This document shows positions 1 through 64,000 of a stretch of DNA of 64,000 nt, piece by piece; the stretch's first letter is position 1; every line of letters begins with the position of its first letter. Both the position numbers and the translations under genes were made by a program. The notes beneath the pieces are model-generated. The model made no database searches, was not told where the DNA came from, and saw nothing but the letters and a program-made list of their open reading frames with translations. Source of the stretch: Candidatus Desantisbacteria bacterium CG1_02_49_89 (GTDB lineage Bacteria > Desantisbacteria > UBA1551). Location: NCBI GenBank assembly GCA_001871075.1, contig MNUP01000033.1, positions 437 to 64,436 of the forward strand, read 5' to 3'.

Positions 1-503
1 TCACCGCCAGGATTATATTTAATAGTGAGATAGTCCTCGCCTGCCTCCCAGGAACATCCCGTTACATAGACGTTCCCTGTGTCGTCTACCGCAATATTCC
101 ATGCCTGGTCATCGCTATTGTTGTCATATCTTCTCTGCCAGACTGTATTGCCGTTTGAATCGTATTTAATTGTAAGGTAGTCATCGTCTATACCGTTTGA
201 GGAATATCCGGTTACGTAAATATTGCCTGAGTCATCAATGGCTATGCCGCCGTAGCCGAAATCGTGTTGTCCGCTGTCATACGCCTTCTGCCAAACTTCT
301 TCTGCATTGCTATATTCTCCCGGGCTTGGCGTTGTTTCCCCGCTCGAAGCTTTCGGTATCACGCCCGCCTCCTGCCCTCCTGTTATTACCTGCTCAGCCC
401 CGTCGGCGCTGCCGAAGCCGACGAAGAATGCTTCGCAGGTTAAAGGTTGAAGGTTAAAGGTTAAAAGGGTTAGAGCAATGACTGCTATTATCAGCTTTTT
501 CAT
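1..503 (-). CDS. Secreted SBBP/beta-propeller-repeat protein, N-terminal part only; the ORF runs off the left edge of the window
   Basis: The minus-strand ATG is at 503-501, giving MKKLIIAVIALTLL..., a signal peptide. Repeated '...YVTGYS..DYLTIKYDSNGN..W' units are typical of SBBP beta-propeller repeats. It is absent from the ORF track only because no stop codon falls inside the window. Confidence 0.55.
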   Translation of the reverse strand, partial: MKKLIIAVIALTLLTFNLQPLTCEAFFVGFGSADGAEQVITGGQEAGVIPKASSGETTPSPGEYSNAEEVWQKAYDSGQHDFGYGGIAIDDSGNIYVTGYSSNGIDDDYLTIKYDSNGNTVWQRRYDNNSDDQAWNIAVDDTGNVYVTGCSWEAGEDYLTIKYNPGG

Positions 504-518
504 CAAATCTCCGTCCAG

Positions 519-649
519 CGTGTCATTGCGAACCGAAGCCGCGAGCTGAAACCACGAGCAAAGCGTGGTGGGCAGCGTGGCGGGCGGTGAAGCAATCTAA
601 TGTTGCTTTATAGATTGCCGCGTCGCCAAAAGGCTCCTCGCAATGACAG
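519..649. repeat. MITE-like structured element E1, with terminal inverted repeats GTGTCATTGCGA / TCGCAATGACA and internal GAAGCAATCT / AGATTGC
   Basis: Seen directly. The terminal and internal inverted repeats are shared with the elements at 1733-1852 and 8757-8831. It carries a 57-nt insert that appears reverse-complemented in E2. Confidence 0.5.
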
Positions 650-746
650 ATAAATCAAGAATTTGTGTTACAAACCACGAACAACCAGTCGAAGATCCCT
701 GTGTTTAGTCCCGAAGGGTTTGCAGGGATCGGGACTGCAGGGATAA

Positions 747-1718
747 CTACATTATGTCAACCACGACCTTAATGCATTCCCCCGGCTTATACGCGCACAT
801 CTTTATGCCTTCCGCGATCCCTTCAAGTTTTATATGGTGGGTTATCAGCGGCTTTATCTTCAGCCTGCCAAGGCTTACAAGCTTCTCGCCGAACGCCATA
901 AGCTCCCTTATCCTGTCAAGGTAAGGCATTTTGAAGCCTATGATATCAATGCCGTGATAAAGGCAGTAGTTCGAGTCGAACGTGATCCCCTCGTCAACGC
1001 ACCCGTACATTATCAGTTTGCCGCGGTCCTTTATTATTTCAAGTGGAAGGTTAAAAAGGTTCTTGCCTGTCGCGTGTATCACGTCATCCACCCGGCCGAA
1101 TTTTTCATTTATTACTTTGGCAACGTTTTCTTTGCCCGCGTCAACAACAGCGTCAGCTCCGAGTTCCATTGCTTTGTCCAGGCGAAGCTTGCACATATCA
1201 ACGCCTATTACTTTTGAAGCTCCGGATATCTTAGCTTCCTGGACAAGGAGCAGGCCAGCCGGGCCCAGGCCAAGGACCACAACGGTTTCTCCGAGTTCCA
1301 CAAGCGTGCCCCTGCACATCGTGGAGCCCAGCATTTCCATTATCGACCCTTCATCATAAGAAATATTGCTGCTGAGCCTGGCAATGGCGTAATACTGCGG
1401 GTAGATATCGTTGTATTCGGTAAAAGCTCCTTCTGCCTTGCACCAGAACGCGATCCTATCGCCGATATTAAAACCCCCTTCAGCGTGTTTCCCCGCGTGC
1501 ACTATCTCGCCTGAGCACTCGTGCCCGCCTATCATCGGGAATTTCAGTTCAGGATGCGCCTTTATTATATCCCTTTCCCCTTTAAGCACTGCGCTGTCAG
1601 AACCGTTGCAGATGGACGCTCTGTGTATCTTCAGGATCAGGTTCCTGTCATCCGGCTTCGGCTCAGGAACGTCTTTTACGACTATTTCCGAAGGACCTAA
1701 AAATATCGCCGCTTTCAT
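747..1718 (-). CDS. Zn-dependent medium-chain alcohol dehydrogenase (threonine/sorbitol dehydrogenase-like)
   Basis: GHECSGEIVHAG zinc-ligand motif. Rossmann GxGxxG (VVVLGLGPAGLL). 323 aa. Confidence 0.8.
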   Translation of the reverse strand: MKAAIFLGPSEIVVKDVPEPKPDDRNLILKIHRASICNGSDSAVLKGERDIIKAHPELKFPMIGGHECSGEIVHAGKHAEGGFNIGDRIAFWCKAEGAFTEYNDIYPQYYAIARLSSNISYDEGSIMEMLGSTMCRGTLVELGETVVVLGLGPAGLLLVQEAKISGASKVIGVDMCKLRLDKAMELGADAVVDAGKENVAKVINEKFGRVDDVIHATGKNLFNLPLEIIKDRGKLIMYGCVDEGITFDSNYCLYHGIDIIGFKMPYLDRIRELMAFGEKLVSLGRLKIKPLITHHIKLEGIAEGIKMCAYKPGECIKVVVDIM

Positions 1719-1732
1719 TTTGTCTCCGTATC

Positions 1733-1852
1733 GGTGTCATTGCGAGGGTGAAACCCGTGGCAATCCCATACGAGATTGCTTCACCGCCCGCCACGCTGCC
1801 CACCACGCTTTGCTCGTGGTTTCAGCTCGCGGCTTCGGTTCGCAATGACATC
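1733..1852. repeat. MITE-like element E2, an inverted copy of E1
   Basis: 1788-1850 is the exact reverse complement of 521-585. It has the same GTGTCATTGCGAG...CGCAATGACA termini. It flanks the dehydrogenase gene on the other side. Confidence 0.5.
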
Positions 1853-1873
1853 TACAAATCTATTTTACGAAAT

Positions 1874-3025
1874 TTAATAATTACGGTTTTTCTTTATGTT
1901 TTCCGAGTTCAGGGATATCAATCTTTTAAGTCTGGATTCCTTTTCTTCCTCGGATACCTTATCCTGCATGCCAAGCGCTTTCGTATTAGGGCGGTCAGAG
2001 TATTTGAACATAAAAGCGTTGTTGAAACGCGTTCCCTTTACTATTTCAAGGGTCTGCAGGAAATCTTCTTCGGTCTCACCCGGGAACCCCACTATTATAT
2101 CCGTGCTGAAAACCGCGCCTGGTATCCTGTCTTTTATCGTCTTGATCAGGTCTAAGTAATGCTTCCTTGTGTATCCCCTGTTCATCGCCTCAAGGATCCT
2201 GTCTGACCCTGACTGCAAAGGCAGGTGGAATTCTTTTTCCATTTTATCCGATGCCGCTATTGCCTCTATCAGTTCCAGCGTCATGTCTTTCGGGTGCGCT
2301 GTCATATAACTTATTTTTTCAATTCCCTTTATCTTCTCTATTTCTTTCAGCAGTTCAACAAAATCATTACTTTTTGACGCACGACGCACGACGCACGACG
2401 CACGACTGTCTTTATAGGAGCACACATTCTGCCCCAGCAGCATTATCTCTTTAAAACCACCTGCGGCCACCCTCTCTGCTTCCGCGATGATCTCATCTGC
2501 CGGCCTGCTCTGTTCTCTTCCGCGCAAATGCGGCACAACGCAGTAGGAGCAGAAGTTGTCGCACCCCCTTATGATAGGCACGTATGCCATTTCCATATTT
2601 TTCCTCTCCACCGGAGGGAGAGGATTAAGGTGAGGGGGATTAAATTTCCCCGTCTCAACGATCCTTGACTTATTCTCTATCGCCTTTTTTACGAAATCGC
2701 CGGCTATACCGATGTTTCCGGGGCCAATAACAACCTGGACCCAGGGAAACCTGTTTAAAATGCCTGTTTTCTCCTGCTCAGCAAGGCACCCGCACACGCC
2801 TACCAGCAGGCCCGGTTTCTTTTCCTTGAGCTTCTTTGTTTCGGAAAGTATCGTGTAGAACCGCTGGACCGCGTGCTCTCTCACAGAACAGGTATTGAAA
2901 ATTATAATATCTGCTTCATCCGCATCTTTTATCTGTCTGAATCCGTGTTCAACCAATTGCCCGGCAATGCATTGCGAATCGTATTCATTCATCTGGCATC
3001 CAAAGGTTTTTATGTAAAATTTCAT
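1874..3025 (-). CDS. MiaB/RimO-family radical-SAM methylthiotransferase
   Basis: N-terminal MTTase domain (IKTFGCQMNEYDS). Radical-SAM CxxxCxxC (CDNFCSYCVVP). At 383 aa it appears to lack a C-terminal TRAM domain. It contains an in-frame heptamer array (GACGCAC)x4. Confidence 0.75.
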   Translation of the reverse strand: MKFYIKTFGCQMNEYDSQCIAGQLVEHGFRQIKDADEADIIIFNTCSVREHAVQRFYTILSETKKLKEKKPGLLVGVCGCLAEQEKTGILNRFPWVQVVIGPGNIGIAGDFVKKAIENKSRIVETGKFNPPHLNPLPPVERKNMEMAYVPIIRGCDNFCSYCVVPHLRGREQSRPADEIIAEAERVAAGGFKEIMLLGQNVCSYKDSRASCVVRRASKSNDFVELLKEIEKIKGIEKISYMTAHPKDMTLELIEAIAASDKMEKEFHLPLQSGSDRILEAMNRGYTRKHYLDLIKTIKDRIPGAVFSTDIIVGFPGETEEDFLQTLEIVKGTRFNNAFMFKYSDRPNTKALGMQDKVSEEEKESRLKRLISLNSENIKKNRNY

Positions 3026-3315
3026 TTTAAAAACCTCTGGATGATTTTACCGCAGGTTCCTATCAATTTAATTTTTCTTTTCTTTGACATAGTTTTTATT
3101 TTTCTCTCTGTCTTCATCGCATGCCTGCGGAATACGTATACCTTAGCATATACCAGCTTCACGGGCCCCCTGCCTTTTACATATTTAGCCCCTTTGCCCG
3201 TGTTGTGCAGGGCGATCCGTTTTTTCAGGTTATTGGTATAACCCGTATAGAATGTCCCGTCTTTGCATTTAAGGATATATACGAAAAACCTTTTTATGCT
3301 TTTCGCGCGTTTCAT
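3022..3315 (-). CDS. GIY-YIG nuclease-domain protein (UPF0213/YhbQ-like)
   Basis: FFVYILKCKDGTFYTGYTNNLKKRIALHN is the classic GIY-YIG signature. 97 aa. It overlaps the upstream gene by 4 nt. Confidence 0.7.
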   Translation of the reverse strand: MKRAKSIKRFFVYILKCKDGTFYTGYTNNLKKRIALHNTGKGAKYVKGRGPVKLVYAKVYVFRRHAMKTERKIKTMSKKRKIKLIGTCGKIIQRFLK

Positions 3316-4235
3316 TGGGCTGTTTCGGATGCGGTTGCGCGCGTGAAGATCGTTTCCTTAAAAACCTCTTTTATTGGCTTGCCTGTCCAGGTATCAGGAA
3401 TAACCAGGCCAAGCGCGTAGATCGCTGCGCCTGAAACGTCGCAGATAGAGACCGGAGCCTGGATCTCGTAATCGGATTTTACGGATGCCCCTGAGCAGAT
3501 AAAGGGAACACACATATCGCGCGGGTCTGTTGTCCCGTGCCCTTTCCCGTGCCCTCCGTGGTCAGCGCTTATTATAATAAAAGCCTGGTCCAGGATGCCC
3601 GCGGAACGGAGCCCGTCTAATAAAACACCTATAGCTTTGTCGCAATCCTCTACAGATTTAACCTGGTTAGCTGAACCCCAGCCCCAGCTATGCCCTGCTG
3701 AATCAGGATCAGGCAGGTGCACAAAACATAAATTAGGTTTTTCCTCAATAATATACTCGGCAGCCGCCCTGGCTATTACCCCGGCATTGCTGTTTACCCA
3801 CCTGAACTTATCCACTGTTCCCGGCTTGGCTATATGCAGAAGTTTTTGTTTGCCGGTAAACATCGCGGTTTTCAGGCCGGCTGCTTTTGCCAGCTCGAAT
3901 ACCGTTGTCACCTGAACGTATCCTTTTTCCGGTTTGTAATCGTTCCATGTTATTTTATGCACGCTTGCCTTAACGCCTGTCAGCATTGAGGTATGGGCAG
4001 GCAGCGTCACGCTGGGCACGATACTTTGCGCCCAGAAGGTATAAGCGCCTCCGGAAGACAAAGCGCGGATATTCCTGGACTCCGCCCTGCAAAAAACTAT
4101 GTCAGAACGGGCGCCGTCAATGCTTATTATAAGCACGTAGTTGAACGGTGTTAACGCAACGGAAACCTGCGCTGCCGTGAAAACCAGCACAAAAACAAAT
4201 AATCCGGCTAAAACTCTTTTGATCCGTTGCTTCAT
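3312..4235 (-). CDS. Secreted alkaline-phosphatase-superfamily nucleotide pyrophosphatase/phosphodiesterase
   Basis: Signal peptide. ISIDGARSD metal-site motif. HLPDPDSAGHSWG. SADHGGHGKGHGTTD. Confidence 0.7.
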   Translation of the reverse strand: MKQRIKRVLAGLFVFVLVFTAAQVSVALTPFNYVLIISIDGARSDIVFCRAESRNIRALSSGGAYTFWAQSIVPSVTLPAHTSMLTGVKASVHKITWNDYKPEKGYVQVTTVFELAKAAGLKTAMFTGKQKLLHIAKPGTVDKFRWVNSNAGVIARAAAEYIIEEKPNLCFVHLPDPDSAGHSWGWGSANQVKSVEDCDKAIGVLLDGLRSAGILDQAFIIISADHGGHGKGHGTTDPRDMCVPFICSGASVKSDYEIQAPVSICDVSGAAIYALGLVIPDTWTGKPIKEVFKETIFTRATASETAQ

Positions 4236-4265
4236 TTTTATTTTTTCCTTTCTTCTTCAAGTTTC

Positions 4266-4490
4266 TTACAGGGAAGGCAGGGGCATTTCCCGTATTTCAG
4301 CGTTGTCTTGCAGACCCAGGGGTAGTCCTTTCCCCTCACTCACTATTTTTTCGCAGAATTTGATCTCTTCCCCAGTTAAAGGTTTCGCGTTCTGAGCGAA
4401 CAGGTTCCTGATCAGCGTTTTCTCGATGAACGGCCAGGCAATGGCAAAACCCGCCGCGATACAAAGGATAACAATAAGGAAAATTTTCAT
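4266..4490 (-). CDS. Small hypothetical membrane protein
   Basis: 74-aa ORF with one N-terminal TM helix (MKIFLIVILCIAAGFAIAWPF). It lies in a 335-nt intergenic gap. There is no homology support. Confidence 0.25.
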   Translation of the reverse strand: MKIFLIVILCIAAGFAIAWPFIEKTLIRNLFAQNAKPLTGEEIKFCEKIVSEGKGLPLGLQDNAEIREMPLPSL

Positions 4491-4571
4491 ACAGCCTTCC
4501 CCCTATGGGGTAATGAACGGCGAGTTCTTCCCGAAGCAAAGTAGATCGCAGATGACATATAAAAAAGAAAC

Positions 4572-6080
4572 TTAAATAACGAACAGGTTGGCGGAAGAGA
4601 AGTTGGCGTCCGTGGTAAGGTTTACTCCCAGTCTTTTCAGGCCGGCTTCATCGCCGGGAGTGGGTATATGGGTCATATGGACTTCGCAGCCACGGAGTTT
4701 CTCCAGTTCCTTCAGCGCGATCTCGGCAGTGTGGTTGGTGGCAGCGCTTATCGAAAGGGCCGTAAGCGCTTCATCAAGGCTAAGGCTCTCGGATTCAGCT
4801 CCGAGTATGCCTTCTTTCATTTTCGCTATGCAGCTGAGCAGGTTCGGGGAAAGAAGAAGTATTCCGTCAGGTATGTTCGAAAGCGCTTTTATAGCGTTTA
4901 TAACAAGGCTTGACGCCGCGTGCATCAAGGGCGAGTTCTTACCCGTGATCATACGGCCGTCAGGCAGCTGTATTGCCGCCCCGCAGAACACGCCTTTGTT
5001 TCCCTTGCCTTTTTTCTCAGCGTCATCCGCGGCTTTGCGCGCGGGCAGGACAACGCCGCGGCCCTCCGGCTTTAACCCGAGTTCCTCCATGATCTTTTTC
5101 GCCTTCTCCACTGTTTTTTCGTTCTCTATGCCCTGGAAATATTCGCAGTTGTAACGCAGGAACCTGCGTATGATCTCCTGTTTCGCTGCTTCCTGCACGA
5201 TTTCGTCGTCTATTATCCCGAAACCGACCCTGTTCACTCCCATATCGGTCGGGGACTTGTACGCGGACTCCCCGAGGATCTTCTGCAGTATTTTCGCGAG
5301 TATCGGGAAACTCTCAACATCCCTGTTGTAATTAACGGAAACCTTGTTATAGGCGCTGAGGTGGAATGGGTCAACCAGGTTGAAGTCAAGTATATCCGCG
5401 GTTGCAGCTTCATACGCGATATTGACCGGGTGCTTCAGAGGCAGGTTCCAGATCGGGAAGGTCTCGAATTTCGCGTATCCCGAATGCATGCCTTTCTTGT
5501 GATCGTGGTACATCTGCGAAAAACAGGTTGCCAGCTTGCCGCTGCCCGGGCCGGGCGCCGTGATTATCACTATAGGTTTTTTGGTGGGTATGTATTCGTT
5601 TTTACCCAGGCCTTCGTCGCTGACAATAGCGTCCGTGTCAACGGGATAACCTTTTATGACCCCGTGGGTATATACCTTTATTCCCCTGCGCTCCAGCTTG
5701 TTTTTGAACTTCACAGAAAGAGGCTGGGAATCGAACCTGGTGATAAGCACAGCGGTTACGTCCAGGTTCCATTTGCGAAGGTCGTCCATAAGCTTCAGGG
5801 TCGCTATGTCATACGTAATGCCGAAATCACCCCTTATCCTCCCCTTCTCTATGTCACCCGCAAAAATGCACAGGATTATCTCAACCTTTTCCTTAAGTTC
5901 CTGCAGGAGCTTTATCTTAACGTTGGGGTCGTATCCGGGCAGGACCCTTGCGGCGTGATAATCGTAGCACAGCTTTCCGCCGAATTCAAGGTAAAGCTTG
6001 TTGTTGAACTTCCTGACCCGGTCAAGTATCTCCGCCGTTTGCTCTTTCAGGTATTTTTCGTTGTCAAACCCGGTCTTCAT
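4572..6080 (-). CDS. UPF0371/DUF1846 family protein
   Basis: MKTGFDNEKYLKEQ...LCYDYHAARVLPGYDP matches the characteristic UPF0371 N-terminus. It lies 12 nt downstream of thrS. Confidence 0.75.
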   Translation of the reverse strand: MKTGFDNEKYLKEQTAEILDRVRKFNNKLYLEFGGKLCYDYHAARVLPGYDPNVKIKLLQELKEKVEIILCIFAGDIEKGRIRGDFGITYDIATLKLMDDLRKWNLDVTAVLITRFDSQPLSVKFKNKLERRGIKVYTHGVIKGYPVDTDAIVSDEGLGKNEYIPTKKPIVIITAPGPGSGKLATCFSQMYHDHKKGMHSGYAKFETFPIWNLPLKHPVNIAYEAATADILDFNLVDPFHLSAYNKVSVNYNRDVESFPILAKILQKILGESAYKSPTDMGVNRVGFGIIDDEIVQEAAKQEIIRRFLRYNCEYFQGIENEKTVEKAKKIMEELGLKPEGRGVVLPARKAADDAEKKGKGNKGVFCGAAIQLPDGRMITGKNSPLMHAASSLVINAIKALSNIPDGILLLSPNLLSCIAKMKEGILGAESESLSLDEALTALSISAATNHTAEIALKELEKLRGCEVHMTHIPTPGDEAGLKRLGVNLTTDANFSSANLFVI

Positions 6081-6092
6081 TGACCTTTACTC

Positions 6093-7820
6093 CTATTCTT
6101 TGAGTTCTCCCTCGAACTTACCGACAAACTCCTCTATTTTTATAGCGCCCGCGTTGCCGCCTTTCTGGGAACGGACCGAAACAGTGTTTTCAGAGACTTC
6201 CTTGTCCCCTATTACCAGCATATACGGGACCTTTTCCATCTGCGCGAGCCGTATTTTCGCCTGCAGGGTCTGGTTGTCCTCATCGATAGCAACTCTTGCG
6301 CCCTTTTCTGCCAGAGTTTCCTTTACTTTTCTTGAGTATTCGTTATGCCTGTCAGCTATGGGTATCAGTTTTACCTGGACAGGGGCAAGCCAGAGCGGGA
6401 AAGCCCCGTTGTAGAATTCGATCAGGATCGCCATGAACCGCTCAAAAGAACCCAGTATGGCGCGGTGTATCATTATCGGCTCGTGCTCTTTGCTGTCCTC
6501 GCCCACATAGGAAAGCTTGAAAGCCGCGGGAAGGTTGAAATCCACCTGTATCGTGGTGCACTGCCATTCCCTGTTAAGCGCGTCCTTGATCTTAATGTCT
6601 ATTTTAGGCCCGTAGAAAACGCCTTCGCCCGGGTCGATCTGGTATTTTGTCTCGTTTTTTTCAAGCGCTGTCTTCAAAGCGGAAGTGGCAACCTCCCAGT
6701 TCTCAAGTGTCCCCACGTATTTCTCAGGCCTGGTGCTGACATACATCACGTAATCCTTGAAACCGAACTTTCCCAGGAAAAACGAAGTGAGCTTGAGCAC
6801 GCCTGATACTTCGTCCTCTATCTGGTCTTTCCTGCAGAAGATATGCGCGTCGTCCTGCGTGAAGCCGCGCACCCTGAGCAGGCCGTGCAGGACGCCCGGT
6901 TTTTCGTAGCGGTACACCGTACCCATTTCAGCCCAGCGTAAAGGCAGATCCCTGTAGCTGCGGGTCTGTGTCTTGTACACCATAATATGGCCGGGGCAGT
7001 TCATGGGCTTGAGCATGTAACTTTCATTCTCGAACTCCATCGGCGGGTACATGTTTTCCTTATAGAAATTAAGGTGGCCGCTTGTTTTCCACAAACCGGT
7101 CCTTGCTATGTGCGGTGAGTAGATCAGATCGTAGCCGTTCTTTAAATGCGTTTCAACCCAGAAATTCTCTATTATCCTGCGTATCAGCGCGCCCTTAGGA
7201 TGCCAGTAGATCAGGCCGGGCCCAGCTTCCTCCTGATGTATGCTGAAAAGGTCAAGTTCCTTACCGAGCTTCCTGTGGTCCCTTTTTTTGATCTCTTCCA
7301 GCCTCTGGATGTATTCGTCCAGTTCCTTCTGGGAGTAGAACGCGGTCCCGTATATGCGCTGCAGCATCGGGTTCTTCTCGCTTCCCCTCCAGTACGCTCC
7401 TGCAACGCTGAGCAGTTTGAACGCCTTGATCTCGCCCGTTGACGGAACATGGGGTCCCCTGCACATATCCGAAAAATCCCCGCATTTATAAAATGTCACC
7501 TTCTGGCCGGGTATTTCGGCCAGCAGGTCAAGCTTGTACGCCGCGCCGGCGTCTTTAAGGTTTTTTTCCGCTTCCTTGCGGTCAACCTCGATCTTCTCAA
7601 AAATGCTGTCCGCGTTGATGATCTCGCGCATTTTTTCTTCTATTTTTACCAGGTCTTCTGTCGCAAAAGGGTCCTGCCGGTCAAAATCGTAGTAGAAACC
7701 GTCTTCTATGGAAGGGCCTATCCCGAATTTCACGCCAGGGAAAAGCTCTTTTACCGCGTATGCCAGTATGTGGCTCGCGCTGTGCCTGTAAACGTCAAGA
7801 GGATATCTTTCCTTGCTCAT
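6093..7820 (-). CDS. thrS: Threonyl-tRNA synthetase
   Basis: Class II aaRS core. HRKLGKELDLF motif. N2/editing domain (HSASHILAYAV). C-terminal anticodon-binding domain. At 575 aa it begins at the N2 domain, with no TGS domain. Confidence 0.9.
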   Translation of the reverse strand: MSKERYPLDVYRHSASHILAYAVKELFPGVKFGIGPSIEDGFYYDFDRQDPFATEDLVKIEEKMREIINADSIFEKIEVDRKEAEKNLKDAGAAYKLDLLAEIPGQKVTFYKCGDFSDMCRGPHVPSTGEIKAFKLLSVAGAYWRGSEKNPMLQRIYGTAFYSQKELDEYIQRLEEIKKRDHRKLGKELDLFSIHQEEAGPGLIYWHPKGALIRRIIENFWVETHLKNGYDLIYSPHIARTGLWKTSGHLNFYKENMYPPMEFENESYMLKPMNCPGHIMVYKTQTRSYRDLPLRWAEMGTVYRYEKPGVLHGLLRVRGFTQDDAHIFCRKDQIEDEVSGVLKLTSFFLGKFGFKDYVMYVSTRPEKYVGTLENWEVATSALKTALEKNETKYQIDPGEGVFYGPKIDIKIKDALNREWQCTTIQVDFNLPAAFKLSYVGEDSKEHEPIMIHRAILGSFERFMAILIEFYNGAFPLWLAPVQVKLIPIADRHNEYSRKVKETLAEKGARVAIDEDNQTLQAKIRLAQMEKVPYMLVIGDKEVSENTVSVRSQKGGNAGAIKIEEFVGKFEGELKE

Positions 7821-8041
7821 ATGGCCTCTTTAATAAATAGATTAAATATATAATATAAAACCTGAAAATAGAGAATTGAAAATTGACCACAATCTCGCAA
7901 TCTCCTTTATCTATTGCTCTATTTTCTATTGCTCCAGTTTTCCGCAGTGCATATCAAAAAGACAGAAAATAGAAAATTGAGCAATAGACCGTCCGCCAAT
8001 CATGCTGGGCGGACTCTGATTTTTCGCAGAGCGAAAAATCT

Positions 8042-8115
8042 GGGCGGTACCCGGCTCGAACGGGTGACCTCCACGATGTCAACGTGGCACTCTAACCAAC
8101 TGAGCTAACCGCCCG
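8042..8115 (-). tRNA. tRNA-Val(GAC)
   Basis: Minus-strand sequence GGGCGGTTAGCTCAGTTGGTTAGAGTGCCACGTTGACATCGTGGAGGTCACCCGTTCGAGCCGGGTACCGCCCA folds as a cloverleaf with anticodon GAC. Confidence 0.85.
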
Positions 8116-8210
8116 CACATTCAAACACTCTTAGCGAAGTTGAAAACTGCGACCACAGGGAGTCCCGCATCTCCGATGGTACATCGGAGCATCGGGGAGC
8201 TAACCGCCCG

Positions 8211-8289
8211 TTTTAATACAGTTAAAAGTTGCCCGCCCCGACAACCATCGGGGCGAGGTCTCGCCCTGATTGAAATCAGGGCGGAAAAG
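8211..8289. repeat. Twin-hairpin element, copy A (CCCCGACAACCATCGGGG + CGCCCTGATTGAAATCAGGGCG)
   Basis: About 95% identical to 58728-58805. A diverged relative lies at 8623-8690. Confidence 0.5.
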
Positions 8290-8395
8290 CTGAAAGTTAA
8301 AAACTAAAATAGCCTGATAGAAAATAGAAAATTGAGAATAGACCGTCCCGATGTAACATCGGGACTCCACCACTTTTCCCTTGTTGGGAAAAGTG

Positions 8396-8470
8396 GTGCC
8401 AAGGGGCGGAATTGAACCGCCGACGCACGGATTTTCAGTCCGTCGCTCTACCAGACTGAGCTACCTTGGC
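8396..8470 (-). tRNA. tRNA-Phe(GAA), with CCA encoded
   Basis: GCCAAGGTAGCTCAGTCTGGTAGAGCGACGGACTGAAAATCCGTGCGTCGGCGGTTCAATTCCGCCCCTTGGCACCA. Confidence 0.85.
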
Positions 8471-8756
8471 ACATCCTGGTTAATGATAAAGAAAAGATTG
8501 ATGAACCTTTCAGTCCGTCGCTCTTCCTGGGTGATCTGCATAAAAGAATGCGCGTCGCTTTGCTCTTCCACCCGTCGAAGACATAAGTGATGTCTTCGAC
8601 CCAGACTGAGCTACCTTGGCACGTTAAATACAGTGATGAGTGAAAAGTGTCGCCCCTTCGGCGACCCGCCGTTGAGGCGGGAAAAGTCAAAAGATCATAC
8701 AACAGACTGCCTGTCCGTAATTACTGATATTCGCTTAATTGATTGACGCTTTTTAT

Positions 8757-8831
8757 TGTCATTGCGAGCCCGAAGGGCGCGGCAATCTCGTCGTTAAAAG
8801 CGAGATTGCTTCGCTGTCGCTCGCAAAGACA
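8757..8831. repeat. MITE-like element E3, a short member of the GTCATTGCGAG family
   Basis: Termini GTCATTGCGAG / CTCGCAAAGAC. Internal GCAATCTCG...CGAGATTGC. Confidence 0.45.
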
Positions 8832-9063
8832 GTTGTCAAGGTATTATACGATTCTCAGTAGATAACTGGATAACTTGACGATTGGATAACTGGTTACTGC
8901 TAATCGTCCGATAATCTAATAGTCTAATTGACTAAAATATTATACCATATATTTAATCTATGTCAAGTTTTTAGATAATTTTAACAGGTTCAAAATAAAA
9001 TAGGCAGACTTTTTAAGGTCTGCCTATTTCTTTTGCCCTTTTATTCTTTTTCCCGGCCCGGTC

Positions 9064-10752
9064 CTACATCGCGGGAAGATAAACATGGAATGCCGCGCCG
9101 TCGCCAAGCGCAGATTCGGCTGAAATATGCCCGCCGTGCTTCTTGACTATGGCGAAAGCGACTGAAAGGCCCAGGCCGCTGCCTTTCGGCCTGGTAGTGA
9201 AAAACGGGTCAAATATCTTCGCGAGGTTCTCCTTCGGTATTCCTTCGCCCTGGTCTTTTACTGTTGTTTTCACGTATTTTCCGCTGCTTATTGGCAGCCC
9301 GTGCCCCTGGCCGAGTTCAACGTTCTCAGCGGTTATCCTGACTGTACCTCCTTCAGGCATTGCCTGTTCAGCGTTAATAACCAGGTTGTTTATGGCCTGG
9401 CTTATCTGTCCCTTGTCCGCGGATACGGAATACAGGTCATCCGGGATCGAGAAATCGCATTTGACGCCTGAACCGTTCAGCGCGGATACCGCTGAATCCC
9501 TTATCAGTACTGCTATGTCAATTGGTTCTGCAATCGTAGAGTCGCCTTTTGAGAAAGTAAGCAGCTGCTGGGTCAGGCCCCTTGCGCGCAGGCACGCCTT
9601 CTCAGCCGTCGATAGCGTCTCGTATGCCTCCTCCCCTGCCCGCATGTTCATTTTAGCAAGGCTGATATTCCCGACAACCACTGTCAGTATGTTGTTGAAA
9701 TTGTGCGCGATGCCGCCGGCAAGTATGCCCAGCGATTCCAGTTTCTGGGCCTTTTTAAGCTCTTCTTCCATCGTTTTCCTTTCCGTTATGTCCCTTATCA
9801 CGGCTAAGTGGCCTATGGGATTGCCGTTTTTATCCTTCAGCAGGGTAAATGACATAAGAGCGGTGAAGGTTGTCTTGTCTTTTCTGTAATGCGTTGTTTC
9901 CTCTCCCCAGCACCTTTGCAATTCATTGAAACCGCCCCTGCCTGCCGCGTTTTTTGTCTGTTCTTCTGAGTATATATCCGTGGCTTTCATCCCTATCATC
10001 TCATCAGGGGAATACCCGTGTATGCCCGCAAACGCGTTATTCACATAGGTCAGCGCGCATTCCATATCGCATATGGCTATACCGTCTATGGACTGTTCAA
10101 CCGCGGCGCTCAGCTTCCTTATTTCAGCGTCCGCTTTCTCCTGTTCGACCCGCTGAGAAGCGGATTCAAGCGCGAACGAGATATACGCGGCTAAGTTCTT
10201 TACTGACGGTACGGCCAGTTCTGCCAGGACCGGGGCAGTCATCGCGAATACGCCGCCAACACTCCCGCGGACCCAGATGGGCGTCAGGATCGTAACTTCT
10301 TTTTCGTAACCGAGTGTCACTGATATGAGCTTCGCTATCGGCCCGGGGTACAATTCATCGATTATATCGCTTACCTTTACGTGAAGCGTCTGCGCTTCCC
10401 TGACCACTTTGCCGTAGATCTTGGATTTATCCAGGGATATCTTGTATTTTGAAAGGCTATTCCCGGTCATTTTTTCAAGAAAACCCTTTTTGTCTGAGGA
10501 GCTTACCGAGGATACTGCAATTTCAAGATTGTCCCTGTCTTCAGCCAGGAGCAGAACCGAGCCTGTATATTTCCCTGACCCGGTAAACTCCTTTTCGACC
10601 GCGCCCAGCACTTCAGCCCTGTCCATTTTGCGGCACAAAGCTGTAGCCACTTTCTCAGAAAACTGTATTATGTTTATCAGCTCAGTATTCAGCTTGTCCT
10701 GATCCTGCCCCGGTCCTGCCGCCCCGCCCTTCCCTTTTTCATCGTAACTCAT
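9064..10752 (-). CDS. GAF-PAS sensor histidine kinase
   Basis: HisKA motif LESLGILAGGIAHNFNN. HATPase_c G-boxes (GEGIPKENL, GSGLGLS). PAS and GAF upstream. Confidence 0.8.
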   Translation of the reverse strand: MSYDEKGKGGAAGPGQDQDKLNTELINIIQFSEKVATALCRKMDRAEVLGAVEKEFTGSGKYTGSVLLLAEDRDNLEIAVSSVSSSDKKGFLEKMTGNSLSKYKISLDKSKIYGKVVREAQTLHVKVSDIIDELYPGPIAKLISVTLGYEKEVTILTPIWVRGSVGGVFAMTAPVLAELAVPSVKNLAAYISFALESASQRVEQEKADAEIRKLSAAVEQSIDGIAICDMECALTYVNNAFAGIHGYSPDEMIGMKATDIYSEEQTKNAAGRGGFNELQRCWGEETTHYRKDKTTFTALMSFTLLKDKNGNPIGHLAVIRDITERKTMEEELKKAQKLESLGILAGGIAHNFNNILTVVVGNISLAKMNMRAGEEAYETLSTAEKACLRARGLTQQLLTFSKGDSTIAEPIDIAVLIRDSAVSALNGSGVKCDFSIPDDLYSVSADKGQISQAINNLVINAEQAMPEGGTVRITAENVELGQGHGLPISSGKYVKTTVKDQGEGIPKENLAKIFDPFFTTRPKGSGLGLSVAFAIVKKHGGHISAESALGDGAAFHVYLPAM

Positions 10753-11914
10753 TTTTAGCCTCCTTTATCACGCTGTCCAGCACCCTGCTTAATTTCGTAA
10801 TAGTATAAGGTTTTGGGATCCCTCCGATGAAGCCGTATTCCCGGTAATGCACCATTACAGGATCGTTTGAGCCGCCGCTTGACACGATCGCCTTCGCGCC
10901 CGGGTCCGTCTTCAGGATCTCGCCGATCGCTTCTCTGCCGCCCATCCTGCCCGGCACTATAAGGTCCATTATAACAACGCCGAATTTACTGCCTGACTCC
11001 ATAGCCTGCCTGTATGTTTCCGCTGCTTCCTTCCCGTCCCTTGCGGATGTTACCTTATAGCCGATCCTTTCCAGCATCAAGGCCGCGGTATTTAATACTT
11101 CTTCCTCGTCATCCATCAGAAGGACCCTGCCCTTACCCTGCAGGATCGTTTTTTTCTGCGCGGCCGCGGTTTCCGGTTTCCCCTCTGACGCCGGAATATA
11201 TATATGGAAAGAAGCGCCCATGCCTGGCCCTGACTCAGCTGTTATGTGCCCGTTGTGCTCTTTGAAGATCTCAGACGCGATATTAAGGCCTATGCCGCTG
11301 CCTTCATGTTTGGTAGTAAAAAAAGGCTCAAAGATCCTGGACAGGTTCTCGCCGGGTATCCCTATACCGGTGTCTTTCACGGTTATTTTCACGTATTTGC
11401 CGTTTTTCAGGGGGAAAGGGTGGCCCTGCTCCAGCACCGCGTTCTCCGCGCTGACCTTTATCGTGCTCCCTTTTGTTACTGACTGCTCGGCGTTTATCAC
11501 AACGTTGTTTATGGCAAGCGTGATGCGGCCGGGATCTATTTCAGCGTCCCACAGATCTTTTGGTATTGAGAACCTGCAGCCAACGCCTGAACCGTGAAGC
11601 GCCAGCATCGCTGAGCTTTTTATCAGGCCTTCCATGGATATCGTTTCATTAACAGGAGCTCCGCGGCTTGAGAAGGCAAAAAGCCGCCTGACCAGGTCTC
11701 TTGCGCGCAGGCATGCTTTCTCCGCTCCGCCTAATACCCTGTAAGCCGCGCCTGACGCGCCAGAATCCATTTTCGCGAGTTCTATATTACCCAGTATTAT
11801 TGTCAGCGCGTTATTCAGGTCATGGGCCGTGCCCGCGGTAAATTTAATGAAGGAAACCGATTCATCCAGTTTCTCCCGCAAGCCCCGCGAATGCATTCCT
11901 TGTTTAAGTTTCAT
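10739..11914 (-). CDS. Hybrid histidine kinase (HisKA-HATPase-REC)
   Basis: AHDLNNALTII H-box. GIGIPGENL / GSGIGLN. C-terminal receiver (VLLMDDEEEV...D). It overlaps the downstream kinase by 14 nt. Confidence 0.8.
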   Translation of the reverse strand: MKLKQGMHSRGLREKLDESVSFIKFTAGTAHDLNNALTIILGNIELAKMDSGASGAAYRVLGGAEKACLRARDLVRRLFAFSSRGAPVNETISMEGLIKSSAMLALHGSGVGCRFSIPKDLWDAEIDPGRITLAINNVVINAEQSVTKGSTIKVSAENAVLEQGHPFPLKNGKYVKITVKDTGIGIPGENLSRIFEPFFTTKHEGSGIGLNIASEIFKEHNGHITAESGPGMGASFHIYIPASEGKPETAAAQKKTILQGKGRVLLMDDEEEVLNTAALMLERIGYKVTSARDGKEAAETYRQAMESGSKFGVVIMDLIVPGRMGGREAIGEILKTDPGAKAIVSSGGSNDPVMVHYREYGFIGGIPKPYTITKLSRVLDSVIKEAKNELR

Positions 11915-11939
11915 CTGTTCCTCCCCTGGCGCCTAATTT

Positions 11940-12992
11940 CTATTTTCCGTGCAGCATGTTCTTCAAAAGGCCGGGATTGCTTGACCTGGAGATCGCCTCT
12001 TCATAATCGATCAGCCCCTTTTCATGCAGTTCCTTCAAAGACTGCTCCATGGTCGTCATCCCCTGTTCCCTTCCCAGCTGGATAGCGCTGGGTATCTGGT
12101 GGGTCTTGCCCTCGCGTATCAGGTTCGCTATGGCAGCCGTAAAAAGCATTATCTCCCTTGCCGCGACCCTGCCCCCGCCTATACGGCTGAGCAGCTGCTG
12201 GGAAATGATCCCCTTAAGGGCCATTGAAAGCTGCGCCCTTATCTGCTGCTGCTGGCCGACGGGAAAAACGTCTATGATGCGGTCCACGGTCTGGGCCGCG
12301 TCGATTGTATGGAGCGTGGAAAACACAAGATGCCCTGTCTCCGCGAGAGTTATCGCGGCAACAATGGTCTCCAGATCCCTCATCTCGCCCACCAGGAGCA
12401 CGTCCGGGTCCTCGCGCAGGGCGTCCTTCATGGCGCCCGCGAAGGAACCCATGTGGACGCTGAGCCCCCGTTGATGCACTACTGCTTTTTTCTTCGGGTA
12501 TATGAACTCGATGGGGTCTTCGACCGTGATAATGTGGCATTTCTTCTCGCTGTTTATCAGGTCTATCATGGCTGCAAGGGTCGTGGATTTCCCGCTGCCC
12601 GTAGGGCCGGTCACAAGCACCAGGCCCCTGGGAAGCCTTGCAAGGTCATAAGCGATCTTCGGCATATCAAGGCTTTCCATTGACGGAATCTTCGTGGGTA
12701 TCGGCCTGAGCGCTACCGCTATGCCGCCCAGTTCCTGGAATACGTTAACACGGAACCTGCCTTCAGTGATCCCGTATGAAAAATCCAGAGAGTAGTTCTC
12801 CTCGAACATTTTTGCCTGGTTTGTGCTCATCATGCTGTAAGCCAGGTTTTTTGCGTCAGCTGTGGTGAGATCCGTTTCGTTCATGGGGATAAGCTCACCT
12901 GCCAAACGGACCATCGCGGGCATGCCCGCGCTCAAATGGATGTCTGAAACTCCCTTTCTAACGCTCTCCTTCAGAATATCGTTGATGTCCAT
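11940..12992 (-). CDS. pilT: Type IV pilus retraction ATPase PilT
   Basis: Walker A GPTGSGKSTTLAAMID. PilT family architecture. 350 aa. Confidence 0.85.
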   Translation of the reverse strand: MDINDILKESVRKGVSDIHLSAGMPAMVRLAGELIPMNETDLTTADAKNLAYSMMSTNQAKMFEENYSLDFSYGITEGRFRVNVFQELGGIAVALRPIPTKIPSMESLDMPKIAYDLARLPRGLVLVTGPTGSGKSTTLAAMIDLINSEKKCHIITVEDPIEFIYPKKKAVVHQRGLSVHMGSFAGAMKDALREDPDVLLVGEMRDLETIVAAITLAETGHLVFSTLHTIDAAQTVDRIIDVFPVGQQQQIRAQLSMALKGIISQQLLSRIGGGRVAAREIMLFTAAIANLIREGKTHQIPSAIQLGREQGMTTMEQSLKELHEKGLIDYEEAISRSSNPGLLKNMLHGK

Positions 12993-13016
12993 GCTTCCTC
13001 CTTATTCCCTTATATA

Positions 13017-14153
13017 TTACTCCGATTTCTTTTCCGGATCAGGCAAAATATCTCCGTTGTCACCGCCCGGGGAGCCTGACGGTCCCTGCCGGGTGTCTTT
13101 GAATTCCTCAGCGGTCTTTCTTACTTTTTCTATCGAACCGAGAAAGACCTTAAGGATCAACGGGTCGAAATGCCTGCCTGCCTCGCTGCCCATTATTTCA
13201 ACCGCTTTTTCAATAGTGTAAGACGGTTTGTAGACCCTTCTGGAAGTAAGCGCGTCAAATACATCCGCGATGGCCGCTATCCTGCCGAAAACAGGGATGT
13301 CCTCGCCGGATATGCGCCTGGGGTAACCGGTCCCGTCGAATTTTTCGTGATGCACGAGCGCGATATCCCTTGCCGGCTCCAGGATCTCGTTGCCTGAACC
13401 CGAGAGGATCTGCGCGCCTATGAGCGGGTGCCTTTTCACTTCCTCATACTCCTCCGCGGTGAGCTTGCCCGGTTTCAGCAGAGTTGATTTGCATATCCCT
13501 ATCTTGCCTATATCGTGCAAAGGAGAAGCGTATTTTATAAGCTCCGCCTGTTTCTCGGTAAGCCCCAGGCTTCTCGCGATAATAACGCAGTAATCTCTCA
13601 TCCTCAGCAGGTGGCCGCCTACCAACCCGCTCGGGTATTCGGCGATCGCGCAGAGCTTCAGGATGGTCTCTGAGATCGCGTCCTTGTTCTCCCTGGCAAG
13701 CTTGCTGGTTTCCACATCGGAACATACCAGTTTTTTCATAAGGGATCTTTCCCATTCGATATCGCCCCTCTGCTCTCTCTGCTCAAGATGGCTGTCCACG
13801 GTCATGCGCAGCGACTGCGCGTCAAAAGGTTTCACGATATAATCACAGGCTCCGGACTTGAAGATCCTTATCGTGGAATCAAGCGCAGGAAAGCCGGTCA
13901 TCACTATAACGTCTGTTGAGGGCGAGACCGCCTTTGTTCTTTTCAGCAGTTCTTCCCCGCCCAGCCCCGGCATTTTTATATCCGTCAGCATTAAGGCAAA
14001 CTTAACCCTCTGGATGTATTCAAGCGCTTCCATCCCGCCTGACGCGGCGTAGGTGCTGATCGAAGGTTTCTCAAGGGCGCGCCTGCAGAAATTCCTTATA
14101 TCCTCCTCGTCTTCAACTATCAGTACGTTCTCGTTTTTTTTATGCCCTGCCAT
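13017..14153 (-). CDS. Response regulator with HD-GYP c-di-GMP phosphodiesterase domain
   Basis: REC (LIVEDEEDIRNF...D). HD...HHEKFDGTGYP motif. Confidence 0.85.
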   Translation of the reverse strand: MAGHKKNENVLIVEDEEDIRNFCRRALEKPSISTYAASGGMEALEYIQRVKFALMLTDIKMPGLGGEELLKRTKAVSPSTDVIVMTGFPALDSTIRIFKSGACDYIVKPFDAQSLRMTVDSHLEQREQRGDIEWERSLMKKLVCSDVETSKLARENKDAISETILKLCAIAEYPSGLVGGHLLRMRDYCVIIARSLGLTEKQAELIKYASPLHDIGKIGICKSTLLKPGKLTAEEYEEVKRHPLIGAQILSGSGNEILEPARDIALVHHEKFDGTGYPRRISGEDIPVFGRIAAIADVFDALTSRRVYKPSYTIEKAVEIMGSEAGRHFDPLILKVFLGSIEKVRKTAEEFKDTRQGPSGSPGGDNGDILPDPEKKSE

Positions 14154-14177
14154 TTTAAGCCTCCTTATGCCATATTG

Positions 14178-16046
14178 TTAATTTTCACTCGGCTGAACCC
14201 TTTTATCTCCGGGTTGTCTTTTGTAATTCACAAGCACCTCGTTTATCAGTTCCCCGAAATTCATTGGTTTAAAGATAAAATCGCAGGCGCCCAGCCTGAA
14301 CGCTTCCTCGGCAAGGTCTATGTTGTCATACGCCGTCATCATAATAACAGGCGCCTCGCATCCGGCATCCTTTATCAGGCCCAGAGTTTCCACCCCGTTC
14401 ATCTCAGGCATCCTGATATCCAGCAATATAAGGTCTATCGGCAGGTTTTTTATCATCCTTAATGCTTCGCGGCCTGAATTCGCGGTTTCCGCGTCAAATC
14501 CCGCTTTATCCAGCATCTCCTTTAAAATAACCGCCACATCCGCGTCGTCGTCCACTACAAGGATCTTCATATCGATCTTTTCCTTATTATTCACAGGCGC
14601 AACCGTTTGCCCCTTATCCGTTCCGTCATTCAAAAGCCTGTTGCGGCCTGCGTAAACATTATTTCCGCCGAGTTCTTTTGCCTTGTACATAGCCTTGTCC
14701 GCCGTTGCCGCAGGGTCGCATCCTTCAATATACTGAACTGTTCCAATGCTGATGGTAACGCCGCTTGAAGGAAAGATCTGTTCCTTTACTATTACCCTCA
14801 GTTTCTCGGCCAGCGCTATCGCGCTTTTGACGTCTGATCCGGGCAGCAGAACAAGGAACTCATCCCCGCCGCGCCTGAACGCCTTATCAACGCCCGCCCT
14901 GATCTCCTCATTCAGCATTCTGCCGAACCTTTGAAGGACCCTGTCGCCTGCCTCATGCCCGTAACGGTCATTGCACTTCTTGAACCCGTCCATGTCAATA
15001 GAGAGCATCGAGAATGGCTTTCCTGTCCCGGCGCTCCCGGCTTTCTCGGATTCAAGCGAGATGAAGAACTGCCTTGAGTTATATAACCCGGTAAGATAAT
15101 CAACCCTGCTCAGCCTCTGGACCGCGTCCATCATCTTCCTCTGGCTCGTAACGTCCACCAGGACTATTTCCACAGCCGGCTCGCCCTGGAAAGAGATAAG
15201 CTTGTTATTTATGATCATGTCTATAAATGTTCCATCTTTCCTTATTAAGCTCAGGTTATACCTGGGCACTTCCGCGCCTTCAAGGGTTTCCCTTACCTTC
15301 TCCGAGAACATTTCTTTGTCTTCGCGCTTTATTATCTCCCTGATATCGAACTTTCCGGGAACCAGGTCTCCGTCTTTATATCCCAGCAGCCTTTGCACGG
15401 CCCCGTTGATGTAACTGACGGTCGACCGCCGGAGGATCGCTATAATGTTCGGTGATGTTTCCACAAGCATCCTGAATTTTTCCTCGGATTTCTTCAGATC
15501 GTCCTCTACCCCGCCTATCTTGACGCCCTCACCCCACATCATATATGAAGTGAAGCCAAGGTAGGGAAGCCCTATTGCCACAAGGAACATCATCGCGCCT
15601 TTTTCGTTCATCACGATCCAGCCGGGGATGAAATCAAAACGCTGGCCGAGGAACAGAATAAGGAAAAGAAAGGCGCTCAGGCCTGCAAGGAAAGGTATGT
15701 TCTTCCTTCCGGTGAGCCTGGTAGCGATGATGATGGGCCATATGTAGGCGATGAAAAAGGCGGTGCGGATGCTGCCCATAAGATAAAGGAACAGCGAGAC
15801 AAAAAGCACGTCCAGGACAAAAGGCACGTAATTCACCCTGTGTATGATCCTGCTTGAAGCCATATACCTGTAAACAAGGCTTTCCGCGAATTCCACTATG
15901 CCCAGCACAAGCAAAGGAAGAAGCATCTCGGCATGCATTACCAGGCGCAGTATTATAATAAGGATAAGGAAAGAACCCGTGACCGCAAGGCGCACGCGGA
16001 TGAATTTTTTCCAGGAATCAGGCGTATTCAGTGTTTCGTTCCTCAT
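14178..16046 (-). CDS. Membrane PAS-GGDEF diguanylate cyclase with C-terminal receiver
   Basis: Multi-TM N-terminus. PAS. RGGDEF motif (RRGGDEFLVLLPG). C-terminal REC (ILVVDDDADV). Confidence 0.8.
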   Translation of the reverse strand: MRNETLNTPDSWKKFIRVRLAVTGSFLILIIILRLVMHAEMLLPLLVLGIVEFAESLVYRYMASSRIIHRVNYVPFVLDVLFVSLFLYLMGSIRTAFFIAYIWPIIIATRLTGRKNIPFLAGLSAFLFLILFLGQRFDFIPGWIVMNEKGAMMFLVAIGLPYLGFTSYMMWGEGVKIGGVEDDLKKSEEKFRMLVETSPNIIAILRRSTVSYINGAVQRLLGYKDGDLVPGKFDIREIIKREDKEMFSEKVRETLEGAEVPRYNLSLIRKDGTFIDMIINNKLISFQGEPAVEIVLVDVTSQRKMMDAVQRLSRVDYLTGLYNSRQFFISLESEKAGSAGTGKPFSMLSIDMDGFKKCNDRYGHEAGDRVLQRFGRMLNEEIRAGVDKAFRRGGDEFLVLLPGSDVKSAIALAEKLRVIVKEQIFPSSGVTISIGTVQYIEGCDPAATADKAMYKAKELGGNNVYAGRNRLLNDGTDKGQTVAPVNNKEKIDMKILVVDDDADVAVILKEMLDKAGFDAETANSGREALRMIKNLPIDLILLDIRMPEMNGVETLGLIKDAGCEAPVIMMTAYDNIDLAEEAFRLGACDFIFKPMNFGELINEVLVNYKRQPGDKRVQPSEN

Positions 16047-16663
16047 TTTGAACCTCCCGCGATTTTCTTCCTTGGAACCACATAGATGCGGAGCCCGGTC
16101 TCAAAAGTAACATTACCCAGCCCGAACGTGACATCTGAACCCGCTATGTCCGTGCTCATCATTGTGTAACCGTACCCAAGGCCGCAGTACACACAAAGCG
16201 CCTCATCAATGCCGATCTCGATCCCTGCTTTTGCTTCCACACCCCACAGCACTGTCTTGCCGGCGCCAAGCCCGTATGACTCAAGTATTGTTATCGCTTC
16301 TTTACCGCTGCCGATAAGGAACGGCAGAACATCATTGAATAGTTCATCTTTTGTATTAGTTTCCTTATAATACTTAAGGTCAATGCCGATGAACGGGCTT
16401 ATGAACTTCTGCTTGATCCTCGTCTGGAATCCCACTGTTACCGGAGTCATCTTGATACGCCCTTCGCTATCCACGCACCATCCCGGCACTATCCTTAGTG
16501 AACCCATCAGGATCTCGATCTGCCACATACCGGTCATAGAACCGATCCCTCCCGCGCTTCCCAAAACAGCGTGACTTGCGCCGAGCGCAAAACCGGACAC
16601 ATTTCCGCTGAACCCCAATCCGAGAACACCCGCGACTGCCACTGCCGCCAACAATCTTTTCAT
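16043..16663 (-). CDS. Putative 8-strand outer-membrane beta-barrel protein, paralog B
   Basis: Signal peptide MKRLLAAVAVAG. Alternating aromatic/Gly beta-strand pattern. About 45% identical to the 16706-17353 product. The tracked ORF extends to 16699, but the internal MKRLL start at 16663 fits better. It overlaps the GGDEF gene start by ATGA. Confidence 0.55.
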   Translation of the reverse strand: MKRLLAAVAVAGVLGLGFSGNVSGFALGASHAVLGSAGGIGSMTGMWQIEILMGSLRIVPGWCVDSEGRIKMTPVTVGFQTRIKQKFISPFIGIDLKYYKETNTKDELFNDVLPFLIGSGKEAITILESYGLGAGKTVLWGVEAKAGIEIGIDEALCVYCGLGYGYTMMSTDIAGSDVTFGLGNVTFETGLRIYVVPRKKIAGGSK

Positions 16664-16705
16664 AACTCCTCCTGCTTTAAACGTTTGTTCTATCCGCATT
16701 CAGGA

Positions 16706-17353
16706 TCATTTCTTCACGCCGGGCACCGCGGGATTATTCCCGTGCTCATCCTTAGGCCTGCCGATAAGATAAAGACGGAACCCTGTTTCCCATGTCACGC
16801 TGCCTATACCGAAGGTTACGTTGCCTGAACCAAAGTTTGCACTTATCATTGTGTAGCCGAAGCCTATGCCGGTGTAGATCCTGACCGCTTTATCCAGGCC
16901 GAATTCCACGCCTGCCTTTGCCTCAATTCCCCACAGAGTGGTGTAGCCGTCTCCAAACCCGTATTTCTGGATCTCTGCCATCAGGTCCGTGCTGCAGCCG
17001 ATTATCTTCGGAAGAACCTTATTGAACAGTTCATCTTTTGAACTGGTTTCCGCGTAATACGTAAGGTCCAGCCCGATATAAGGGCTGATGAAAGGCAGGG
17101 GCGCTTTCGCGATAAAACCAAACGTGAACGGGGTCATCATTACTCTTCCCTCGTTGTCTGTAAGCCAGCCCGGGGTAATGCACAAGGGCCCGACCAAGAC
17201 CTCGATCTGCCACATACCGTTCATGGAGCCTACCCCTGAAATGTTTCCCAGCCCGGCATGCCTTGCGCCGATGCTGACATCCAGAGCTTCCGCCGCCATA
17301 CCGAAACCTGCTACCGCTGCTAAAACCAGCATAACCGTTAACACCTTCTTCAT
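16706..17353 (-). CDS. Putative 8-strand outer-membrane beta-barrel protein, paralog A
   Basis: Signal peptide MKKVLTVMLVLAAVAG. Shared motifs with paralog B: MNGMWQIEVLVGPL and C-terminal GFRLY. Confidence 0.55.
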   Translation of the reverse strand: MKKVLTVMLVLAAVAGFGMAAEALDVSIGARHAGLGNISGVGSMNGMWQIEVLVGPLCITPGWLTDNEGRVMMTPFTFGFIAKAPLPFISPYIGLDLTYYAETSSKDELFNKVLPKIIGCSTDLMAEIQKYGFGDGYTTLWGIEAKAGVEFGLDKAVRIYTGIGFGYTMISANFGSGNVTFGIGSVTWETGFRLYLIGRPKDEHGNNPAVPGVKK

Positions 17354-17410
17354 AAAACCTCCTTAAAAATTTTGTTTTTGTCTGCGACGCAACCTTCTTG
17401 TGTAACAATA

Positions 17411-17431
17411 AAAGACAACAAACGTGCCAAC
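17411..17431 (-). promoter_or_regulatory. Candidate sigma-54 (-24/-12) promoter for the OMP/GGDEF/HD-GYP/pilT operon
   Basis: The minus strand reads TGGCACGTTTGTTGTC, i.e. TGGCAC-N5-TTGT against the consensus TGGCAC-N5-TTGC. It lies about 60 nt upstream of the 17353 start. An NtrC-family activator gene sits immediately upstream. Confidence 0.4.
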
Positions 17432-17749
17432 ATCGTCCGTTAAGGAGCGGTTTTCTGGGTATTTTAATGTTTTCCCGTCGGTAAAACAAAAATAGAAGTT
17501 TAATTTTGGTTCATGGAAGGCGGGCTGACGCAGGGCGGAAGTGAATACCGGAAATATGCGGCAATAAGCGGAAAAAACAGGGAATCAGGTATTCTGTGTA
17601 TGAAAAAAATGAATATATTTTTTGTTCACTGAATATCGGCTTTAAAATAAAAAATCCCCCTTTTCTAAAAGAGGATTTGGAGTAGGGGCTTTAGCCCCGT
17701 TTTTTACGACCGTAAAGGGTCTATTCCAAAAGAATGAGGGCTGTCAAAA

Positions 17750-17776
17750 TAAAAAACCGCCCTTATTCAGAGCGGT
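17750..17776 (-). terminator. Intrinsic terminator after the NtrC-like gene
   Basis: The minus strand reads AACCGCTCTGAATAAGGGCGGTTTTTT, a hairpin plus T-run, about 65 nt after the stop at 17841. Confidence 0.5.
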
Positions 17777-17840
17777 TAGTTCCTATGTTCCCATGGTTCA
17801 CGTTTAACAATTTACATTTTGAATTTTGCATTTTGCATTT

Positions 17841-19241
17841 TTAATTATATTCCTCCCTCCTCCTTATCCCGTGTTTCCTCATAAGCGAATGGAAATTCTG
17901 CCTTTTCATTTTCACTTCCAACGCGGTCCTGCTGACGTTCCCGTTGTTCCTCTCCAGGGCGCTGGAAACAAACAGCTTTTCCAGTTCTTCAACAGCCTTT
18001 GCCCTCAGGTCTCTTTTTGCCTCTTTCAGCTTGTCGCTGCTCCTGGGGACCTCAGCCGATAACCGGACTTCATCTTTCCGGAATTCATTGGGAAGGTGGT
18101 TAGGCAGCACGGATTCATCCGCGACTGTAACTGCAAGCCTCTCAACAAGATTCTCAAGCTCGCGCACGTTGCCCGGCCAGTTATATTCCATCATCAGGTT
18201 CATTGCCTCAGGGGAAAATGACCTGACTTTTGAGCCTTTCCCGCGTATCGAAAGGAAATTCTCTATGAAGAGCGGTATGTCCTCTTTCCTTTCTCTAAGG
18301 GGAGGGATGTGCACCGGCACCACGTTCAAGCGGTAGAAAAGGTCTTCCCTGAAACTGCTGTCCTTCACCATTTTTTTAAGGTTTTTATTCGTCGCGGCGA
18401 TGATACGCACGTCCGCCTTCTTATTTACCACGTCCCCGACCCTCTTGAACTCCTTTTCCTGGAGCACCCTCAGCAGCTTTGCCTGGACACCGAGTGTGAT
18501 GTTGCCTATCTCATCCATGAAAAGAGTGCCGCCTTCGGCTGTTTCAAAAAGGCCTGGTTTATCCGCAGCTGCCCCGGTAAAAGAACCCTTCATATGGCCG
18601 AACAGCTCGCTTTCCATCAGGTTCTCGGAAAGGCTGCTGCAGTCAACGGATACGAAAGGCCTGCCTTTCCTTGGGCTGTTATGGTGTATGGCGTGCGCCA
18701 CAAGCTCCTTTCCTGTCCCGCTTTCTCCGGTTATCAGTATGGTGCTGTCAGTGCAGGACACCTTTTCAAGCAGGTCGTATATTTTTTGCATGGCCTGGCA
18801 TTTTCCCATTGCTTTTCCGAACGCGTATCTGTCTCCCAGTTCTTTTTTAAGCCTCTTGTTCTCTTTGATCATACCTTTGGATTCCAGCATCTTGGATACC
18901 TTTACGCGCAATTCCTCAGGCATGAACGGCTTGGGTATGTAGTCTGAAGCCCCAAGTTTCATTGCCTCCACCGCGTCGCCTACAGTGGAATAGCCTGTGA
19001 TCAGCAGTATGCTTATTTCCGGATACGCCTTCTTCGTCCGCCTGAGCAGTTCCATGCCGTTCATTCCCGGCATATTCACGTCCGCGATCACGATATCCGG
19101 GACTTTTTCGCCTATTTTCCTGAATGCTTCCGCCCCGTTCAGAGCTGTCTCGATAATGTAATCGCAGCTCTTCAGGATCGAAGCGCAGGCATCGCATATT
19201 TCCTTCTCATCATCCACGATCAGGATCCTGTATTTCTCCAT
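17841..19241 (-). CDS. NtrC-family sigma-54-dependent response regulator
   Basis: REC. AAA+ sigma-54 activator core (GESGTGKE, GAFTGA-like GSFTGA, ESELFGH). C-terminal Fis-type HTH. Confidence 0.85.
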   Translation of the reverse strand: MEKYRILIVDDEKEICDACASILKSCDYIIETALNGAEAFRKIGEKVPDIVIADVNMPGMNGMELLRRTKKAYPEISILLITGYSTVGDAVEAMKLGASDYIPKPFMPEELRVKVSKMLESKGMIKENKRLKKELGDRYAFGKAMGKCQAMQKIYDLLEKVSCTDSTILITGESGTGKELVAHAIHHNSPRKGRPFVSVDCSSLSENLMESELFGHMKGSFTGAAADKPGLFETAEGGTLFMDEIGNITLGVQAKLLRVLQEKEFKRVGDVVNKKADVRIIAATNKNLKKMVKDSSFREDLFYRLNVVPVHIPPLRERKEDIPLFIENFLSIRGKGSKVRSFSPEAMNLMMEYNWPGNVRELENLVERLAVTVADESVLPNHLPNEFRKDEVRLSAEVPRSSDKLKEAKRDLRAKAVEELEKLFVSSALERNNGNVSRTALEVKMKRQNFHSLMRKHGIRRREEYN

Positions 19242-19249
19242 ATATTCCT

Positions 19250-21133
19250 TTATTTCATTACCTTAAGGATCGCGTTGCTCAGTTCTTCCCCTGTGTATGG
19301 CTTTGCTACCACTCCCTTAAAACCGTATTTCCCGTATTCTGACATTATCGGGTCATTGGAATACCCGCTGGATGCTATTGCCCTGACTTCCGCTTCGATC
19401 TTGATCAATTCCTTGATCGCGTCCCTGCCTCCCATGCCTCCGGGTATTGTCAGGTCCATAATGACCGCGTCAAAAGGATTGCCTGATCTTTTCGCCCGGC
19501 TGTATAATTCAACGGCTTCCAGGCCGTCAGCCGCAAGTTCCGCCTCATATCCCAGACTCCTCAGGATGCAGCCGGTAGCTTGCCTGATCTGCTCTTCGTC
19601 ATCCATCAGCAGGATCCTGATCTTCCCGGCGCTATTCTTCTTAGGCGCGTAACTGCCCGGATCAACCGGCCTGTTTTCCATCGCCGGAATGTATATATAA
19701 AAAGTTGTCCCTGTCCCTTCCTTAGACTCAACCCTGATATACCCGTTGTGCTTCTTTATGATCGAATAGGCGGCGGACAGCCCCATTCCGCTTCCCTTTT
19801 CTTTTGTCGTGAAAAAAGGATCAAATATCCTGGACAGGTTTTCTTCGGGTATTCCCTTTCCGTTGTCATTCACGGATAATTTCACGTATTTTCCTTCCTT
19901 CAGCGCGATCTCCCGGCAGGTACCTGCATCCACGTTCTCCGCACTCAGGTTTATTACACCCCCTTTCGGCATTGACTGCTCAGCGTTGATAATAAGGTTG
20001 TTCATCACCTGCTGCATCTGTCCCTTATCCACCTCCGCATCCCACAGGTTGCCGGGAATGCGGAATTTGCATTTGACATTTGAACCGCTCAACGCGAAAT
20101 CCGCTGACTCTTTAATCAGCGCGGCTATTGATGCCGATTCCTTGATGGGCACGCCTGCCTTAGAAAAAGTAAGCAGCTGCTGGGTCAGGCCCTTAGCGCG
20201 CAGAGCTGCTTTCTCGATCCTGCCCAGCGCTTCAAAAGCATCTCCTTCGGGTTTGATCTCCGTTTTCATTGAAAAAACGCTGGTAATGATGACTGTCAGC
20301 ATATTGTTAAAATCGTGTGCAATGCCCCCGGTGAGTATGCCCAGTGATTCAAGTTTCTGGGCCTTCAAAATTTCCTCATTCATTTTTTTACGGTCTGTAA
20401 CATCCCGGAAAAATCCTACGTTCAGCAGCCTTCCTCCCATCCTTATGGGCCTTGACCCTATATCGGCAAAAATAACTTTCCCGTTTTTCCTTAAACAGGG
20501 CATGTCCTCGGCGATCGCGATCTCGCCTTTAACCTGTTTTTTGAACGCTTCCGTCACATGTTTCAAGCTGCCTTTGGGATGTATGTCGTTCACTCCCATA
20601 TTCACCAGTTCTTTTTCTTCATAACCCAGGAAACGGCATATTGCGGGATTGGCGAATTTTATCTTCATTGTCTCCGCGTCTGCCGCGAGTATCCCGTCCA
20701 CAGCCCCTTCAAATACCGATCTGAACTTTCCCTCGGATTCCCTGAGCTGTTCTTCCACGGCTCTGCGCTCCATAACCTGTCTTATCAGGGACAGGATCGA
20801 GTTCATGTCAACCGGCTTGGTTTCGTAACTTACTATATCCTTTTTTCTTACAGCCTCAACCGCGCTTTCTATTGAGGCATAACCCGTAATAACTATATAT
20901 TCCGTTCCCTGAGCTTGCAGGGAAAGCCTTTCGATCAGCTCAAGCCCTGTCATGTCAGGCAGTTTTATATCGACAAGAATAAGGTCAAACAATTTTTCGC
21001 CGCAAAGTTTAACCGCGGCCTGCCCGTTATCCGCGGTATCCGCCGTATAACCCTCTTCCTGCAGGATATCCCTCATATTATAAACGAAATCTTTATCGTC
21101 ATCTATGATCAGTATATTGGGCTTTTTCCTCAT
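19250..21133 (-). CDS. Hybrid sensor kinase (REC-PAS-HisKA-HATPase-REC)
   Basis: N-terminal REC. PAS. LESLGILTGGIAHDFNN. GKGIPEENL / GSGMGLS. C-terminal REC. Confidence 0.8.
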   Translation of the reverse strand: MRKKPNILIIDDDKDFVYNMRDILQEEGYTADTADNGQAAVKLCGEKLFDLILVDIKLPDMTGLELIERLSLQAQGTEYIVITGYASIESAVEAVRKKDIVSYETKPVDMNSILSLIRQVMERRAVEEQLRESEGKFRSVFEGAVDGILAADAETMKIKFANPAICRFLGYEEKELVNMGVNDIHPKGSLKHVTEAFKKQVKGEIAIAEDMPCLRKNGKVIFADIGSRPIRMGGRLLNVGFFRDVTDRKKMNEEILKAQKLESLGILTGGIAHDFNNMLTVIITSVFSMKTEIKPEGDAFEALGRIEKAALRAKGLTQQLLTFSKAGVPIKESASIAALIKESADFALSGSNVKCKFRIPGNLWDAEVDKGQMQQVMNNLIINAEQSMPKGGVINLSAENVDAGTCREIALKEGKYVKLSVNDNGKGIPEENLSRIFDPFFTTKEKGSGMGLSAAYSIIKKHNGYIRVESKEGTGTTFYIYIPAMENRPVDPGSYAPKKNSAGKIRILLMDDEEQIRQATGCILRSLGYEAELAADGLEAVELYSRAKRSGNPFDAVIMDLTIPGGMGGRDAIKELIKIEAEVRAIASSGYSNDPIMSEYGKYGFKGVVAKPYTGEELSNAILKVMK

Positions 21134-21151
21134 ATTATCCTTTTTCTGCGT

Positions 21152-21919
21152 TTAATTTCTATCACGTTTCCCGAGTCCGCCCCTGGTTCTTTGCTCTCTT
21201 ATGCCGTCAAGCAAAGAAATGAGGTATTCCATATTTACCGGCTTCTCAAGACAGATATAAGCGCTTTCCTCCAGCGCCTGCTTTACAGGCCCTGACATCT
21301 CTTTCGGGTACCCGGTTACGAGGATAGCAACGATCTCTCTGCGGATATCCCTTACTGAAAGGTAGGTATACAGCCCGTTAAAGGGCGGAAGTTTCATGTC
21401 CAGGAGCAGGACATCAAAATCATTCTCTCTTGCCTTTTCCAGCGCTGTTTCGCCGTTGCAGGCCATAGTGACACTGTAACCCTTATCGCTAAGCACGTCC
21501 CTGATGTTTTTGCAGAATGCCTCGTCGTCATCAGCTACCAGCACGAGCATTCTTCCGGAAACTGCATTTTCAATGACATCAAACAGTCTGTCAAAATTCA
21601 ACGGTTTTTTCAGGAAGCCGAATGCTCCCTCCTGCAGTGTTTCCTTGATAGACCTTTCCATCTCGTAAGCCGTGATCATTATCACCGCGGTATCCGGCGA
21701 TATTTTTTTTATTTTCCTGAACGCCTCAACGCCGTTCAACAGCGGCATCTTTACATCCATCAATATAAAAGCATAGCTGTTCCTCCGCGCGGAATCAACC
21801 GCCTCTGATCCGTTATGGGCAATTTCCACCTCATAACCCTTCAATTCTATGATGTCTGCCACGTTCCTGCAGAATTCCTCGTTGTCATCCGCAACAAGAA
21901 CTTTGTTTTTTTCATCCAT
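21152..21919 (-). CDS. Tandem-receiver (REC-REC) response regulator with no output domain
   Basis: Two complete CheY-like domains (VLVADDNEEF...D and VLVADDDEAF...D). Confidence 0.75.
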   Translation of the reverse strand: MDEKNKVLVADDNEEFCRNVADIIELKGYEVEIAHNGSEAVDSARRNSYAFILMDVKMPLLNGVEAFRKIKKISPDTAVIMITAYEMERSIKETLQEGAFGFLKKPLNFDRLFDVIENAVSGRMLVLVADDDEAFCKNIRDVLSDKGYSVTMACNGETALEKARENDFDVLLLDMKLPPFNGLYTYLSVRDIRREIVAILVTGYPKEMSGPVKQALEESAYICLEKPVNMEYLISLLDGIREQRTRGGLGKRDRN

Positions 21920-23432
21920 TGCCCTTACCTCCGTTACCGGTATATTCCGGAGGTAATCGTATAAATACGGTAGTCCCCCTGCGCGGTTCAGATCTAACCT
22001 CTATCGTGCCACCGTGCCTTTCTATTATCATCTTGGAAATAGACGCGCCGAAACCTATGCCCTTTGCTTTTGTGCTGAAAAACGGCTCAAATACCCTGTT
22101 GATATCCTCAGGCGCGATGCCTGAGCCTGTATCGGTAAAGGATATTTCAATCCTTCTATCCGCAAGGCTGCGGACATCAACAGTCAGCGAGCCTTTCCAG
22201 TCCATTGCCTCCGCCGCGTTTGTTATTATATTTTTTAAAGCTATCTGCAGCTGCCCCTTATCGGCTTTGACCATTATTTTTTCAGACGGGAAGTTTCTTG
22301 CGATATTTATCGAAGGCGGTAATTTAGAAGCGTTTATTAAGCCTGACAAAAATAATGATATGTCCATCCTTTCAAAACGCGCTTCTTCGATCCTTGTCAG
22401 GTTAAGGATGCTCTGTATGATGGAAGCGGCATCTTCAGTGCTGGATTTGATCCGGTCAAGGTGCTGGCTTACCTTTTCTCCGGCGCTTTCCAATTTTGTT
22501 TTCAGGTAGAATGCTGAACTGTCTATCGTGGCAAGCGGATTTCTCAGTTCGTGCGCTATGCCGGCCGCAAACTGGCCGATAGCTACCAGCTTTTCTTTGC
22601 TCAACAGCTCTTCCTGGGCCGTCCTCAGGTCAACCGCCATCTTCTCGAACGAACGGGCCAGATCCCCGATTTCGTCCTTCTTTTTTGCCAATACCGCATC
22701 GATTTCCACGCGGGCATCGCCCTTGCCTATCTTATCCGCCATTTCGTGCAGTTTTTGTATAGGCCTGGTTATGCTCAAAGTTGAAAATATAATAATAAAA
22801 CATAAAATAAGAAATGAAAAAACAGCGGTCAGTAAAGATACTTTCAGCCTGTTCTTTTCAGCTTTGTCGGATATATTTTTCGTTTCCTCAATGCTTCTCA
22901 TGCACTCTTCGTAGATCATTGCCATGGCAAGGGATACCTTATCTTCCGCGGGGGTAACTTCGTTTCCTATCATATCAGCGGTCTTTCTAACCGCGTCCGG
23001 GTTCCAGACAGAAACAGCCATCCTTGATATTATTGCCGTATATAGAGTGTCTTCTGCCGATATTGCGTCCTTCAGATCCTTTGAAAGCTGAGTATTGAGT
23101 TTTATTTCGGACTGAGTAAACACTTCGCCCAGCTTCTGCAGTTCAGCCTGCCTTTGATCTCTCAGCAATGTGCTTTTCCGGATCAACTTTTGAAGCCCCT
23201 CTTTATCGCCTTTCTGCAGGGCTATAACCGCCTTTCTTATCAAGGCAGCAAGTTCTGTGTTAATGAACTGCAGACCGGAACTGACGCTTAACTTTTCTAT
23301 TGCGGGCATTATAATAGAATTTCTTAAATACCTGCCTTTTTTTACGGAAATAAAAGAACTCAAGGTCTGATATACGCTCAGGATAAGCAGGGGCAGGATG
23401 ATAAACAGCGCTATCCTATTTCTCAGGTTCAC
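21912..23432 (-). CDS. Membrane HAMP sensor histidine kinase
   Basis: Two TM segments. HAMP. H-box GIAHELRNPL. HATPase (GSGIAPEDI, GIGFGAS). Confidence 0.8.
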   Translation of the reverse strand: MNLRNRIALFIILPLLILSVYQTLSSFISVKKGRYLRNSIIMPAIEKLSVSSGLQFINTELAALIRKAVIALQKGDKEGLQKLIRKSTLLRDQRQAELQKLGEVFTQSEIKLNTQLSKDLKDAISAEDTLYTAIISRMAVSVWNPDAVRKTADMIGNEVTPAEDKVSLAMAMIYEECMRSIEETKNISDKAEKNRLKVSLLTAVFSFLILCFIIIFSTLSITRPIQKLHEMADKIGKGDARVEIDAVLAKKKDEIGDLARSFEKMAVDLRTAQEELLSKEKLVAIGQFAAGIAHELRNPLATIDSSAFYLKTKLESAGEKVSQHLDRIKSSTEDAASIIQSILNLTRIEEARFERMDISLFLSGLINASKLPPSINIARNFPSEKIMVKADKGQLQIALKNIITNAAEAMDWKGSLTVDVRSLADRRIEISFTDTGSGIAPEDINRVFEPFFSTKAKGIGFGASISKMIIERHGGTIEVRSEPRRGTTVFIRLPPEYTGNGGKGNG

Positions 23433-23503
23433 CTGGTCTCCTTTTTGCGTTGTATCATAAATTTATACCCGCTTGCCATTGTCCCCGGAGAAATATTCTT
23501 ATT

Positions 23504-25606
23504 TCATCCAGGGAAAATCCTGGACGGCAGGCTTATAAGGAACTTCGCGCCTTTACCGGGCCTGCTGTGCACTTCTATCCTGCCGTTATGCGCCGTAACT
23601 ATGTTATTGATAATGAACAATCCCAGGCCCACACCATTTTTCTTCGTGGTGGAGAATGGCTGGAATAACTTGTCCTTGTCCTCGTGCCTGATCCCTTCCC
23701 CTGTGTCGCTGAATTCTACGCAGACCATCCCGTTGCTGCTGAAGGTCGAGATATTCAGCTCCCCTCCGTCAGGCATTGCTTCGCTCGCGTTCGTGATCAG
23801 GTTAATAAAGGCCTGCTCAAGCATCGCGCTGTCGCCGCTGACAGGCGGCAGGGAACGCTCGAACTGGCCTATGGTCGCAATGCCTTTCATGAATTTCTGC
23901 TTTTCTGTCAGGCTGATCGCGCTCTTCAGCACTCCGTTTATATTTATCTTACCGAATTTCAGCTCAGACGGCTTTGAAAGCCTCAGAAGATTCTCGATTA
24001 TTTTCGCGATATGCCCTGCCCCCTCATCGATCGCCTTCATATCTTCCAGGACCTCGGAGCTGAAGCCTTCTGTTTTCAGCAACAGCTGGATCCTGCCCGT
24101 GATCGCGGAAAGCGGGTTTCTTATGTCGTGCGCGATGCCTGCCGCAAGATGGCCTATGGAAGCCATCTTGTCTGACTGGACCAACTGCCTTATAAGCTCC
24201 TTCTGCGTCTGGAACAGCTCCGCATTCTCAACTGCTATCGCTATCTCATAACCCAGGGAAGACAAAATCCTGAAGTCTTCCTCGTTATACATCAGGCCTG
24301 AAGCTTTTCTGTCCAGCGTAAAAATTCCCGTAAGCCCTGCCTTGCCGATAATGGGGATACTTACGTAAGCTCCGATCGAATCAAGCAGTATCTTATTTTC
24401 CAATCTTTGTTCTGTCTTGTATAAACCGCTCCTGCTCTCGCCTTCCTCTCTTACAAGTATTTTGCCTGTTGACAGGAACTTTACTATTTCGTCCTCTTTC
24501 CTGAAAACAACGCTTCCCGCAAGCTCAGACAATAAACCCGCGCTGAACTTCATCACAAACCCATTTTTCACATTATTGAACAGTATCATGGAGCCTTTCT
24601 CGACGCCGATTATGCCTGCCAGACCCGTAACGACTTTCTCCGCAAGCTCATCCGGATCTATGGTTATGGCAAGTATCCTGCCGAAAGACTGAAGGGTTTT
24701 CTGGTAATCGTACCTGCCGGCGAAGATCAGCCTGTCAAAACCTTTTTCTATCCTTTCTTTTAAAGTAAAGATAATAAGAACAGTCAGGCCGGTTGCACCC
24801 ATCATTAAGAGCGCCGCTTCAGGCAGAGTCATAGATTCCCCGATTAACTGCCTGTATATATATATTATGGGCAAATAAATTCCTATTATAATGGTAAACA
24901 AAGCCGTGTATGAAAGCGTCTTCTTCAGCACAATGGTAATGTCCAACAGTCTATACCTGAGTATAGCATAAGTGACAATTCCTGTATAAAGAACATTAAA
25001 TAGATAGCCTATGGGATAAAAAGCTTTTCCGGCAACAGTAAATACATTTATCGTTCCTCCTATAATGCCTATCCCGATACCAAGGAGAACGTAAGCAAGC
25101 TGGTTATGTTTTACATCAAAGCTTTTCTTGTAACCGTTCCACAGAACATGAAGACTGTCATATCCAAAAAATAGCAGAAAAAAATTAAAAAAGACTCCGG
25201 CAGGGCCAATTTGCGGATACCAACCCCAGGAATGGTAATAAATATCCGAAAAGAAAAGTTTGGTAAACCAGATAAATGGAAGAAATGCGGCGCTTATCAA
25301 CAGACCGGCTATTTTGAACCTCTGCCTTGCAGCTCCTTCGCTCTCTGTTATAGAAAGAGAAAAAAGATAAGTTAAGGAAGGTATAAAAACTAATCCAGTT
25401 CCGTTTATTCTGCATGCAAGCGCTGCTATTTTGGGGTTTGAAGCTAAAAATGATAAAAATGCCCCCATATTCCAGGTAAACACAGATAAACCGCCAAAAA
25501 TAAAGGCAATGCGTGCGGCATCTTTCTTAGCCCTGAAATATACTAAAATAACCAGAAATAAATTTGTAAGGCTGGCAACCAATGGTATTAAACTGTATAC
25601 TGTCAT
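23504..25606 (-). CDS. Polytopic-membrane sensor histidine kinase (7TM-like N-terminus, GAF, HisKA, HATPase)
   Basis: About 8 N-terminal TM helices. H-box GIAHDIRNPL. GEGIRHEDKDKLF / GVGLGLF. It starts 3 nt after the KAS gene. Confidence 0.75.
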   Translation of the reverse strand: MTVYSLIPLVASLTNLFLVILVYFRAKKDAARIAFIFGGLSVFTWNMGAFLSFLASNPKIAALACRINGTGLVFIPSLTYLFSLSITESEGAARQRFKIAGLLISAAFLPFIWFTKLFFSDIYYHSWGWYPQIGPAGVFFNFFLLFFGYDSLHVLWNGYKKSFDVKHNQLAYVLLGIGIGIIGGTINVFTVAGKAFYPIGYLFNVLYTGIVTYAILRYRLLDITIVLKKTLSYTALFTIIIGIYLPIIYIYRQLIGESMTLPEAALLMMGATGLTVLIIFTLKERIEKGFDRLIFAGRYDYQKTLQSFGRILAITIDPDELAEKVVTGLAGIIGVEKGSMILFNNVKNGFVMKFSAGLLSELAGSVVFRKEDEIVKFLSTGKILVREEGESRSGLYKTEQRLENKILLDSIGAYVSIPIIGKAGLTGIFTLDRKASGLMYNEEDFRILSSLGYEIAIAVENAELFQTQKELIRQLVQSDKMASIGHLAAGIAHDIRNPLSAITGRIQLLLKTEGFSSEVLEDMKAIDEGAGHIAKIIENLLRLSKPSELKFGKININGVLKSAISLTEKQKFMKGIATIGQFERSLPPVSGDSAMLEQAFINLITNASEAMPDGGELNISTFSSNGMVCVEFSDTGEGIRHEDKDKLFQPFSTTKKNGVGLGLFIINNIVTAHNGRIEVHSRPGKGAKFLISLPSRIFPG

Positions 25607-25608
25607 TT

Positions 25609-26850
25609 TTACCCCTGAAATTTTCTGAAAACTAAGGCGGCATTTAATCCTGAAAAACCGCAGCCATTTTGAAGAACGGCATCCACTCTGGCGCTGCGTG
25701 CTTCATTCGGAACGCAGTCAAGGTCACAGGCAGAATCAGGATGCTCATAATTTATTGTGGGCGGTATCAGGCCGTTTTCTATGGTTAAAACCGAAGCCAC
25801 AGCCTGAATAGCCCCTGCCCCGCCGAGTGCGTGGCCTATCATTGATTTTATTGAATTAACAGGTATTCTGTATGCATTTTCACCGAAAACCTGCTTTATT
25901 GCCATAGTTTCAGCCACTTCATTCAACGGGGTTGAACTCCCATGGGCATTTATATTGTCGATCTCCCCGGGCTTTACCCCGGCGTCATCAAGCGCAAGTT
26001 TCATTGCCCTTGCCGTTTCTTTCGCATCCTCTGTAGGCGCGGTCATATGAAAAGCATTGCAGGTGGCGCCGAATCCTGCGATCTCGGCGTATATATGGGC
26101 ATTTCTCCTTAATGCATGCTCGAGTTCTTCTAAGAGAAGAATGCCGCATCCCTCTGCCAGAACAAACCCATCTCTTTCCTTGTCAAAAGGCCTGGATGCC
26201 TTTTCTGGTTCGTCATTTCTGGTTGAAACAGCATGGATCACGCAAAAAGATTGCAGGACAAAAGGAATAAGAGGGGATTCGGTGCCTCCGGCTATTGCCA
26301 TATCGGATTTTCCTAAGCGGATATCATTCAGGGCAGTGCCGACGGCAGTATGCCCTGACGTGCAGCCGGTTGAAAGAGTGGCGCTTGAACCCTTGATGCC
26401 GAATTCAATGGAAATAAAACCCAGGTGCGAACAGGGGAAAAAAGCGATCCCCATAAAGGGACTGATGCTTTTAATTCCCTTTTCATAAAAAGACATGATC
26501 TGTTTTTCAAGAAAAACAGGGCTGCCTACCGCTGAGCCGACAAAGAGGCCTATGCGTTCAGGATCTTCACGGGAAAGGTCAATACCGCTGTCCTCTACGG
26601 ACATCTTTGTAGCGGCTATGGCATACTGGCTGGAAACATCCATCCTGCGTATGTTTTTCGGATTTTTAATATATTCCCCGGGTTCAAAACCTTCCACTTC
26701 GCCTGCGATCTGAGAAGACAGTTCCGAAGCATCGAATTTCGTGATTTTGCGAATGCAGGATCTCCCCCCTGTCATTGACTTCCAGAAATCGTCTTTTCCA
26801 ATGCCGGCAGGACTAACCACTCCAATACCAGTGATTACAACGCGCCGCAT
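25609..26850 (-). CDS. Beta-ketoacyl-ACP synthase II-like condensing enzyme (FabF family)
   Basis: MRRVVITGIGVVSP N-terminus. Active-site Cys in GCTSG. His-His (NAHGSSTPLNE, SMIGHALGGAGA). Confidence 0.8.
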   Translation of the reverse strand: MRRVVITGIGVVSPAGIGKDDFWKSMTGGRSCIRKITKFDASELSSQIAGEVEGFEPGEYIKNPKNIRRMDVSSQYAIAATKMSVEDSGIDLSREDPERIGLFVGSAVGSPVFLEKQIMSFYEKGIKSISPFMGIAFFPCSHLGFISIEFGIKGSSATLSTGCTSGHTAVGTALNDIRLGKSDMAIAGGTESPLIPFVLQSFCVIHAVSTRNDEPEKASRPFDKERDGFVLAEGCGILLLEELEHALRRNAHIYAEIAGFGATCNAFHMTAPTEDAKETARAMKLALDDAGVKPGEIDNINAHGSSTPLNEVAETMAIKQVFGENAYRIPVNSIKSMIGHALGGAGAIQAVASVLTIENGLIPPTINYEHPDSACDLDCVPNEARSARVDAVLQNGCGFSGLNAALVFRKFQG

Positions 26851-26895
26851 TAGGATACCCCATAAATATTATAACACAAACAATCGAATTTTATT

Positions 26896-27489
26896 TTATG
26901 CTCCAGAAAATTTACCTGCCTTTCTGAAAAAAGGAATAAAAGCAGGAACTAATTTTTTATATTTCAGATATTCTTCTCCTATCTCTTTGCTTAATATTTT
27001 CTCCTCATAAGACATTCTCATGAGGAGCACGGGAATATAGCACAGGAACAAAAAAACGAGGGAAAGATATGAATTCGGAACCAGGCACAGACCTGTGCTT
27101 TTTATAATCATTGAAAGGTATGCGGGATGCCTTACGTAAGCATAAGGACCTTTCCTGATAATGCTGTGCCCCTGCCTGATTTCGATATCCCCGCTCCAAT
27201 ATTTCTGAAGAGTTTTAACAGCATAGCTCCTGCCCCACAAGCCAAGCAGAAACAGAGCAAGGCCTGCAAACGATACCCAGATATTGATTTTTCTTTTAAT
27301 AATAAAGTATTCGGCAACCGCCAGCATGTTCAGCGTGTAATATGTCAGCGTAATCAGCATATGCGTCCATTCAAAATAGGTTTTACCCCTATTTTGCGAA
27401 GAAGCTTTATCCACCCTTCTTTCCGCAAACAGCTGATAAAATACAGCAAACCCAAGAAAAAAGAGATAAAAAACTGTGTATATTTTCAT
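26896..27489 (-). CDS. ICMT/PEMT-family membrane methyltransferase
   Basis: Multi-TM. RKGPYAYVRHPAYL signature of the isoprenylcysteine carboxyl / phospholipid methyltransferase family. Confidence 0.7.
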   Translation of the reverse strand: MKIYTVFYLFFLGFAVFYQLFAERRVDKASSQNRGKTYFEWTHMLITLTYYTLNMLAVAEYFIIKRKINIWVSFAGLALFLLGLWGRSYAVKTLQKYWSGDIEIRQGHSIIRKGPYAYVRHPAYLSMIIKSTGLCLVPNSYLSLVFLFLCYIPVLLMRMSYEEKILSKEIGEEYLKYKKLVPAFIPFFRKAGKFSGA

Positions 27490-27929
27490 TTTTCTTTTTC
27501 TATATTCTCCTTAAGGCTTCTCAGCGTGTTTTTTGCTGATTTTGACACATAATTCCCGGCAGCATACAGTTCCAGCAGCTTCCCTATCACAGGCACCTTA
27601 AAAACCACGTTGTGCGTTATGGTAAGCTTCGTGCCCTCAGGCACCTGCTCAAAGATCCACTCGCCGGTCATGCCTTTCAAAGGCCCGTCAACCTGCTGAA
27701 ACCAAAAAAGCGAGTTTTTCTCTTCAAAAACGATGGAGCCCAGCCAGGAAAATACCTTTCCGTTAATTTCGGCTGTGCGCTCCACGAAAATATGGGTGCC
27801 GTCTCTTGCCAGGACCCTGCACTTCTTGAAATACGGGATATATTTCGGGTGGTTTGCCACATCGCTGGCAATGCGGTAAACCTCCTCCACCGGCCTGTTT
27901 ATAATTACGGAATCACTTAAATGAACCAT
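27486..27929 (-). CDS. SRPBCC (START/Bet v1-like; polyketide cyclase/dehydrase-type) protein
   Basis: 147 aa, MVHLSDSVIINRPVEEVYRIASDV...HPKYIPYFK, a typical SRPBCC fold. It overlaps the methyltransferase gene by 4 nt. Confidence 0.6.
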   Translation of the reverse strand: MVHLSDSVIINRPVEEVYRIASDVANHPKYIPYFKKCRVLARDGTHIFVERTAEINGKVFSWLGSIVFEEKNSLFWFQQVDGPLKGMTGEWIFEQVPEGTKLTITHNVVFKVPVIGKLLELYAAGNYVSKSAKNTLRSLKENIEKEK

Positions 27930-28160
27930 TTGTCTCTCCGAAAGTTTGCCCTACTTTCAAGCGCGATGAATCGCGCCGCTACATAAACATAGCAGTAACT
28001 TGACACTTGATACTTGACTCTTGATACTAATTTAACCACGGATTCTCACGAATTTCCACGGATTTTCAAATTGAATTAACTTGTAAACTACACTTAAACC
28101 TTAGGTTAACACTGTTTTAGATAAAATCTTTGTCGTTGATTCATAACTCATAATTCATAA

Positions 28161-29000
28161 TTAGTCTTCTAGTATTGCGACCGGCCTGACCCAGCCGGCG
28201 CTTGCCCCCTTGATTTTTACCGGAAAACACATTACACTGAAACCGTGAGATTTCGGTATCCTGTCAAGGTTCGCCATTTTCTCGATGTGGCAGTATTCCT
28301 TCTTTCTCCCGGCGAAATGCGCGGGCCAGAGGAAACTTTTGTCCTTTGTGCGGGTATAGTCATCCATCATGTTCCTGAAAGGCCGGTCAAGCCCGTACCC
28401 GTCAGTGCCGATTATTTTAACTCCCCGGTCTAACAGCCACAGGACCGCGTCCCCGCTTAATCCGGGGTGGGAAAAAAAATAATCTTTCCTGCCCCAGTGC
28501 TTGTCAGCGCCGGTCATTATAAGGACGATATCGCCTGCGCTTATTTTATAATCTATTTTATCCAGCGCGGACCGAAGGTCGTCCGCGGTAATAAAATCCC
28601 CCTGCTTTTTTGCCCTGAAATCAAGCACGACGCCGTTTCCCGAGCACCATTCAAGCGGGACCTCATCTATAGTTTTGGATGGCCTGCCTTCCGATAACGG
28701 CCCGAAATGATAAGGAGCGTCTAAGTGGGTTCCCGTATGGGTATCCCCGTTTATGGTTTCCCAGGCAAGGCCCATTCCGTCAGGAAAGTCCCTGTGTGTC
28801 ACCTTCTTTATCCCGGTTAAATGCAATAAAAGGTTCTTAAGGGTGATAAATACCGAATGCCCGGAAATAAGAGCGGCAAGCCCAAGCAGGTCCGCTCCCT
28901 GTTTATGGTTAAGGTATTTTATCCTGGCAGGTTCCGGCTCAACCGGGGAATCATCAAGCGCAACGCTCAGATCAATGAATTTCAAGCAAATCCTCCCCAT
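28161..29000 (-). CDS. Cyclase-family protein (kynurenine formamidase-like metal hydrolase)
   Basis: HxGTHxDAPxH motif (GDTHTGTHLDAPYHFG). Confidence 0.7.
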   Translation of the reverse strand: MGRICLKFIDLSVALDDSPVEPEPARIKYLNHKQGADLLGLAALISGHSVFITLKNLLLHLTGIKKVTHRDFPDGMGLAWETINGDTHTGTHLDAPYHFGPLSEGRPSKTIDEVPLEWCSGNGVVLDFRAKKQGDFITADDLRSALDKIDYKISAGDIVLIMTGADKHWGRKDYFFSHPGLSGDAVLWLLDRGVKIIGTDGYGLDRPFRNMMDDYTRTKDKSFLWPAHFAGRKKEYCHIEKMANLDRIPKSHGFSVMCFPVKIKGASAGWVRPVAILED

Positions 29001-29048
29001 AACCCACGCTTTAAAACGTGTCAGCGTGTCAACGTATCAACGGGTCAG

Positions 29049-29118
29049 AGCCCCGCCAGCTCCTAAGGAGCTTAACGGCGGGACCTGCGCCCGCCAATAA
29101 TCGTGGCGGGCTACGGAC
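29049..29118. repeat. Structured ~70-90-nt element, copy 3 (opposite orientation, compensatory variant)
   Basis: It shares CGGGACCTGCGCCCGCCAATAAYCGTGGCGGGCTACGG with 38353-38439 and 54175-54260. The second stem-loop differs in sequence but keeps the same stem/bulge(TAAC)/stem geometry. Confidence 0.45.
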
Positions 29119-29455
29119 GAAAACACTAAAGAAATTATTTACAGGGAACTTAAGAGAACTTAAAAGGCTATAAGATATTTTTCACAGGGATTTAAAGAGA
29201 TTTAAAAAAATCAGCCACGGATGTCCACGTATAATACTCACTTGTCAACTATATAAACTGCATTTGCAACCACGGATTCCCACGGATTTTCACAGATTAC
29301 AACTTTGCAAACTCTGTAAACCATGTAAACTGTATTTGCAACTACGCGATTTCACTCGATTTTCACAAGATTAGTCTTTCACTGGACACTGGCCACTTAA
29401 AGTGAGTCCCCCTTCTTGCTTTTCTGAGAAAGCAGGGGGGCAACTGGACACTGAA

Positions 29456-31597
29456 TTAATCACGTCTGCCTTTAACTACCCCGTGCATTACACTGCTGAT
29501 CACATCCACAGAACAGGGTTTTGGTATGGCGGCCGCGAAACCGTATTTTTTATAATCGGAAATAACCGGGTCATCGGAATAACCGGTGGTCACCACTATC
29601 CTCGCGCCCGGGCTGATCTTGAGCAGTTCCACGGCAGTTTCTTTGCCGCCAAGCCCTCCTGGGATGATCATATCAACGATAACCGCGTCAAACGGATCTT
29701 TTGAATTCAGGGCTTTACTGTACAGATCGATCGCTTCTCTTCCTTCCCGCGCAAAGCTGACGCTGTATCCGAAATGCATAAGCACGCGCCCCATCGTATT
29801 CCTTACCTGCTCCTCATCGTCCATCAGCAGTATATTCCCTTTCCCTTCATAGAAAGCCTTCGCGGTTTCTTCTGTTTTAGTTCCGTTACTCGACGCGGGT
29901 ATGTATATATTAAAAGTTGTGCCCCTGCCTGTTTCTGATTCAACAGTGACGGCGCCGTCATGCCTTTTTATTATTGAATACGCGATCGAAAGGCCCAGCC
30001 CGATCCCGCCTTTTTTGGTCGTGAAAAACGGGTTAAAGATCTTCCCGATATGCTCTTCGGATATTCCGGGGCCTTTGTCCTGGATCCCTATTTTTACGTA
30101 CCTGCCTTCCTTCAGCCCGTTCTCTCCCTGTCTGACAACCGCATTATCGGCTCTTATTGTTATGAGCCCTCCCCCTTTCACTGCCTGCCTTGCGTTGAGT
30201 ATAATATTGCTTATTGCCTGGTTTATCTGCCCGGAGTCTACTTCTGTCTGCCAGAGGTCTTTCTGTATTAAAAATTCGGGTTTCAGGTCTGAGCCGTGAA
30301 GGGCAAAATTCACAGAGTCTTTTATCAGTTTTACTGTCTTGGCCGGTTTCTTTACCGGCTCCCCTCCTCTCGCAAAAGTAAGAAGATGATGCGTAAGTTC
30401 TTTCGCGCGCCTGCCCGCGTTTTCGGCTTCTTCCAGCAGCTCTTTTTCCTCTTTTCTGCTGGAATGCCTGATCTTAAGAAGCCCGATGTTCCCGAGTATC
30501 GGTGTGAGCATATTGTTGAAATCGTGCGCTATCCCCCCGGCGAAAATCCCCAGCATTTCAAGCCTTTCTGTTTTTTCGAGTTCCGCTTCGATCCTCCTGC
30601 GCTCCGTGATGTCGCGTATGACCCCTACCATATACGCGGTTTTTCCCTCGCTGCCCGCAATAAACCTGCTTATTGCCTCCATAAACGCGATATTCCCGTC
30701 TTTTTTTAGAACACGGAAAATATACCTGGGTCTGAGCTCGTTCTCCGCCACATTACTTAAATTATTTCTTATTGACTCCCTTTCGTCCGGATGGATGAGC
30801 TGCAGCCAGTCCCCTCCCGTAACATCTTCCTGTTTATACCCGAGCAGCTGATAAATGTTGGGGCTTATAAAATCCACCTTGCCGCTTGTGTCGAAAGAGA
30901 AAATAATGTCGCTGCTGTTGTCAACGACCATCCTGTATTTTTTCTCGGCTTCATCAAGCTTTCTTTCTTCTTTCTTAAATAAGCGGCTTCCCAGAACTTT
31001 CCACTCATTATCCTGCCTGATAACGGTAAACTCGTGGTTTTGAATAACGTCCAGCACTTCAGATGCTTCGCATTTTTTAAAAGGATACGCGCAGAAAGCT
31101 ATCATCCTGTATTTTTCGATAACGCCGTTGATCGCTTCCTCGTATTTCCTGAAGCTTTCCCAGTGCTTTTTTTGAAGCCATGCCGTATCCCCCGCAGCCC
31201 TTATTCCTTCATAGCCGTCTGCAAGCGCCTGGCCCAGCACCTTATCCCATAACGCCATAACTCTTTCGGCATCAAACTCATTGTTTATCAGATACCATTC
31301 ATCATAGGGAATTATCTTGAACCGGCCCTTTTTTATATACTCATCAAGATCAGGCATAACCTTTTGCATTGCCCCGCTGATCTCGTTCTCTTCCGGTGTT
31401 CCGGAAGCGATCCACATGCAGAGCTCATTATTCTCAAGCCCTGCCCTGAAATAGGGGGCGAGTATCTCAAGAAGGTCATCTTTGCCTGAATAAAGCTGGC
31501 AGATATGGGTCCCCCACGGTATATCACCCAGGAAAACAATGCCTGATCTCCTATTATTACCTTTCATACCTGTCCTTTCCTTTAATATATAAACCAC
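29456..31597 (-). CDS. MEDS-domain hybrid sensor kinase (MEDS-PAS-HisKA-HATPase-REC)
   Basis: N-terminal GDIPWGTHICQLYSGKDDLLEILAPYF (MEDS). GIAHDFNNMLTPI. GPGISEEHI / GIGLGLS. C-terminal REC. Confidence 0.75.
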   Translation of the reverse strand: MVYILKERTGMKGNNRRSGIVFLGDIPWGTHICQLYSGKDDLLEILAPYFRAGLENNELCMWIASGTPEENEISGAMQKVMPDLDEYIKKGRFKIIPYDEWYLINNEFDAERVMALWDKVLGQALADGYEGIRAAGDTAWLQKKHWESFRKYEEAINGVIEKYRMIAFCAYPFKKCEASEVLDVIQNHEFTVIRQDNEWKVLGSRLFKKEERKLDEAEKKYRMVVDNSSDIIFSFDTSGKVDFISPNIYQLLGYKQEDVTGGDWLQLIHPDERESIRNNLSNVAENELRPRYIFRVLKKDGNIAFMEAISRFIAGSEGKTAYMVGVIRDITERRRIEAELEKTERLEMLGIFAGGIAHDFNNMLTPILGNIGLLKIRHSSRKEEKELLEEAENAGRRAKELTHHLLTFARGGEPVKKPAKTVKLIKDSVNFALHGSDLKPEFLIQKDLWQTEVDSGQINQAISNIILNARQAVKGGGLITIRADNAVVRQGENGLKEGRYVKIGIQDKGPGISEEHIGKIFNPFFTTKKGGIGLGLSIAYSIIKRHDGAVTVESETGRGTTFNIYIPASSNGTKTEETAKAFYEGKGNILLMDDEEQVRNTMGRVLMHFGYSVSFAREGREAIDLYSKALNSKDPFDAVIVDMIIPGGLGGKETAVELLKISPGARIVVTTGYSDDPVISDYKKYGFAAAIPKPCSVDVISSVMHGVVKGRRD

Positions 31598-31599
31598 AC

Positions 31600-32118
31600 C
31601 TATTCTTTTTTAATGGTTCTTTTTGATTCCTGTTCAACCCATTTTTCAAGCAGATCCCTGCTTATACGCCACTGCTTGCCTATTTTGGAAAAGGGTATCT
31701 TTCCCTGCTGGGCAAGGCGGTATACCGTAAAATGATGCAGTTTAAGATACTCTGCGACTTCCCTTATATTCATAATTTTGCCTATGTCATCAAAGGGTTT
31801 TGGTATGAATTCCTGCGCCCCCATTTCAAGCGCTTTATCAATATCCTTGCCTACATCATACCCGCTCATCATAACCACTATAGCATCCGGGTTTAGTTTT
31901 TTGATATCCCGGAGCAGCTCTACCCCTTCGATTTTGGGCAGTTTTACGTCAAGGAATATAAGATTATATCGCAGATGGTGCAGCATACGCAGAGCCTCGA
32001 TCGCATCAAGGGCAACACTCAAAGAGCTCTGTGTCCCGAACAACCTCGCAAAAAAAGCAAGGATAGAAGGGTCGTCATCCACTACCATTATAGAAAGTTT
32101 TTCCTTTTGGTCAGGCAT
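31600..32118 (-). CDS. Response regulator with excisionase-family (MerR-like) HTH output
   Basis: REC (LSIMVVDDDPS...D). C-terminal IMNIREVAEYLKLHHFTVYRLAQQGKIPFSKIG, an Xis/excisionase-type DNA-binding domain. Confidence 0.7.
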   Translation of the reverse strand: MPDQKEKLSIMVVDDDPSILAFFARLFGTQSSLSVALDAIEALRMLHHLRYNLIFLDVKLPKIEGVELLRDIKKLNPDAIVVMMSGYDVGKDIDKALEMGAQEFIPKPFDDIGKIMNIREVAEYLKLHHFTVYRLAQQGKIPFSKIGKQWRISRDLLEKWVEQESKRTIKKE

Positions 32119-32249
32119 ACATACCTCTCTTTCTTTCTTTAAGTATGCTATTATATACTATTTTATCAAAAAGTCAAGAAAAAACAACAAACGATAATAG
32201 AATTTAATAAAATTAACAATATTCCATATTCAGCCTAAAATAACAAAAG

Positions 32250-32292
32250 GCGCTGTGTCTGTATGAATTCAGACTTTCAGCGCCTTATATTT
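32250..32292 (-). terminator. Intrinsic terminator after the 32317-32868 gene
   Basis: The minus strand reads AAGGCGCTGAAAGTCTGAATTCATACAGACACAGCGCCTTTTGTTATTTT, a hairpin followed by a T-rich tract. Confidence 0.5.
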
Positions 32293-32316
32293 ATTGCTTA
32301 AATCCCGCTTATTTTT

Positions 32317-32868
32317 TTAATCCTTTCTTTTGCCGGCTTTATGCCCTATCCTTCCCGCCTCCTGCTTTACCCACTTGTCAAGCATATCTTTCTTTATGCG
32401 CCAGGACCTGCCGATCTTGGAAAAGGGGATCTTTCCCTTCTGCGCAAGGCGGTATACCGTCAGATGGTGGAGTTTTAAGTATTCAGCTACTTCCTTAATA
32501 TTCATTATCTTATCCACGTCAACAGGTTTTGGCAGGAATTCCTGGGCTCCCTTGCTAAAAGCCTTCTTGATCTCCCGTGATATATCATACCCGCTTATAA
32601 GAATAACTATTGCTTCAGGATTTGTCTTTTTCAGATCTTCAAGCACGCTTACGCCGTCTTTATCCGGAAGCATATAATCAAGGAATATAAGGTTGTAGAG
32701 CTGGAATCCTGCCATGCGCAGCGCTTCATCAGCGGACATAGCAATGCTTAAGGAATGCTGGTTCCCGAATATCCTTTTGAAAATACCGAACACGGACGGG
32801 TCGTCATCAACAACCAGTATGTTCAACCTGCTTTTTTCTTCCTGCATATTTATCCTCCTGAAAACCAA
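32317..32868 (-). CDS. Response regulator with excisionase-family HTH output (paralog of 31600-32118)
   Basis: Same REC + Xis-HTH architecture (IMNIKEVAEYLKLHHLTVYRLAQKGKIPFSKIG). Confidence 0.7.
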   Translation of the reverse strand: MVFRRINMQEEKSRLNILVVDDDPSVFGIFKRIFGNQHSLSIAMSADEALRMAGFQLYNLIFLDYMLPDKDGVSVLEDLKKTNPEAIVILISGYDISREIKKAFSKGAQEFLPKPVDVDKIMNIKEVAEYLKLHHLTVYRLAQKGKIPFSKIGRSWRIKKDMLDKWVKQEAGRIGHKAGKRKD

Positions 32869-32965
32869 GATATAGACGGAATCTTGTTGACATTATCGGG
32901 AATTATGGTATTATATAGTTGTAATTTAGCGGCAAAAGCGTGATCGCAGCGATCAAGGGAATAAA

Positions 32966-33418
32966 ATGCTTTCGGATATTGAAAAAATAATCTGCCTGAA
33001 AAAAGTGTCCCTGTTCGAGAACCTGACCGAAGAGGAGCTGTTCGCGCTGGAAAAGGTTTCTTTCGAAAAAATCTTTAAGCCGGGCGAGGCTGTCCTGACA
33101 GAAAACGAGTCCGGGCATGAGCTCTACATCGTTGTTTCAGGCGAGGTCGAGATCAGTAAGAACCGCGAAGGCAGAAAGTTCTCGCTCGCGAAAATGGGGC
33201 CTTTCAATGCCATAGGTGAAATGTCTCTTTTCGACGACCTGCCGCATTCGGCAACCGCTGTTGCCTTAAAAGAAACGAACGTTCTGATACTTCCCGAAGA
33301 AGCCGTGCGCGACGTGGTCCTTGAATTCCCCGAGATCGGCCTTGCCATAATAAAAGCGCTTTCAAAAAAATTGCGAAGCGCCGATGAAAAAATCGGGGAT
33401 CTGTCTAAGAACCCTTAG
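32966..33418 (+). CDS. Cyclic-nucleotide-binding domain protein
   Basis: cNMP-binding fold. GEMSLFD / ...YIVVSGEVEI pattern. 150 aa. It is the only clearly plus-strand gene in the window. Confidence 0.7.
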   Translation: MLSDIEKIICLKKVSLFENLTEEELFALEKVSFEKIFKPGEAVLTENESGHELYIVVSGEVEISKNREGRKFSLAKMGPFNAIGEMSLFDDLPHSATAVALKETNVLILPEEAVRDVVLEFPEIGLAIIKALSKKLRSADEKIGDLSKNP

Positions 33419-36054
33419 AGCCCTTCCAGCAGATATGCGGCGCACAGCCTCAAGCCCTGTAATTCACCCTCCCCTTCGCCAAACGCATGTCGAAGACCCA
33501 TCTTTATAATAATGTCCGTATCTGTCATTTCAGCAAAATCCCACAACCTTTTTGCTTCAGCCGCTTTTTCATGAAGTGTTGTGTCGTCTATAAGCGGAAG
33601 GAGAAGGTTTACGATCTTGCTGCCCGCTATGCCTTCTATTATCTCAATGGCATTCGCCCTCGCCTCATGGTTGCGGTAGTCCCTCAGCCTCCTGACCGCG
33701 ACTGTGAACGCATGCGATTTCTCGAACGCGCTCATGAGCCTGAGCACCTTGAACAATTTTCTTTCGTTCCTCATGTTAATGGAATGCAGGATAAGGCTGA
33801 ATACCTCTGCCCTTGTTCCGGAACCGCCGCGCGCCAGTTCTTCAGATCTGCTCAAAATGTTAAGGTAAAAAATATTTTCGTAGATCAGTCTGATCTCATG
33901 GGTGCAGTAATCGATTATAGCCGGCAATGTACCGCTGTCGTTCCTCTTTATAAGTATAAAAGACAACTCTTTCCTGGCAAGGCTGCTTCCGCCCTTCATT
34001 GAATCCAGCAGGAGCCTGGAAACGGTCACGTCCATCTTTTCCAGCGCCCTGGAAGCTTCCCGCCTTACCACCCTGTTTTTGTCGCCCAGGATCCTTATTA
34101 GCAGCTGCGCCGATTTTAACCCCCCTATTTTTTCAAACGCTCTCACCGTATAAAGCCTTACCTCGTCATCCGGATCGTCAACCATCTGTTCCATCAGAGG
34201 CAGTATCTCTGTGCCGCCTAATTCGCTCAGGGCGTAAAGGGTCCTGACCCGGTTTTCAGGGTCCGCGTCTTTCATCATTTTAGAAAGCACGCTCAGGCCC
34301 TTTTCCCTGTTCCCGTATTTCCAGAAGATAACAGCCGCGTTCGTTCTTACCCTGGGATTTTCATCAACAAGCAGGGGCTCAGCGATATCCCTGGCGATCG
34401 TGGGGTCAAACCGCCCTATCGCCTCAACGGCGTTTGCCCTTATCCTCGGGTCCCGGCTGTTCACAAAAGGAATGATGTCAAAAACACCCGTGAAATCAGC
34501 GGTATTGCCCAGCGCAAGTATGGCGCTTGCCCTGCGCCTCGGGTCACTGTTTTCATCCTTCAGGAAATCCAGGATTATGTCCGTGGACTGCTTTTTCCTT
34601 ATCTTGCAGAGCATTTCCATGGCGAACAAGCTAACTTTTTCATTTTCGTCATAAAGAGCGGTTTTGAGGACATCCATACTTCTTCCCGTGCCCAGGTGTG
34701 AAATTTCATTCAGATAATCAGTCCGCTCGAAATAGCTCCTGTCCTCTATGCTCTGTATGAAGCTTTTCATGTAATTTTCTTTGACCCTGAACGAATAGTA
34801 TATCCATCCGGCGCATAAAATTGTCCCTGTAATGATCAGGCCGGAAGTGCCGGCCGATCTTCCGAAGAAAAATATAAAAACGCCTGCCGCGAGCATTCCC
34901 GCCGGAACTATGAAACCTTCGTTGAACGTCAGGGCTTCTCTCCTGGCTTCTTCGGCAAGCGGAAGGAATATCAGCGGGTAAGCCGATTCGAATAGAGAGC
35001 CGCCGATCGCGTCCCTGAGGAACCTGACCGCGACAACAGGCATGAATCCCCGGTGAAAATTGAGCAACAGGAAACCCGCCCCTATCGTAACGGGCATCAC
35101 AAGCATTGCGTTACCCACCCCCATGGTCTTTATAAGCTTTGAAACCACCAAAAGGACCAGGACAAGCGTTGCCGCGTAAAAATAACCGTAATAAGAACCG
35201 TAATAGACGGCCAGCCCGGTTTCCGACGGGAAAGCCCTGTTCAACTCTGTGTTGAACTGGAAATCAAGTATTGTAGTTGCCGCGATAAAAAACAGGAAGC
35301 TCAAGCCTATGGCAACAAGCAGGCGGGACCTGCGGAACTGCGCTAACATCCTGCCGAAGGACCCAAGAACAGTTTCGGCGCGTGCCTGCCGCGCTGTTTT
35401 TTCCTCTGTCCCGGCTATCAGGAACCCCTGGGTGTATTTCATGACAAAAGCAATGGCAAAAAAGGAAAAAGACCAGAGCAGGACCAGGTTATTGGGGCTT
35501 GTAAGCGGGGCGATCGCCCTGGTCAGCACTCCACCCGTGCCTCCGCCTATCAGGCCCGCGCTTACCACAAAGGCGAAAACACGTTTCCCTTCCCTTATAT
35601 TGCAGATCCTCGTTGCCAGGGTCCAGAACTGCGTGTAATAGATCCATACAAAAAAAATGGCAGCCAGGTACAGTACCGTATAAAACCATTTGAAATGCAG
35701 CGCGATGCCCAGGCGGGCAACGAGTATGGAGAAAGCGAGGACCAGGAATGTGTTCTTAAGGATCGTGGTCTGCTTGAAGCGCGATATGAAAGGGAAATAA
35801 AGGAAGGAACCTGCCGCGATGAGCAAACCGTTCATTATGTAGATAGAGGGCAGGGATGACACACCGACGTTCTTAAGGAAAAGGGATGTGGCGACGCTCA
35901 TCCCGACCGTGCTGCCGAGCATCATTATGAAATTGAGTATGGAAAGATAAAAAAGCTTTTTCCAGTCCCTTTCGTGTATCTGGAAAACCCGGAGCGGGTA
36001 GTCCTTTAAGAATCCCAGCCCTTTTTTCAGGAAGTTCATTTCTGCCTGCGGCAA
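33415..36054 (-). CDS. Polytopic transporter (MFS / nucleotide-transporter-like) fused to a C-terminal HEAT-repeat domain
   Basis: About 12 TM helices in the N-terminal ~430 aa. C-terminal repeated DENPRVRTNAAVIF / DPDDEVRLYTVRAF PBS-lyase-type HEAT repeats. Confidence 0.6.
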   Translation of the reverse strand: MPQAEMNFLKKGLGFLKDYPLRVFQIHERDWKKLFYLSILNFIMMLGSTVGMSVATSLFLKNVGVSSLPSIYIMNGLLIAAGSFLYFPFISRFKQTTILKNTFLVLAFSILVARLGIALHFKWFYTVLYLAAIFFVWIYYTQFWTLATRICNIREGKRVFAFVVSAGLIGGGTGGVLTRAIAPLTSPNNLVLLWSFSFFAIAFVMKYTQGFLIAGTEEKTARQARAETVLGSFGRMLAQFRRSRLLVAIGLSFLFFIAATTILDFQFNTELNRAFPSETGLAVYYGSYYGYFYAATLVLVLLVVSKLIKTMGVGNAMLVMPVTIGAGFLLLNFHRGFMPVVAVRFLRDAIGGSLFESAYPLIFLPLAEEARREALTFNEGFIVPAGMLAAGVFIFFFGRSAGTSGLIITGTILCAGWIYYSFRVKENYMKSFIQSIEDRSYFERTDYLNEISHLGTGRSMDVLKTALYDENEKVSLFAMEMLCKIRKKQSTDIILDFLKDENSDPRRRASAILALGNTADFTGVFDIIPFVNSRDPRIRANAVEAIGRFDPTIARDIAEPLLVDENPRVRTNAAVIFWKYGNREKGLSVLSKMMKDADPENRVRTLYALSELGGTEILPLMEQMVDDPDDEVRLYTVRAFEKIGGLKSAQLLIRILGDKNRVVRREASRALEKMDVTVSRLLLDSMKGGSSLARKELSFILIKRNDSGTLPAIIDYCTHEIRLIYENIFYLNILSRSEELARGGSGTRAEVFSLILHSINMRNERKLFKVLRLMSAFEKSHAFTVAVRRLRDYRNHEARANAIEIIEGIAGSKIVNLLLPLIDDTTLHEKAAEAKRLWDFAEMTDTDIIIKMGLRHAFGEGEGELQGLRLCAAYLLEGL

Positions 36055-36075
36055 CCGGCGCTAAAAGCGCTATTT

Positions 36076-36891
36076 TTATTTTACCGGCGGGCAATAAAGA
36101 CCCGAGAACCACTTGGTATACAGTTCGTCGTATTTGCCGCTCAATTTCAGGTCTGAAATGAAATAATTGAGCCATACCAGGAACTCCATATCCCCTTTGG
36201 GGACCGCTATCGAATAAACCTCATAGCTGAGCTGCTGCTGTAAAACTTTCCAGTTTGGGTGGGTCATGCACAGAGACTCAATGAAAGGCTTGTCGTAGAT
36301 GAACGCGTCAACGTCCTTCCTGGTCAGCATCTGCACGGCTTCCGCGTCGCTTGCCGCCCTTATGATCTTCGCTTTGTCGAATTTCTTATCCGCGACATCC
36401 TGGCCGGTTGTTCCTTCCACTGATACAATTTTCTTGCCCGGAGCGTTAAGCTGTCTCCAGTTGTCGATCTTCGTGTTCTTCTCGTTGACTATAACCATCA
36501 ATCCTGTCGTGAAGTAAGGGTCGGTGAAGTTCACAAGGAACGCGCGGTCAAGCGTCCTTGTCATGCCCGAGATTACCAGGTCAATTTCCCCTCCCAGCGC
36601 GGAAACAAGGTCCTCGTATTTCCCGTAATCCTTGATGACCAGTTCAACCTTAAGTGCGTTCGCGAGCTCCTTCGCGATATCCACGTCAAATCCGATGATC
36701 TCGCCGCTTTCATTTTTATACTCAAACGGCTTGAACCCGGAGCTCAAACCCACCCTGATCTTTCCCATGCTGCGTATATTGGAAAGGAGCTGGGGCACTG
36801 TCTGCGAAGTCTGCGACCGTGAGGTCCCGCACCATCCCGCGGCAATCACCGTAAGCAGTAAAACTACCGCGATCTTCATGTTTTTTCTCAT
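36076..36891 (-). CDS. ABC transporter periplasmic amino-acid-binding protein (family 3 SBP)
   Basis: Signal peptide. PBPb fold motifs (DLVISGMTRTLDRA). Confidence 0.75.
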   Translation of the reverse strand: MRKNMKIAVVLLLTVIAAGWCGTSRSQTSQTVPQLLSNIRSMGKIRVGLSSGFKPFEYKNESGEIIGFDVDIAKELANALKVELVIKDYGKYEDLVSALGGEIDLVISGMTRTLDRAFLVNFTDPYFTTGLMVIVNEKNTKIDNWRQLNAPGKKIVSVEGTTGQDVADKKFDKAKIIRAASDAEAVQMLTRKDVDAFIYDKPFIESLCMTHPNWKVLQQQLSYEVYSIAVPKGDMEFLVWLNYFISDLKLSGKYDELYTKWFSGLYCPPVK

Positions 36892-36981
36892 CCTGTCCCT
36901 CCTTTAAACTTTACCTGGTTCTGCTTCATTTGTGAAAAAATGAGCCTTTTATTTATCGCAGTAGCGGATATCACCTCCCCG

Positions 36982-37191
36982 TTATTTTATTTTTTTCAGT
37001 TCCACATTAACCCACACGCCGCATTTCTGGCATTTAAATTTACCCCATACCGCTCCTTCATGTTCGTATTGCTCGACAGGCAGCAGCCTTCCCCCGCAGT
37101 CAGTTTTATAAAAAGCGCCGCTGCTTGCATCCTGCATCCTGCCCGTGTGGTAGTGTATATACTGTATCTGGTCTTTTTCAGGGACTTTCAT
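36982..37191 (-). CDS. Small zinc-ribbon protein
   Basis: 69 aa with C..GG...CQKCG, a pair of CxxC-like motifs. No further support. Confidence 0.4.
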   Translation of the reverse strand: MKVPEKDQIQYIHYHTGRMQDASSGAFYKTDCGGRLLPVEQYEHEGAVWGKFKCQKCGVWVNVELKKIK

Positions 37192-37302
37192 AATTTTCTC
37201 CGCCCGAAAAAATGATTACACCGATTACGCAAGATGATTACGCGGATTCGATCTTGGTACTAAACACAACTATGGATTTATACTTTGTAAACTTTGAAAA
37301 CT

Positions 37303-38253
37303 CTATAAACTATGTAAACTTGTTATCGTGGTTTTCCGTGCGAGCCTGCTTACGTCGGCAGGGCGGCAAAGCGCTGTTCCCTTGCGGATCGACGAAGCTG
37401 TCCCGCAGGCAATGCCCTGCCGCAGGCTTTCCTCGATCCCCTTATTATTCATATATGCGTGCGTGAAACCCGCTACAACCGCATCACCGGACCCCACTCC
37501 GCTTCTTTTCAGCCTTACGGGCGGCCGAAGGCGCCACAACCTGCCTTTTGACGCTGCCATTATGCCCCTTGCTCCCCAGGAAATTATCGCTATTTCGCTG
37601 TGGCATGCAAGAATGCATGCGGCTTCCGCAAGTTCTTCTTCAGAACATATCCTGAAAACTCTGCCTGTGATCCTTTTAAGGAGCCTTTCGGCTTCGAATA
37701 TGTTCGGTTTGATCAAAAAGGGTTTTTCTTTTACCCCTCTGAAAAATGGCTCACCGTCGCTGTCAAGGACCGTTTTTGTACCCGTCCGGCGCATCAGCCT
37801 GATGATGCGGGCGTAAATATCTTCGTCTGTCCCCGCGGGTATGCTGCCTGATATTATAAGGCAGTCCCTTCGGGTAAGCGCTGATAGTTTTGAAAACAGC
37901 TTCCTGAAATCGCCTGCCTTGACAGAAGGCCCGTCTTCGTTTATTTTTATCTGCCCGCGTTTCCCGGTTATTTCTATGCTGATGTTGGAGCGGTTATCGC
38001 CTGCTATCCTGACAAAATCAGTCCGGACGCCTTCTTTTTTCAACAGTTCGCAGATCTTGGTTCCCGTGTACCCGCCTATAAATCCGTATGCAACCGTGCT
38101 TCCTTTAAGCCTGCGGATAATGCGGGAAATATTAATTCCCTTTCCTCCGGGATCCCTCTGTATCTCAGGTACCCTGTTTATATCCCTGAGATCGACTTTT
38201 TTCAAAGAAGCTGTCAGGTCCAAAGATGGGTTGAGCGTTAAGGTCGCTATCAT
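37303..38253 (-). CDS. PfkB-family sugar kinase (1-phosphofructokinase/tagatose-6-P kinase-like)
   Basis: MIATLTLNPSLDL...DPGGKGINISR N-terminus. C-terminal DTVGAGD-like GVGSGDAVVAGF. Confidence 0.75.
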   Translation of the reverse strand: MIATLTLNPSLDLTASLKKVDLRDINRVPEIQRDPGGKGINISRIIRRLKGSTVAYGFIGGYTGTKICELLKKEGVRTDFVRIAGDNRSNISIEITGKRGQIKINEDGPSVKAGDFRKLFSKLSALTRRDCLIISGSIPAGTDEDIYARIIRLMRRTGTKTVLDSDGEPFFRGVKEKPFLIKPNIFEAERLLKRITGRVFRICSEEELAEAACILACHSEIAIISWGARGIMAASKGRLWRLRPPVRLKRSGVGSGDAVVAGFTHAYMNNKGIEESLRQGIACGTASSIRKGTALCRPADVSRLARKTTITSLHSL

Positions 38254-38352
38254 AACTTCAGATCCTGGATACTGGATGCAAGATGCTGGATAAAATCAAT
38301 TTGAAGGTTGTGTGGGAATAAAAACCGAAAATAGAACAATGGAAAATAGACC

Positions 38353-38439
38353 GTCCCGACCGTAGCCCGCCACGGTTATTGGCGGGCGCAGGTCCCTGTG
38401 TTAAGTTCCGGATTTATAGGAACTACAGGGATCGGGACT
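38353..38439. repeat. Structured element, copy 1
   Basis: GTCCCGACCGTAGCCCGCCACGGTTATTGGCGGGCGCAGGTCCCTGTGTTAAGTTCCGGATTTATAGGAACTACAGGGATCGGGAC. It is 95% identical to 54175-54260. Confidence 0.45.
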
Positions 38440-38568
38440 CCAGATTCTTCGCGGAGCGAATGCAAGTAAGCAAACACTGAGAATAGAGAATTGAAAATAG
38501 ACCGCAATGTCGCTTTGTCTTTTCTATTCTCGATTTTCTATTGCTCCATTGCTCTAGTCCCGATCTTA

Positions 38569-38650
38569 TATCGGGACTGCCGAGGGCGGGATTTGAACCC
38601 GCAAGGGTTACCCCATACGCCCCTTAAACGTACGTGTCTGCCAGTTCCAC
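38569..38650 (-). tRNA. tRNA-Leu (type II, long variable arm). The anticodon loop is unusual; best parses are AAG or TAA.
   Basis: GCCGAGGTGGTGGAACTGGCAGACACGTACGTTTAAGGGGCGTATGGGGTAACCCTTGCGGGTTCAAATCCCGCCCTCGGCA. D-arm, T-arm and acceptor are canonical Leu-like. The anticodon stem-loop folds as either a 7-nt loop TTAAGGG or a 9-nt loop. Confidence 0.7.
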
Positions 38651-38707
38651 CACCTCGGCTAATAATCTATTGCTCTATTTTCTATTGCTCTGCTTGAAGG
38701 GGTTTAT

Positions 38708-39685
38708 CTAATAATTAATACATCTTACGAAGTGTCCTTTACTAACTTCTTTAAAGTCAATACTATTGCTTTTGCATTTATCCGAAGATTTTTGGCATCT
38801 CCCGTAGTACTTACAGCAGCAGTCTTCGAAGGTCTTGTCCGTATCTCCGGTATCCGTATTTATTCCTACTCCTTTTTCTTCTGCCAACCCCCCGGCGCTG
38901 GCAAGCAGGAGTTTTGTATAAGGATGGAGCGGGTTATCGTACATTTCGGAAGCAGGCGCTGTTTCCATTATCCTGCCTGCATACATGACCGCGATCCTGT
39001 CGCTTATATACCTTACAACCCCCAGGTCGTGCGATATGAAAAGGTAAGTCAGAGAAAATTTCCTCTGCAGTTCGACCATCAGGTTTATTATCTGCGCCTG
39101 AATGGATACGTCCAGAGAGGAAACAGGTTCGTCAGCCACAATAAATTCGGGGTTTATAGCAAGGGCTCTTGCTATACCGATCCTCTGGCGCTGGCCGCCG
39201 GAGAACTCGTGGGGATACTTATTCATGTCGTTCCTGTCAAGCCCCACAAGGTCCAGCAGTCCGCAGGCCCTATTCTTGATATCCGCCGGCGGAATGCCGT
39301 GAACGCGCAGTATCTCATTCAGAACCGATTTCAGGGTGAGCCTTGGGTTCAGAGAGGCGTAAGGGTCCTGAAAAATGATCTGCATCCTGCCGCGGATCTT
39401 TCTCAGATCTTTCTTGCTCAACTCTCTGAGATTAACGCCATCAAAATAAATATCCCCCTCATCAGGCTCAATGAGCCGCAGGATCAGCCTTGCAAGCGTT
39501 GATTTCCCGCAGCCTGACTCCCCTACCAGTCCCAGGGTTTCGCCCCTGGAAATATTGAGCGTTACCTTGTTAACAGCCCTGACAAACCCTCTGTTCCCGC
39601 GGAGGTTTTTTTCAACAGGAAAAAATTTGCTGAGATCCCTTGTTTCTAACAGAAAACCATTGTTGCCGGAACCGTTGTTCTGCAT
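38708..39685 (-). CDS. Oligopeptide/dipeptide-type ABC transporter ATP-binding protein (OppF/DppF-like)
   Basis: Walker A GESGCGKST. LSGGQRQRIGIARAL. Cys-rich C-terminal Opp-type extension. No permease partner is adjacent. Confidence 0.8.
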   Translation of the reverse strand: MQNNGSGNNGFLLETRDLSKFFPVEKNLRGNRGFVRAVNKVTLNISRGETLGLVGESGCGKSTLARLILRLIEPDEGDIYFDGVNLRELSKKDLRKIRGRMQIIFQDPYASLNPRLTLKSVLNEILRVHGIPPADIKNRACGLLDLVGLDRNDMNKYPHEFSGGQRQRIGIARALAINPEFIVADEPVSSLDVSIQAQIINLMVELQRKFSLTYLFISHDLGVVRYISDRIAVMYAGRIMETAPASEMYDNPLHPYTKLLLASAGGLAEEKGVGINTDTGDTDKTFEDCCCKYYGRCQKSSDKCKSNSIDFKEVSKGHFVRCINY

Positions 39686-39699
39686 AATTGCCGTAAGGC

Positions 39700-40569
39700 T
39701 CAGCCGTTACCAAGCGTTTTTAAAAGGGCTTTTCGCATAATATCGACAGGCGCCTGCCGGCCTGTCCAGATCTCAAATGCGAGAGCGCCCTGGTATAAAA
39801 GCATGCCCAGACCGTTGGAAGTTTGTATCCCGCATGAAGCCGCTGTCCTGAGAAGCCTGGTTTTCGCGGGGCTGTAAATAACGTCATAGACCAACTGCAA
39901 AGAACCGGCTTTTTTAAAAAATTCGCACGGGAGAAGAACAGGATCGTCTGCGTGCATTCCTACCGGAGTGGTATTGACCAGAAGGTGGATCCGGCCTGCT
40001 TCCGCGACAGGCACTGATCTGCCGAGAAGGAAAGTTCTTATATTTATTCCCAGGCGTTTTTTTACATCGCCTGCCAGCTGTTTTAACTCCTGTTTTATGG
40101 GGCTTGTGACAGTGATCTCACCGGCTCCGCATGATGCCAGTTTTATTACAACCGCCCTTGCTGCCCCTCCTGCCCCGAGTATCAGGACATTCTTTTTGCG
40201 GGGGTTGAAATTACAGTCTTTCTTCAGGGAAAGGATAAAGCCTTTCCCGTCCGTGTTATACCCGAAAAGACCGCCCGCATTTACCTTTACCGTATTTACC
40301 GCGCCGATCAATTTTACCTCTCTGTCCCGCCAGCTGAGGTATTTTAAGGCATCCACTTTATGCGGGATCGTCAGGTTCACTCCCTTTATATCCAGCGCAA
40401 ACAGACCCTTAAGGGCTATCCCGAGGCCTGATCTGCTCACGTGGAACGGAACATAGGCATAATCGAGGCCCAGGCTGCGGAATGCGGCATTGTGCATAGA
40501 AGGAGACAGGCTGTGCTCAACCGGGTCCCCGAAAATCCCTACAATTCTGGTCCTGCCGCTTATATCCAT
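39700..40569 (-). CDS. aroE: Shikimate 5-dehydrogenase
   Basis: GIFGDPVEHSLSPSMHNAAF N-terminus. GAGGAARA NADP motif. Confidence 0.8.
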   Translation of the reverse strand: MDISGRTRIVGIFGDPVEHSLSPSMHNAAFRSLGLDYAYVPFHVSRSGLGIALKGLFALDIKGVNLTIPHKVDALKYLSWRDREVKLIGAVNTVKVNAGGLFGYNTDGKGFILSLKKDCNFNPRKKNVLILGAGGAARAVVIKLASCGAGEITVTSPIKQELKQLAGDVKKRLGINIRTFLLGRSVPVAEAGRIHLLVNTTPVGMHADDPVLLPCEFFKKAGSLQLVYDVIYSPAKTRLLRTAASCGIQTSNGLGMLLYQGALAFEIWTGRQAPVDIMRKALLKTLGNG

Positions 40570-40570
40570 T

Positions 40571-40912
40571 CTATTGATGTTCCTTTTCTTCTGATCTTAA
40601 CTCGCACTTGCCGGTGAAATAGGCACCTTCCCTGATCGTGGAACTGCTTGCCCTGATGTCCCCCCTCAGTTCGCCGCCCGGCTGTATCTCAACGCCCTGT
40701 TTCGCTTCGACATTGCCGTCAAGCTTTCCGTAGATTATAAGGTTAGAGCATTTGACATCGGCTTTTATGACAGCGGTTTTCCCTATGATTATAGTGCTTC
40801 CTATGATATTCCCCGCAAATTTCCCGTCCAGGCGTATCATGCCGTCGCATATAAGCTCGCCGTTCAGGGTTGTTCCTTCGCCCAGGATCGTTTCGAATTT
40901 CTCTCCGTTCAT
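40571..40912 (-). CDS. Bactofilin (DUF583/CcmA-like)
   Basis: 113 aa with a repetitive beta-helical pattern (G.I.G...IIGK.A.IKADVKC..LIIYGKLDGNV). Confidence 0.75.
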   Translation of the reverse strand: MNGEKFETILGEGTTLNGELICDGMIRLDGKFAGNIIGSTIIIGKTAVIKADVKCSNLIIYGKLDGNVEAKQGVEIQPGGELRGDIRASSSTIREGAYFTGKCELRSEEKEHQ

Positions 40913-40913
40913 T

Positions 40914-41858
40914 TTAGTAGAGGTATTTAAACGGGTTCACGTGTTTGCCGTTCACCCGTATTTCATAATGCACGTGCGGACCTGTAGTGTGCCCGCTTGT
41001 CCCGACTTTTGCTATAATTTCGCCTTTTTTTACGAACTGCCCGGCTCTAACGGTGTTTGCGGAATTGTGGCCGTACCAGGTCTGTATGCCTCTTCCGTGG
41101 TCGATCACAACCAGCCTTCCATAGCTGGCTTTCCACCCGCTGAACTCCACCATGCCGTCAGCCGCCGACCTTATGGAAGAGCCGTATAATGTAGCTATAT
41201 CTATTCCCGAATGGAACTCCCTGTTGCCCTTGAATGTCCTCCAGCCATACCTGGAAGTTATCCATCCCCTTATCGGCCAGCGGTTGGGCGTTACCTTTAT
41301 GAAAGAGACTTGAGATTTCAGGAATTCGGTAAGGTCTGTGAGGACGTTCCTGCTGCCACGCAGCTCTTTTTTCAGCTTGTTGATGTCCTCGTCCAGTCTT
41401 TTTACAAGTTCGGGGTCGGGAGCGTCTGTTCCGCCGGTATAGGCGCCGATGCCCATTTTTTCCGCGCTTCTGGAATCCGCGTATGGAAGCGGCGGGGAAG
41501 GAGCTTTGCTGCGCTTCAGCACTCCTTTAAGGTCGCTTGCTTTTCTGTCCAGGTTCTTCAGCTCTCCCATCTGTTTCTTCAGACTTTCCACCTCTCTTGC
41601 GAATTCAAGGGTTTTCTGGACCTGGTCCTTGTAGATCTCCTCCCTTACGCGCAACTCGGTAACCTCGTTTTTAATGATCTTGTAATTTCTGGCAAAGAAA
41701 TACGTGCCGAACGCCAGGCCTATCAAAACGTAAAGGAATATCCTGCCTGTGCTGGTGGGAAGCTTCAGGTTGAATATCTTTTTGTTGTCATGCGGAACAA
41801 TAAGTATCGAAAAAAATTTCTTCTCTGCCATCCAATCTCCTTTATGTAACCTTATCAA
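40914..41858 (-). CDS. M23-family metallopeptidase (LytM domain) with N-terminal TM and coiled coil
   Basis: HSGIDIA...GHTTGPHVHYEIRVNG. It sits directly upstream of, and 2 nt from, the bactofilin gene. Confidence 0.8.
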   Translation of the reverse strand: MIRLHKGDWMAEKKFFSILIVPHDNKKIFNLKLPTSTGRIFLYVLIGLAFGTYFFARNYKIIKNEVTELRVREEIYKDQVQKTLEFAREVESLKKQMGELKNLDRKASDLKGVLKRSKAPSPPLPYADSRSAEKMGIGAYTGGTDAPDPELVKRLDEDINKLKKELRGSRNVLTDLTEFLKSQVSFIKVTPNRWPIRGWITSRYGWRTFKGNREFHSGIDIATLYGSSIRSAADGMVEFSGWKASYGRLVVIDHGRGIQTWYGHNSANTVRAGQFVKKGEIIAKVGTSGHTTGPHVHYEIRVNGKHVNPFKYLY

Positions 41859-41928
41859 TTAATATAGTATTCTTATATTATATATGCTTTTTTCTGTCTG
41901 TCAAGAGAAAAAATCATCCAGCGATTGT

Positions 41929-42900
41929 TCAGCCCAGCCTTACGCTCTTGCCGGTCTCCATGGATCTGTTCGCTGCCAGGGTCACTTCAAGGGTTTTTGC
42001 AGCATCCTCATAAGGAGACCTGATCTTTGAACCATCCCTTGTCCTTACCGCCTCAATGAAGGTACTGTCGATCGCAACACCCGTGTTGTTCCCCAGCGGG
42101 AATGATTCATCGCGCCCCTGCCCGACTATCCTCAGCGAATTCCTTTCCTTGTATTCAATATAAAGGTCCTCTGTGTAAATATCAAGCCCGACCTTTGATG
42201 CCGGATAATCGAAGAAATCCGCGGAGAAGATGGTAACCACCGGGCCGCTTTTCATCTTAAGCGTGACCGCTGACGCGTCTTCAATATCGCACTTCTCTAC
42301 CTTAGGCGCCATTATGCCCTTTGATCCTGCCGCGTAAACTTCCGAAACTTCGCCGAACAGGTACCTTGCCAGGTCGAAAGTATGTATTGTCTGCTCTACT
42401 GCCTGGCCTCCTGAAAGTTTCTTTTCCCTCCACCAGTATACCATGGGAAACCCGCCCATAAAATACCCCATCACAAGGCCTACTTTCTTGTTCTTAAGCA
42501 AACCTTTTATCCTGTCCACGTTGTCTTCGTACCTGTCCTGGTGGCCTACAGCCGAAAGCACCTTGTTCTTTTTTATCGCCGCTATGACCTTTTTTGCCTT
42601 ATCCATGCTCAGGGCCGTGGGTTTTTCCACGAAGATATTAATGCCTTTTTCGCATACCGCTATTTCCTGGTCTTCATGCGCGAAAGGAGGCAGGCATACG
42701 TAGCAGGCGTCCATCTTTTCTTTATTCAGCATGTCCTTGTAGTTTGTATAATGGGGGCATTTGAACTCTTCCGCCATTTTCTTCGCCTTTTGTTCATCCA
42801 CGTCGCAGAAAGAAACAAACTGCACGTCTTTCACCTGCTTCAGGTTACTCACATGGAACTGCGCGATCCCGCCGGACCCTATAAAACCTACCCTTGTCAT
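41929..42900 (-). CDS. Gfo/Idh/MocA-family NAD(P)-dependent oxidoreductase
   Basis: MTRVGFIGSGGIAQFH Rossmann N-terminus. EKP motif (IFVEKPTAL). Confidence 0.75.
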   Translation of the reverse strand: MTRVGFIGSGGIAQFHVSNLKQVKDVQFVSFCDVDEQKAKKMAEEFKCPHYTNYKDMLNKEKMDACYVCLPPFAHEDQEIAVCEKGINIFVEKPTALSMDKAKKVIAAIKKNKVLSAVGHQDRYEDNVDRIKGLLKNKKVGLVMGYFMGGFPMVYWWREKKLSGGQAVEQTIHTFDLARYLFGEVSEVYAAGSKGIMAPKVEKCDIEDASAVTLKMKSGPVVTIFSADFFDYPASKVGLDIYTEDLYIEYKERNSLRIVGQGRDESFPLGNNTGVAIDSTFIEAVRTRDGSKIRSPYEDAAKTLEVTLAANRSMETGKSVRLG

Positions 42901-43006
42901 TTCTCTCTCCTTTTATTTGATGTCAGCGATAAAAATAGATTTCAGCGATTTAAACCCATTTTAATTCATCGCTGCCATCGTTTCTGCTATCGCTGTAATC
43001 AATATT

Positions 43007-43801
43007 TCAGTCGCAGACGCCTTTCCCAGCGTCTATGCAGCTTTGCAGCGCTTCTTTTGAAGGCTTCAAAGGCAAGAACTCAAGCCCGATGTAGCCGCTG
43101 AAGCCAGTTTCCTTTATCTTTTGGATTATGTTCCTGTAGTTAAGCTCCCCTGTTCCGAACTCGTGCCTGCCCGGGACATCCGCCGAATGGAAATGCCCTA
43201 TAAGGCCTATGTTCTCCGCTACGTTCTGTATTATGTTCCCTTCCGTTATCTGCTGGTGGTAAATGTCATAAAGCAATTTCACGCTTTTGCTTCCGGTTTC
43301 TTTTATAACCTGGAACCCTTCAAGTGAAGTGCTCAGGTAATATCCCTTGTGGTCCACCAGGATGTTAAGCGGCTCCAGCACAAGCGTTACCCCCGCGCTT
43401 TCCGCTGCCGGTGCGGCTGCTTTCAGCGAATTGACGATGCTTTCATGCTGCGCCTGCCTCGGAACTCCGGCCATTTCTTTGCCGGTCGTCACGATCAGGG
43501 TTGTCACGGATAATTTCTTTGCGGCAGTAATTGTTTCTTCAACTGCTTTCACGAACGCACCCTTGTTTTTCGGATCTACTATCTGCAGGAACGGGTCAAT
43601 GCCGAAACTGGAGATCTTCATCCTGTTTTTTTCAATTTTCCGCAGGATCCCTTCCATATCCTTGTTCTTCCAACCCCAGAACTCGCATGCGGAAAAACCC
43701 ATTTTGGCATAAGCGTCTATCCTGTCCGTAAACTCCAGTTCCCTGAAAATTATTTCAGCGCACGGCGAAAGCCTGAGCATAACACTCTCCTTTTTACACA
43801 C
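43007..43801 (-). CDS. Sugar-phosphate isomerase/epimerase (xylose-isomerase-like TIM barrel; hydroxypyruvate-isomerase-like)
   Basis: AP-endonuclease-2/XI-like TIM pattern. 264 aa. Confidence 0.65.
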   Translation of the reverse strand: MCKKESVMLRLSPCAEIIFRELEFTDRIDAYAKMGFSACEFWGWKNKDMEGILRKIEKNRMKISSFGIDPFLQIVDPKNKGAFVKAVEETITAAKKLSVTTLIVTTGKEMAGVPRQAQHESIVNSLKAAAPAAESAGVTLVLEPLNILVDHKGYYLSTSLEGFQVIKETGSKSVKLLYDIYHQQITEGNIIQNVAENIGLIGHFHSADVPGRHEFGTGELNYRNIIQKIKETGFSGYIGLEFLPLKPSKEALQSCIDAGKGVCD

Positions 43802-45035
43802 CTTCGGCTGTTTTTAATATTATCCCGGCCAGCCTTGCGGCTGCACCGCCCTCTCCCATTACTTCCTTTAACCTGGCAGACATACCGGCCCTGAGCTCAC
43901 TGTTCCTGATCAATTCCGATGCCTTCTCCAGCACCATACCAGGATCTACAAAATCCTTTATTTCGGGCACGACTTCCTGTCCGGCTTTCTGATTTGGTAT
44001 GGCGGTATATTTCAGCCGCATGCCGAAATCCAGCACGAGTTTTTTCTTAAGGATCCTGCCTATCAGGGGTATATACTGGACGTATCCTGCGATCCCATCA
44101 AGCGGTATTTCTTCGGGTTTGTTTAAAGGCACCACTACGATCATGGGGCAGCCTGCTGCCGCGATCTGCGCCGTATTTGTGCCCGGTATGGTCAATATAA
44201 GGTCGCAGGCGTTCATTACGTCATACGGCATTTCCTGGGCCCGGATGACCCTTGTTCCGTCTTCCGTTGTTATCAGGCCGTCCGCGAATTCCGCTTTTAT
44301 CCCTTCAAGCGCGCCGTTCTGTCCCCCGGCCTTAACGGCTTCTGACAGCTGGCTGTCAGTTACAAAGGAAGCGCGGCTCAGGACAAACCTGCTTTCCGGG
44401 AATTTTCCGCGGATCAGGCTGCAGCATTTAAGAAAAAAAGATGTCATGTGTTTTATCTGGTAAGGCCTGCTTCCCGGAAATATCCCTACCAGGATCTCGT
44501 TTTTTGCAGCACCGCACCTGCTTCTTGATTCTTCTCTGGAAAGACCGGGTTTCACGGCTTCAACGAAAAGATCTCCCGCAATTTCTATCTTTCCCGCATC
44601 AATACCCTTTTCAGAAAGCCTCTTTTTGCTGTTTTCGTCAGTGACAATGAATTTTCTAAAAAACGCGTTATAGAACCTGCCGGCGTCATGGGTGTATGCC
44701 ACGGCCGGGTAACCGAGGCGCCCGGAGATCAGGACCGAGTGCATGTAATCGCTTCCGAGGTGGACAAGAACGCCCTTCTTTGCGAACCCGCCCTTTACCC
44801 CTTTGTTAAGGAAAAGGAATTTTAGGTATTCACCCGGGCTGAAGACATGATCGACCCCGGGAATATTTTTCGCTATCTCTGTTTCTGTCCCGCTCGCATA
44901 CTGGCAATACGGTATAAATATAATTATCCTGTCACGTTCGACGTCCGACGTTCGACGTTCGACGATTTCTTTAACAACAGGCGTCACCCACCCTTTGATC
45001 TCGCCGGGGCTGTTCGTCACGATCACTATATCCAT
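43794..45035 (-). CDS. Lipid-A-disaccharide synthase (LpxB)-like glycosyltransferase (GT19-like)
   Basis: N-terminal IVTNSPGEIKGW resembles the LpxB GE.SGD motif. 413 aa. It contains the in-frame heptamer array (CGTTCGA)x4. The family call is uncertain. Confidence 0.45.
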   Translation of the reverse strand: MDIVIVTNSPGEIKGWVTPVVKEIVERRTSDVERDRIIIFIPYCQYASGTETEIAKNIPGVDHVFSPGEYLKFLFLNKGVKGGFAKKGVLVHLGSDYMHSVLISGRLGYPAVAYTHDAGRFYNAFFRKFIVTDENSKKRLSEKGIDAGKIEIAGDLFVEAVKPGLSREESRSRCGAAKNEILVGIFPGSRPYQIKHMTSFFLKCCSLIRGKFPESRFVLSRASFVTDSQLSEAVKAGGQNGALEGIKAEFADGLITTEDGTRVIRAQEMPYDVMNACDLILTIPGTNTAQIAAAGCPMIVVVPLNKPEEIPLDGIAGYVQYIPLIGRILKKKLVLDFGMRLKYTAIPNQKAGQEVVPEIKDFVDPGMVLEKASELIRNSELRAGMSARLKEVMGEGGAAARLAGIILKTAEGV

Positions 45036-45040
45036 TTTAG

Positions 45041-45071
<31 letters not shown>

Positions 45072-45140
45072 GTTAGATTATAATTATTTCATAATTTCTA
45101 TTTCTAACAAACTATAAAACGAACCAACTAACAAACTCTA

Positions 45141-46274
45141 TTAGTCCTGGACCCCGATCACCCATTGCCTGGCAAGCCAGGAACGGTCTATCCTGTATGC
45201 TTTTTCCGGGCACAGTTCATGGCAGCAGTAACAGCTGATACATTTCTTGTAGTTTATGCTTGCCTTTCCTTCAACCATTGTGATGGCCTTGACCGGGCAG
45301 TTCAGGAAACAAACCTTGCATCCGGTGCATTTTTCCCTGATGACAGCCGGATGCACCCACAGTAATTTTGTGGTAAGGAACTGGAAAAAGGGATAAACGA
45401 ACCTTGGGACTCTTTTTAGTATCTTATTGGCGTTGTCGACGCGCTCGAAATCAGGCACTTTACAATCCCGCAGGTTCTCGCCTTTTATTTCTATCTTTTC
45501 CAGCCTTCCCTCCCCTATCCCTTTCTGGTGGGCTATGCGGGTGGTGTCTATGTCCAGCGGGTTATAACCTATGATCTCCGAGGAAACAGCGTCAAGCGAA
45601 ACGCAGTCATAGCTCGCCATGATAAGCCCTATTTTTTTCGGTTTCCCGCCGGACGGACCATGGCCTTCCATCCCATATACCGCATCCATTACACCAAGCA
45701 CGGGTTTTTTAATGGAAAAAATTTCAACCATTCTTTCAGCGAAATCCTCGGGGTGCGGGTTTTTACAATGTATCTCGCCTTTGTAAAAACCCGGAAGTAT
45801 GCCGAACATGTTCTTTATGCATCCCGTGAACAACGTCAGGTTGTGGGTTTTGAGCTTCGGCAGGTCTATGATCGCGTCCATGCCGAAGATCGTATCTGCT
45901 ACGTAGAAATCTCCGTGCTTTACGGGTTTCGCAAGGCTCAGCAGCTCAGCTCCCTCTTCGAGCGCGACGTTCCTGAATCCCGCCACTTCCAGGGCTTTTG
46001 AAACGTTGGCGTAGGCGTTGCCGCAGTTGTCGCCGATAAAAGGCCTGGCGCCGCATTCCTTCACTATCCTTGTCACCGCGCGCAGCACCGACGGGTGCGT
46101 GGTTATGGCGCTGTCCGGCTTGCCTGCCAGAAGCAGGTTCGGCTTGAGAAGGACCTTCATGCCGGGCTTTATTTTTTCTTTAAGGTCGCCTATAAGAGAA
46201 AGAGCGTTTCTTACTGCCTTCTCGATCCTTTCGTTCTCATAAGTGTCACACCTGATGATCGATACAGTGCTCAT
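45141..46274 (-). CDS. DUF362-domain protein with C-terminal 2x[4Fe-4S] ferredoxin domain
   Basis: CTGCKVCFLNCP and CISCYCCHELCP cluster motifs. Confidence 0.7.
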   Translation of the reverse strand: MSTVSIIRCDTYENERIEKAVRNALSLIGDLKEKIKPGMKVLLKPNLLLAGKPDSAITTHPSVLRAVTRIVKECGARPFIGDNCGNAYANVSKALEVAGFRNVALEEGAELLSLAKPVKHGDFYVADTIFGMDAIIDLPKLKTHNLTLFTGCIKNMFGILPGFYKGEIHCKNPHPEDFAERMVEIFSIKKPVLGVMDAVYGMEGHGPSGGKPKKIGLIMASYDCVSLDAVSSEIIGYNPLDIDTTRIAHQKGIGEGRLEKIEIKGENLRDCKVPDFERVDNANKILKRVPRFVYPFFQFLTTKLLWVHPAVIREKCTGCKVCFLNCPVKAITMVEGKASINYKKCISCYCCHELCPEKAYRIDRSWLARQWVIGVQD

Positions 46275-46290
46275 AGCGGGATCCTTTGCG

Positions 46291-46812
46291 TCATGTCCAG
46301 CCGTCTATTACCCTCTTGACCACCCTCTTAGAAAGCTTCTGGATAACCTCTTCTATTGCGTCATTTTCCAGTTCTACCTCCAGACCGCCTGTTAAGGATG
46401 AAACCGTGGTGAAATTCTCCAAGTTATCCTCACGCCACAGGACATTGTTTTCTTTTACGTCCTTCAGCCAGAAAGACAGCACCATGCGGACCTTATATTC
46501 CTGCACCTTCATCTGCTCCGTGTAAGACAGGGGCTGCAGGTCATACCGGGAAATTTCCCCGTAAAGAACTGCGTCCGCTTCCTTTTCGCCGGCAACGGTC
46601 AGCCTTCCGTCAATAATGAACTCCCTGGTAACTGACTGCAGTATTTTTTCCGGGAGGTCGGGCCTGTAGCTCTTATTTTCAAACCCCGTTATGCAGATCT
46701 TTTTTATATAAACAGGAAGAGGGAAAAACGTATCATAGGTGCAACCGTTTAAAAACAGCGCCAGGCAACAACTGACAAGTAACAAGTAGATACCGCGGGA
46801 TTTCGTACTCAT
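46291..46812 (-). CDS. Lipoprotein, possibly LptE-like
   Basis: Signal peptide with lipobox (LFLNGC). Size and position upstream of pth. Weak family evidence. Confidence 0.4.
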   Translation of the reverse strand: MSTKSRGIYLLLVSCCLALFLNGCTYDTFFPLPVYIKKICITGFENKSYRPDLPEKILQSVTREFIIDGRLTVAGEKEADAVLYGEISRYDLQPLSYTEQMKVQEYKVRMVLSFWLKDVKENNVLWREDNLENFTTVSSLTGGLEVELENDAIEEVIQKLSKRVVKRVIDGWT

Positions 46813-47384
46813 TACTCCCTCCTGTTATATTTATTCATCGCTTTTTCAACACCATCGCTGATCATCGAAGCAACGGATCCGGATGCCGTTGAAACGGCTT
46901 TACTTATTTTCTCGCTGTCGTCCGCCCGCGCGCTTCCCAGCACGTAACCGACGGCGGTTTCCCGCCCCGGAGGAGGTTTGCCTATTCCCACGCGGACCCT
47001 CACGAAATCCGGGGTACCTACGCATGCTATTATAGATTCGATCCCCTTGTGTCCTGCGCTGCTGCCGCCCTGGCTTATCCTTATCCTTCCGGGCTCAAGG
47101 TCCATGTCATCGTGGATCACTATCAGGTCTGAGGCCGGTATCCGGTAATAACCGAGAAGGTATGCTACCGGGCCTCCGCTGTTGTTCATAAAAGCCGACG
47201 GCTTGGCAAGTATTACGTCCTCTTCCCCTATTTTTCCCTTTCCCGCAAAACCCCGGGCTTTTTTTGACTCGGAAAAAGTGACCGAATACTCAGACGCAAG
47301 CCTGTCCGCGACCATGAAACCGATGTTGTGAAGGGTATTTTCGTATTTCTTGCCAGGATTTCCCAGACCGACAATAAGCTTCAT
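46812..47384 (-). CDS. pth: Peptidyl-tRNA hydrolase
   Basis: MKLIVGLGNPGKKYENTLHNIGF. Confidence 0.9.
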   Translation of the reverse strand: MKLIVGLGNPGKKYENTLHNIGFMVADRLASEYSVTFSESKKARGFAGKGKIGEEDVILAKPSAFMNNSGGPVAYLLGYYRIPASDLIVIHDDMDLEPGRIRISQGGSSAGHKGIESIIACVGTPDFVRVRVGIGKPPPGRETAVGYVLGSARADDSEKISKAVSTASGSVASMISDGVEKAMNKYNRRE

Positions 47385-47396
47385 AGGCTGTGTATT

Positions 47397-48137
47397 CTAT
47401 TCCTTTTTCTTTTCTTCCTTGCCTGTTCCGGTTTGCTTTTCCGCTCCCTCTTTCTTTTCACCCGCAGCCGCTGAAGAAGCTTTTTCGCCTTCCTCGCCCT
47501 TTTCTCCTTCCTCGCCTTCTTCTTTTTCCTTGCCGATAAGCTCGGGTTCCGCGACAACCTCTTCGACAGGCTTCTCTTCCTTCAGGATCGTAGGCGCTAT
47601 AACAACCACGACCAGCGAATCCGGCGGCGTAAGTATCTCGACCCCGGTGGGAACTTTCAGGGCGCCCGCAAGCACTGAATCTCCGATATCCAGCTGGGTT
47701 ACTTCAATAAGCAAGGTCTTCGGTATGTCTTTTGGGAGGCACCTTACTTCGATCTCGCGCAGTATTTCATCCAGCACCCCTCCCTTTTCCGTCACTCCTT
47801 TCGGCACCCCGGTTATCTCTATGGGAACGTTTATGTTGATCTTTTCCTGAAGCGAAACGCGGTAGAAATCCGCGTGTACTATCACGTCCTCAACGGGATC
47901 GTATTGCAATTCTTTCACCATGGCGGTTTTTCCCTTACCGTCAAACTTGATGCTGAGTATGACGTTTTCGCCCTTGGAAATAACCTTGCACAGATCGAGG
48001 AGCGATACTTTCAGGTGCACCGGCTTCTCACTCCTTCCGTACAGCACGGCCGGTATGAAACCGTGCATGCGCATTTTCCTGGATTCCGAAGAACCCAGGT
48101 TCTCTCTTACAGATGCATCCAGTTCAATCTGTTCCAT
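47397..48137 (-). CDS. rplY: 50S ribosomal protein L25 / general stress protein Ctc, with acidic/lysine-rich C-terminal tail
   Basis: RMHGFIPAVLYG motif. Ctc-type two-domain length. Confidence 0.85.
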   Translation of the reverse strand: MEQIELDASVRENLGSSESRKMRMHGFIPAVLYGRSEKPVHLKVSLLDLCKVISKGENVILSIKFDGKGKTAMVKELQYDPVEDVIVHADFYRVSLQEKININVPIEITGVPKGVTEKGGVLDEILREIEVRCLPKDIPKTLLIEVTQLDIGDSVLAGALKVPTGVEILTPPDSLVVVVIAPTILKEEKPVEEVVAEPELIGKEKEEGEEGEKGEEGEKASSAAAGEKKEGAEKQTGTGKEEKKKE

Positions 48138-48237
48138 TTTATTTCTCCTTACTTATTGTCTTTTTATCTTTAGACCGTAATTCGTCGTTTATCTGCAATA
48201 ATCACCGTAATCTCAGTTTAAATCACTGTAATCATTT

Positions 48238-49203
48238 TTAAACGAAGAGTGATGAGACCGATTCTTCCTCATGGATGCGCTTTATGGCTTCCGCGAGCAG
48301 GGGCGCTATCGAAAGGACCGTTACTTTCTTTGACTTCCTGCTCCTGGTAAGGCATATAGTATTTGTAACTATAACTTTTTTGATCTTGGATTTTTCAAGT
48401 TTGCTGATGGCTTCACCCGAGAATACGGGATGGGTGCATACCGCGTACACGGTTTTTGCGCCCTTGTGCATAAGCACTTCCGCCGCCTTTACTATACTCC
48501 CGCCGGTATCTATCATGTCATCCAGAAGTATCGCGTTCTTGTTGTGGACGTTCCCGACAACGTGGTGTATTTCCGCGATATTAGGGCCGGGGCGCCTTTT
48601 GTCTATTATTGCCATTGTCGCGTCCAGTCTTTTTGCGAACGCCCTTACCCTTTCCGCGCCGCCGGTGTCCGGGGAAACAAATACAAGGTCTGAAAGCTTC
48701 ATTTTTCTGATGTAATCTATGATAACGGGAGCCGCGAAAAGGTTGTCCACGGGTATATCGAAGAATCCTTGTATCTGCCCGGCGTGCAGGTCCATGACAA
48801 GGACCCTGTTCACGCCCGATATTGTGATCAGGTTTGCTACAAGCTTGGCAGTTATGGGCACTCTGGGCTGGGATTTCCTGTCCTGGCGCGCGTAACCGTA
48901 ATAAGGTATCACCGCGGTTATCTTATCTGCCGAGGCACGCCTGATCGCATCCACCATAATAAGCAGTTCCATAAGGTTCCTGTCAACCGGCGGGGATGTG
49001 GGCTGGACCACGAAAGTATCAGCTCCCCTTACGTTGTCGTTGATCTTGATCTGGATCTCCCCGTCGCTGAAAGTTTTGACGTCCGCGCTGCCAAGCTGTA
49101 TGCCAAGGCAGTCGCATATTTCCCTTGCAAGCGCGGGATTCGCGTTTCCTGTAAAAACCTTCAACTCTTTATGCATTTTTTCTCCTTTCCAATGAATAAG
49201 CAA
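48238..49203 (-). CDS. prs: Ribose-phosphate pyrophosphokinase
   Basis: [30 protein letters not shown]-binding loop. The true start is probably the internal Met at about 49176. Confidence 0.9.
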
Positions 49204-50671
49204 TAACTTTCAGCATGGCTGTAAGCTTTTTCCTGGTCGTTTCCTCGTTCTCTTCTATTTTTGCCTCAGCGAAGATCCTGGTAATGGGTTCTGTGTTTGA
49301 CGGCCTGAGCTGGACCCATGAGCGGTCGCCGAAGATCACCTTGCACCCGTCCCTGGTATCAATTTTTGCGCCTTTCAGGTCCAGCATGCGGATAGCGGAT
49401 CCCATACTTTCCTTGGTAGCCAGAGCCGGTATTTTATCCTTTATTAACATGTATTCCGGGATCTCTTTTTCGAGCTCTGCCAGAGTTTTTCCTGACCACG
49501 CAAGGTATGACAGAATAAGCGCCATGCCTGTTGCCGAATTCCTTCCGTAGTTCACATCCGATAGTATGACGCCCCCGTTTCCTTCAGCCCCAAACATGGA
49601 CCCGTGCTCCAGCATCGCTTCGATAACGTTTACCTCGCCTATTTTGGTGCGGATGATGTTTATCCCGTATCTCTCCGCTGTTTCCTCCCAGGCCGATGTC
49701 GAAGACAGGTTGACCGGTATCTGTTTCAGGGGTTTTGAGGGATTGCCAGCCTGCAGCTCCATCAGGAACCTGCCGCACAGCAGAGGTGTAAGCTCCTCGG
49801 TCTTCAGCGGCATTATGACCAGCCTGTCCTGGTCAGGGTCAAACGCAAAGCCGATGTCGGCTTTTTTTTCGATTACCGCCTTCCTGAGATTTTCAAGGTT
49901 CTGCGGCGCGGGTTCCAGGCTGCGCCTGGACCTTTCTATTTTTCCTTTATTTATGACCGTGATCCTGCTTCTTTTAACACCCAGCTCCAGAAGGAACCGG
50001 ACGGGTATTTCCGCGCTTTTTCCGCTGCAGGCGTCAACAACTATCCTGAAATTGCGTTTCCTGATCTTTTCCAGGATCCTGCTGCCGGCGCCTTTCGCCC
50101 CGGTTACGCGGTCAAGGGCGCGCGAAACCCCCGCCCTTACGTGCACGCAGAACTGCTCCAGGTATTTCTTTGCAGGCGGGCTGTGCGGCGGAACGTTTTT
50201 TGCCGGAGCGCGCGGGCCGGAGCTGGATGCCAGCCGCCTTCCGATCTCCCTCATTTCTTTTTCCCTTAAGAGTATGCCGTCATTACCAAAGAGCTTTATG
50301 CCGTTCCATCCAACCGGATTGTGGCTTGCCGTGATATTGATCCCTCCGGCTGTTCTATAATGTTTTACCGCCCATTCTGTCGCAGGCGTAGATGCTAAAC
50401 CGAGGTATATTACGTTTATTTTTCTGCCTTCAGCTACGGAGATCTCTTTTGCGGCAAGCACTACGCCCGGCACAAGGCCTTCACCCGAGGCCTTATCGTC
50501 CCTGGAAAGCACTATATCCATTTTCCGCTTGCGTGCCGCCGCAGCGTCAGGGATTTTTTTTAAGTACACGTCATAAAAAATGCGGGTGATCCTGCATACT
50601 TCAGAAAAAGTCAGGGTCTTCCCGACCTTTCCCCTTATCCCTGAAACCGAGCATATAAGCCTCTCCATCAT
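49169..50671 (-). CDS. Phosphohexomutase (PGM/PMM family; likely phosphoglucosamine-mutase function)
   Basis: SGIRGKVG. Active-site TASHNP. It lies adjacent to the GlmU-like gene. Confidence 0.75.
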
Positions 50672-52140
50672 TATCGAAGATCCTCTATGGAATCCAGTCC
50701 TTCAGGAAACGGCAGTATGTATCTGACAGGCTTGACGGTTCCGTCCTTGTTCCTGGCGCATTTGATGCGCTTGTTCTTCAGGACCGAATGCTCGATCCAG
50801 ACGTTATCCTCCACGATCGAACCGAAAATGTAACTGGTGCCTTTTATAAGGACGCCGTTCCCTATGCGGACAGGGTTTTCATCGCTCCCGGTCATATTCA
50901 CGGATGATTCTATGCGCGAGTTCCTTCCTATCTCAAGGTTTCCCTTGATGATGTCCCCCTGCAGGACCTCGCTCCCGCTGCCCACCTTGAGCGTCTGGCC
51001 GGGGTAGGCTGAAAGATGCGCCCTTTCCCCTATGCTCACGTTTTCCGCAAGCCTGACGTTCCCTTCAATCCTGGCGTTATCCTTGATCACAACGCCTGCG
51101 CCCAGGCTGACACCCTTACCAACATAAGCGCCCTTTCCGATCTGTATGTCCAGCATTTTGCCTTTTTTGTCAAGCTCAATTATTTCGCTGACAACTTCGT
51201 CCGCGATAAAAAAGTCCTCTCGGTTCTTGAGCGTGACTATATTTTTCAATTTTTCATAAACCCTGTCACGCGCTATTTCCTCCATCCTTTTTAGAGCTGA
51301 TTTGTCATTGAAGGCGAATACAACGTCATTCACGTTGGCCGTCACCACGCCCACAGGCAAGCGCTTGCCGTTCAGTATCTGGACCATATCAGTAAGGTAA
51401 ACTTCCTTTTGGACATTGTCCGGTTTTATGCTGCCTATGAAACTGAGAGCTTTTCCCTTGAGCGCGTAAACGCCGGAATTGAATTCTTGTATGTCCAGCA
51501 GGTATTCCCTGGCAAAAGAATATTCTTTTTTCCCGAACTTTGTTTTATAAGGTTTTCTGAGGCTGAGAATATCCTTGAACTCTTTTATCTCTATTATCCT
51601 CCCGAAAGCCTTCCTATCTTTTGACGGGACCCTAAGCATCCTGCCATACACATTCTCGAGCGGGTTCCCGCTGTAGATCCCTGAAAGTACCATCATATCG
51701 TATTTTGACTTTTCGAATTCATCATGAAAATCCCGGGTTGCTTCCGTTGTTATGAGGCCCATATCGCCGGGAAACACGTATATATTTTCAGGGCTGAACT
51801 GCTCTTTCTGCATATATTTTATGGCAATCTGGACAGCGTGGCCCGTGCCTTTCTGCTCTTCCTGGTAAACAAACGCCCTGCCCCTGCCCTTGCCTATGGT
51901 AGCGGCGATCTCCAGGGCATTTATCCCTACTACTACTATCTGGTTTACCGATCGCAGGCCCGTTCTTGTCGCGTCGGAAACACGCACAACGGTCGGCACG
52001 CCCCATATTTCATGCAGCATTTTCGGGGTATGGGATTTGATCCTTTTGCCGTGGCCTGCCGCAAGGATTATCGACAGATCCCTGCAGCCGCGGTCAAAAC
52101 CGGATGACAGTTTCGCAAGTTCTGTTTCAATGCCGCTCAT
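50671..52140 (-). CDS. Bifunctional sugar-1-P nucleotidyltransferase / acetyltransferase (GlmU-like)
   Basis: N-terminal LAAGHGKRIKSHTPKMLHEI nucleotidyltransferase. C-terminal left-handed beta-helix hexapeptide repeats. Confidence 0.7.
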   Translation of the reverse strand: MSGIETELAKLSSGFDRGCRDLSIILAAGHGKRIKSHTPKMLHEIWGVPTVVRVSDATRTGLRSVNQIVVVGINALEIAATIGKGRGRAFVYQEEQKGTGHAVQIAIKYMQKEQFSPENIYVFPGDMGLITTEATRDFHDEFEKSKYDMMVLSGIYSGNPLENVYGRMLRVPSKDRKAFGRIIEIKEFKDILSLRKPYKTKFGKKEYSFAREYLLDIQEFNSGVYALKGKALSFIGSIKPDNVQKEVYLTDMVQILNGKRLPVGVVTANVNDVVFAFNDKSALKRMEEIARDRVYEKLKNIVTLKNREDFFIADEVVSEIIELDKKGKMLDIQIGKGAYVGKGVSLGAGVVIKDNARIEGNVRLAENVSIGERAHLSAYPGQTLKVGSGSEVLQGDIIKGNLEIGRNSRIESSVNMTGSDENPVRIGNGVLIKGTSYIFGSIVEDNVWIEHSVLKNKRIKCARNKDGTVKPVRYILPFPEGLDSIEDLR

Positions 52141-52141
52141 T

Positions 52142-53332
52142 TCATCCTTCCTTTACCTTGAACTTGAACAAAATAAAAAAGACAACCGCGGAAATAGCCA
52201 TCGCTGAACCGAACAAAAACGCTATCCGGGGACCCATTCGGTCCCATAACATCCCCATTATAAGGCTTGAAGGCAGCGCCAGGAACCCAACTGTTGAGTG
52301 GTACATTCCGAAAGCGGTAGCCCTCTGTTCAGGCGGGACCAGTTTGGAAACAAACGCCCTGCTCACGCCGTCAGTAAGACCGTAATAGAATCCGTATATG
52401 ATAAAAAGCAGCCAGGTCAGCCATGCTGACGAAACAAACGCAAATCCCGCGTAAACTATCGCGTATATCAGGAACCCGCAGGTTATAACGCGCTTTGAGC
52501 CTATCCTGTCCGAAAGAACTCCTGCCGGGAAAGCCGAAAGCGCGTATGCCAGGTTGAACGCAACCCACAGCAAAGGCACGAATGCCGCATTTATGCCCGT
52601 GCTGCCCGCCCTGAGGATAAGGAACGCGTCGCTTGAATTTCCCAGGGTAAAAATCACTATGACAAAAAGGAACTTTTTAAGATCTGAAGATAACGACAGA
52701 TCTTTTTCTTTATGCTGCCCCTTAGCGGCCGGTTCGGCCGAAGGAGAAAACTGGGGTTTCTGCTCTCTGGTAAACAGAACCAGCACAACAGCCAATACCG
52801 CAGGTATAACCGATATTAAAAATATATTACGGTAACTGAATTTACAAAAATAAAGGAACAGAAATGCCAGGAGCGGCCCTACTACAGCACCTGCGGTATC
52901 CATAGACCTGTGGAAACCGAAGGCTTTTCCCCTGGTGCGCTCTTCGCACGAATCAGCTATAAGCGCATCCCTGGGCGAGGTTCTTGTTCCCTTTCCGATC
53001 CTGTCCAGAAACCTTAAGCCTAAGACGTGCCAGCCTTTTACGGCAATAGAAAGAAAGGGTTTACTGAATGCTCCTATGCTGTAGCCTGCAACAACGAAGA
53101 TCTTCCGTTTCTTAAGCCTGTCTGACAACCATCCGAAAAAAACTTTTAAAAAACTCGCTGTTGTCTCGGCTATTCCTTCAACCAGGCCTATGAATGCCTT
53201 GTTGACCCCGAGTATATTTGCAAGAAAAAGGGGCAAGATCGAATAATTCATCTGACTGGACACGTCCTCAGAGAAACTCGTCCAGCCAAGCAGTTTAATA
53301 TTTTTGTTCAGCTCTTTTTTGTTTTCATCCAT
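52142..53332 (-). CDS. MFS transporter
   Basis: 12-TM pattern. 396 aa. 2 nt downstream of the GlmU-like gene. Confidence 0.75.
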   Translation of the reverse strand: MDENKKELNKNIKLLGWTSFSEDVSSQMNYSILPLFLANILGVNKAFIGLVEGIAETTASFLKVFFGWLSDRLKKRKIFVVAGYSIGAFSKPFLSIAVKGWHVLGLRFLDRIGKGTRTSPRDALIADSCEERTRGKAFGFHRSMDTAGAVVGPLLAFLFLYFCKFSYRNIFLISVIPAVLAVVLVLFTREQKPQFSPSAEPAAKGQHKEKDLSLSSDLKKFLFVIVIFTLGNSSDAFLILRAGSTGINAAFVPLLWVAFNLAYALSAFPAGVLSDRIGSKRVITCGFLIYAIVYAGFAFVSSAWLTWLLFIIYGFYYGLTDGVSRAFVSKLVPPEQRATAFGMYHSTVGFLALPSSLIMGMLWDRMGPRIAFLFGSAMAISAVVFFILFKFKVKEG

Positions 53333-53587
53333 TTAATATAGTCAGATATATAAATAGAATTGAGAATTTAAAAACGGGTCGGCTTCGAACCATATTTAAA
53401 AGCTGAAAATGGATAATAGAGCAATAGACCATCCCGATGTAACATCGGGACTCTATTTTTTCGCTCTGCGAATGCTCAATACTGAGAATGGAAAATAGAG
53501 CAATAGACCGCAATTTCGCAATTCCTTTCTCTATTTTCTATTGTTCTATTGCTCCATTGCTCTATTTTTTCGCTCTGCGAAAAAATG

Positions 53588-53659
53588 AGCGGGAGACGGG
53601 ATTCGAACCCGCGACATCTACCTTGGCAAGGTAGCACTCTACCACTGAGCTACTCCCGC
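53588..53659 (-). tRNA. tRNA-Gly(GCC)
   Basis: GCGGGAGTAGCTCAGTGGTAGAGTGCTACCTTGCCAAGGTAGATGTCGCGGGTTCGAATCCCGTCTCCCGCT. Confidence 0.85.
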
Positions 53660-53770
53660 TTAAAATACAGTTGTCAGTTGTCGGTTCTCAGTTGTCAACT
53701 AAAAATCAAACTCTTTGATCTATTTTCAATTTTCCTTTGCTCGATTGCTCTGATCCCGATTTTATCGGGA

Positions 53771-53800
53771 TTTGCGAGGGAGAGGACTTGGTCCTTTGTG
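53771..53800 (-). pseudogene. tRNA-Leu 3'-end remnant followed by the family post-tRNA hairpin
   Basis: TTTGCGAGGGAGAGGACTTGGTCC mimics the tRNA-Leu(TAG) 3' end TCTGCGAGGGAAGGGACTTGAACCC. No complete cloverleaf. Confidence 0.3.
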
Positions 53801-54029
53801 AATCTTCGCCAGAACCGGGTGAAGTCTCAGATTCACCCGGAGCCGGGGAATTTTGCTGACGCCCCGATGGTAGTCATCGGGGCTTTACCAGTGGCGCAAA
53901 ATTCCTTTCAAGTCTTTGTCAAAACTTGAAAATGGAAAATTGAACAATAGACCGCAATCTCCTTAAGTATTTATCTATTGCTCTATTCTCTATTTTCGAT
54001 TGCTCCGATTTTTCGCCTCGCGAAAAATC

Positions 54030-54111
54030 TGCGAGGGAAGGGACTTGAACCCCTAAGCCTTTCGGCATACGGTCCTAAGCCGTACGCGTATACCAGTTCC
54101 GCCACCCTCGC
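54030..54111 (-). tRNA. tRNA-Leu(TAG)
   Basis: GCGAGGGTGGCGGAACTGGTATACGCGTACGGCTTAGGACCGTATGCCGAAAGGCTTAGGGGTTCAAGTCCCTTCCCTCGCA. Confidence 0.85.
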
Positions 54112-54174
54112 TTACAATCTATTCTCCATTTTCTATTTTCGGACTCTGAAAATAGAACAATAGAGCAATTGACC

Positions 54175-54260
54175 GTCCCGACCGTAGCCCGCCACGGTTA
54201 TTGGCGGGCGCAGGTCCCTGTGTTAAGTTCCGGTTTTATCGGAACTACAGGGATCGGGAC
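54175..54260. repeat. Structured element, copy 2 (spacer between tRNA-Lys and tRNA-Leu)
   Basis: Near-identical to 38353-38439. Confidence 0.45.
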
Positions 54261-54286
54261 TCTGATCTTTCACCTCGTGAAAGATC

Positions 54287-54358
54287 TGCGCTGCGCCGGA
54301 TTTGAACCAGCAACCTTGTCCTTAAGAGGGACCTGCTCAACCGTTGAGCTAGCAGCGC
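54287..54358 (-). tRNA. tRNA-Lys(CTT)
   Basis: GCGCTGCTAGCTCAACGGTTGAGCAGGTCCCTCTTAAGGACAAGGTTGCTGGTTCAAATCCGGCGCAGCGCA. Anticodon loop CTCTTAA. Confidence 0.75.
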
Positions 54359-54475
54359 ATATTACTACGATGAAAGAAAATAGAAAATGGAAAATAGACC
54401 ACAATCTCGCTATTCCTTAATCCATTGCTCTATTCTCTATTGCTCGATTGTTCTGTTTTTCCCGAAGGGAAAAAC

Positions 54476-54549
54476 AGCGCCCGGGGCGGCTCGAACGCCC
54501 GACCTGCTGCTTCGAAGGCAGCCGCTCTATCCATCTGAGCTACGGGCGC
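54476..54549 (-). tRNA. tRNA-Arg(TCG)
   Basis: GCGCCCGTAGCTCAGATGGATAGAGCGGCTGCCTTCGAAGCAGCAGGTCGGGCGTTCGAGCCGCCCCGGGCGCT. Confidence 0.8.
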
Positions 54550-54664
54550 ACGCATTCGTCTACACCCAACGCCCGGAGCGAACTTCCATTAATACCCTCA
54601 GGGTCCATTAATAAATATATTAGTATATCATAAATAATAAAAAATGTCAAATAAAACCAGGAAG

Positions 54665-55111
54665 CTATTTATTTTTATAAAATAATGATGTAAGTGTTTT
54701 TTTCAGCGCCGCAACGCCCTTTTCGTCATCGATCTTGTAGCTGTTTATAAGGAATTCCGCTATGGATTGCGCCATTGCGCTCGCCTGGTTATTCTCAATA
54801 GACAGATAGTCAACCCCGGTCTGCATTTTACCGGGCTCTGTCTCTTCGGACCACACTACCCTTCCGATCGCCTTTATTTTGTGCTCGGGAAACGCCAGAA
54901 TAATTTCCAGTATCGTATTGGGAGGTATTATCTCATTTGTAACTATGCACAGCCCGCTCGTGCTGAAATTCTTTGTGGAAGTATTATAAATTTTTTGCCC
55001 AAGGTTCTCAAAATCTTCTTTTGATATGTTAGAGAGCGCGCGGTATTTCACCGGGATTTTGCCGCTTATGCGGGGGAATGTTCTCCTTTCTTCGCCCTTC
55101 CAGTCTCCCAT
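54665..55111 (-). CDS. PilZ-domain (c-di-GMP-binding) protein
   Basis: RR..R motif (EERRTFPRI). D.S.GG-like (STSGLCIV). Confidence 0.7.
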   Translation of the reverse strand: MGDWKGEERRTFPRISGKIPVKYRALSNISKEDFENLGQKIYNTSTKNFSTSGLCIVTNEIIPPNTILEIILAFPEHKIKAIGRVVWSEETEPGKMQTGVDYLSIENNQASAMAQSIAEFLINSYKIDDEKGVAALKKTLTSLFYKNK

Positions 55112-55236
55112 TTCGCCTCCAGCTTTCTAATACAGTAACAAGTAACAAGTGACAAGTAACAAGTTTACAGCTTTTAACTGGATACTGGTCGCCACTACGG
55201 TCACCACTTCGGCGACCTGCCGACGCGGCATGGCGA

Positions 55237-55307
55237 CCCGCCGTAGTGTCAGCAAACTCTTTGCGAATAGCAAAGTTTTGAGTTTGCTGAGCATTCACGC
55301 AGGCGGG
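55237..55307. repeat. GAATA-loop covarying hairpin element, copy 1
   Basis: CCCGCCGTAG + stem CAGCAAACTC / GAGTTTGCTG + inner stem CTTTGC-GAATA-GCAAAG + ...GCAGGCGGG. It is homologous to 58224-58293 with compensatory stem changes. Confidence 0.4.
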
Positions 55308-55332
55308 ACACTGGCTACTGGTCACTGATTTG

Positions 55333-56982
55333 TTATTCGTAGGGCACGACTGCGGGTTCGCCGGTTTTTGAGGACTTTTCCGCGGCTTCTATCACCCCTA
55401 TGACCCTGCGCGCCTTTTCTGCAGTTATCTCAAGTTTTTCACCGAGCATCAAATGATCGGCAACGTTAACATAATACTCGTTCCAGAAAGAAGGTTTGTA
55501 CTTAATATCGGATTCAGAGCGAACTCCCTGGATCAACGAGCTCATATGGAAGGAACCCTTGCCCCATTCATCTGTTATTCCGCCTGTTTCTCCCAGTATC
55601 CTCCATCTTGGCTTGCCTATCGCGGCAATACTTGAAACCTGGATATCGGCATACGCGCCGTTCTCAAACCTGATAATGGCCTGCGTCTGGTCCTCGACGG
55701 TAACCGAGTGCCATACCCTCTTATGGAAAAATCCGGTTACGTTTTTTATCCCGGATGGTATCAAACCAAGGGTCCAAAATATAAGGTGGGCCCCCCAGTC
55801 ATAAAGAGCGCCTCCCGAGATCTTCTTGTCGGACCTCCACCAGTATCCCGGATGCCCGTAGCCGCCTATGAATATTTCCGTGTGGAAAATATTTCCGATC
55901 ATGCCTTTTTTCACCACTTCTTCTATTGCGAGGAAATCCCCGTCCCATCTCCTGTTGTGGAAAACTGACAGCATAACTCCGTTCTTTTTTGCCGCCCTTA
56001 TCATTTCCGTTGCTTCTTTTGTCGTCAGGCACATTGGTTTTTCAAGAACAACGCTCTTACCCGCGGCCAGGCAGTCCATTGCTATCGGGGCATGAGTATT
56101 ATGGGGCGTAATCACGCTGACCAGCCCTATTTCCTTATTCTTAAGCATTTTTTTGTAATCGGTATACGTGGTTATTGCGGGGAAATCTTTCTTTACCGCC
56201 TCCATTCTTCTGGCATTCAAATCGCACGCGCCAATGCCTTTTATCCCGGCTGCGTTCATCATATCAAGATGCGCCTTGCCCATATTGAATGCCCCGCCGT
56301 ATCCTATAACCGCCCCGCTGACCGTTTTATCCTCCCTGAAACCGGTTACAAAACGCGCGGCCCTTCCGACTATTTTCCGGAACGACGGATGCAGAAGCGC
56401 TGCGCCATCGTGGCCCAGGGCAACATAACAAACCTTCCCCTTTCCGCATTCTTTTATATAAACCATTGGCTGGGATTTCCCCTGCCAGAACGCAGTTGCC
56501 AGGATATGGACCGCCGGGTCATGATCAACAAAATACAACTCGTCTGAAACGCTGAAATCCTGGAGCCTTTTTGTCACAAGGCTGTCTCGGTCTGCGATAT
56601 TTACCTGAAACTCCTGGTAAGGCGCGTGGCCTTTGAATTCGCATCCGAGCATAGCCAGGTAATTCTTATTGCCTTTAAAGATTGAAGCGCAGTGGATTCC
56701 TACAAACCCGCCGCCCTTTTTAACGAAAGACATTAATAAGGATTCCTGCTCCGCTGTTAATTTACCCCGGCTGTATCCTTCCACCGGACCGTGCGCGTAG
56801 AAAATACACGCTTTAAAGGATCCCAGTTTTTCCGGAGTAATCGCGTCCATCCGCTCAACCAGCTCTGCGTCAAATCCCTCATCCTCTTTCAGGATATCCC
56901 TCAGGATAACTCCGGTTTTATGAAAATCGTGGCTCCTGGCATCCCCTTCAGCCACGATCAATATCCTTCCCCCTTCTGTCAT
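55333..56982 (-). CDS. ThuA-like (class-I glutamine-amidotransferase-like) domain fused to a Gfo/Idh/MocA oxidoreductase
   Basis: N-terminal ThuA pattern (ILIVAEGDARSHDF...). C-terminal GYGGAFNMGKAH Rossmann region + EKP. Confidence 0.75.
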   Translation of the reverse strand: MTEGGRILIVAEGDARSHDFHKTGVILRDILKEDEGFDAELVERMDAITPEKLGSFKACIFYAHGPVEGYSRGKLTAEQESLLMSFVKKGGGFVGIHCASIFKGNKNYLAMLGCEFKGHAPYQEFQVNIADRDSLVTKRLQDFSVSDELYFVDHDPAVHILATAFWQGKSQPMVYIKECGKGKVCYVALGHDGAALLHPSFRKIVGRAARFVTGFREDKTVSGAVIGYGGAFNMGKAHLDMMNAAGIKGIGACDLNARRMEAVKKDFPAITTYTDYKKMLKNKEIGLVSVITPHNTHAPIAMDCLAAGKSVVLEKPMCLTTKEATEMIRAAKKNGVMLSVFHNRRWDGDFLAIEEVVKKGMIGNIFHTEIFIGGYGHPGYWWRSDKKISGGALYDWGAHLIFWTLGLIPSGIKNVTGFFHKRVWHSVTVEDQTQAIIRFENGAYADIQVSSIAAIGKPRWRILGETGGITDEWGKGSFHMSSLIQGVRSESDIKYKPSFWNEYYVNVADHLMLGEKLEITAEKARRVIGVIEAAEKSSKTGEPAVVPYE

Positions 56983-57596
56983 TTATGCTCCTTTTTTGGT
57001 TCGTGCAGCCTTTCCATGTATTCTCCCGTGTGCGTGTCCACTATCACGGTTTCTCCGGAACTCAGGAATTGCGGCACTAATATTTCGGTTTTATTTTCCA
57101 GGACCGCCGGTTTCATCACGTTACCCGAAGCGTTTGTCACTGAAGGCAGCGTGCTTATTATTTTCATCTGAATGGTTGGAGGCATTTCCACACCCATCAT
57201 TTCGTCCTTGAAATAAAGCGCGTCAACCTCCATGTCAGGTTTTAAGAACAAAGCCCCCTTGCCAAGCTGTCCTTTTGTGACGCTTAACTGCTCGTAAGTT
57301 TCCTTATCCATGAAAACATATTTTTCCCCGTCCGCGTAAAGGAACTGATTTTTTCTGCGGTCGATCTCGACGTCATTAAATTTGTCCGTTGGTTTGAAGG
57401 TGTGCTCCGTGATATTTCCTGTCCTGACGTTCCTCAATTTTACCTTTGTTATGACTCCGGCTTTTGGCCCAGAAGTCTGCTGCTGGATCCAGATTATTGA
57501 GTAGATCGCTCCCTCGAGTTCAAGAACAAGGCCTTTCCTGAGCTGAGACGTCGTAACCATTGCACACCCCCCTTTAAAAACGGTGTCAAGCGGCAA
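56979..57596 (-). CDS. efp: Elongation factor P
   Basis: KGLVLELEGAIYSIIWIQQQTSGPKAGVITKVKLRNVRTG, with the KOW-like domain plus two OB domains. The true start is probably Met at about 57560. Confidence 0.85.
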   Translation of the reverse strand: MPLDTVFKGGCAMVTTSQLRKGLVLELEGAIYSIIWIQQQTSGPKAGVITKVKLRNVRTGNITEHTFKPTDKFNDVEIDRRKNQFLYADGEKYVFMDKETYEQLSVTKGQLGKGALFLKPDMEVDALYFKDEMMGVEMPPTIQMKIISTLPSVTNASGNVMKPAVLENKTEILVPQFLSSGETVIVDTHTGEYMERLHEPKKEHK

Positions 57597-57820
57597 GTGT
57601 CAGAATGTCAGAGCAGAATTATGGCTCTTTGACTTATATCTTCAATACTTTTTAATCAAGCCGCGTTTTCCTTTCTATATTTTCAATTGCTCTGTTTTCA
57701 GCTCTGCGAAATAAAATCTGAAAATGGAAAATAGAGCAATAGACCGAAATGTCGCTTCTTTTTTCTCTATTTTCTATTGTTCTATTGCTCCATTGCTCTG
57801 ATTTTCCCTGCGGGAAAATC

Positions 57821-57899
57821 TGGGGTGAGCGAGGGGATTTGAACCCCCGGCCACTTGGGCCACAGCCAAGTGCTCTAACCGGACTGAGCTACGCCCACC
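57821..57899 (-). tRNA. tRNA-His(GTG), with G-1 and 3' CCA encoded
   Basis: G-GTGGGCGTAGCTCAGTCCGGTTAGAGCACTTGGCTGTGGCCCAAGTGGCCGGGGGTTCAAATCCCCTCGCTCACCCCA. Confidence 0.85.
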
Positions 57900-58042
57900 A
57901 CCTAATAATCCATTTTCTATTTTCTATTATCGATTACTCGATTGCTCTGTTTTTCCCGCTGGTACTGCCTGAGAATAGAGAATGGAACATAAACCGTCCC
58001 GATGTTACATCGGGACTCTGATTTTTCGCTTCGCGAAAAATC

Positions 58043-58116
58043 TGCGCCTGGCCCGATTCGAACGGGCGGCCACCTACTTAGAAGGCAGGTGCTCTATCCA
58101 ACTGAGCTACAGGCGC
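58043..58116 (-). tRNA. tRNA-Arg(TCT)
   Basis: GCGCCTGTAGCTCAGTTGGATAGAGCACCTGCCTTCTAAGTAGGTGGCCGCCCGTTCGAATCGGGCCAGGCGCA. Confidence 0.85.
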
Positions 58117-58223
58117 ACACCCATAAAAACAGTGTCAAAGAGTCAGAGTGTCAGAGTGTCAAAGTAAAAGATAAGAATCCTTAGATATTTGGAGCGAAGG
58201 GAAACTGCCTGTCCGCCGACTTG

Positions 58224-58293
58224 CCCGCCGTAGCACCAACAAACCTTTTTCGAATAGAAAAATATTAGGTTTGTTGGGTATCTGCGCAGGCGG
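58224..58293. repeat. GAATA-loop covarying hairpin element, copy 2
   Basis: CCCGCCGTAG + CCAACAAACC / GGTTTGTTGG + TTTTTC-GAATA-GAAAAA + GCAGGCGG. Confidence 0.4.
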
Positions 58294-58432
58294 AAGCATA
58301 TTGCGGCAAACCCACGACGTTTAGTTAATACACAAATACCCTTAAACAAAAAGAACTAGAGAATAGAAAATTGAGCAATAGACCGTCCCGATGTCACATC
58401 GGGGCTCCAAATTTTCGCGTTGCGAAATTTTA

Positions 58433-58507
58433 TCGGGAAGGTGGGATTTGAACCCACGGCCTCCTGCTCCCAAAGCAGGCGCGCTAGCCAGGCTGCGCTA
58501 CTCCCCG
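58433..58507 (-). tRNA. tRNA-Pro(TGG)
   Basis: CGGGGAGTAGCGCAGCCTGGCTAGCGCGCCTGCTTTGGGAGCAGGAGGCCGTGGGTTCAAATCCCACCTTCCCGA. Confidence 0.85.
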
Positions 58508-58727
58508 TCGCCTGCTTTGCTCGCCCAGGGCATTCTGCAGGCGAACAAAGCGTTTGTTCGTTCCACTCACTCCATGCCCGTGAACGACATAAGTGATGTC
58601 GTTCACCCCAAAGCAGGCGCGCTAATCCTGTGTGCTATGCAATAACGGAAGTGTGGCTCGTTCCACTCGCATCGCACCCGTAAACGACATAAGTGATGTC
58701 GTTTACCCAGGCTGCGCTACTCCCCGC

Positions 58728-58805
58728 GTCTAAACAGTTAAAAGTTGCCCGCCCCGATAGCCATCGGGGCGAGGTCTCGCCCTGATTGAAATCAGGGCGG
58801 AAAAG
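58728..58805. repeat. Twin-hairpin element, copy B
   Basis: CGTCTAAACAGTTAAAAGTTGCCCGCCCCGATAGCCATCGGGGCGAGGTCTCGCCCTGATTGAAATCAGGGCGGAAAAG, as at 8211-8289. Confidence 0.5.
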
Positions 58806-58817
58806 ATAAAAATTAAA

Positions 58818-59408
58818 TTAAAACAGTTTCGAAAGAACCTTTTTTACTTTCCGAAGGGCTTTTGCGCGGTGGCTGATCCTGTTCTTTGTTTTCATACCCA
58901 GCTCTGCGAAAGTTTTGCCGTATCCTTCCGGGATGAAGACCGTATCATAGCCAAAACCTTCCGTTCCCTTTATTTCCGCGGATATCCTGCCTTTGCATAT
59001 CCCGGTAACTGTTTTTACCGGTCCTTTTGATCCGGCTAAAGCAACAATGCATGTAAATCTTGCTTTTCGTTTGCCCGGTCGCATGTCCTTCATTAACCTT
59101 AGCAGTTTCCTGTTATTATCAGCGTAAGTGCAATCCTCTCCAGCGAACCTTGAAGAGCGAACTCCCGGCTTGCCCTTAAGCGCCCCTACCACCAAACCTG
59201 AATCATCGGCAAGGGCCATTCTGCCGGTTTTCCGGGAGATCACAGTTGCTTTTTTAACCGCGTTAGCCCTGAAAGTCCTGCCGTTTTCCACAACTTCAGG
59301 CATCGGTGGAAAATCCTTCAGGGTCAATATTTTTATTTTAAGCCCCCTAAGGATCTTCTTAATTTCGCGAACTTTGTCAAAATTGTTTGTTGCCAGCACC
59401 AGTTCCAT
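58818..59408 (-). CDS. rdgB: Non-canonical purine NTP pyrophosphatase (RdgB/HAM1)
   Basis: MELVLATNNFDKVREIK. Ham1 fold motifs (FGYD). Confidence 0.85.
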   Translation of the reverse strand: MELVLATNNFDKVREIKKILRGLKIKILTLKDFPPMPEVVENGRTFRANAVKKATVISRKTGRMALADDSGLVVGALKGKPGVRSSRFAGEDCTYADNNRKLLRLMKDMRPGKRKARFTCIVALAGSKGPVKTVTGICKGRISAEIKGTEGFGYDTVFIPEGYGKTFAELGMKTKNRISHRAKALRKVKKVLSKLF

Positions 59409-59515
59409 ATTTAATTATGAATTATGAATGCTGAGTTATGAATCAACGGCAAGGATTTCAATTTAAATTAAATTCCTTGACTCATAATTCATAACTCATA
59501 ACTCATAATTTACTG

Positions 59516-60244
59516 TTATTTCCCAACAATTTCACCGAGTATTGATCTCTGGATCTCGATAATTTCCTTTATGCCCTTTTCTCCGAGTAAGGTAAGCTTG
59601 TCCATTTGTTCTCTGCTGAATGGTTTTCCCTCGGCAGTGCCCTGTATCTCTACGATAGTGCCGGCTCCGGTCATGACAAGGTTCATATCCACTTCCGCCT
59701 TTGAATCTTCCTCGTATGAAAGGTCAAGCATCAGCGTTCCGCTGACTATCCCAATGCTGATACCTGCTACAAAATCCCGCACAGGCCAGCTTGAAAGCAT
59801 CTGGCTTTTTTTCAGATAGGAAAAAGCGTCGCAGAGAGCTATGAACGCTCCGTTTATCGAGGCGACCCTTGTTCCGCCGTCAGCCTGGATAACGTCGCAA
59901 TCTATAGTTATGGTCTTTTCTCCGAATGTTTTAAGATCGGTCACGGCCCTGAGCGACCTGCCGATAAGCCTTTGTATTTCATGGGTCCTGCCTCCTGTTC
60001 TGCCGCTGTGTCCTTCCCGGGGGATCCTTGTCGCGCTTGACCTCGGCAGCATGCCGTATTCCGCAGTGACCCAGCCCTGTCCCGAGTTCTTAAGGAAAAA
60101 AGGGACCTTTTCGTCAACCGTCGCGGTGCAGATCACCTTGGTATTCCCCGTTTCTATTAAAACCGAACCCTCAGCATATTTCATATAGGGTCTTGTGATC
60201 TTTATATTCCTCAGTTTATCGTTCATCCTTCCGTCTAAACGCAT
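59516..60244 (-). CDS. rph: Ribonuclease PH
   Basis: [41 protein letters not shown]. The conserved rph-rdgB pairing is present. Confidence 0.9.
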
Positions 60245-60422
60245 TAAACCTCCGTTTGATTTAATTATGAATTATGAATTATGAGTTATAAGTTATGAAT
60301 CAACTGCAAGGAATCAAATTGTAACTCAGGGCTTTAGCCCTGATTCATAACTTTGCCCTTCGGGCAACATTCTCGTGTGGTTTTGCAGAATGTTTTCGAA
60401 TTCCATAACTCATAATTCATAA

Positions 60423-60947
60423 TTATTTGTAGATACTTTTACCGTATGAATTAATCCCGACCAAAACAGGGAAATCTTTCAGTTCAAGCTCATATATCGC
60501 TTCCGGACCCAGATCCCTGAAAGCGATCACTTTCGCTTTTGTTATTCTGCGGGAAAGCAGTGCCCCTGTTCCGCCAACAGCCACAAAATAAACCGCGCCG
60601 GATCTTATTATGGCCTTTTTTACGTCTTCTGAACGGTTACCCTTGCCTATCATTCCTTTAATACCGAGTTTAAGCAATAGCGGAGTGTAACGGTCCATCC
60701 TGGAGCTTGTTGTCGGGCCGCACGAGCCGATCGGCATGCCTTTCGGAGCCGGTGCCGGTCCCGCGTAATATATCGTCTGTCCCTTCCAATCTATCGGCAG
60801 TTTCCAAGCTTTGAGCTTTGAGCTTTGAGCTATTCTTTTATGCGCAGCGTCCCTTGCTGTGTATACTGGTCCCGTCAGCAGAACCTTTTCGCCTGCCCTT
60901 AATTTCTTTATGTCAATATTATTTAATGGAAGTATTATTTTTTTCAT
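60423..60947 (-). CDS. Class I fumarate hydratase / tartrate dehydratase beta-type subunit (Fe-S hydro-lyase C-terminal domain)
   Basis: LTGPVYTARDAAHKRI signature. 174 aa. It contains the in-frame (AGCTTTG)x3 heptamer array. Confidence 0.8.
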   Translation of the reverse strand: MKKIILPLNNIDIKKLRAGEKVLLTGPVYTARDAAHKRIAQSSKLKAWKLPIDWKGQTIYYAGPAPAPKGMPIGSCGPTTSSRMDRYTPLLLKLGIKGMIGKGNRSEDVKKAIIRSGAVYFVAVGGTGALLSRRITKAKVIAFRDLGPEAIYELELKDFPVLVGINSYGKSIYK

Positions 60948-60982
60948 CTTTTAACTTGTTACTTGTTACTTGTTACTGGATA

Positions 60983-62527
60983 TTAAAACTCAATATGCAC
61001 TTCCATTCTGCCGCTTCCCTTATGGATAAAATCTACGTAGCTGCTTTTCTCGATCTTCTGCGTGGTAAATTGCGGGATCTTTCCCGCGCATACAACTTTC
61101 TTCGCCTTTTTACCTTCGGGGATCATCACGTGAAATTCTATCTCGCGCGTCTTGCTTCCTTCCACAACCATAGAAATTACTGAACCTTTCTGGGAATATT
61201 CGTAATTTACGGATTGTTCGGAAGCTCCGTATGCGGCGCTCACGCTTGCCTGTTCTTCTTTTACCGAGACCCACTTCGGAGAGAGCTTAATACGCTCAAA
61301 AAGGCACGACTGGTCTTTAATACCTGCCAGCCCTTCGATTATTGCTGAAATTATCGCGGCCGCCCCCCAGCCCCTCGGTCCTCCGCCCTGATCTTTTCCG
61401 TCAGGTGTATAGAGAAAATAAATGGTTCCGTCTTTTTTCCATAATGCCTGCAATCTGTCAAGTATGTCCAGCGCGTAACTTTCAAATCCGTGGTCAAGGG
61501 CTGCTTTTGCCAGCTCGCCCGCTACGAAACCCGCAGGTCCCCCGTTTATGTATTGTTCTGCTTTGTATCCGCTGAATTCCGGGTATGGCGGGTTGATGCT
61601 GAACCATTCCGCAAAATATTTTCCCTGAGTATCCTTCCGCCTCTTGATGTATTCGTTAATTATGCTCGCTGCCATTTTTTGGTCAGGCAGGCCGCGGTTA
61701 ATATCATAGGTATTGCTGAGGCTGAGTATATCTTTTTCATTAACTCCTGTATCAAGCGGCGTTCCCATATGAACCTGGTGGGTATAGTATTTGCCGTTCC
61801 AGCACACTTTGTTCGTCCTTAACTTGAAATCCTCTGCTTTTTCCTGCCAGTATTTAACCCTGTCAAAACTTGCGAACTCGGCGAACATTTTTGCCAGCAA
61901 TACGCACGCTTCGTAAATTCCGCTGTTGTCGCCGTGCATTATCGCCATGGGGGTTGAATCTTCGATCCTTCTGTTATTATTAGGCACGCCATATGTAAAA
62001 TCCCATGTGTCTATTGTGAAGGCTCTCTTGACAAGAAGGTGGCCTTTGCAGAAACGCTTCTGGTCGTTCAGGCAATATTCAATCCCTTTTTCGACCCTGT
62101 CAACCTGTTCCCTGAGCCAGTCGGTGTCTCCGGTTGCCTGCCAGGCTGAATAAACGCCTTCAGCCATAAGATATTCAACGTCTGCCTCGATTTCAAGCCG
62201 CACGTACCCAAGGCTGTTTTTCTCATCGATCTGAACGCATTCAGGCGTTACCATCCTTGTGTGGATATCGTCTTTTCCTACTATCATTTCATAGAAAAAC
62301 CCTTTGGGGGTCTGCCTTTGCAGGAAATGGTCAAGCCCTGATCTGACTTCTTTCTCCCAGTATTTGTAACCCTTCATTTCATGGACGTGGTCTCTCAGCC
62401 AGCATGGGTTCATGTTCACTGTTTTGCCGTCCACGGTAAATGACTGCCTGTCTCCAGCCACTATTTTTTTTAAACCTTCTAAAAAATCATCATACCTCTT
62501 GGTGCCTGTCGTGATCTTCGTCTCCAT
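60983..62527 (-). CDS. Hypothetical 514-aa protein (possibly an alpha/alpha-toroid, glycosidase-like fold)
   Basis: Long clean ORF between the two fumarate-hydratase subunit genes. No motif I can assign. Confidence 0.5.
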   Translation of the reverse strand: METKITTGTKRYDDFLEGLKKIVAGDRQSFTVDGKTVNMNPCWLRDHVHEMKGYKYWEKEVRSGLDHFLQRQTPKGFFYEMIVGKDDIHTRMVTPECVQIDEKNSLGYVRLEIEADVEYLMAEGVYSAWQATGDTDWLREQVDRVEKGIEYCLNDQKRFCKGHLLVKRAFTIDTWDFTYGVPNNNRRIEDSTPMAIMHGDNSGIYEACVLLAKMFAEFASFDRVKYWQEKAEDFKLRTNKVCWNGKYYTHQVHMGTPLDTGVNEKDILSLSNTYDINRGLPDQKMAASIINEYIKRRKDTQGKYFAEWFSINPPYPEFSGYKAEQYINGGPAGFVAGELAKAALDHGFESYALDILDRLQALWKKDGTIYFLYTPDGKDQGGGPRGWGAAAIISAIIEGLAGIKDQSCLFERIKLSPKWVSVKEEQASVSAAYGASEQSVNYEYSQKGSVISMVVEGSKTREIEFHVMIPEGKKAKKVVCAGKIPQFTTQKIEKSSYVDFIHKGSGRMEVHIEF

Positions 62528-62660
62528 CTGTTCTCCTTTATATGATTACACCGATTACAAAACCGATTACACCGATTTAAAAATGATTACTGTGATTTCA
62601 AAAGAGATTACGGTGTTACTGCATTCAACTTTTAACGTTTAACTTTTAACGTTTAACTGG

Positions 62661-63548
62661 CTACAACGTAGTTGTAGCCTTACGCAGAGCCCAGCAGGAT
62701 ATATTGATCGCTACAGGCAGTCCTGCTATATGGGTCGGAAAGGTTTCTATATTTACTCCGAGGGCAGTTGTCTTACCCCCGAATCCTCCCGGCCCTATCC
62801 CCAGCGCATTTATTTTTCTTAATAGTCTATTTGCTAATTCTGACACTTGACATCCGCCCCGATCAATGTCGGGGCGAGACCTCGCCCTGCCTTTGCGCAG
62901 GGCGGGCTGGACTCTTGACACTGGTTTAAGGAGTGCTTCCTTCGCAATCACCATCGCTTTCTCGGAAGTTCCGCCTATTCCCACTCCAACGATCAGAGGC
63001 GGACAGGCATTCGGACCGAATTTCTTAACCGTTTCGACTATAAAATCTTCTATTGCGCCGGATTTTTCACCGGGCAGGAACATTCTGATCGTACTTGTAT
63101 TTTCGCTTCCGAAACCCTTGGGCAGTACCGTAATTTTTATCCTGCTGCCCGGAACGACTTTTGTGTGGATCACGGCTGGAGTGTTGTCGCCTGTATTTAC
63201 GCGTTTCCCGAAAGGATCTTCCACAACCGAAGCACGCAGGCAGCCTTTTCTATACCCGGAACGCACGCCTTCCTGTATTGCTTTTTCAAGATTTCCCTTG
63301 ATATGAAGATCCTGCCCTATTTCCAAAAACACCACAGCCATCCCGGTATCCTGGCACATCGCGATGGATCCTTTTTCCGCTATCTCAATATTTTTGAGGA
63401 TTGAATCCATAGCGTATCCGGCAAGACCTTTTTCTCTTTTTGCCGCTTTCTGTATGGCTTTTTTTACATCAGGCCGTAATGTATAATTCGCCCTCATGCA
63501 CAGTTCCGCTACGGTATCGGTTATTTTAGAAGCATTTATGATTTTCAT
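62661..63548 (-). CDS. Class I fumarate hydratase alpha-type subunit (Fe-S hydro-lyase N-terminal domain)
   Basis: MKIINASKITDTVAELCMRANYTLRPDV...CQDTGMAV. The Cys ligands typical of the tartrate/fumarate hydro-lyase alpha region. Confidence 0.8.
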   Translation of the reverse strand: MKIINASKITDTVAELCMRANYTLRPDVKKAIQKAAKREKGLAGYAMDSILKNIEIAEKGSIAMCQDTGMAVVFLEIGQDLHIKGNLEKAIQEGVRSGYRKGCLRASVVEDPFGKRVNTGDNTPAVIHTKVVPGSRIKITVLPKGFGSENTSTIRMFLPGEKSGAIEDFIVETVKKFGPNACPPLIVGVGIGGTSEKAMVIAKEALLKPVSRVQPALRKGRARSRPDIDRGGCQVSELANRLLRKINALGIGPGGFGGKTTALGVNIETFPTHIAGLPVAINISCWALRKATTTL

Positions 63549-64000
63549 TTGTTTGTTTTATCTTTCAAATTTACATTTTGTCCCCGCAGGTTTCTTACCC
63601 TGTGAAATGCAAAGCATTTCCAGGACTTGAGTCCCTGAAATCGCATTCGCGATTTCTAGGGGTGAAATCTAGACGCTGGGATCCCTTAGGGACATTTTGA
63701 CTTTTGCAATGTATTTTTAAGTATATTATTTCAAGCACCCCGGCTTCCCGCCTTTCTCCCTGTGATATTTGATGCATTCGCAGCAAATACCATGCCGCTC
63801 ACAGTCAGTGTTGGTGCATGTGCAATTCTTTTCATTTTCCTTTTTATTCTGGCATTCTTTTCTCATATACTACCTCCCGTAACCACAGGTGAACACAGGT
63901 GCACACAGTAAATCAGATCTAAAGTCATTTAAGTTAATATCTGAAAATAGCATCTAACAGTGTTGACCTGTGTTAATCTGTGGTTAAAGTATCTGTATGC

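Follow-up and report, generated by a model that had tools for sequence, protein, structure and literature searches.

Among described bacterial repeats, the closest to the one considered here are the REP/BIME elements, i.e. the REP/BIME of E. coli, the SMAG of Stenotrophomonas and the REP/REPIN of Pseudomonas (Di Nocera et al. 2013, PMC3733652). REPs measure 20-40 bp with stems of 6-13 bp, occur in tens to hundreds of copies per genome and have a GTAG tag at one end of the stem-loop. The GTAG-tagged forms fall into sub-families with complementary changes in the stem, and some have GC-clamped complex loops that hold nested palindromes of up to 27 bp; they sit between genes of one direction, near the end of the upstream ORF, and are likely transcribed as hairpins (PMC3733652). 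Larger non-coding intergenic repeats that are dispersed, transcribed and able to form hairpins are the Correia elements of Neisseria, the BOX elements of pneumococci, which are modular in build, and the ERIC elements of enterobacteria; all are 100-150 nt long and have known effects on mRNA processing and stability. Some cyanobacteria reportedly possess very small, hairpin-compatible repeats nested in other repeats (small dispersed repeats and Nezha-type MITEs), and their intergenic DNA is said to be rich in 7-nt tandem arrays (STRR), the elements being lineage-specific and absent from close relatives. Finally, integron attC sites are imperfect palindromes of fixed polarity just past a stop codon, in which structure is conserved more than sequence and which carry an unpaired spacer and one-sided extrahelical bases.

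The stretch of DNA analyzed here (the window) comprises 64,000 nucleotides from Candidatus Desantisbacteria bacterium CG1_02_49_89 and contains two copies of a nested palindromic module of about 70 nt: copy 1 at 55237-55307 (92.0 bits with the covariance model described below) and copy 2 at 58224-58293 (92.9 bits), both assigned to the minus strand as the presumed transcribed sense. The proteins encoded in the window have identical counterparts in MAGs of Candidatus Desantisbacteria, an uncultured lineage, from groundwater of the Crystal Geyser type. On the plus strand, copy 1 reads CCCGCC GTA GTG TCAGCAAACTC TTTGC GAATA GCAAA GTTTT GAGTTTGCTGA GCATT CAC GCA GGCGGG, and copy 2 reads CCCGCC GTA GCA CCAACAAACCT TTTTC GAATA GAAAA ATATT AGGTTTGTTGG GTATC TGC GCA GGCGG. 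An earlier note on this DNA had described two copies with common ends and an identical GAATA loop; this is confirmed, the shared elements being CCCGCC-GTA-G…GAATA…C-GCA-GGCGG(G) and the fold itself. The outer half of the common fold consists of a 5-6 bp outer stem (copy 1: 55237-55242/55302-55307), a symmetric 3x3 internal loop GUA/GCA (GTA at 55243-55245, GCA at 55299-55301), a 3-bp stem (55246-55248/55296-55298) and a 5-nt 3' bulge, which is GCAUU in copy 1 (GCATT, 55291-55295) and GUAUC in copy 2 (GTATC, 58278-58282). The inner half consists of an 11-bp stem (55249-55259/55280-55290), a second 5-nt 3' bulge (GUUUU in copy 1, GTTTT at 55275-55279; AUAUU in copy 2, ATATT at 58262-58266), a 5-bp stem (55260-55264/55270-55274) and the GAAUA loop (GAATA at 55265-55269 and, in copy 2, at 58252-58256). 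Hence the design is a GTA-G…C-GCA palindrome whose bulged stem comprises 19 bp and which is enclosed by a CCCGCC/GGCGGG clamp. The inner hairpin accounts for 59 nt of a unit of 70-71 nt, and its 19 bp form three helices split by the two bulges. The GTAG motif (55243-55246 and 58230-58233) lies directly 5' of the inner stem; it sits in the 3x3 internal loop opposite CGCA, inside the outer clamp, and forms no free tail.

Both copies fold far better than shuffled sequences, with RNA folding energies of -35.5 (copy 1) and -30.4 kcal/mol (copy 2) and z-scores of -6.5 and -5.8; all of 200 shuffles fold less well, and the same hairpin is obtained for either strand, as RNA or DNA. The window has two matches to the composite pattern, and 100 shuffles give none. 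Between the copies, 7 of the 19 inner pairs differ (37%), and all seven are compensated by Watson-Crick changes, while the 23 bases of the outer stem, the 3x3 loop and the pentaloop are free of change. Had these bases changed at the rate of the inner pairs, the probability of keeping all 23 would be about 2e-5 by our own arithmetic. Because every stem change is compensated and these 23 bases are unchanged, the stems require only pairing, and the clamp and unpaired parts are constrained in sequence. The earlier note had counted two compensated nested stems; the compensation stands, but the number is three, since the 3-bp stem is included. In the ten strain variants of the locus (L001-L010), the pattern matches at the same sites throughout, and in the three that were scored (L001, L006, L009) the bit scores of both copies equal those of the window, so that the copies are presumably unchanged there. 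Spurious ORFs overlap the repeats, e.g. at 55029-55325.

Copy 1 lies between a ThuA-GFO gene (55333-56982, minus strand) and a PilZ gene (54665-55111, minus strand), 25 nt past the stop of the former and 126 nt ahead of the start of the latter. Copy 2 is located in an expanded spacer of 315 nt between tRNA-Pro (58433-58507, minus strand) and tRNA-Arg (58042-58117, minus strand). These gene and tRNA coordinates agree with the context given by the earlier note. Each spacer also contains a short tandem array: 4.4 units of the 7-nt AGTAACA at 55134-55164, between copy 1 and the PilZ start in the lineage-specific spacer of 221 nt, and 4.4 units of the 8-nt AGTGTCAA at 58131-58165, between copy 2 and tRNA-Arg. 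Nearly all genes of the window are on the minus strand, which is also the G-rich strand. The two copies, 3 kb apart, are the only ones in about 84 kb of the source genome (the window plus 20 kb of flanking DNA).

A metagenome scan with the pattern returned 40 matches, six of which possess the geometry of the window copies. These six added members (L076, L084, L095, L098, L102 and L106, on groundwater metagenome contigs) reproduce that geometry exactly and measure 69-70 nt. With a covariance model built from the eight sequences, members score 87-96 bits and chance pattern matches at most 35 bits. Length and bulge positions are fixed across the eight, which form four sub-types: copy 1 and L076; copy 2 and L106; L095, L098 and L102; and L084. 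In the structural alignment, 13 of the 19 inner pairs occur in at least two Watson-Crick types and 11 pairs have changed on both sides. The proportion of paired cells is 96.7%, where shuffles give 86% and slid partners 36-50%, and 0 of 500 shuffles reach the observed pairing or covariation score. GAATA, GTAG, the clamp and CGCAGGCGG were imposed on the six added members by the search pattern, and the unbiased test of their invariance comprises the two window copies only; the 3' bulge G-Y-W-U-Y lies outside the search pattern yet is conserved. A covarying hairpin family, as the earlier note had proposed, is thus borne out by six more members of the same geometry and by covariation at 13 of 19 inner pairs. 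The two analyses it had suggested, a pattern search and covariation statistics, gave these six members and a covariation that no shuffle of 500 equals. It had also named a counter-explanation, namely that only two copies exist and differ as a single symmetrically mutated palindrome, which is at odds with eight members bearing independent compensations. The two hairpins are true copies of a previously undescribed palindromic repeat family of about 70 bases, scattered between unrelated genes.

The family appears sparse. In the window, with filters off, the covariance model detected nothing beyond the two copies, not even divergent ones, and neither about 750 kb of fetched loci nor 20 kb of DNA next to the window added to the known members; the 13-kb contigs of L084 and L095 contain one copy each. 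Of the Rfam 15 models, only tRNAs pass their threshold in the window, and with E values of up to 10 admitted on 55180-55360 the best hit reaches 17 bits against a threshold of 80. A blastn search of plasmids and phages gave no meaningful match, and a scan of viral contigs gave two chance matches in GC-rich, coding-like sequence. A histidine-kinase homologue search for more Desantisbacteria DNA returned other phyla only.

Members of the family are present in at least nine unrelated loci, and the flanking genes differ from locus to locus: besides ThuA-GFO/PilZ and tRNA-Pro/tRNA-Arg they include adenylate cyclase/TPR protein, formate-THF ligase (FTHFS)/FTCD_C, URO-D, an SBBP repeat protein and MscS. 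The borders of homology are sharp at the module, L106 being 94% identical to copy 2 over 72 nt and L076 86% identical to copy 1 over 71 nt; among L095, L098 and L102 the identity is about 92% over 121-134 nt. The flanks of the loci are unrelated. The GC content of the member contigs ranges from 43 to 52%. At orthologous sites the element is missing. The spacer from ThuA-GFO to PilZ is 8 nt in L117 (65% amino acid identity) versus 221 nt in the window, and the model has no match in the L117 locus; likewise, the spacer between tRNA-Pro and tRNA-Arg is 13 nt in the related species L114 (68% amino acid identity) versus 315 nt in the window, again with no model match there. Spacers are generally much longer in the window species than in L114 (e.g. 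178 vs 12 nt and 107 vs 31 nt). The inflated spacers contain nested palindromic modules and tandem arrays of about 31 nt. The same element in non-homologous loci, together with its absence at orthologous sites, is the combination expected of mobile or non-autonomous elements. Direct repeats flank four of the eight members (L106, with GATACGTTG; L076; L084; copy 1) at variable offsets, and because they belong to 7-nt tandem arrays, they do not demonstrate a target-site duplication. In L095 and L102, TA may border the outer module of 134 nt.

This outer module shows that the hairpin can be nested: larger and itself conserved (TAGGGCAAACC...GGTTTGCG), it encloses the hairpin in L095, L098 and L102 and folds into an extended hairpin. 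The same outer module is found at about 1126-1200 of L084, where CCCGCC-AAACTGACT-GGCGGG (about 1150-1175), with a loop of 9 nt, replaces the 59-nt inner hairpin. The window, too, possesses related clamp units: beyond the two copies there are five CCCGCC..GGCGGG hairpins against 0.18 expected, with loops of 5, 9 and 19 nt. The window also contains three, and L084 two, GTAG-CCCGCC-9 nt-GGCGGG units which have the same C-GUA-G / C-GCA-G 3x3 loop in permuted order. The first (54184-54209, plus strand; GTAG-CCCGCC-ACGGTTATT-GGCGGG-C) occupies the loop of a GTCCCGA/TCGGGAC hairpin within the repeat D19 (54167-54262); the second (38362-38387, plus strand) belongs to the other D19 copy at 38345-38440, which is 97% identical to 54167-54262; and the third (29089-29114, minus strand) has the opposite orientation and adjoins a CCCGCC/GGCGGG stem at 29052-29082 that itself holds a small nested hairpin in its loop. 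Two of the three GTAG units of the window are nested in the loop of another hairpin. A bare CCCGCC-GTTGA-GGCGGG hairpin at 8665-8681 represents the simplest version of the clamp by which the inner hairpin of the family is surrounded. The unrelated neighbours, the absence at orthologous sites, the nesting and the low density argue against both a dedicated RNA gene and a gene-specific regulator; the element has the look of neither and behaves as a dispersed nested repeat. A dedicated RNA role, as might be read into the earlier note, is not supported in view of the unrelated loci, the orthologous sites that lack it and the existence of short and long forms.

In all eight members, the flanking genes are on the strand opposite to the GAATA reading (six were checked with Pfam, copy 2 by its tRNAs and L076 by ORFs only), which by our own arithmetic corresponds to a two-sided P of about 0.008 if the members are independent. 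The loop of a co-transcribed RNA would hence be UAUUC, and the whole would read CCCGCC-UGC-G...RAUAC bulge...UAUUC loop...C-UAC-GGCGGG; the strand on which the pentaloop had been presented as GAATA is probably the wrong one. The element follows the stop codon by 25 nt in copy 1, 17 nt in L106, 30 nt in L102, 87 nt in L095 and 282 nt in L084, in each case between co-directional genes, and the next start is usually about 100-126 nt beyond it. The wobble count in the GAATA sense, 3 T.G versus 5 C.A or A.C, holds no strand signal. G.A-capable pairs in the 3x3 loop (GUA/GCA) and a pentaloop closed by G...A would make for better non-canonical structure on the GAATA strand, antisense to the genes, which speaks against co-transcription. 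A boxB-like or GNRA-pentaloop reading of GAAUA was set aside, as it fits only the strand antisense to all neighbouring genes. An intrinsic (Rho-independent) terminator was rejected as well: the hairpin precedes no U-run on either strand, the gene-sense hairpin being followed by UCGCCAUGCC in copy 1 and CAAGUCGGCG in copy 2, and neither full hairpin is among the terminator-like structures given by the scan. The region has no excess of canonical terminators (16 found, 15.5 expected). A riboswitch or gene-specific leader is incompatible with unrelated neighbours and with a position 3' of genes, and a loop-to-bulge pseudoknot, searched for by eye, would have at most 2-4 complementary bases, which are not conserved.

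On balance, we favour the interpretation that the hairpins are a dispersed, modular, intergenic palindromic repeat of the Candidatus Desantisbacteria lineage, a large relative of the GTAG-tagged REP/BIME elements. Like these (Di Nocera et al. 2013, PMC3733652), the module possesses GTAG at one end of a stem-loop, forms sub-families by complementary stem changes (here in at least two Watson-Crick types at 13 of 19 pairs), has a GC-clamped complex loop with a further palindrome as in some REP families, lies near the end of the upstream ORF between co-directional genes, forms mosaics with other small repeat modules and co-occurs, in the Desantisbacteria genome, with simpler GTAG-CCCGCC-loop-GGCGGG units. 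It differs in being 59-71 nt long, i.e. two to three times longer than REPs, in having its GTAG in a 3x3 internal loop opposite CGCA inside the CCCGCC clamp instead of in a free tail, and in its two conserved 5-nt bulges on one arm and its fixed pentaloop. Its apparent density is low (2 in about 84 kb of the genome), an inverted partner occurs in L076 only, and no RAYT has been found so far. The 84 kb of Pfam-annotated context contain no transposase, RAYT or integrase, and tblastn with an E. coli RayT query gave no match in 139 kb. We do not count the module as a member of the REPs: it fails on size, and its copy number and any RAYT association are judged only from the stretches just named.

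The other known systems are further removed. Correia, BOX and ERIC elements have terminal inverted repeats with defined target duplications (TA in Correia) or a boxA-B-C order, and none of them has the design of clamp, 3x3 loop and bulged stem. The cyanobacterial small dispersed repeats belong to another phylum, share no sequence similarity with the module and are reportedly only 21-27 nt long. An integron attC site was rejected, since the module ends in CCCGCC/GGCGGG, lacks R''/R' core sequences, an integrase and a cassette array, and has housekeeping and tRNA genes as neighbours.

As for a mechanism, an enzyme, either HUH/RAYT-like or unknown, may read the fixed unpaired bases of the folded single strand and copy the module in this form to new sites. 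There, transcription from the upstream gene would include it as a hairpin with a UAUUC loop. In the manner of REPs, the interrupted stem of 24 bp would then stop 3' exonucleases or act as an insulator for the next promoter.

Four other explanations have to be weighed. The most serious is a cis-acting RNA signal of the host in mRNA 3' trailers and tRNA-operon spacers, read in the UAUUC sense, in which a specific protein or RNase recognizes the 3x3 loop, the RAUAC bulge and the apical loop, and which is multi-copy because it is useful rather than mobile. Fixed loops and free stems are equally expected of a protein-binding RNA signal, and such a signal agrees with the 23 nt left unchanged between the window copies when 37% of inner pairs changed, with the fixed length, bulge positions and gene polarity of the eight members, with the low copy density and with a region in which canonical terminators are no more frequent than expected (16 vs 15.5). 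We nevertheless regard it as doubtful: there is no Rfam match even at E = 10 and no link to a particular gene function, the element is missing from the orthologous spacers between the same genes in related species, near-identical copies (94%) occur in unrelated loci of genomes with different GC, and the larger module that houses the hairpin also exists with only a 9-nt loop. Quite unlikely, in our view, is a site that acts as folded single-stranded DNA, be it an attC-like recombination site, a priming signal or a replication-fork signal on the lagging-strand template. Both strands fold equally well as DNA (z about -6) and the wobble statistics are symmetric, as it would predict; the asymmetric bulges on one arm are reminiscent of attC sites, where extrahelical bases determine which strand is used; and since the G-rich minus strand is presumably the leading strand, the lagging-strand template would carry the TATTC sense at every window copy. 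Replication and transcription orientation are, however, inseparable in the window, and neither RYYYAAC/GTTRRRY core sites, an integrase or a cassette context nor a plasmid or phage match accompanies the element, whose neighbours are housekeeping genes.

Very unlikely, too, is a separate gene for a small RNA, transcribed in the GAATA sense against the direction of the neighbouring genes and using the GNRA-like G...A pentaloop and the tandem G.A / U.C / A.G loop as protein or tertiary contacts. The purine-rich conserved loops would favour the GAATA strand structurally, and this strand folds slightly better at every copy and by a wide margin in L020, a possible distant member discussed below (-16.0 vs -10.8 kcal/mol), where the GAATA sense also matches the downstream gene. 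Homology nevertheless ends at the stem ends, with no conserved promoter- or terminator-like flanks; T.G wobbles do not exceed C.A mismatches; and an antisense position in all eight members has no obvious rationale. The last alternative is that structure is under no selection, the hairpins being due to chance or to a single ancestral palindrome that intrastrand template switching or gene conversion has held symmetric. Such homogenization would also produce the stem changes between the window copies, all of which are symmetric. We consider this alternative extremely improbable. The pattern is absent from 100 shuffles, the eight members show independent compensations, and homogenization is contradicted because it would erase asymmetries, whereas the 3x3 loop and both one-sided 5-nt bulges are kept at fixed positions in all members.

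A REP/BIME-like dispersed module thus remains our preferred reading, and the question arises how far beyond Desantisbacteria it extends. A scan of a genome collection for CCGCCGTAG..GAATA..GCAGGCGG gave 61 matches, which is about the chance expectation; nearly all are single matches in unrelated taxa, and the source species is not among them. Two of the 61 have a long hairpin capped by GAATA, namely L016 from a Saccharibacteria MAG and L020 from a groundwater Elusimicrobia MAG, where by a rough estimate about 0.1 such hairpins would be expected by chance in the whole scan. Both possess the clamp, the 3x3 loop, the second stem and a GAAUA-capped stem of 4-5 bp, with internal loops where the family has bulges. 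With the covariance model, L020 scores 39 bits and L016 24 bits, the latter not being separated from background. L016 lies 5 nt past the stop of a HepT toxin gene with the same polarity as the eight members; L020 is an exception to this polarity, being located in a spacer between divergent genes, 116 nt upstream of a metallo-beta-lactamase-fold gene. It is possible that L016 and L020 are members of the family, though only distant ones. More tentatively, one could suppose an undescribed class of structured module of about 70 nt that nests itself into the loops of other hairpins and is shared across candidate phyla (Desantisbacteria, possibly Elusimicrobia with L020 and Saccharibacteria with L016). 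Its fixed recognition code would consist of the CCGCC clamp, the G.A/U.C/A.G 3x3 loop, the one-sided 5-nt bulges and the G...A pentaloop. If such a module exists across phyla, it would be either a new kind of minimal mobile element, built hairpin-in-hairpin and dependent on an unknown enzyme, or a new RNA motif that binds protein and is passed between groundwater bacteria.

Non-coding architecture is rarely examined in candidate-phylum genomes that are known only from metagenomes. In one Desantisbacteria lineage, intergenic DNA turns out to be inflated relative to a sister species, the compared spacers being 2 to 15 times longer. For annotators, spurious ORFs that overlap such repeats call for caution, and the covariance model can be used for a genome-wide census under either reading. 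If the element is a host RNA signal, it would represent a new motif of 3'-end formation or processing in a lineage which apparently has no canonical terminators in the region. If the module is mobile, it would extend the REP-type elements to a new phylum and to a much larger, bulged and clamp-enclosed design, and its fixed unpaired bases would point to a specific recognition protein.

In the groundwater metagenome contig L076, the member of the GAATA-loop element, the nested palindromic repeat of about 70 nt, is accompanied by an inverted partner. This mini-hairpin (CCGCC-GCA-GC-TTTA-GC-GTA-GGCGG; 862-889) lies 4 bases upstream of the element member and shares the clamp and 3x3 loop of the latter in flipped orientation, so that the two form an inverted pair like that of a REP dimer. 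The candidate distant hairpin of the Saccharibacteria genome (L016, region 2089-2949) follows a HepT/MntA pair, i.e. a HEPN toxin and a nucleotidyltransferase antitoxin, at a distance of 5 nt. Mechanically predicted ORFs cross both hairpins of the window (55029-55325 on the minus strand, 98 aa; 58143-58349 on the minus strand, 68 aa); both are likely annotation artefacts, and the blastx match of the former to L106, another metagenome contig with an element member, is spurious because it stems from the repeat alone. The direct repeats D1 (227 nt), D6, D7, D8, D13 and D15 (9064-31597) were rejected as non-coding repeats: they are conserved segments of paralogous genes for histidine kinases and response regulators (PAS-HisKA-HATPase).

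A repeated cassette surrounds every tRNA gene of the window (7850-8400, 38300-38700, 53380-54470 and 57700-58430). It combines an A/U-rich hairpin, TTTTTCGCNNNGCGAAAAA, located at the 3' end of the tRNA, with repeat arrays of the GAAAATA/CTATTGC type in inverted orientation, and the tRNA spacers measure 143-315 nt, compared with 13-17 nt at the locus of a related species (L114). Also adjoining tRNA genes are the hairpins of a small family separate from the GAATA element, GTCCCGATGTNACATCGGGAC (53425-53451, 57996-58016, 58388-58410 and about 8340-8365), presumably the first hairpin family of the earlier note. In the metagenome contigs L095 and L098, this hairpin occurs together with the element, about 25 nt apart. 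Repeat D19 (38345-38440, 54167-54262) shares the outer stem of the family, with two more hairpins nested in its loop.

The intergenic spacers of the window furthermore contain tandem arrays of period 7-8, whose unit differs from spacer to spacer (437-465, 2376-2406, 17816-17846, 27998-28028, 29015-29047, 44934-44964, 45040-45076, 55134-55164, 58131-58165, 59413-59443, 59480-59508, 60263-60300, 60807-60831, 60954-60977 and 62627-62657). Most hold 3.4-4.6 copies (about 24-37 nt), and many precede the start of a minus-strand gene or a tRNA by 5-55 nt. Some entire spacers are occupied by inverted pairs of arrays, e.g. that between Ham1 and RNase PH (59413-59510). These arrays are reminiscent of the cyanobacterial STRR heptamers. 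The unit ACGTTCG is also found beside the element hairpin in the metagenome contig L084; the spacers of L114 are short and free of period 7-8 arrays.

L114 has a duplication of the tRNA-Pro 5' half with a hairpin, GTGAACGACATCACTTATGTCGTTCAC, behind it; two copies of this hairpin are also present close to tRNA-Pro in the window (58580-58606, 58680-58706). The 3' ends of tRNA-Leu and tRNA-Gly are likewise duplicated in L114 (38-50 nt) and flank inserts of 110-165 nt. These duplications and inserts (L114 8898-9035, 12070-12230 and 12296-12510) resemble small elements with tRNA genes as their targets.

Follow-up and report, generated by a model that had tools for sequence, protein, structure and literature searches.

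The locus described here is the tRNA-Pro(UGG) gene of a member of the Candidatus Desantisbacteria, which lies with its leader among the housekeeping genes rdgB, RNase PH, fumarase, efp and glmU within the 64,000 nt of DNA analysed (this whole stretch is termed the window, and sequences from relatives carry L numbers). The ThrRS encoded in the window matches, with 100% identity, a protein assigned at NCBI to Candidatus Desantisbacteria. Read in tRNA sense, the order of features is a twin hairpin, a displaced copy of tRNA nt 1-20, the insert E2, a displaced copy of nt 21-37, the insert E1, a 15-nt junction and the intact tRNA (Table 1), E2 and E1 being the first and second inserts of a first-pass annotation of this DNA. 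That annotation had recognised the order of fragments and hairpins, which our analysis bears out, with the nt 1-20 fragment lying exactly where it had been placed (58707-58726). The fragment of about nt 21-38 that it put at 58606-58623 is real, its true limits lying one base further on (58607-58624), and an inverted copy of the anticodon-stem sequence, claimed for 58509-58530, is present in a shorter form, as an exact 11-mer (CGCCTGCTTTG, the reverse complement of tRNA nt 25-35) at 58509-58519. Within this junction the AGCAGG at 58511-58516 is equally readable as a remnant of tRNA nt 38-43, and the orthologous junction of the relative L007, GAGCAAAGCAATCAT, follows the C28>T / G42>A difference of the L007 tRNA.

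E1 starts immediately past G37 of the displaced 5' tRNA copy and comprises a P1 hairpin, GTGAACGACATCACTTATGTCGTTCAC, and a P2 helix (GGGCAT/ATGCCC), whilst E2, with the P1 hairpin GTAAACGACATCACTTATGTCGTTTAC, starts immediately past G18G19 and splits nt 1-20 from nt 21-37 without target duplication, a single tRNA nucleotide (nt 20) being lost or replaced at its 3' junction. The stems of both are perfect over 11 bp (GTGAACGACATAAGTGATGTCGTTCAC at 58580-58606 and GTAAACGACATAAGTGATGTCGTTTAC at 58680-58706). Identity between the two inserts is 84% over a 51-nt ungapped core and 64% over a full alignment of 84 columns, for which the previously given figure of about 75% is a fair middle value. Their 15-mer hairpin core is, as had also been claimed, common to the tRNA-Phe locus, occurring three times in the window (8580, 58586 and 58686) against 0.09 expected by chance, and the twin hairpin recurs, in the flank of the tRNA-Val fragment (Table 1).

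Table 1. Positions of the tRNA-Pro leader features and of related features in the window and in relatives (L numbers).
Feature	Sequence	Position	Strand	Remarks
Intact tRNA-Pro(UGG)	window	58433-58507	-	ARAGORN; Rfam tRNA 66.8 bits; CCA not encoded
E1/tRNA junction, 15 nt	window	58508-58522	-	sense strand GAGCAAAGCAGGCGA
E1, 84 nt	window	58523-58606	-	covariance model match 81.3 bits
Displaced tRNA-Pro fragment, canonical nt 21-37 (raw nt 22-39)	window	58607-58624	-	18/18 identical to tRNA
E2, 82 nt	window	58625-58706	-	covariance model match 82.4 bits
Displaced tRNA-Pro fragment, nt 1-20	window	58707-58726	-	20/20 identical to tRNA
Twin-hairpin element	window	58728-58805	.	between rdgB and displaced fragment; second copy 8211-8290
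Twin hairpin, other genomes	L092	760-820		
Twin hairpin, other genomes	L023	5955-6015, 6160-6222		diverged, upstream of tRNA-Ser
Intact tRNA-Phe	window	8394-8470		
tRNA-Phe fragment, raw nt 22-38	window	8508-8524		flanks E copy
E copy at tRNA-Phe	window	8524-8600	-	covariance model match 88 bits
tRNA-Phe fragment, nt 1-20	window	8601-8620		flanks E copy
tRNA-Val	window	8041-8114		
Non-E hairpin CTCCGATGgtaCATCGGAG	window	8169-8190		between tRNA-Val fragment and tRNA-Val
Displaced tRNA-Val fragment, nt 1-13	window	8197-8209	-	
97-aa GIY-YIG gene	window	3022-3315	-	only GIY-YIG gene of the window; unrelated operon
GIY-YIG ORF at tRNA-Pro	L090	2401-2655		between displaced fragment and intact tRNA
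GIY-YIG ORF at tRNA-Pro(CGG)	L023	2079-2336		upstream of fragment, ending inside fragment
GIY-YIG ORF at tRNA-Ser(GGA)	L023	6384-6638		15-nt tRNA 3'-end copy after ORF
GIY-YIG ORF at tRNA-Ala	L094	897-1151		
GIY-YIG ORF at tRNA-Ala	L097	643-906		
GIY-YIG ORF at tRNA-Pro	L095	430-798		
Y copies	window	53773-53914	-	
Y copies	L007	9827-9960, 10053-10230		
Y copies	L011	2206-2330		
Y copies	L020	5880-6035, 5100-5430		
CCGATG-N(3-5)-CATCGG hairpins	window	8173, 8348, 53434, 53864, 57999, 58388		
CCGATG-N(3-5)-CATCGG hairpins	L090	2360		
CCGATG-N(3-5)-CATCGG hairpins	L094	850		
CCGATG-N(3-5)-CATCGG hairpins	L095	503, 914		
GATTTTTCGC..GCGAAAAATC flanks	window	53540-53586, 53960-54030, 54160-54285, 54400-54475, 57740-57820, 57960-58040, 58350-58432, 7960-8040, 8300-8393		

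The inserts belong to an element, here called E, of ~80-84 nt that starts with a hairpin of the form GT....GACATCACTTATGTC....AC, perfect over 11 bp and with an invariant top (GACAT-CACTT-ATGTC), and whose two ends are joined by a second helix of 6 bp (GGGTG/CACCC, GGGCAT/ATGCCC or GGGTAT/ATACCC). Eight copies could be aligned over ~82 columns, in which the ends are conserved whilst the centre varies. In the helices 93% of cells are paired, against only 29-52% in slid controls, six pairs are changed on both sides, and none of 500 shuffles reached the observed covariation; E is one structured family, its two helices backed by compensatory changes. As G-U pairs are almost absent, the pairs give no reading of the strand or of whether the fold is one of RNA or of DNA. 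A pseudoknot between the hairpin loop (CACUU) and the body (GAGUG) was considered and rejected, being missing from Phe-type copies.

A covariance model built from the eight-copy alignment was used to search 144 kb (the window and its relatives) and gave 12 full-length matches, which correspond to nine distinct copies, three in the window and six in relatives, the matches in L018, L017 and L024 re-sampling loci already counted. The model recovered every known copy at 50-88 bits and added a diverged one upstream of tRNA-Ser(GGA), and a hairpin scan of metagenomes had found copies at tRNA-Ser(UGA), tRNA-Phe, tRNA-Pro(CGG) and the orthologous tRNA-Pro(UGG) of a relative. All nine distinct copies adjoin tRNA genes and are oriented as these are; beyond them the model had no match in the rest of the window and of the 144 kb, nor in L092-L098, and only two of the ten tRNAs of the window carry E. 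No ORF was found in E, and an Rfam scan of the leader at gathering and E-value thresholds matched the tRNA alone, with no family for E. The hairpin pattern had three chance matches, away from tRNAs, in 185,579 species genomes, and the 64 matches of the 15-mer in viral contigs can all be put down to chance, since none has the extended stem. A literature search found no description of this arrangement.

All nine copies begin directly after GG(G), with G18G19 as the preceding bases in D loops and G37 as the preceding base in anticodon loops. Of the six D-loop copies, four have an A as the base following E, at a position that is T in the tRNA (C in the tRNA-Pro of the window). The conserved 3' end of E was considered as a decayed target-site duplication and rejected, as it is the same at tRNA-Ser, whose D arm differs. 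At the tRNA-Phe locus of the window the split points are those of tRNA-Pro, the order being nt 1-20, E, raw nt 22-38, a 37-nt spacer and the tRNA. The first-pass annotation had suggested that the same process acted twice at tRNA-Pro, at D-loop and anticodon-loop positions, and this is upheld in that both inserts are full-length members of the one family (82.4 and 81.3 bits), are equally oriented and each begin right after GG(G) in a tRNA loop.

The order of events can be read from relatives, in which rdgB followed by tRNA-Pro is syntenic where RdgB is 65-68% identical to that of the window. The tRNA-Pro site is empty in L011 and L089, where a TTGAnn-17-TATAAT promoter runs straight into the tRNA, and occupied in the window, L007, L090 and L091. 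In L007 the same sigma-70 promoter is followed by an unbroken copy of nt 1-37, identical to L007's own tRNA, then by one E, the junction and the tRNA. In L090 and L091 it is followed by nt 1-11, a non-E hairpin, nt 13-26 and another hairpin, and L090 continues with nt 45-52, an 84-codon GIY-YIG reading frame and the intact tRNA. Because the promoter directly precedes the fragment in L007, L090 and L091 but the tRNA in L011 and L089, the nt 1-20 fragment is the ancestral 5' end of the tRNA-Pro gene, pushed upstream. Since L007 has the anticodon-loop copy only, behind its unbroken fragment, the D-loop copy E2 was a later insertion, which entered the existing fragment without generating a repeat, and the comparison shows two separate events. 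The window is an outgroup to L007 and closer relatives of L007 are without E, so either several losses took place or E inserted twice independently at the same nucleotide. In L092 (an 82% relative) the twin hairpin is conserved after rdgB.

At fourfold degenerate sites the window and L007 are 31% identical (322 sites), which is saturated, whilst E1 and the L007 copy at the same site are 87% identical, with 27/27 positions of the hairpin conserved. The Phe copy of the window is 84% identical to the tRNA-Pro(CGG) copy in L023 and 76% identical to the tRNA-Ser(UGA) copy in another genome. Near-identical copies at different tRNAs and in different genomes, despite saturated neutral sites, indicate that E is mobile or constrained rather than decayed junk. 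The tRNA-Phe site is empty in L098, a relative with 79% identity in ThrRS, and together with the near-copies of the Phe element at other tRNAs this implies that E moves between tRNA genes. The tRNA-Phe, tRNA-Cys and tRNA-Val genes of L098 (900-2000) also have toxin-antitoxin-type genes among them (DUF433 with a PIN domain and, recognised by eye alone, a small HicB-like ORF), which are another kind of insertion in the same tRNA cluster.

Displaced tRNA fragments are always terminal, starting at nt 1 or finishing at the 3' end. Several are decayed: the second fragment of L020 matches at 13/16 positions, the first fragment of L023 is mutated and split by another hairpin, and a tRNA-Leu 3' fragment in the window matches at 15/17. 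As judged from these sequences, fragment decay argues against a selected guide or decoy role.

Small GIY-YIG ORFs adjoin tRNA genes in relatives (Table 1), and all six of these adjoin a displaced fragment of the neighbouring tRNA, five of them lying between the fragment and the intact tRNA. The encoded proteins consist of the catalytic domain only (~85 aa), and the ORFs of L094, L097 and L023 stop inside the tRNA copy at the conserved T8-A9-G10 (...ATG GGC CCG TAG). The literature search gave no account of such nuclease genes beside tRNA fragments in bacterial chromosomes. Just one of the six cassettes (L023) has E copies beside it, so that the link between E and the nuclease is one of locus and not of sequence. 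Searching the tRNA-Pro leader of the window (58400-58830) by tblastn with three queries gave no GIY-YIG match, and no nuclease or transposase gene was found in or beside this leader. The one GIY-YIG gene of the window lies between phosphodiesterase and MiaB-like radical-SAM genes with overlapping start and stop codons, and has a homologue in L020 (1113-1313) at a similar distance from the tRNA cluster; its product is a candidate trans-acting nuclease.

The flanks of the tRNA genes hold other repeat modules. tRNA-Leu, Gly, Phe and Val have on their 3' side a second structured element (~75-130 nt), termed ‘Y’, whose first bases are the T-loop sequence of the adjacent tRNA in reverse complement (GGACTTGAA, GGATTTGAA or GGACTCGAA) and whose last 17-51 nt repeat that tRNA directly, from its T loop to its 3' end and, in L007, on into the flank. 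Y has a covarying 10-bp stem (GACACTTTTC/GAAAAGTGTC, GACACTGGTC/GACCAGTGTC or GGAATTTTGC/GCAAAATTCC) and is tandemly repeated after tRNA-Val in L020. The window copy of Y had no Rfam match at gathering thresholds. Hairpins of the form CCGATG-N(3-5)-CATCGG number six in the window, against 0.03 expected by chance, all in tRNA flanks, and in tRNA pseudo-copies of L090, L094 and L095 such a hairpin replaces exactly the anticodon arm (nt 27-44). The twin hairpin is a separate repeat family, every copy of which closely precedes the 5' end of a tRNA or a displaced 5' fragment. Directly 3' of tRNAs in the window stands a hairpin type GATTTTTCGC..GCGAAAAATC, followed by AATAGAG-rich inverted repeats; such modules are missing from L007 and L011, where the same tRNAs lie 10-20 nt apart, from which it follows that the window lineage expanded its tRNA spacers with repeat modules. 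Four tandem AGTTGGTT octamers at 45043-45077 match the tRNA-Val D loop in inverted form, and tandem AGTGTCAG octamers lie upstream of tRNA-Arg(TCT) at 58131-58177. The repeat CACGGATTTTCA, present on both sides of a cyclase gene (28047-28089 and 29271-29313), was considered as a match to tRNA-Phe and set aside as an unrelated intergenic motif.

The reading that we favour, with a probability of roughly 0.55, is that an insertion into the tRNA-Pro gene, one that restored its target, left a scar in the leader, and that a non-autonomous element specific for tRNA loops then inserted into this scar in nested fashion. To judge from the relatives, an insertion into the tRNA-Pro gene would first have brought or made a replacement 5' part, displacing the original 5' end and its ancestral upstream context upstream as a dead fragment of nt 1 to ~43, with a complete tRNA rebuilt downstream. 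The likeliest agent would be a homing-endonuclease-type cassette, because the interval between fragment and tRNA in relatives still carries a GIY-YIG gene of ~85 aa. As the sequences themselves show, the displaced fragment bears an E directly past G37, and a second E later entered it past G18G19, leaving the pieces 1-20 and 21-37. E would target the GG of tRNA loops, and its survivors would be found only in dispensable fragments because landing in a working tRNA gene would be lethal. As the whole array of L007 lies between a readable promoter and the tRNA, the array is probably part of the transcript and cut off by RNase P as a 5' leader, which would render it harmless. E enters 3' of a short motif, leaves no target duplication and has a terminal hairpin, which is reminiscent of single-strand transposition as in IS200/IS605 and REP-type elements, the alternative being a structure-specific GIY-YIG nuclease acting in trans. 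Against nested insertion stands the 100% identity of the window fragments, which would call for gene conversion or selection if the anticodon-loop insertion is as old as the split between the window and L007. Further points against it are the failure to find a nuclease or transposase gene at this leader, the presence of E beside a single one of the GIY-YIG cassettes, the lack of E in closer relatives of L007, the single terminal hairpin of E (unlike IS200/IS605 ends), the A that follows four of the D-loop copies and the lack of a recognisable promoter ahead of the window leader. A wider reading, which we think doubtful, would unite E, the CCGATG..CATCGG hairpins, the twin hairpin, Y and the minimal GIY-YIG genes in a new mobile system that recognises the folds of tRNA genes, enters their loops, restores the gene by duplicating it from the point of entry onwards to its end and uses the tRNA promoter and RNase P for expression and clean-up.

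The array could instead be a functional cis-acting RNA in which the 5'-half mimic and the E modules regulate the folding, RNase P processing or level of the tRNA, possibly because the mimic and the true 5' half compete to pair with the 3' acceptor strand. The first-pass annotation had raised the possibility of alternative pairings, and folding of the 298-nt leader with the tRNA does predict them, at -129 kcal/mol (z = -4.0). In the predicted minimum free energy structure the distal 1-20 fragment pairs with the 3' acceptor strand of the tRNA, the two fragments re-form the D stem across E2, and the fragment of nt 21-37 is paired over 10 bp with the tail of E1 and the junction. Capture of the acceptor strand is likewise predicted in L007, again with a fold more stable than shuffled sequences (z = -3.9). 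Also in keeping with a regulatory RNA are the conservation of E well above that of fourfold degenerate sites, its covarying helices, the clear promoter of L007, which drives fragment, E and tRNA as a single transcript, and the exact match of the fragments to each species' own tRNA despite six differing positions between the tRNA-Pro of the window and that of L007. Nevertheless we consider such a role unlikely: close relatives function with empty sites (L011, L089 and L098), E is present at so few tRNAs of the window, the decayed or interrupted fragments of L020 and L023 speak against a maintained match to the tRNA, and the same E subfamily occurs at Phe, Pro(CGG) and Ser across genomes, as for a mobile element. 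Apart from the acceptor-strand capture the predicted L007 fold differs from that of the window, and the competing pairings, possible as modelled, are a trivial outcome of the duplication and no evidence of function. In the promoter scan neither strand of the window leader yielded a sigma-70 site, nor could a promoter be recognised ahead of this leader.

Distinctly less probable is that the fragments are attL/attR-type scars of a tyrosine or serine recombinase, with E as what is left of the attachment-site arms, a miniature element mobilised in trans by an integrase. Direct repeats that run from a tRNA loop to the gene end are like integrase identity blocks, the 3'-side Y elements carry 17-51-nt repeats from the T loop and a junction, GGACC|AAGTCC, that is like a T arm, as a core site would be, and excision mediated by such repeats would yield the observed empty sites. 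However, no integrase or recombinase gene was found among the window ORFs near the loci or in the flanks of relatives that were examined, the elements are only ~80-130 nt, and the repeat is the 5' part of the tRNA, which is atypical for tRNA-targeting integrases. Moreover, the D-loop copy E2 entered without creating a repeat, and the covariation of the E helices points to a folded single strand and not to duplex protein-binding arms.

We give little credence to an antisense guide RNA of the kind of the omega RNAs of TnpB/IscB or the crRNAs of Cas12/Cas13, with a scaffold that ends in a hairpin and a guide of 18-20 nt complementary to tRNA-Pro, guiding a protein to tRNA-Pro or to its gene. Eight of the nine hairpins, namely all those that have the GACATAAGTGATGTC core, are indeed followed on the plus strand by CC and then a tRNA-matching segment, mostly of 17-20 nt (39 nt in L007, and hairpin-interrupted in L023), and the two tandem units resemble a mini-array. 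Yet no promoter reads into the units from that strand, ORFs for TnpB, IscB or Cas proteins are missing from the vicinity, Rfam gave no omega-RNA or CRISPR match, the matching sites in intact tRNAs have no common adjacent motif, the L007 ‘guide’ would be of a length well outside that range, and in L020 and L023 the hairpin-proximal segment is mutated or interrupted by another hairpin, the reverse of what would be expected of a seed region.

A CRISPR-like array was rejected (two units only, 100-nt spacing and no cas genes), as were a split or intron-bearing tRNA, which would need the 3' half that is missing, and template and variable repeats of a DGR, the repeats here being identical. That the region consists of collapsed or chimeric repeats, for which speak its repeat-rich nature and the contig of the closest relative (L092), which stops inside the twin hairpin, we regard as practically out of the question: many assemblies contain the rdgB product neighbouring the locus, 451 bp (58380-58830) are 100% identical across six contigs from six samples put together by three pipelines (JGI, MEGAHIT k141 and SPAdes), so that the array is not an assembly artefact, a possibility which the first-pass annotation had left standing, and related architecture was assembled independently in other species.

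Several known systems resemble this arrangement in part. In fungal mitochondria, GIY-YIG insertions leave a displaced partial copy of the host gene. As with free-standing GIY-YIG homing genes, the relatives have a small ORF between a displaced terminal fragment and a rebuilt tRNA, the inserted DNA supplies a replacement end so that the gene stays functional, and occupied and empty alleles coexist. Unlike them, the window locus is without any ORF, the proteins of relatives are catalytic domains only, and the hosts are bacterial chromosomes, not phage or organelles. The nearest described case found is T4 SegB, a GIY-YIG homing endonuclease in a phage tRNA gene cluster (PMC2330249).

E itself shares with REP/REPIN-RAYT and IS200/IS605 palindrome elements its short, ORF-less form, a conserved hairpin with a covarying lower stem, insertion 3' of a short motif without target duplication, multiple copies per genome and a 3' end (NGG) of its own that resembles the target motif. 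It differs in having one 5' hairpin and, in place of a conserved local 3' hairpin, a 6-bp long-range helix, and in its strict confinement to tRNA loops, whereas REPs are usually spread across many intergenic regions; no Y1 transposase (TnpA/RAYT) was found among the scanned ORFs of the 64-kb window. Integrative elements that target tRNAs (phages, ICEs and islands, at the anticodon or T loop) likewise insert in a loop, make a direct repeat to the gene end and restore the tRNA, but in the present case it is the 5' part, not the 3' part, that has been duplicated, the inserts are ~80-100 nt with no integrase, and a second E copy came without a repeat. The likeness to TnpB/IscB omega RNAs lies in an antisense structured scaffold with ~18-20 nt identical to nearby DNA, and the difference in the lack of a nuclease gene, adjacent-motif logic, promoter or Rfam match and in ‘guides’ that decay elsewhere. 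Archaeal intron-containing and split tRNA genes come to mind because the breaks fall in the D loop and at nt 37/38, where introns canonically sit; the host here is, however, a bacterium, the interrupted copy is not continued by a 3' half, the intact tRNA stands downstream of it, and no bulge-helix-bulge motif was apparent when the junctions were read.

E appears to be an undescribed kind of genomic parasite living in tRNA leaders. Exact tRNA fragments in such leaders can confuse tRNA annotation and break assemblies. If the proposed reading is true, tRNA leaders in this candidate phylum would be a safe harbour in which small structured elements accumulate at no cost to the host, since the gene for the tRNA is rebuilt and the leader is cut off by RNase P, and the single-nucleotide precision of E for the D and anticodon loops of several tRNAs would represent a new targeting specificity. 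The link to minimal GIY-YIG genes suggests a bacterial chromosomal counterpart of the homing-endonuclease insertions of phage and organelles.

Follow-up and report, generated by a model that had tools for sequence, protein, structure and literature searches.

In a 64-kb stretch of DNA from Candidatus Desantisbacteria bacterium CG1_02_49_89 (64,000 nt; hereafter the window), the genes for the two subunits of a predicted class I fumarate hydratase (alpha and beta) are separated by a 514-aa gene of different ancestry, X. We interpret X as an ancient, lineage-specific insertion, with alpha and beta encoding an ordinary fumarase and all three genes forming one transcription unit, and place the probability of this reading at roughly 75%. 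As sister lineages have the subunit genes side by side, the arrangement looks like an old, tolerated insertion and not like a new three-part enzyme. The three reading frames are co-directional and were found exactly where the initial annotation had placed them. The features of the locus, in the direction of transcription, are as follows.

63726..63866, minus strand: small Cys-rich ORF of 46 aa (MRKECQNKKENEKNCTCTNTDCERHGICCECIKYHREKGGKPGCLK), directly upstream of alpha, read from the sequence
63549..63725, minus strand: spacer preceding alpha, structured (RNA folding energy -48.9 kcal/mol; z = -4.8 relative to shuffled sequences)
62661..63548, minus strand: alpha, predicted class I Fe-S fumarate hydratase subunit, 295 aa (PF05681, NF004885, motif)
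62854..62905, minus strand: double-hairpin, GC-rich palindromic element of ~52 nt within the alpha CDS (alignment, stems)
62528..62660, minus strand: alpha-X spacer of 133 nt; tandem 14-mer repeats, GTAATC-periodic repeats, and a Shine-Dalgarno (AAGGAG) preceding X
60983..62527, minus strand: X, 514 aa, predicted six-hairpin (alpha/alpha)6 protein, glycosidase-like and cytoplasmic, from a family not yet characterised
60948..60982, minus strand: X-beta spacer, 35 nt, with an (AGTAACA)x3.4 array
60423..60947, minus strand: beta, predicted class I Fe-S fumarate hydratase subunit, 174 aa (PF05683, TIGR00723)
60807..60831, minus strand: perfect heptamer array in the beta CDS, CAAAGCT x3.6 on the coding strand (TRF, 100% matches)
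60245..60422, minus strand: beta-RNase PH spacer, highly structured (RNA fold -58.3 kcal/mol, z = -7.6)
59516..60244, minus strand: RNase PH (PF01138 and PF03725), our synteny anchor and rate yardstick

Alpha scores well above the curated cut-offs of PF05681 (E = 5e-106; 354 bits, cut-off 25), TIGR00722 (274 bits, cut-off 100.65) and the "fumarate hydratase" equivalog NF004885 (352.8 bits, cut-off 276), and is identical to a protein listed at NCBI as fumarate hydratase of Ca. Desantisbacteria bacterium CG_4_10_14_0_8_um_filter_48_22. Beta exceeds the cut-offs of PF05683 (E = 1e-53; 181.8 bits, cut-off 22.2) and TIGR00723 (169.9 bits, cut-off 145.15). Three conserved cysteines of alpha ligate the [4Fe-4S] cluster, and these residues (Cys65, Cys182 and Cys285) are invariant in alignment A2, as are the core motifs of beta in alignment A3. 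The proximal loop of alpha reads K144-G-F-G-S148; KGXGS is the motif of fumarate hydratases at this position and AGGGC that of L-tartrate dehydratase (bioRxiv 10.1101/2023.06.17.545066). From these matches we predict that alpha and beta together form an ordinary class I ([4Fe-4S]) fumarate hydratase with two subunits, which shares with the Methanocaldococcus jannaschii enzyme and the Pelotomaculum MmcBC type both domains at scores over curated thresholds, the three cysteines and KGXGS. In most relatives beta comes right after alpha, whereas the window has an unrelated 1.5-kb gene between them. The window proteins also differ in a 16-aa palindromic-element insertion in alpha, a heptamer-encoded loop insertion in beta, and a beta score below the cut-off of the narrower equivalog NF005310 (218.3 bits vs 238). 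L(+)-tartrate dehydratase TtdAB, a homologue that is likewise a two-subunit Fe-S hydro-lyase encoded by neighbouring alpha and beta genes, was considered and rejected: it has AGGGC where the window alpha has KGFGS, and the scores are far too low for TtdA (alpha against NF006084, 156.8 bits vs 365) and TtdB (beta against NF006082, 83.1 vs 264). We also rejected relaxed constraint or pseudogenisation of alpha and beta following the insertion. Both subunits keep intact catalytic motifs, and the ratio of alpha divergence to RNase PH divergence, taken from identity matrices, is ~1.5-2.0 in X-carrying and X-lacking comparisons alike.

X is recognisable by profile and structure methods only, plain sequence annotation being uninformative: it has no match in NCBIfam, none in Pfam even at E<=0.1, and none among PDB sequences by phmmer. 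Its structure model shows a confident (alpha/alpha)6 barrel catalytic domain and a C-terminal beta-sandwich. Both parts are common to the six-hairpin glycosidases and phosphorylases (GH100 invertase, GH94 phosphorylases, GH116, GH63 including YgjK and mannosylglycerate hydrolase-like enzymes, GH133, GH15, GH37 trehalase and GH78 rhamnosidase), and at the level of the fold, the (alpha/alpha)6 barrel, the modelled X agrees with that superfamily. Identity to any solved structure is just 10-15%, the best PDB profile matches (E = 3e-4 and 7e-4) span 45-90 residues, and X reaches the threshold of none of the curated families GH37, GH63/MGH-like, GH78, GH94 and GH116. Relatives of X give weak Pfam matches, the best to PF22422 (E = 3e-9) and others at 1e-6 to 1e-7. 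In a profile alignment the invariant D176 of X (in DTWDF) is paired with the WDF segment of periplasmic trehalase, which holds the general acid of that family, and many acidic residues of X are invariant. The initial annotation had called X a gene of unknown function; the confident model permits assignment to a type, with X predicted to be a functional enzyme of the cytoplasm that belongs to the six-hairpin glycosidase superfamily. It is unrelated to fumarase and probably acts on glycosides as an inverting hydrolase or phosphorylase. The X family comprises ~680 clusters and has neither a Pfam model nor a solved structure.

The order alpha-X-beta recurs in three lineages, represented by the window and L004, by L094 (X 96% identical) and by L001-3/L088 (X 76%). 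Five further Desantisbacteria-type lineages have the same neighbourhood without X (MnmE-PfkB-HEAT-(small ORF)-alpha-beta-RNase PH-Ham1), with alpha-beta gaps of 76 nt (L096/L097), 4 nt (L099), 16 nt (L100/L101), 2 nt (L102) and 16 nt (P0243); the alpha of L096 clusters with that of Ca. Desantisbacteria CG1_02_38_46. RNase PH lies downstream of beta in all Desantisbacteria-type loci examined. These empty sites, with the subunit genes 2-76 nt apart, bear out the earlier proposal of an insertion into a once contiguous operon. The initial annotation had named, as a finding that would count against its reading, relatives with the same three-gene order around a characterised middle gene: the order is there, but in none of them is the middle gene characterised. 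The further claim that alpha and beta are normally adjacent holds in part. Beta follows alpha within 3-210 nt at 57 of 80 loci from other genomes, and at the other 23 no beta lies within ~6 kb. An alpha scan of species-representative genomes gave no close relative (best 55% identity) and was used as an outgroup survey only. Ten downstream ORFs sampled from these 23 loci include no fumarase beta, nine being unrelated or without a Pfam family. A divergent beta was likewise rejected there, as six of the seven beta-sized ORFs examined are HPF or YgjV and one has no Pfam match. Our literature search found no account of unlinked fumarase subunit genes (MJ1294/MJ0617) and none of a Desantisbacteria fumarase.

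The initial annotation had also suggested that X could be a functionally linked third component. Such a component would either supply or consume a fumarase substrate, for instance by cleaving a C4-acid or hydroxy-acid glycoside, or bind the alpha/beta enzyme, and the gene order would be under selection. The wider distribution of X speaks against this. Homologues at 62% identity or less are never adjacent to fumarase genes, nor are X-family members outside the clade ever near them; those at 45-62% identity neighbour CBM9-like, GH2, GFO-oxidoreductase or unrelated genes. No X-like gene lies close to alpha at any of the 80 loci surveyed in other genomes. The five sister lineages keep alpha and beta in the same neighbourhood without X, and the relative rate of alpha and beta is equal with and without it. 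The whole 64-kb window, moreover, is a single co-directional gene array in which unrelated housekeeping genes adjoin. On the other side, the three-gene order has been kept in three lineages despite substantial divergence, X is constrained like its housekeeping neighbours, and the beta loop insertion occurs solely in X-carrying lineages. Additionally, the commonest weak Pfam match in the X family is a mannosylglycerate-hydrolase-like domain, and known members of that group release an organic acid. X is retained exactly between alpha and beta over ~25-40% protein-level divergence, which a functional link would predict as well. Overall we judge a linked third component unlikely. The more specific version makes X a genuine accessory partner to the Fe-S fumarase that, for example, cleaves (hydrolytically or with phosphate) a malate or hydroxy-acid compatible-solute glycoside whose product feeds alpha/beta, with the beta loop co-adapted to X or contacting it. 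It strikes us as very doubtful; if true, the locus would represent a new catabolic module and offer a first substrate clue for the X glycosidase family.

Comparison with its neighbours marks X as old. Strong purifying selection acts on it (dN/dS 0.039, compared with 0.054 for RNase PH), its divergence from L001 resembles that of neighbouring genes (dN 0.145 for X and 0.167 for RNase PH) and its GC content matches theirs; recent horizontal transfer of X was rejected on this agreement in divergence and GC content. X is the sole gene between alpha and beta, the locus has no transposase, integrase or recombinase gene, and no terminal inverted repeats or clear target duplication flank X. The two spacers on either side of X share a short GTTAAAAG string, which is unconvincing as a target-site duplication.

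Gene trees do not group the X-carrying lineages cleanly, so with a single insertion either X was lost later or the long branch of the window lineage misleads the trees. In the neighbour-joining tree of alpha and beta, the X-carrying L001 joins L096/L099, which lack X (93.5% bootstrap), and the window pairs with L100/L102, which lack it too (72%); these groupings require losses if X was gained once. This raises the alternative that alpha-X-beta is ancestral for this Desantisbacteria group and that X was precisely deleted more than once, the empty sites being secondary. The divergence between the window and L001 copies of X, as deep as that of neighbouring genes, is in keeping with such a history. 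The trees were built on 241-680 columns with the window on a long branch, and their topologies are conflicting and weakly supported; the RNase PH tree, which pairs the window with L001 at just 48%, is together with the common beta loop insertion compatible with an X-carrying clade. Moreover, alpha and beta are contiguous in all the outgroup phyla (Omnitrophota L052, Planctomycetota L068/L080, and Clostridia), so this alternative, too, requires an insertion at some time. We consider repeated loss possible though improbable. A chimera of unrelated fragments, arising in assembly or binning, was weighed solely because the DNA comes from a metagenome-assembled genome, and nothing was found in its favour. 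Composition is continuous over the junctions, and independent assemblies (L004, L088 and L094 from JGI; L001-L003 from ENA/Logan) agree on the arrangement at three levels of divergence, and we give a chimera practically no credence.

Alpha, X and beta are probably co-transcribed, judging from their layout. We found no minus-strand terminator-like sites between them, the spacers are 133 and 35 nt (alpha-X and X-beta) in the window and 49 and 23 nt in L001, and X has its own strong Shine-Dalgarno. The alpha-X spacer has no significant RNA fold (z = -0.15), and a regulatory RNA there was rejected, the sole Rfam match (preQ1-II, 24 bits vs a gathering score of 47) being at chance level. The structured spacer at 63549..63725 is a possible 5' boundary of the unit, and a weak sigma-70-like match lies at 63568-63541. 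The spacer at 60245..60422, whose outer stem is formed by complementary heptamer arrays, is the likely 3' boundary; a sister structured element occupies the RNase PH-Ham1 spacer (59409-59515, z = -8.75). Copies of the small Cys-rich ORF (72-80% identity) precede alpha in L001-3/L088, L100/L101 and L102, a set that includes X-carrying and X-lacking lineages; it was not found in L096/L099 or in other phyla, and a Pfam search gave no match.

For the insertion itself we envisage the following history. X would have lodged between alpha and beta in the ancestor of one Desantisbacteria sub-lineage and been inherited vertically afterwards, with the three genes presumably transcribed as one unit between the structured palindromic spacers. 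Its arrival would merely have swapped the tight alpha-beta coupling of the sister lineages for independent translation initiation. The fumarase would still be assembled from separately made subunits, and X would perform a carbohydrate-related job of its own.

The repeats that the initial annotation had seen at both junctions are present in TRF output, as arrays at 62627 to ~62657/62658 (7/14-nt unit) and 62544-62611 (GATTAC-containing 9/21-nt unit) in the alpha-X spacer and at 60954-60977 (ACTTGTT x3.4) in the X-beta spacer. As marks of the junctions they fail, since such arrays are spread throughout the window: we count 61 merged arrays of period 6-14, compared with 12-18 in order-2 Markov simulations, 43 of them in non-coding DNA, which makes up ~15% of the window. 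The heptamer of the X-beta spacer itself recurs at 55134-55164. Short tandem arrays in spacers are a genome-wide intergenic repeat phenomenon and nothing specific to X.

More curious than the insertion of X are the repeats inserted in frame within alpha and beta. The palindromic element in alpha, built on two perfect 8-bp stems, amounts in the protein alignment to a net in-frame insertion of 16 aa (48 nt) that is found in the window only and is absent in all relatives; the same element also occurs between genes at 58750-58771 and 8234-8255. In beta, the heptamer array encodes a loop insertion at residues ~40-50 (AQSSKLKAWK) that is confined to the three X-containing lineages in alignment A3 and is encoded in L094 by another heptamer, TGCAAAA. 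This loop could be a marker of shared ancestry or a hint of co-adaptation. Rickettsia palindromic elements are in-frame palindromic insertions in coding genes, and cyanobacterial STRR are heptanucleotide repeats. The window resembles the former in the repeated in-frame palindrome of alpha and the latter in its abundant intergenic tandem heptamers. It is set apart from them by the many different units of its arrays, which occasionally lie inside coding sequence, and shows no sequence relationship to either.

For fumarase biology the insertion has little impact. It shows that the subunit genes tolerate separation, something already evident from the 23 of 80 other genomes in which beta does not adjoin alpha. 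As a gene that entered a two-gene enzyme operon and was stably kept there, X makes the locus a clean, datable case. X represents a sizeable and strongly conserved family that, lacking both a model and a structure, merits biochemical characterisation. The genome appears unusually repeat-active within a barely studied candidate phylum, carrying in-frame heptamers and a palindromic element in genes for an essential enzyme. Close relatives with different heptamers at the same codon position may provide a tractable case of repeat-driven protein-loop evolution.

The three open reading frames that the initial annotation placed here were all found at exactly the positions it gave:

62661-63548, minus strand, alpha subunit gene of a two-subunit class I Fe-S fumarate hydratase (295 aa)
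60983-62527, minus strand, intervening ORF, here called X (514 aa)
60423-60947, minus strand, beta subunit gene (174 aa)

Alpha contains PF05681 (E=5e-106) and, at 352.8 bits, clears the cut-off of 276 set for NF004885, the NCBIfam equivalog for fumarate hydratase; beta contains PF05683 (E=1e-53) and passes TIGR00723 (169.9 bits, cut-off 145), missing the narrower NF005310 (218 versus a cut-off of 238). Cys 65, 182 and 285 are invariant in the alpha alignment, as are the core motifs of beta in its own. The proximal-loop motif is KGXGS in class I fumarate hydratases and AGGGC in L-tartrate dehydratase (bioRxiv 10.1101/2023.06.17.545066, preprint), and the loop of the window alpha, K144-G-F-G-S148, is of the KGXGS form. 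Scores of both subunits against the TtdA and TtdB equivalogs fall far under the cut-offs. Judged from sequence, the pair is an ordinary fumarase. Alpha and ThrRS of the window are 100% identical to NCBI proteins of Candidatus Desantisbacteria bacterium CG_4_10_14_0_8_um_filter_48_22.

The gene order alpha-X-beta-RNase PH-Ham1-EF-P-ThuA/GFO recurs in the relatives L001-L003 and L088, whose X is 76-77% identical to that of the window, and the short contig L094 carries X-beta-RNase PH with X 96% identical; a further contig, L004, has the sequence of the window itself. A survey for empty sites, taking in alpha proteins that scored above general background, returned five lineages (L096/L097, L099, L100/L101, L102 and the P0243 locus) in which alpha and beta are contiguous, separated by 2-76 nt and followed by RNase PH, without X. 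These lineages share the upstream genes with the window (MnmE, PfkB, a HEAT-repeat protein and a small ORF), and the L096-type alpha groups with Ca. Desantisbacteria CG1_02_38_46. As outgroups, 80 alpha loci were taken from species-representative genomes, chiefly of Clostridia but also of Omnitrophota and Planctomycetota. X was present in none; beta lies directly 3' of alpha in 57 and is missing within ~6 kb in 23, including L012, L015 and L017. Nine of ten downstream ORFs sampled in the latter encode HPF, YgjV or other proteins that are unrelated or lack an assignment, and no fumarase beta was detected by Pfam among those sampled. Given these 23 loci, unlinked subunit genes are fairly common. 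Because the outgroups are otherwise contiguous, X must at some point have been inserted between an adjacent alpha and beta; the initial annotation had offered such an insertion as one of two readings, and the five X-lacking neighbourhoods also bear it out. Its other reading, a functionally linked third component, draws on the conserved position of X between alpha and beta. Nothing besides that position spoke for it, and we regard a functional link to the fumarase as very unlikely. More distant X homologues (45-62% identity) neighbour CBM9-like giant proteins, GH2, GFO oxidoreductases or unrelated genes, and no fumarase genes were found beside them.

The insertion is not young. Identity between the window and L001 is 78.5% for RNase PH, 76% for X, 69% for both EF-P and MFS, 68% for ThuA-GFO, 67% for Ham1, 63% for beta and 57% for alpha, with dN values of 0.145 (X), 0.167 (RNase PH), 0.246 (beta) and 0.316 (alpha). 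In the comparison with L094, a close relative, X has a dN/dS of 0.039, RNase PH one of 0.054 and beta one of 0.142, the last falling to 0.071 when the first 55 codons are left out. X is thus a functional gene, resident since the window and L001 lineages separated, and no recent acquisition. GC content is continuous across the locus. Across the group, RNase PH evolves more slowly than alpha and beta, which diverge ~1.5-2.0 times as much with or without X, so constraint on the fumarase was not visibly altered by the insertion.

Neighbour-joining trees disagree on its history. With alpha+beta, X-bearing L001 joins X-lacking L096/L099 (93.5%) and the window joins X-lacking L100/L102 (72%); with RNase PH alone, the window and L001 pair at a support of only 48%. 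Beta carries an inserted loop following the AHKR motif in the window, L094 and L001 and in none of the X-lacking lineages, a rare character that supports a putative clade of X-bearing lineages. The insertion may also have been followed by losses in some lineages.

X was described initially as a gene of unknown function. It indeed has no match in Pfam or NCBIfam, nor in the PDB by sequence, and a fold can now be assigned. AlphaFold2, run on an alignment of 36 homologues (~57 invariant positions, many acidic or aromatic), returned a confident model (pLDDT 95.6, pTM 0.95) comprising, from N to C terminus, a short beta region, an (alpha/alpha)6 barrel and a beta-sandwich. The best Foldseek matches in the PDB were GH78 rhamnosidases (E=1.7e-14, TM 0.66), followed by GH94 phosphorylases, GH133, GH100 and GH63, at only 10-15% identity. 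PF22422 (MGH1-like) is matched weakly by 33 of the 36 family members, some of which match trehalase, GH94, GH116 or rhamnosidase models, and a profile search of PDB sequences (E=7e-4) set the DTWDF segment of X opposite the WDF segment of periplasmic trehalase. An exhaustive search yielded 683 cluster representatives (50% identity) at E<=1e-3 and 208 at E<=1e-30, many relatives having extra N-terminal domains of 250-300 aa. Since X also lacks a hydrophobic N-terminal segment, it is predicted to be cytoplasmic and to belong to an uncharacterised family of six-hairpin glycosidase-like proteins; the model establishes fold membership, and the assignment stops at that level.

Spacers of 133 nt (alpha-X) and 35 nt (X-beta) separate the genes, against only 49 and 23 nt in L001. 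No terminator-like site was found on the minus strand between alpha, X and beta; the alpha-X spacer is unstructured (RNA fold z -0.15) and closes with AAGGAG, 7 nt 5' of the X start codon. The spacers 5' of alpha (z -4.8) and 3' of beta (z -7.6) are strongly structured. The simplest reading, which we infer, is that alpha, X and beta would be transcribed as a single unit. The beta-RNase PH (60245-60422) and RNase PH-Ham1 (59409-59515) spacers form long hairpins (z -7.6 and -8.75) in which complementary heptamer arrays, UUAUGAA / UUCAUAA, make up the outer stems. Since they also share an inner segment, ..UUCCUUGC.GUUGAUUCAUAAC.., the two appear to be copies of a single intergenic palindrome.

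In the 64-kb window, every one of the ~36 gene-like ORFs of at least 250 aa is encoded on the minus strand, as are the ten tRNA genes, and GC skew is negative throughout 54-64 kb. Beta is followed by RNase PH, Ham1/RdgB, three tRNAs, EF-P and a ThuA-GFO fusion, and the locus is best described as housekeeping genes arrayed in one direction rather than a cluster devoted to one pathway. The fusion (ThuA with a GFO/IDH/MocA oxidoreductase, 549 aa, 55333-56982, minus) overlaps the EF-P gene (56979-57596, minus) by 4 nt at its stop codon, a pairing kept in L001. Immediately 5' of alpha lies a 46-aa ORF with eight Cys (63726-63866, minus). Several Desantisbacteria-type lineages, both X-bearing and X-lacking, have it at 72-80% conservation; it belongs to no Pfam family, and no copy was found beside alpha in other phyla. 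In L098 (5001-6263), a 420-aa alpha homologue with beta adjacent has a ~140-residue internal tandem duplication (RIVEGDRVKITVAPKGFGSEN...NTYPT repeated), either real or an assembly artefact.

Repeat arrays had been noted at both junctions. By TRF, each of the two internal spacers does contain tandem repeats, as part of a genome-wide feature not specific to the junctions: the window holds 61 arrays versus 12-18 expected from Markov simulations (about 4-5x), 43 of them in non-coding DNA. The short arrays have 7-8-nt units in 3-5 copies, with many different unit sequences (for example 2376-2406, 44934-44964, 437-465, 45040-45137 and 55134-55164). They may be comparable to the STRR heptanucleotide repeats of cyanobacteria. 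The equivalent L001 spacers have none, and neither a transposase, an integrase nor a convincing target duplication was found flanking X. The junction arrays are uninformative on how X arrived. Five of the ten tRNA genes have octamer arrays (unit TCTATTGC/CTCTATTG) no more than ~110 nt away (7910-7934, 38666-38691, 53529-53566, 53974-54005 and 57765-57799).

A few perfect heptamer arrays also occur within long ORFs. In beta, CAAAGCT x3.6 (coding strand, 60807-60831) encodes the loop insertion; in L094, related at 96%, this loop (~788-822) carries another heptamer, TGCAAAA x~4, and divergence between the two betas is concentrated around it. The L001 insertion there is 18 aa, and that of X-lacking lineages zero. 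A ~52-nt GC-rich double-hairpin palindromic element, CCGCCCTG..CAGGGCGAG..CTCGCCCCGA..TCGGGGCGG, has three copies in the window: two intergenic and nearly identical (58750-58800 and 8225-8280), and one in-frame in the alpha coding sequence (62854-62905), which has an imperfect direct repeat of 11 nt on either side (TGTCAAGAGTC / TGTCAAGTGTC) and adds a net 16 residues seen in none of the relatives.

Overall, we read the locus as an ancient, lineage-specific insertion, real but ordinary, by which some Desantisbacteria have an unrelated, functional gene for a glycosidase-like protein between alpha and beta. More unusual than this insertion are the repeats inserted in-frame into both subunit genes and the fast-changing heptamer arrays.
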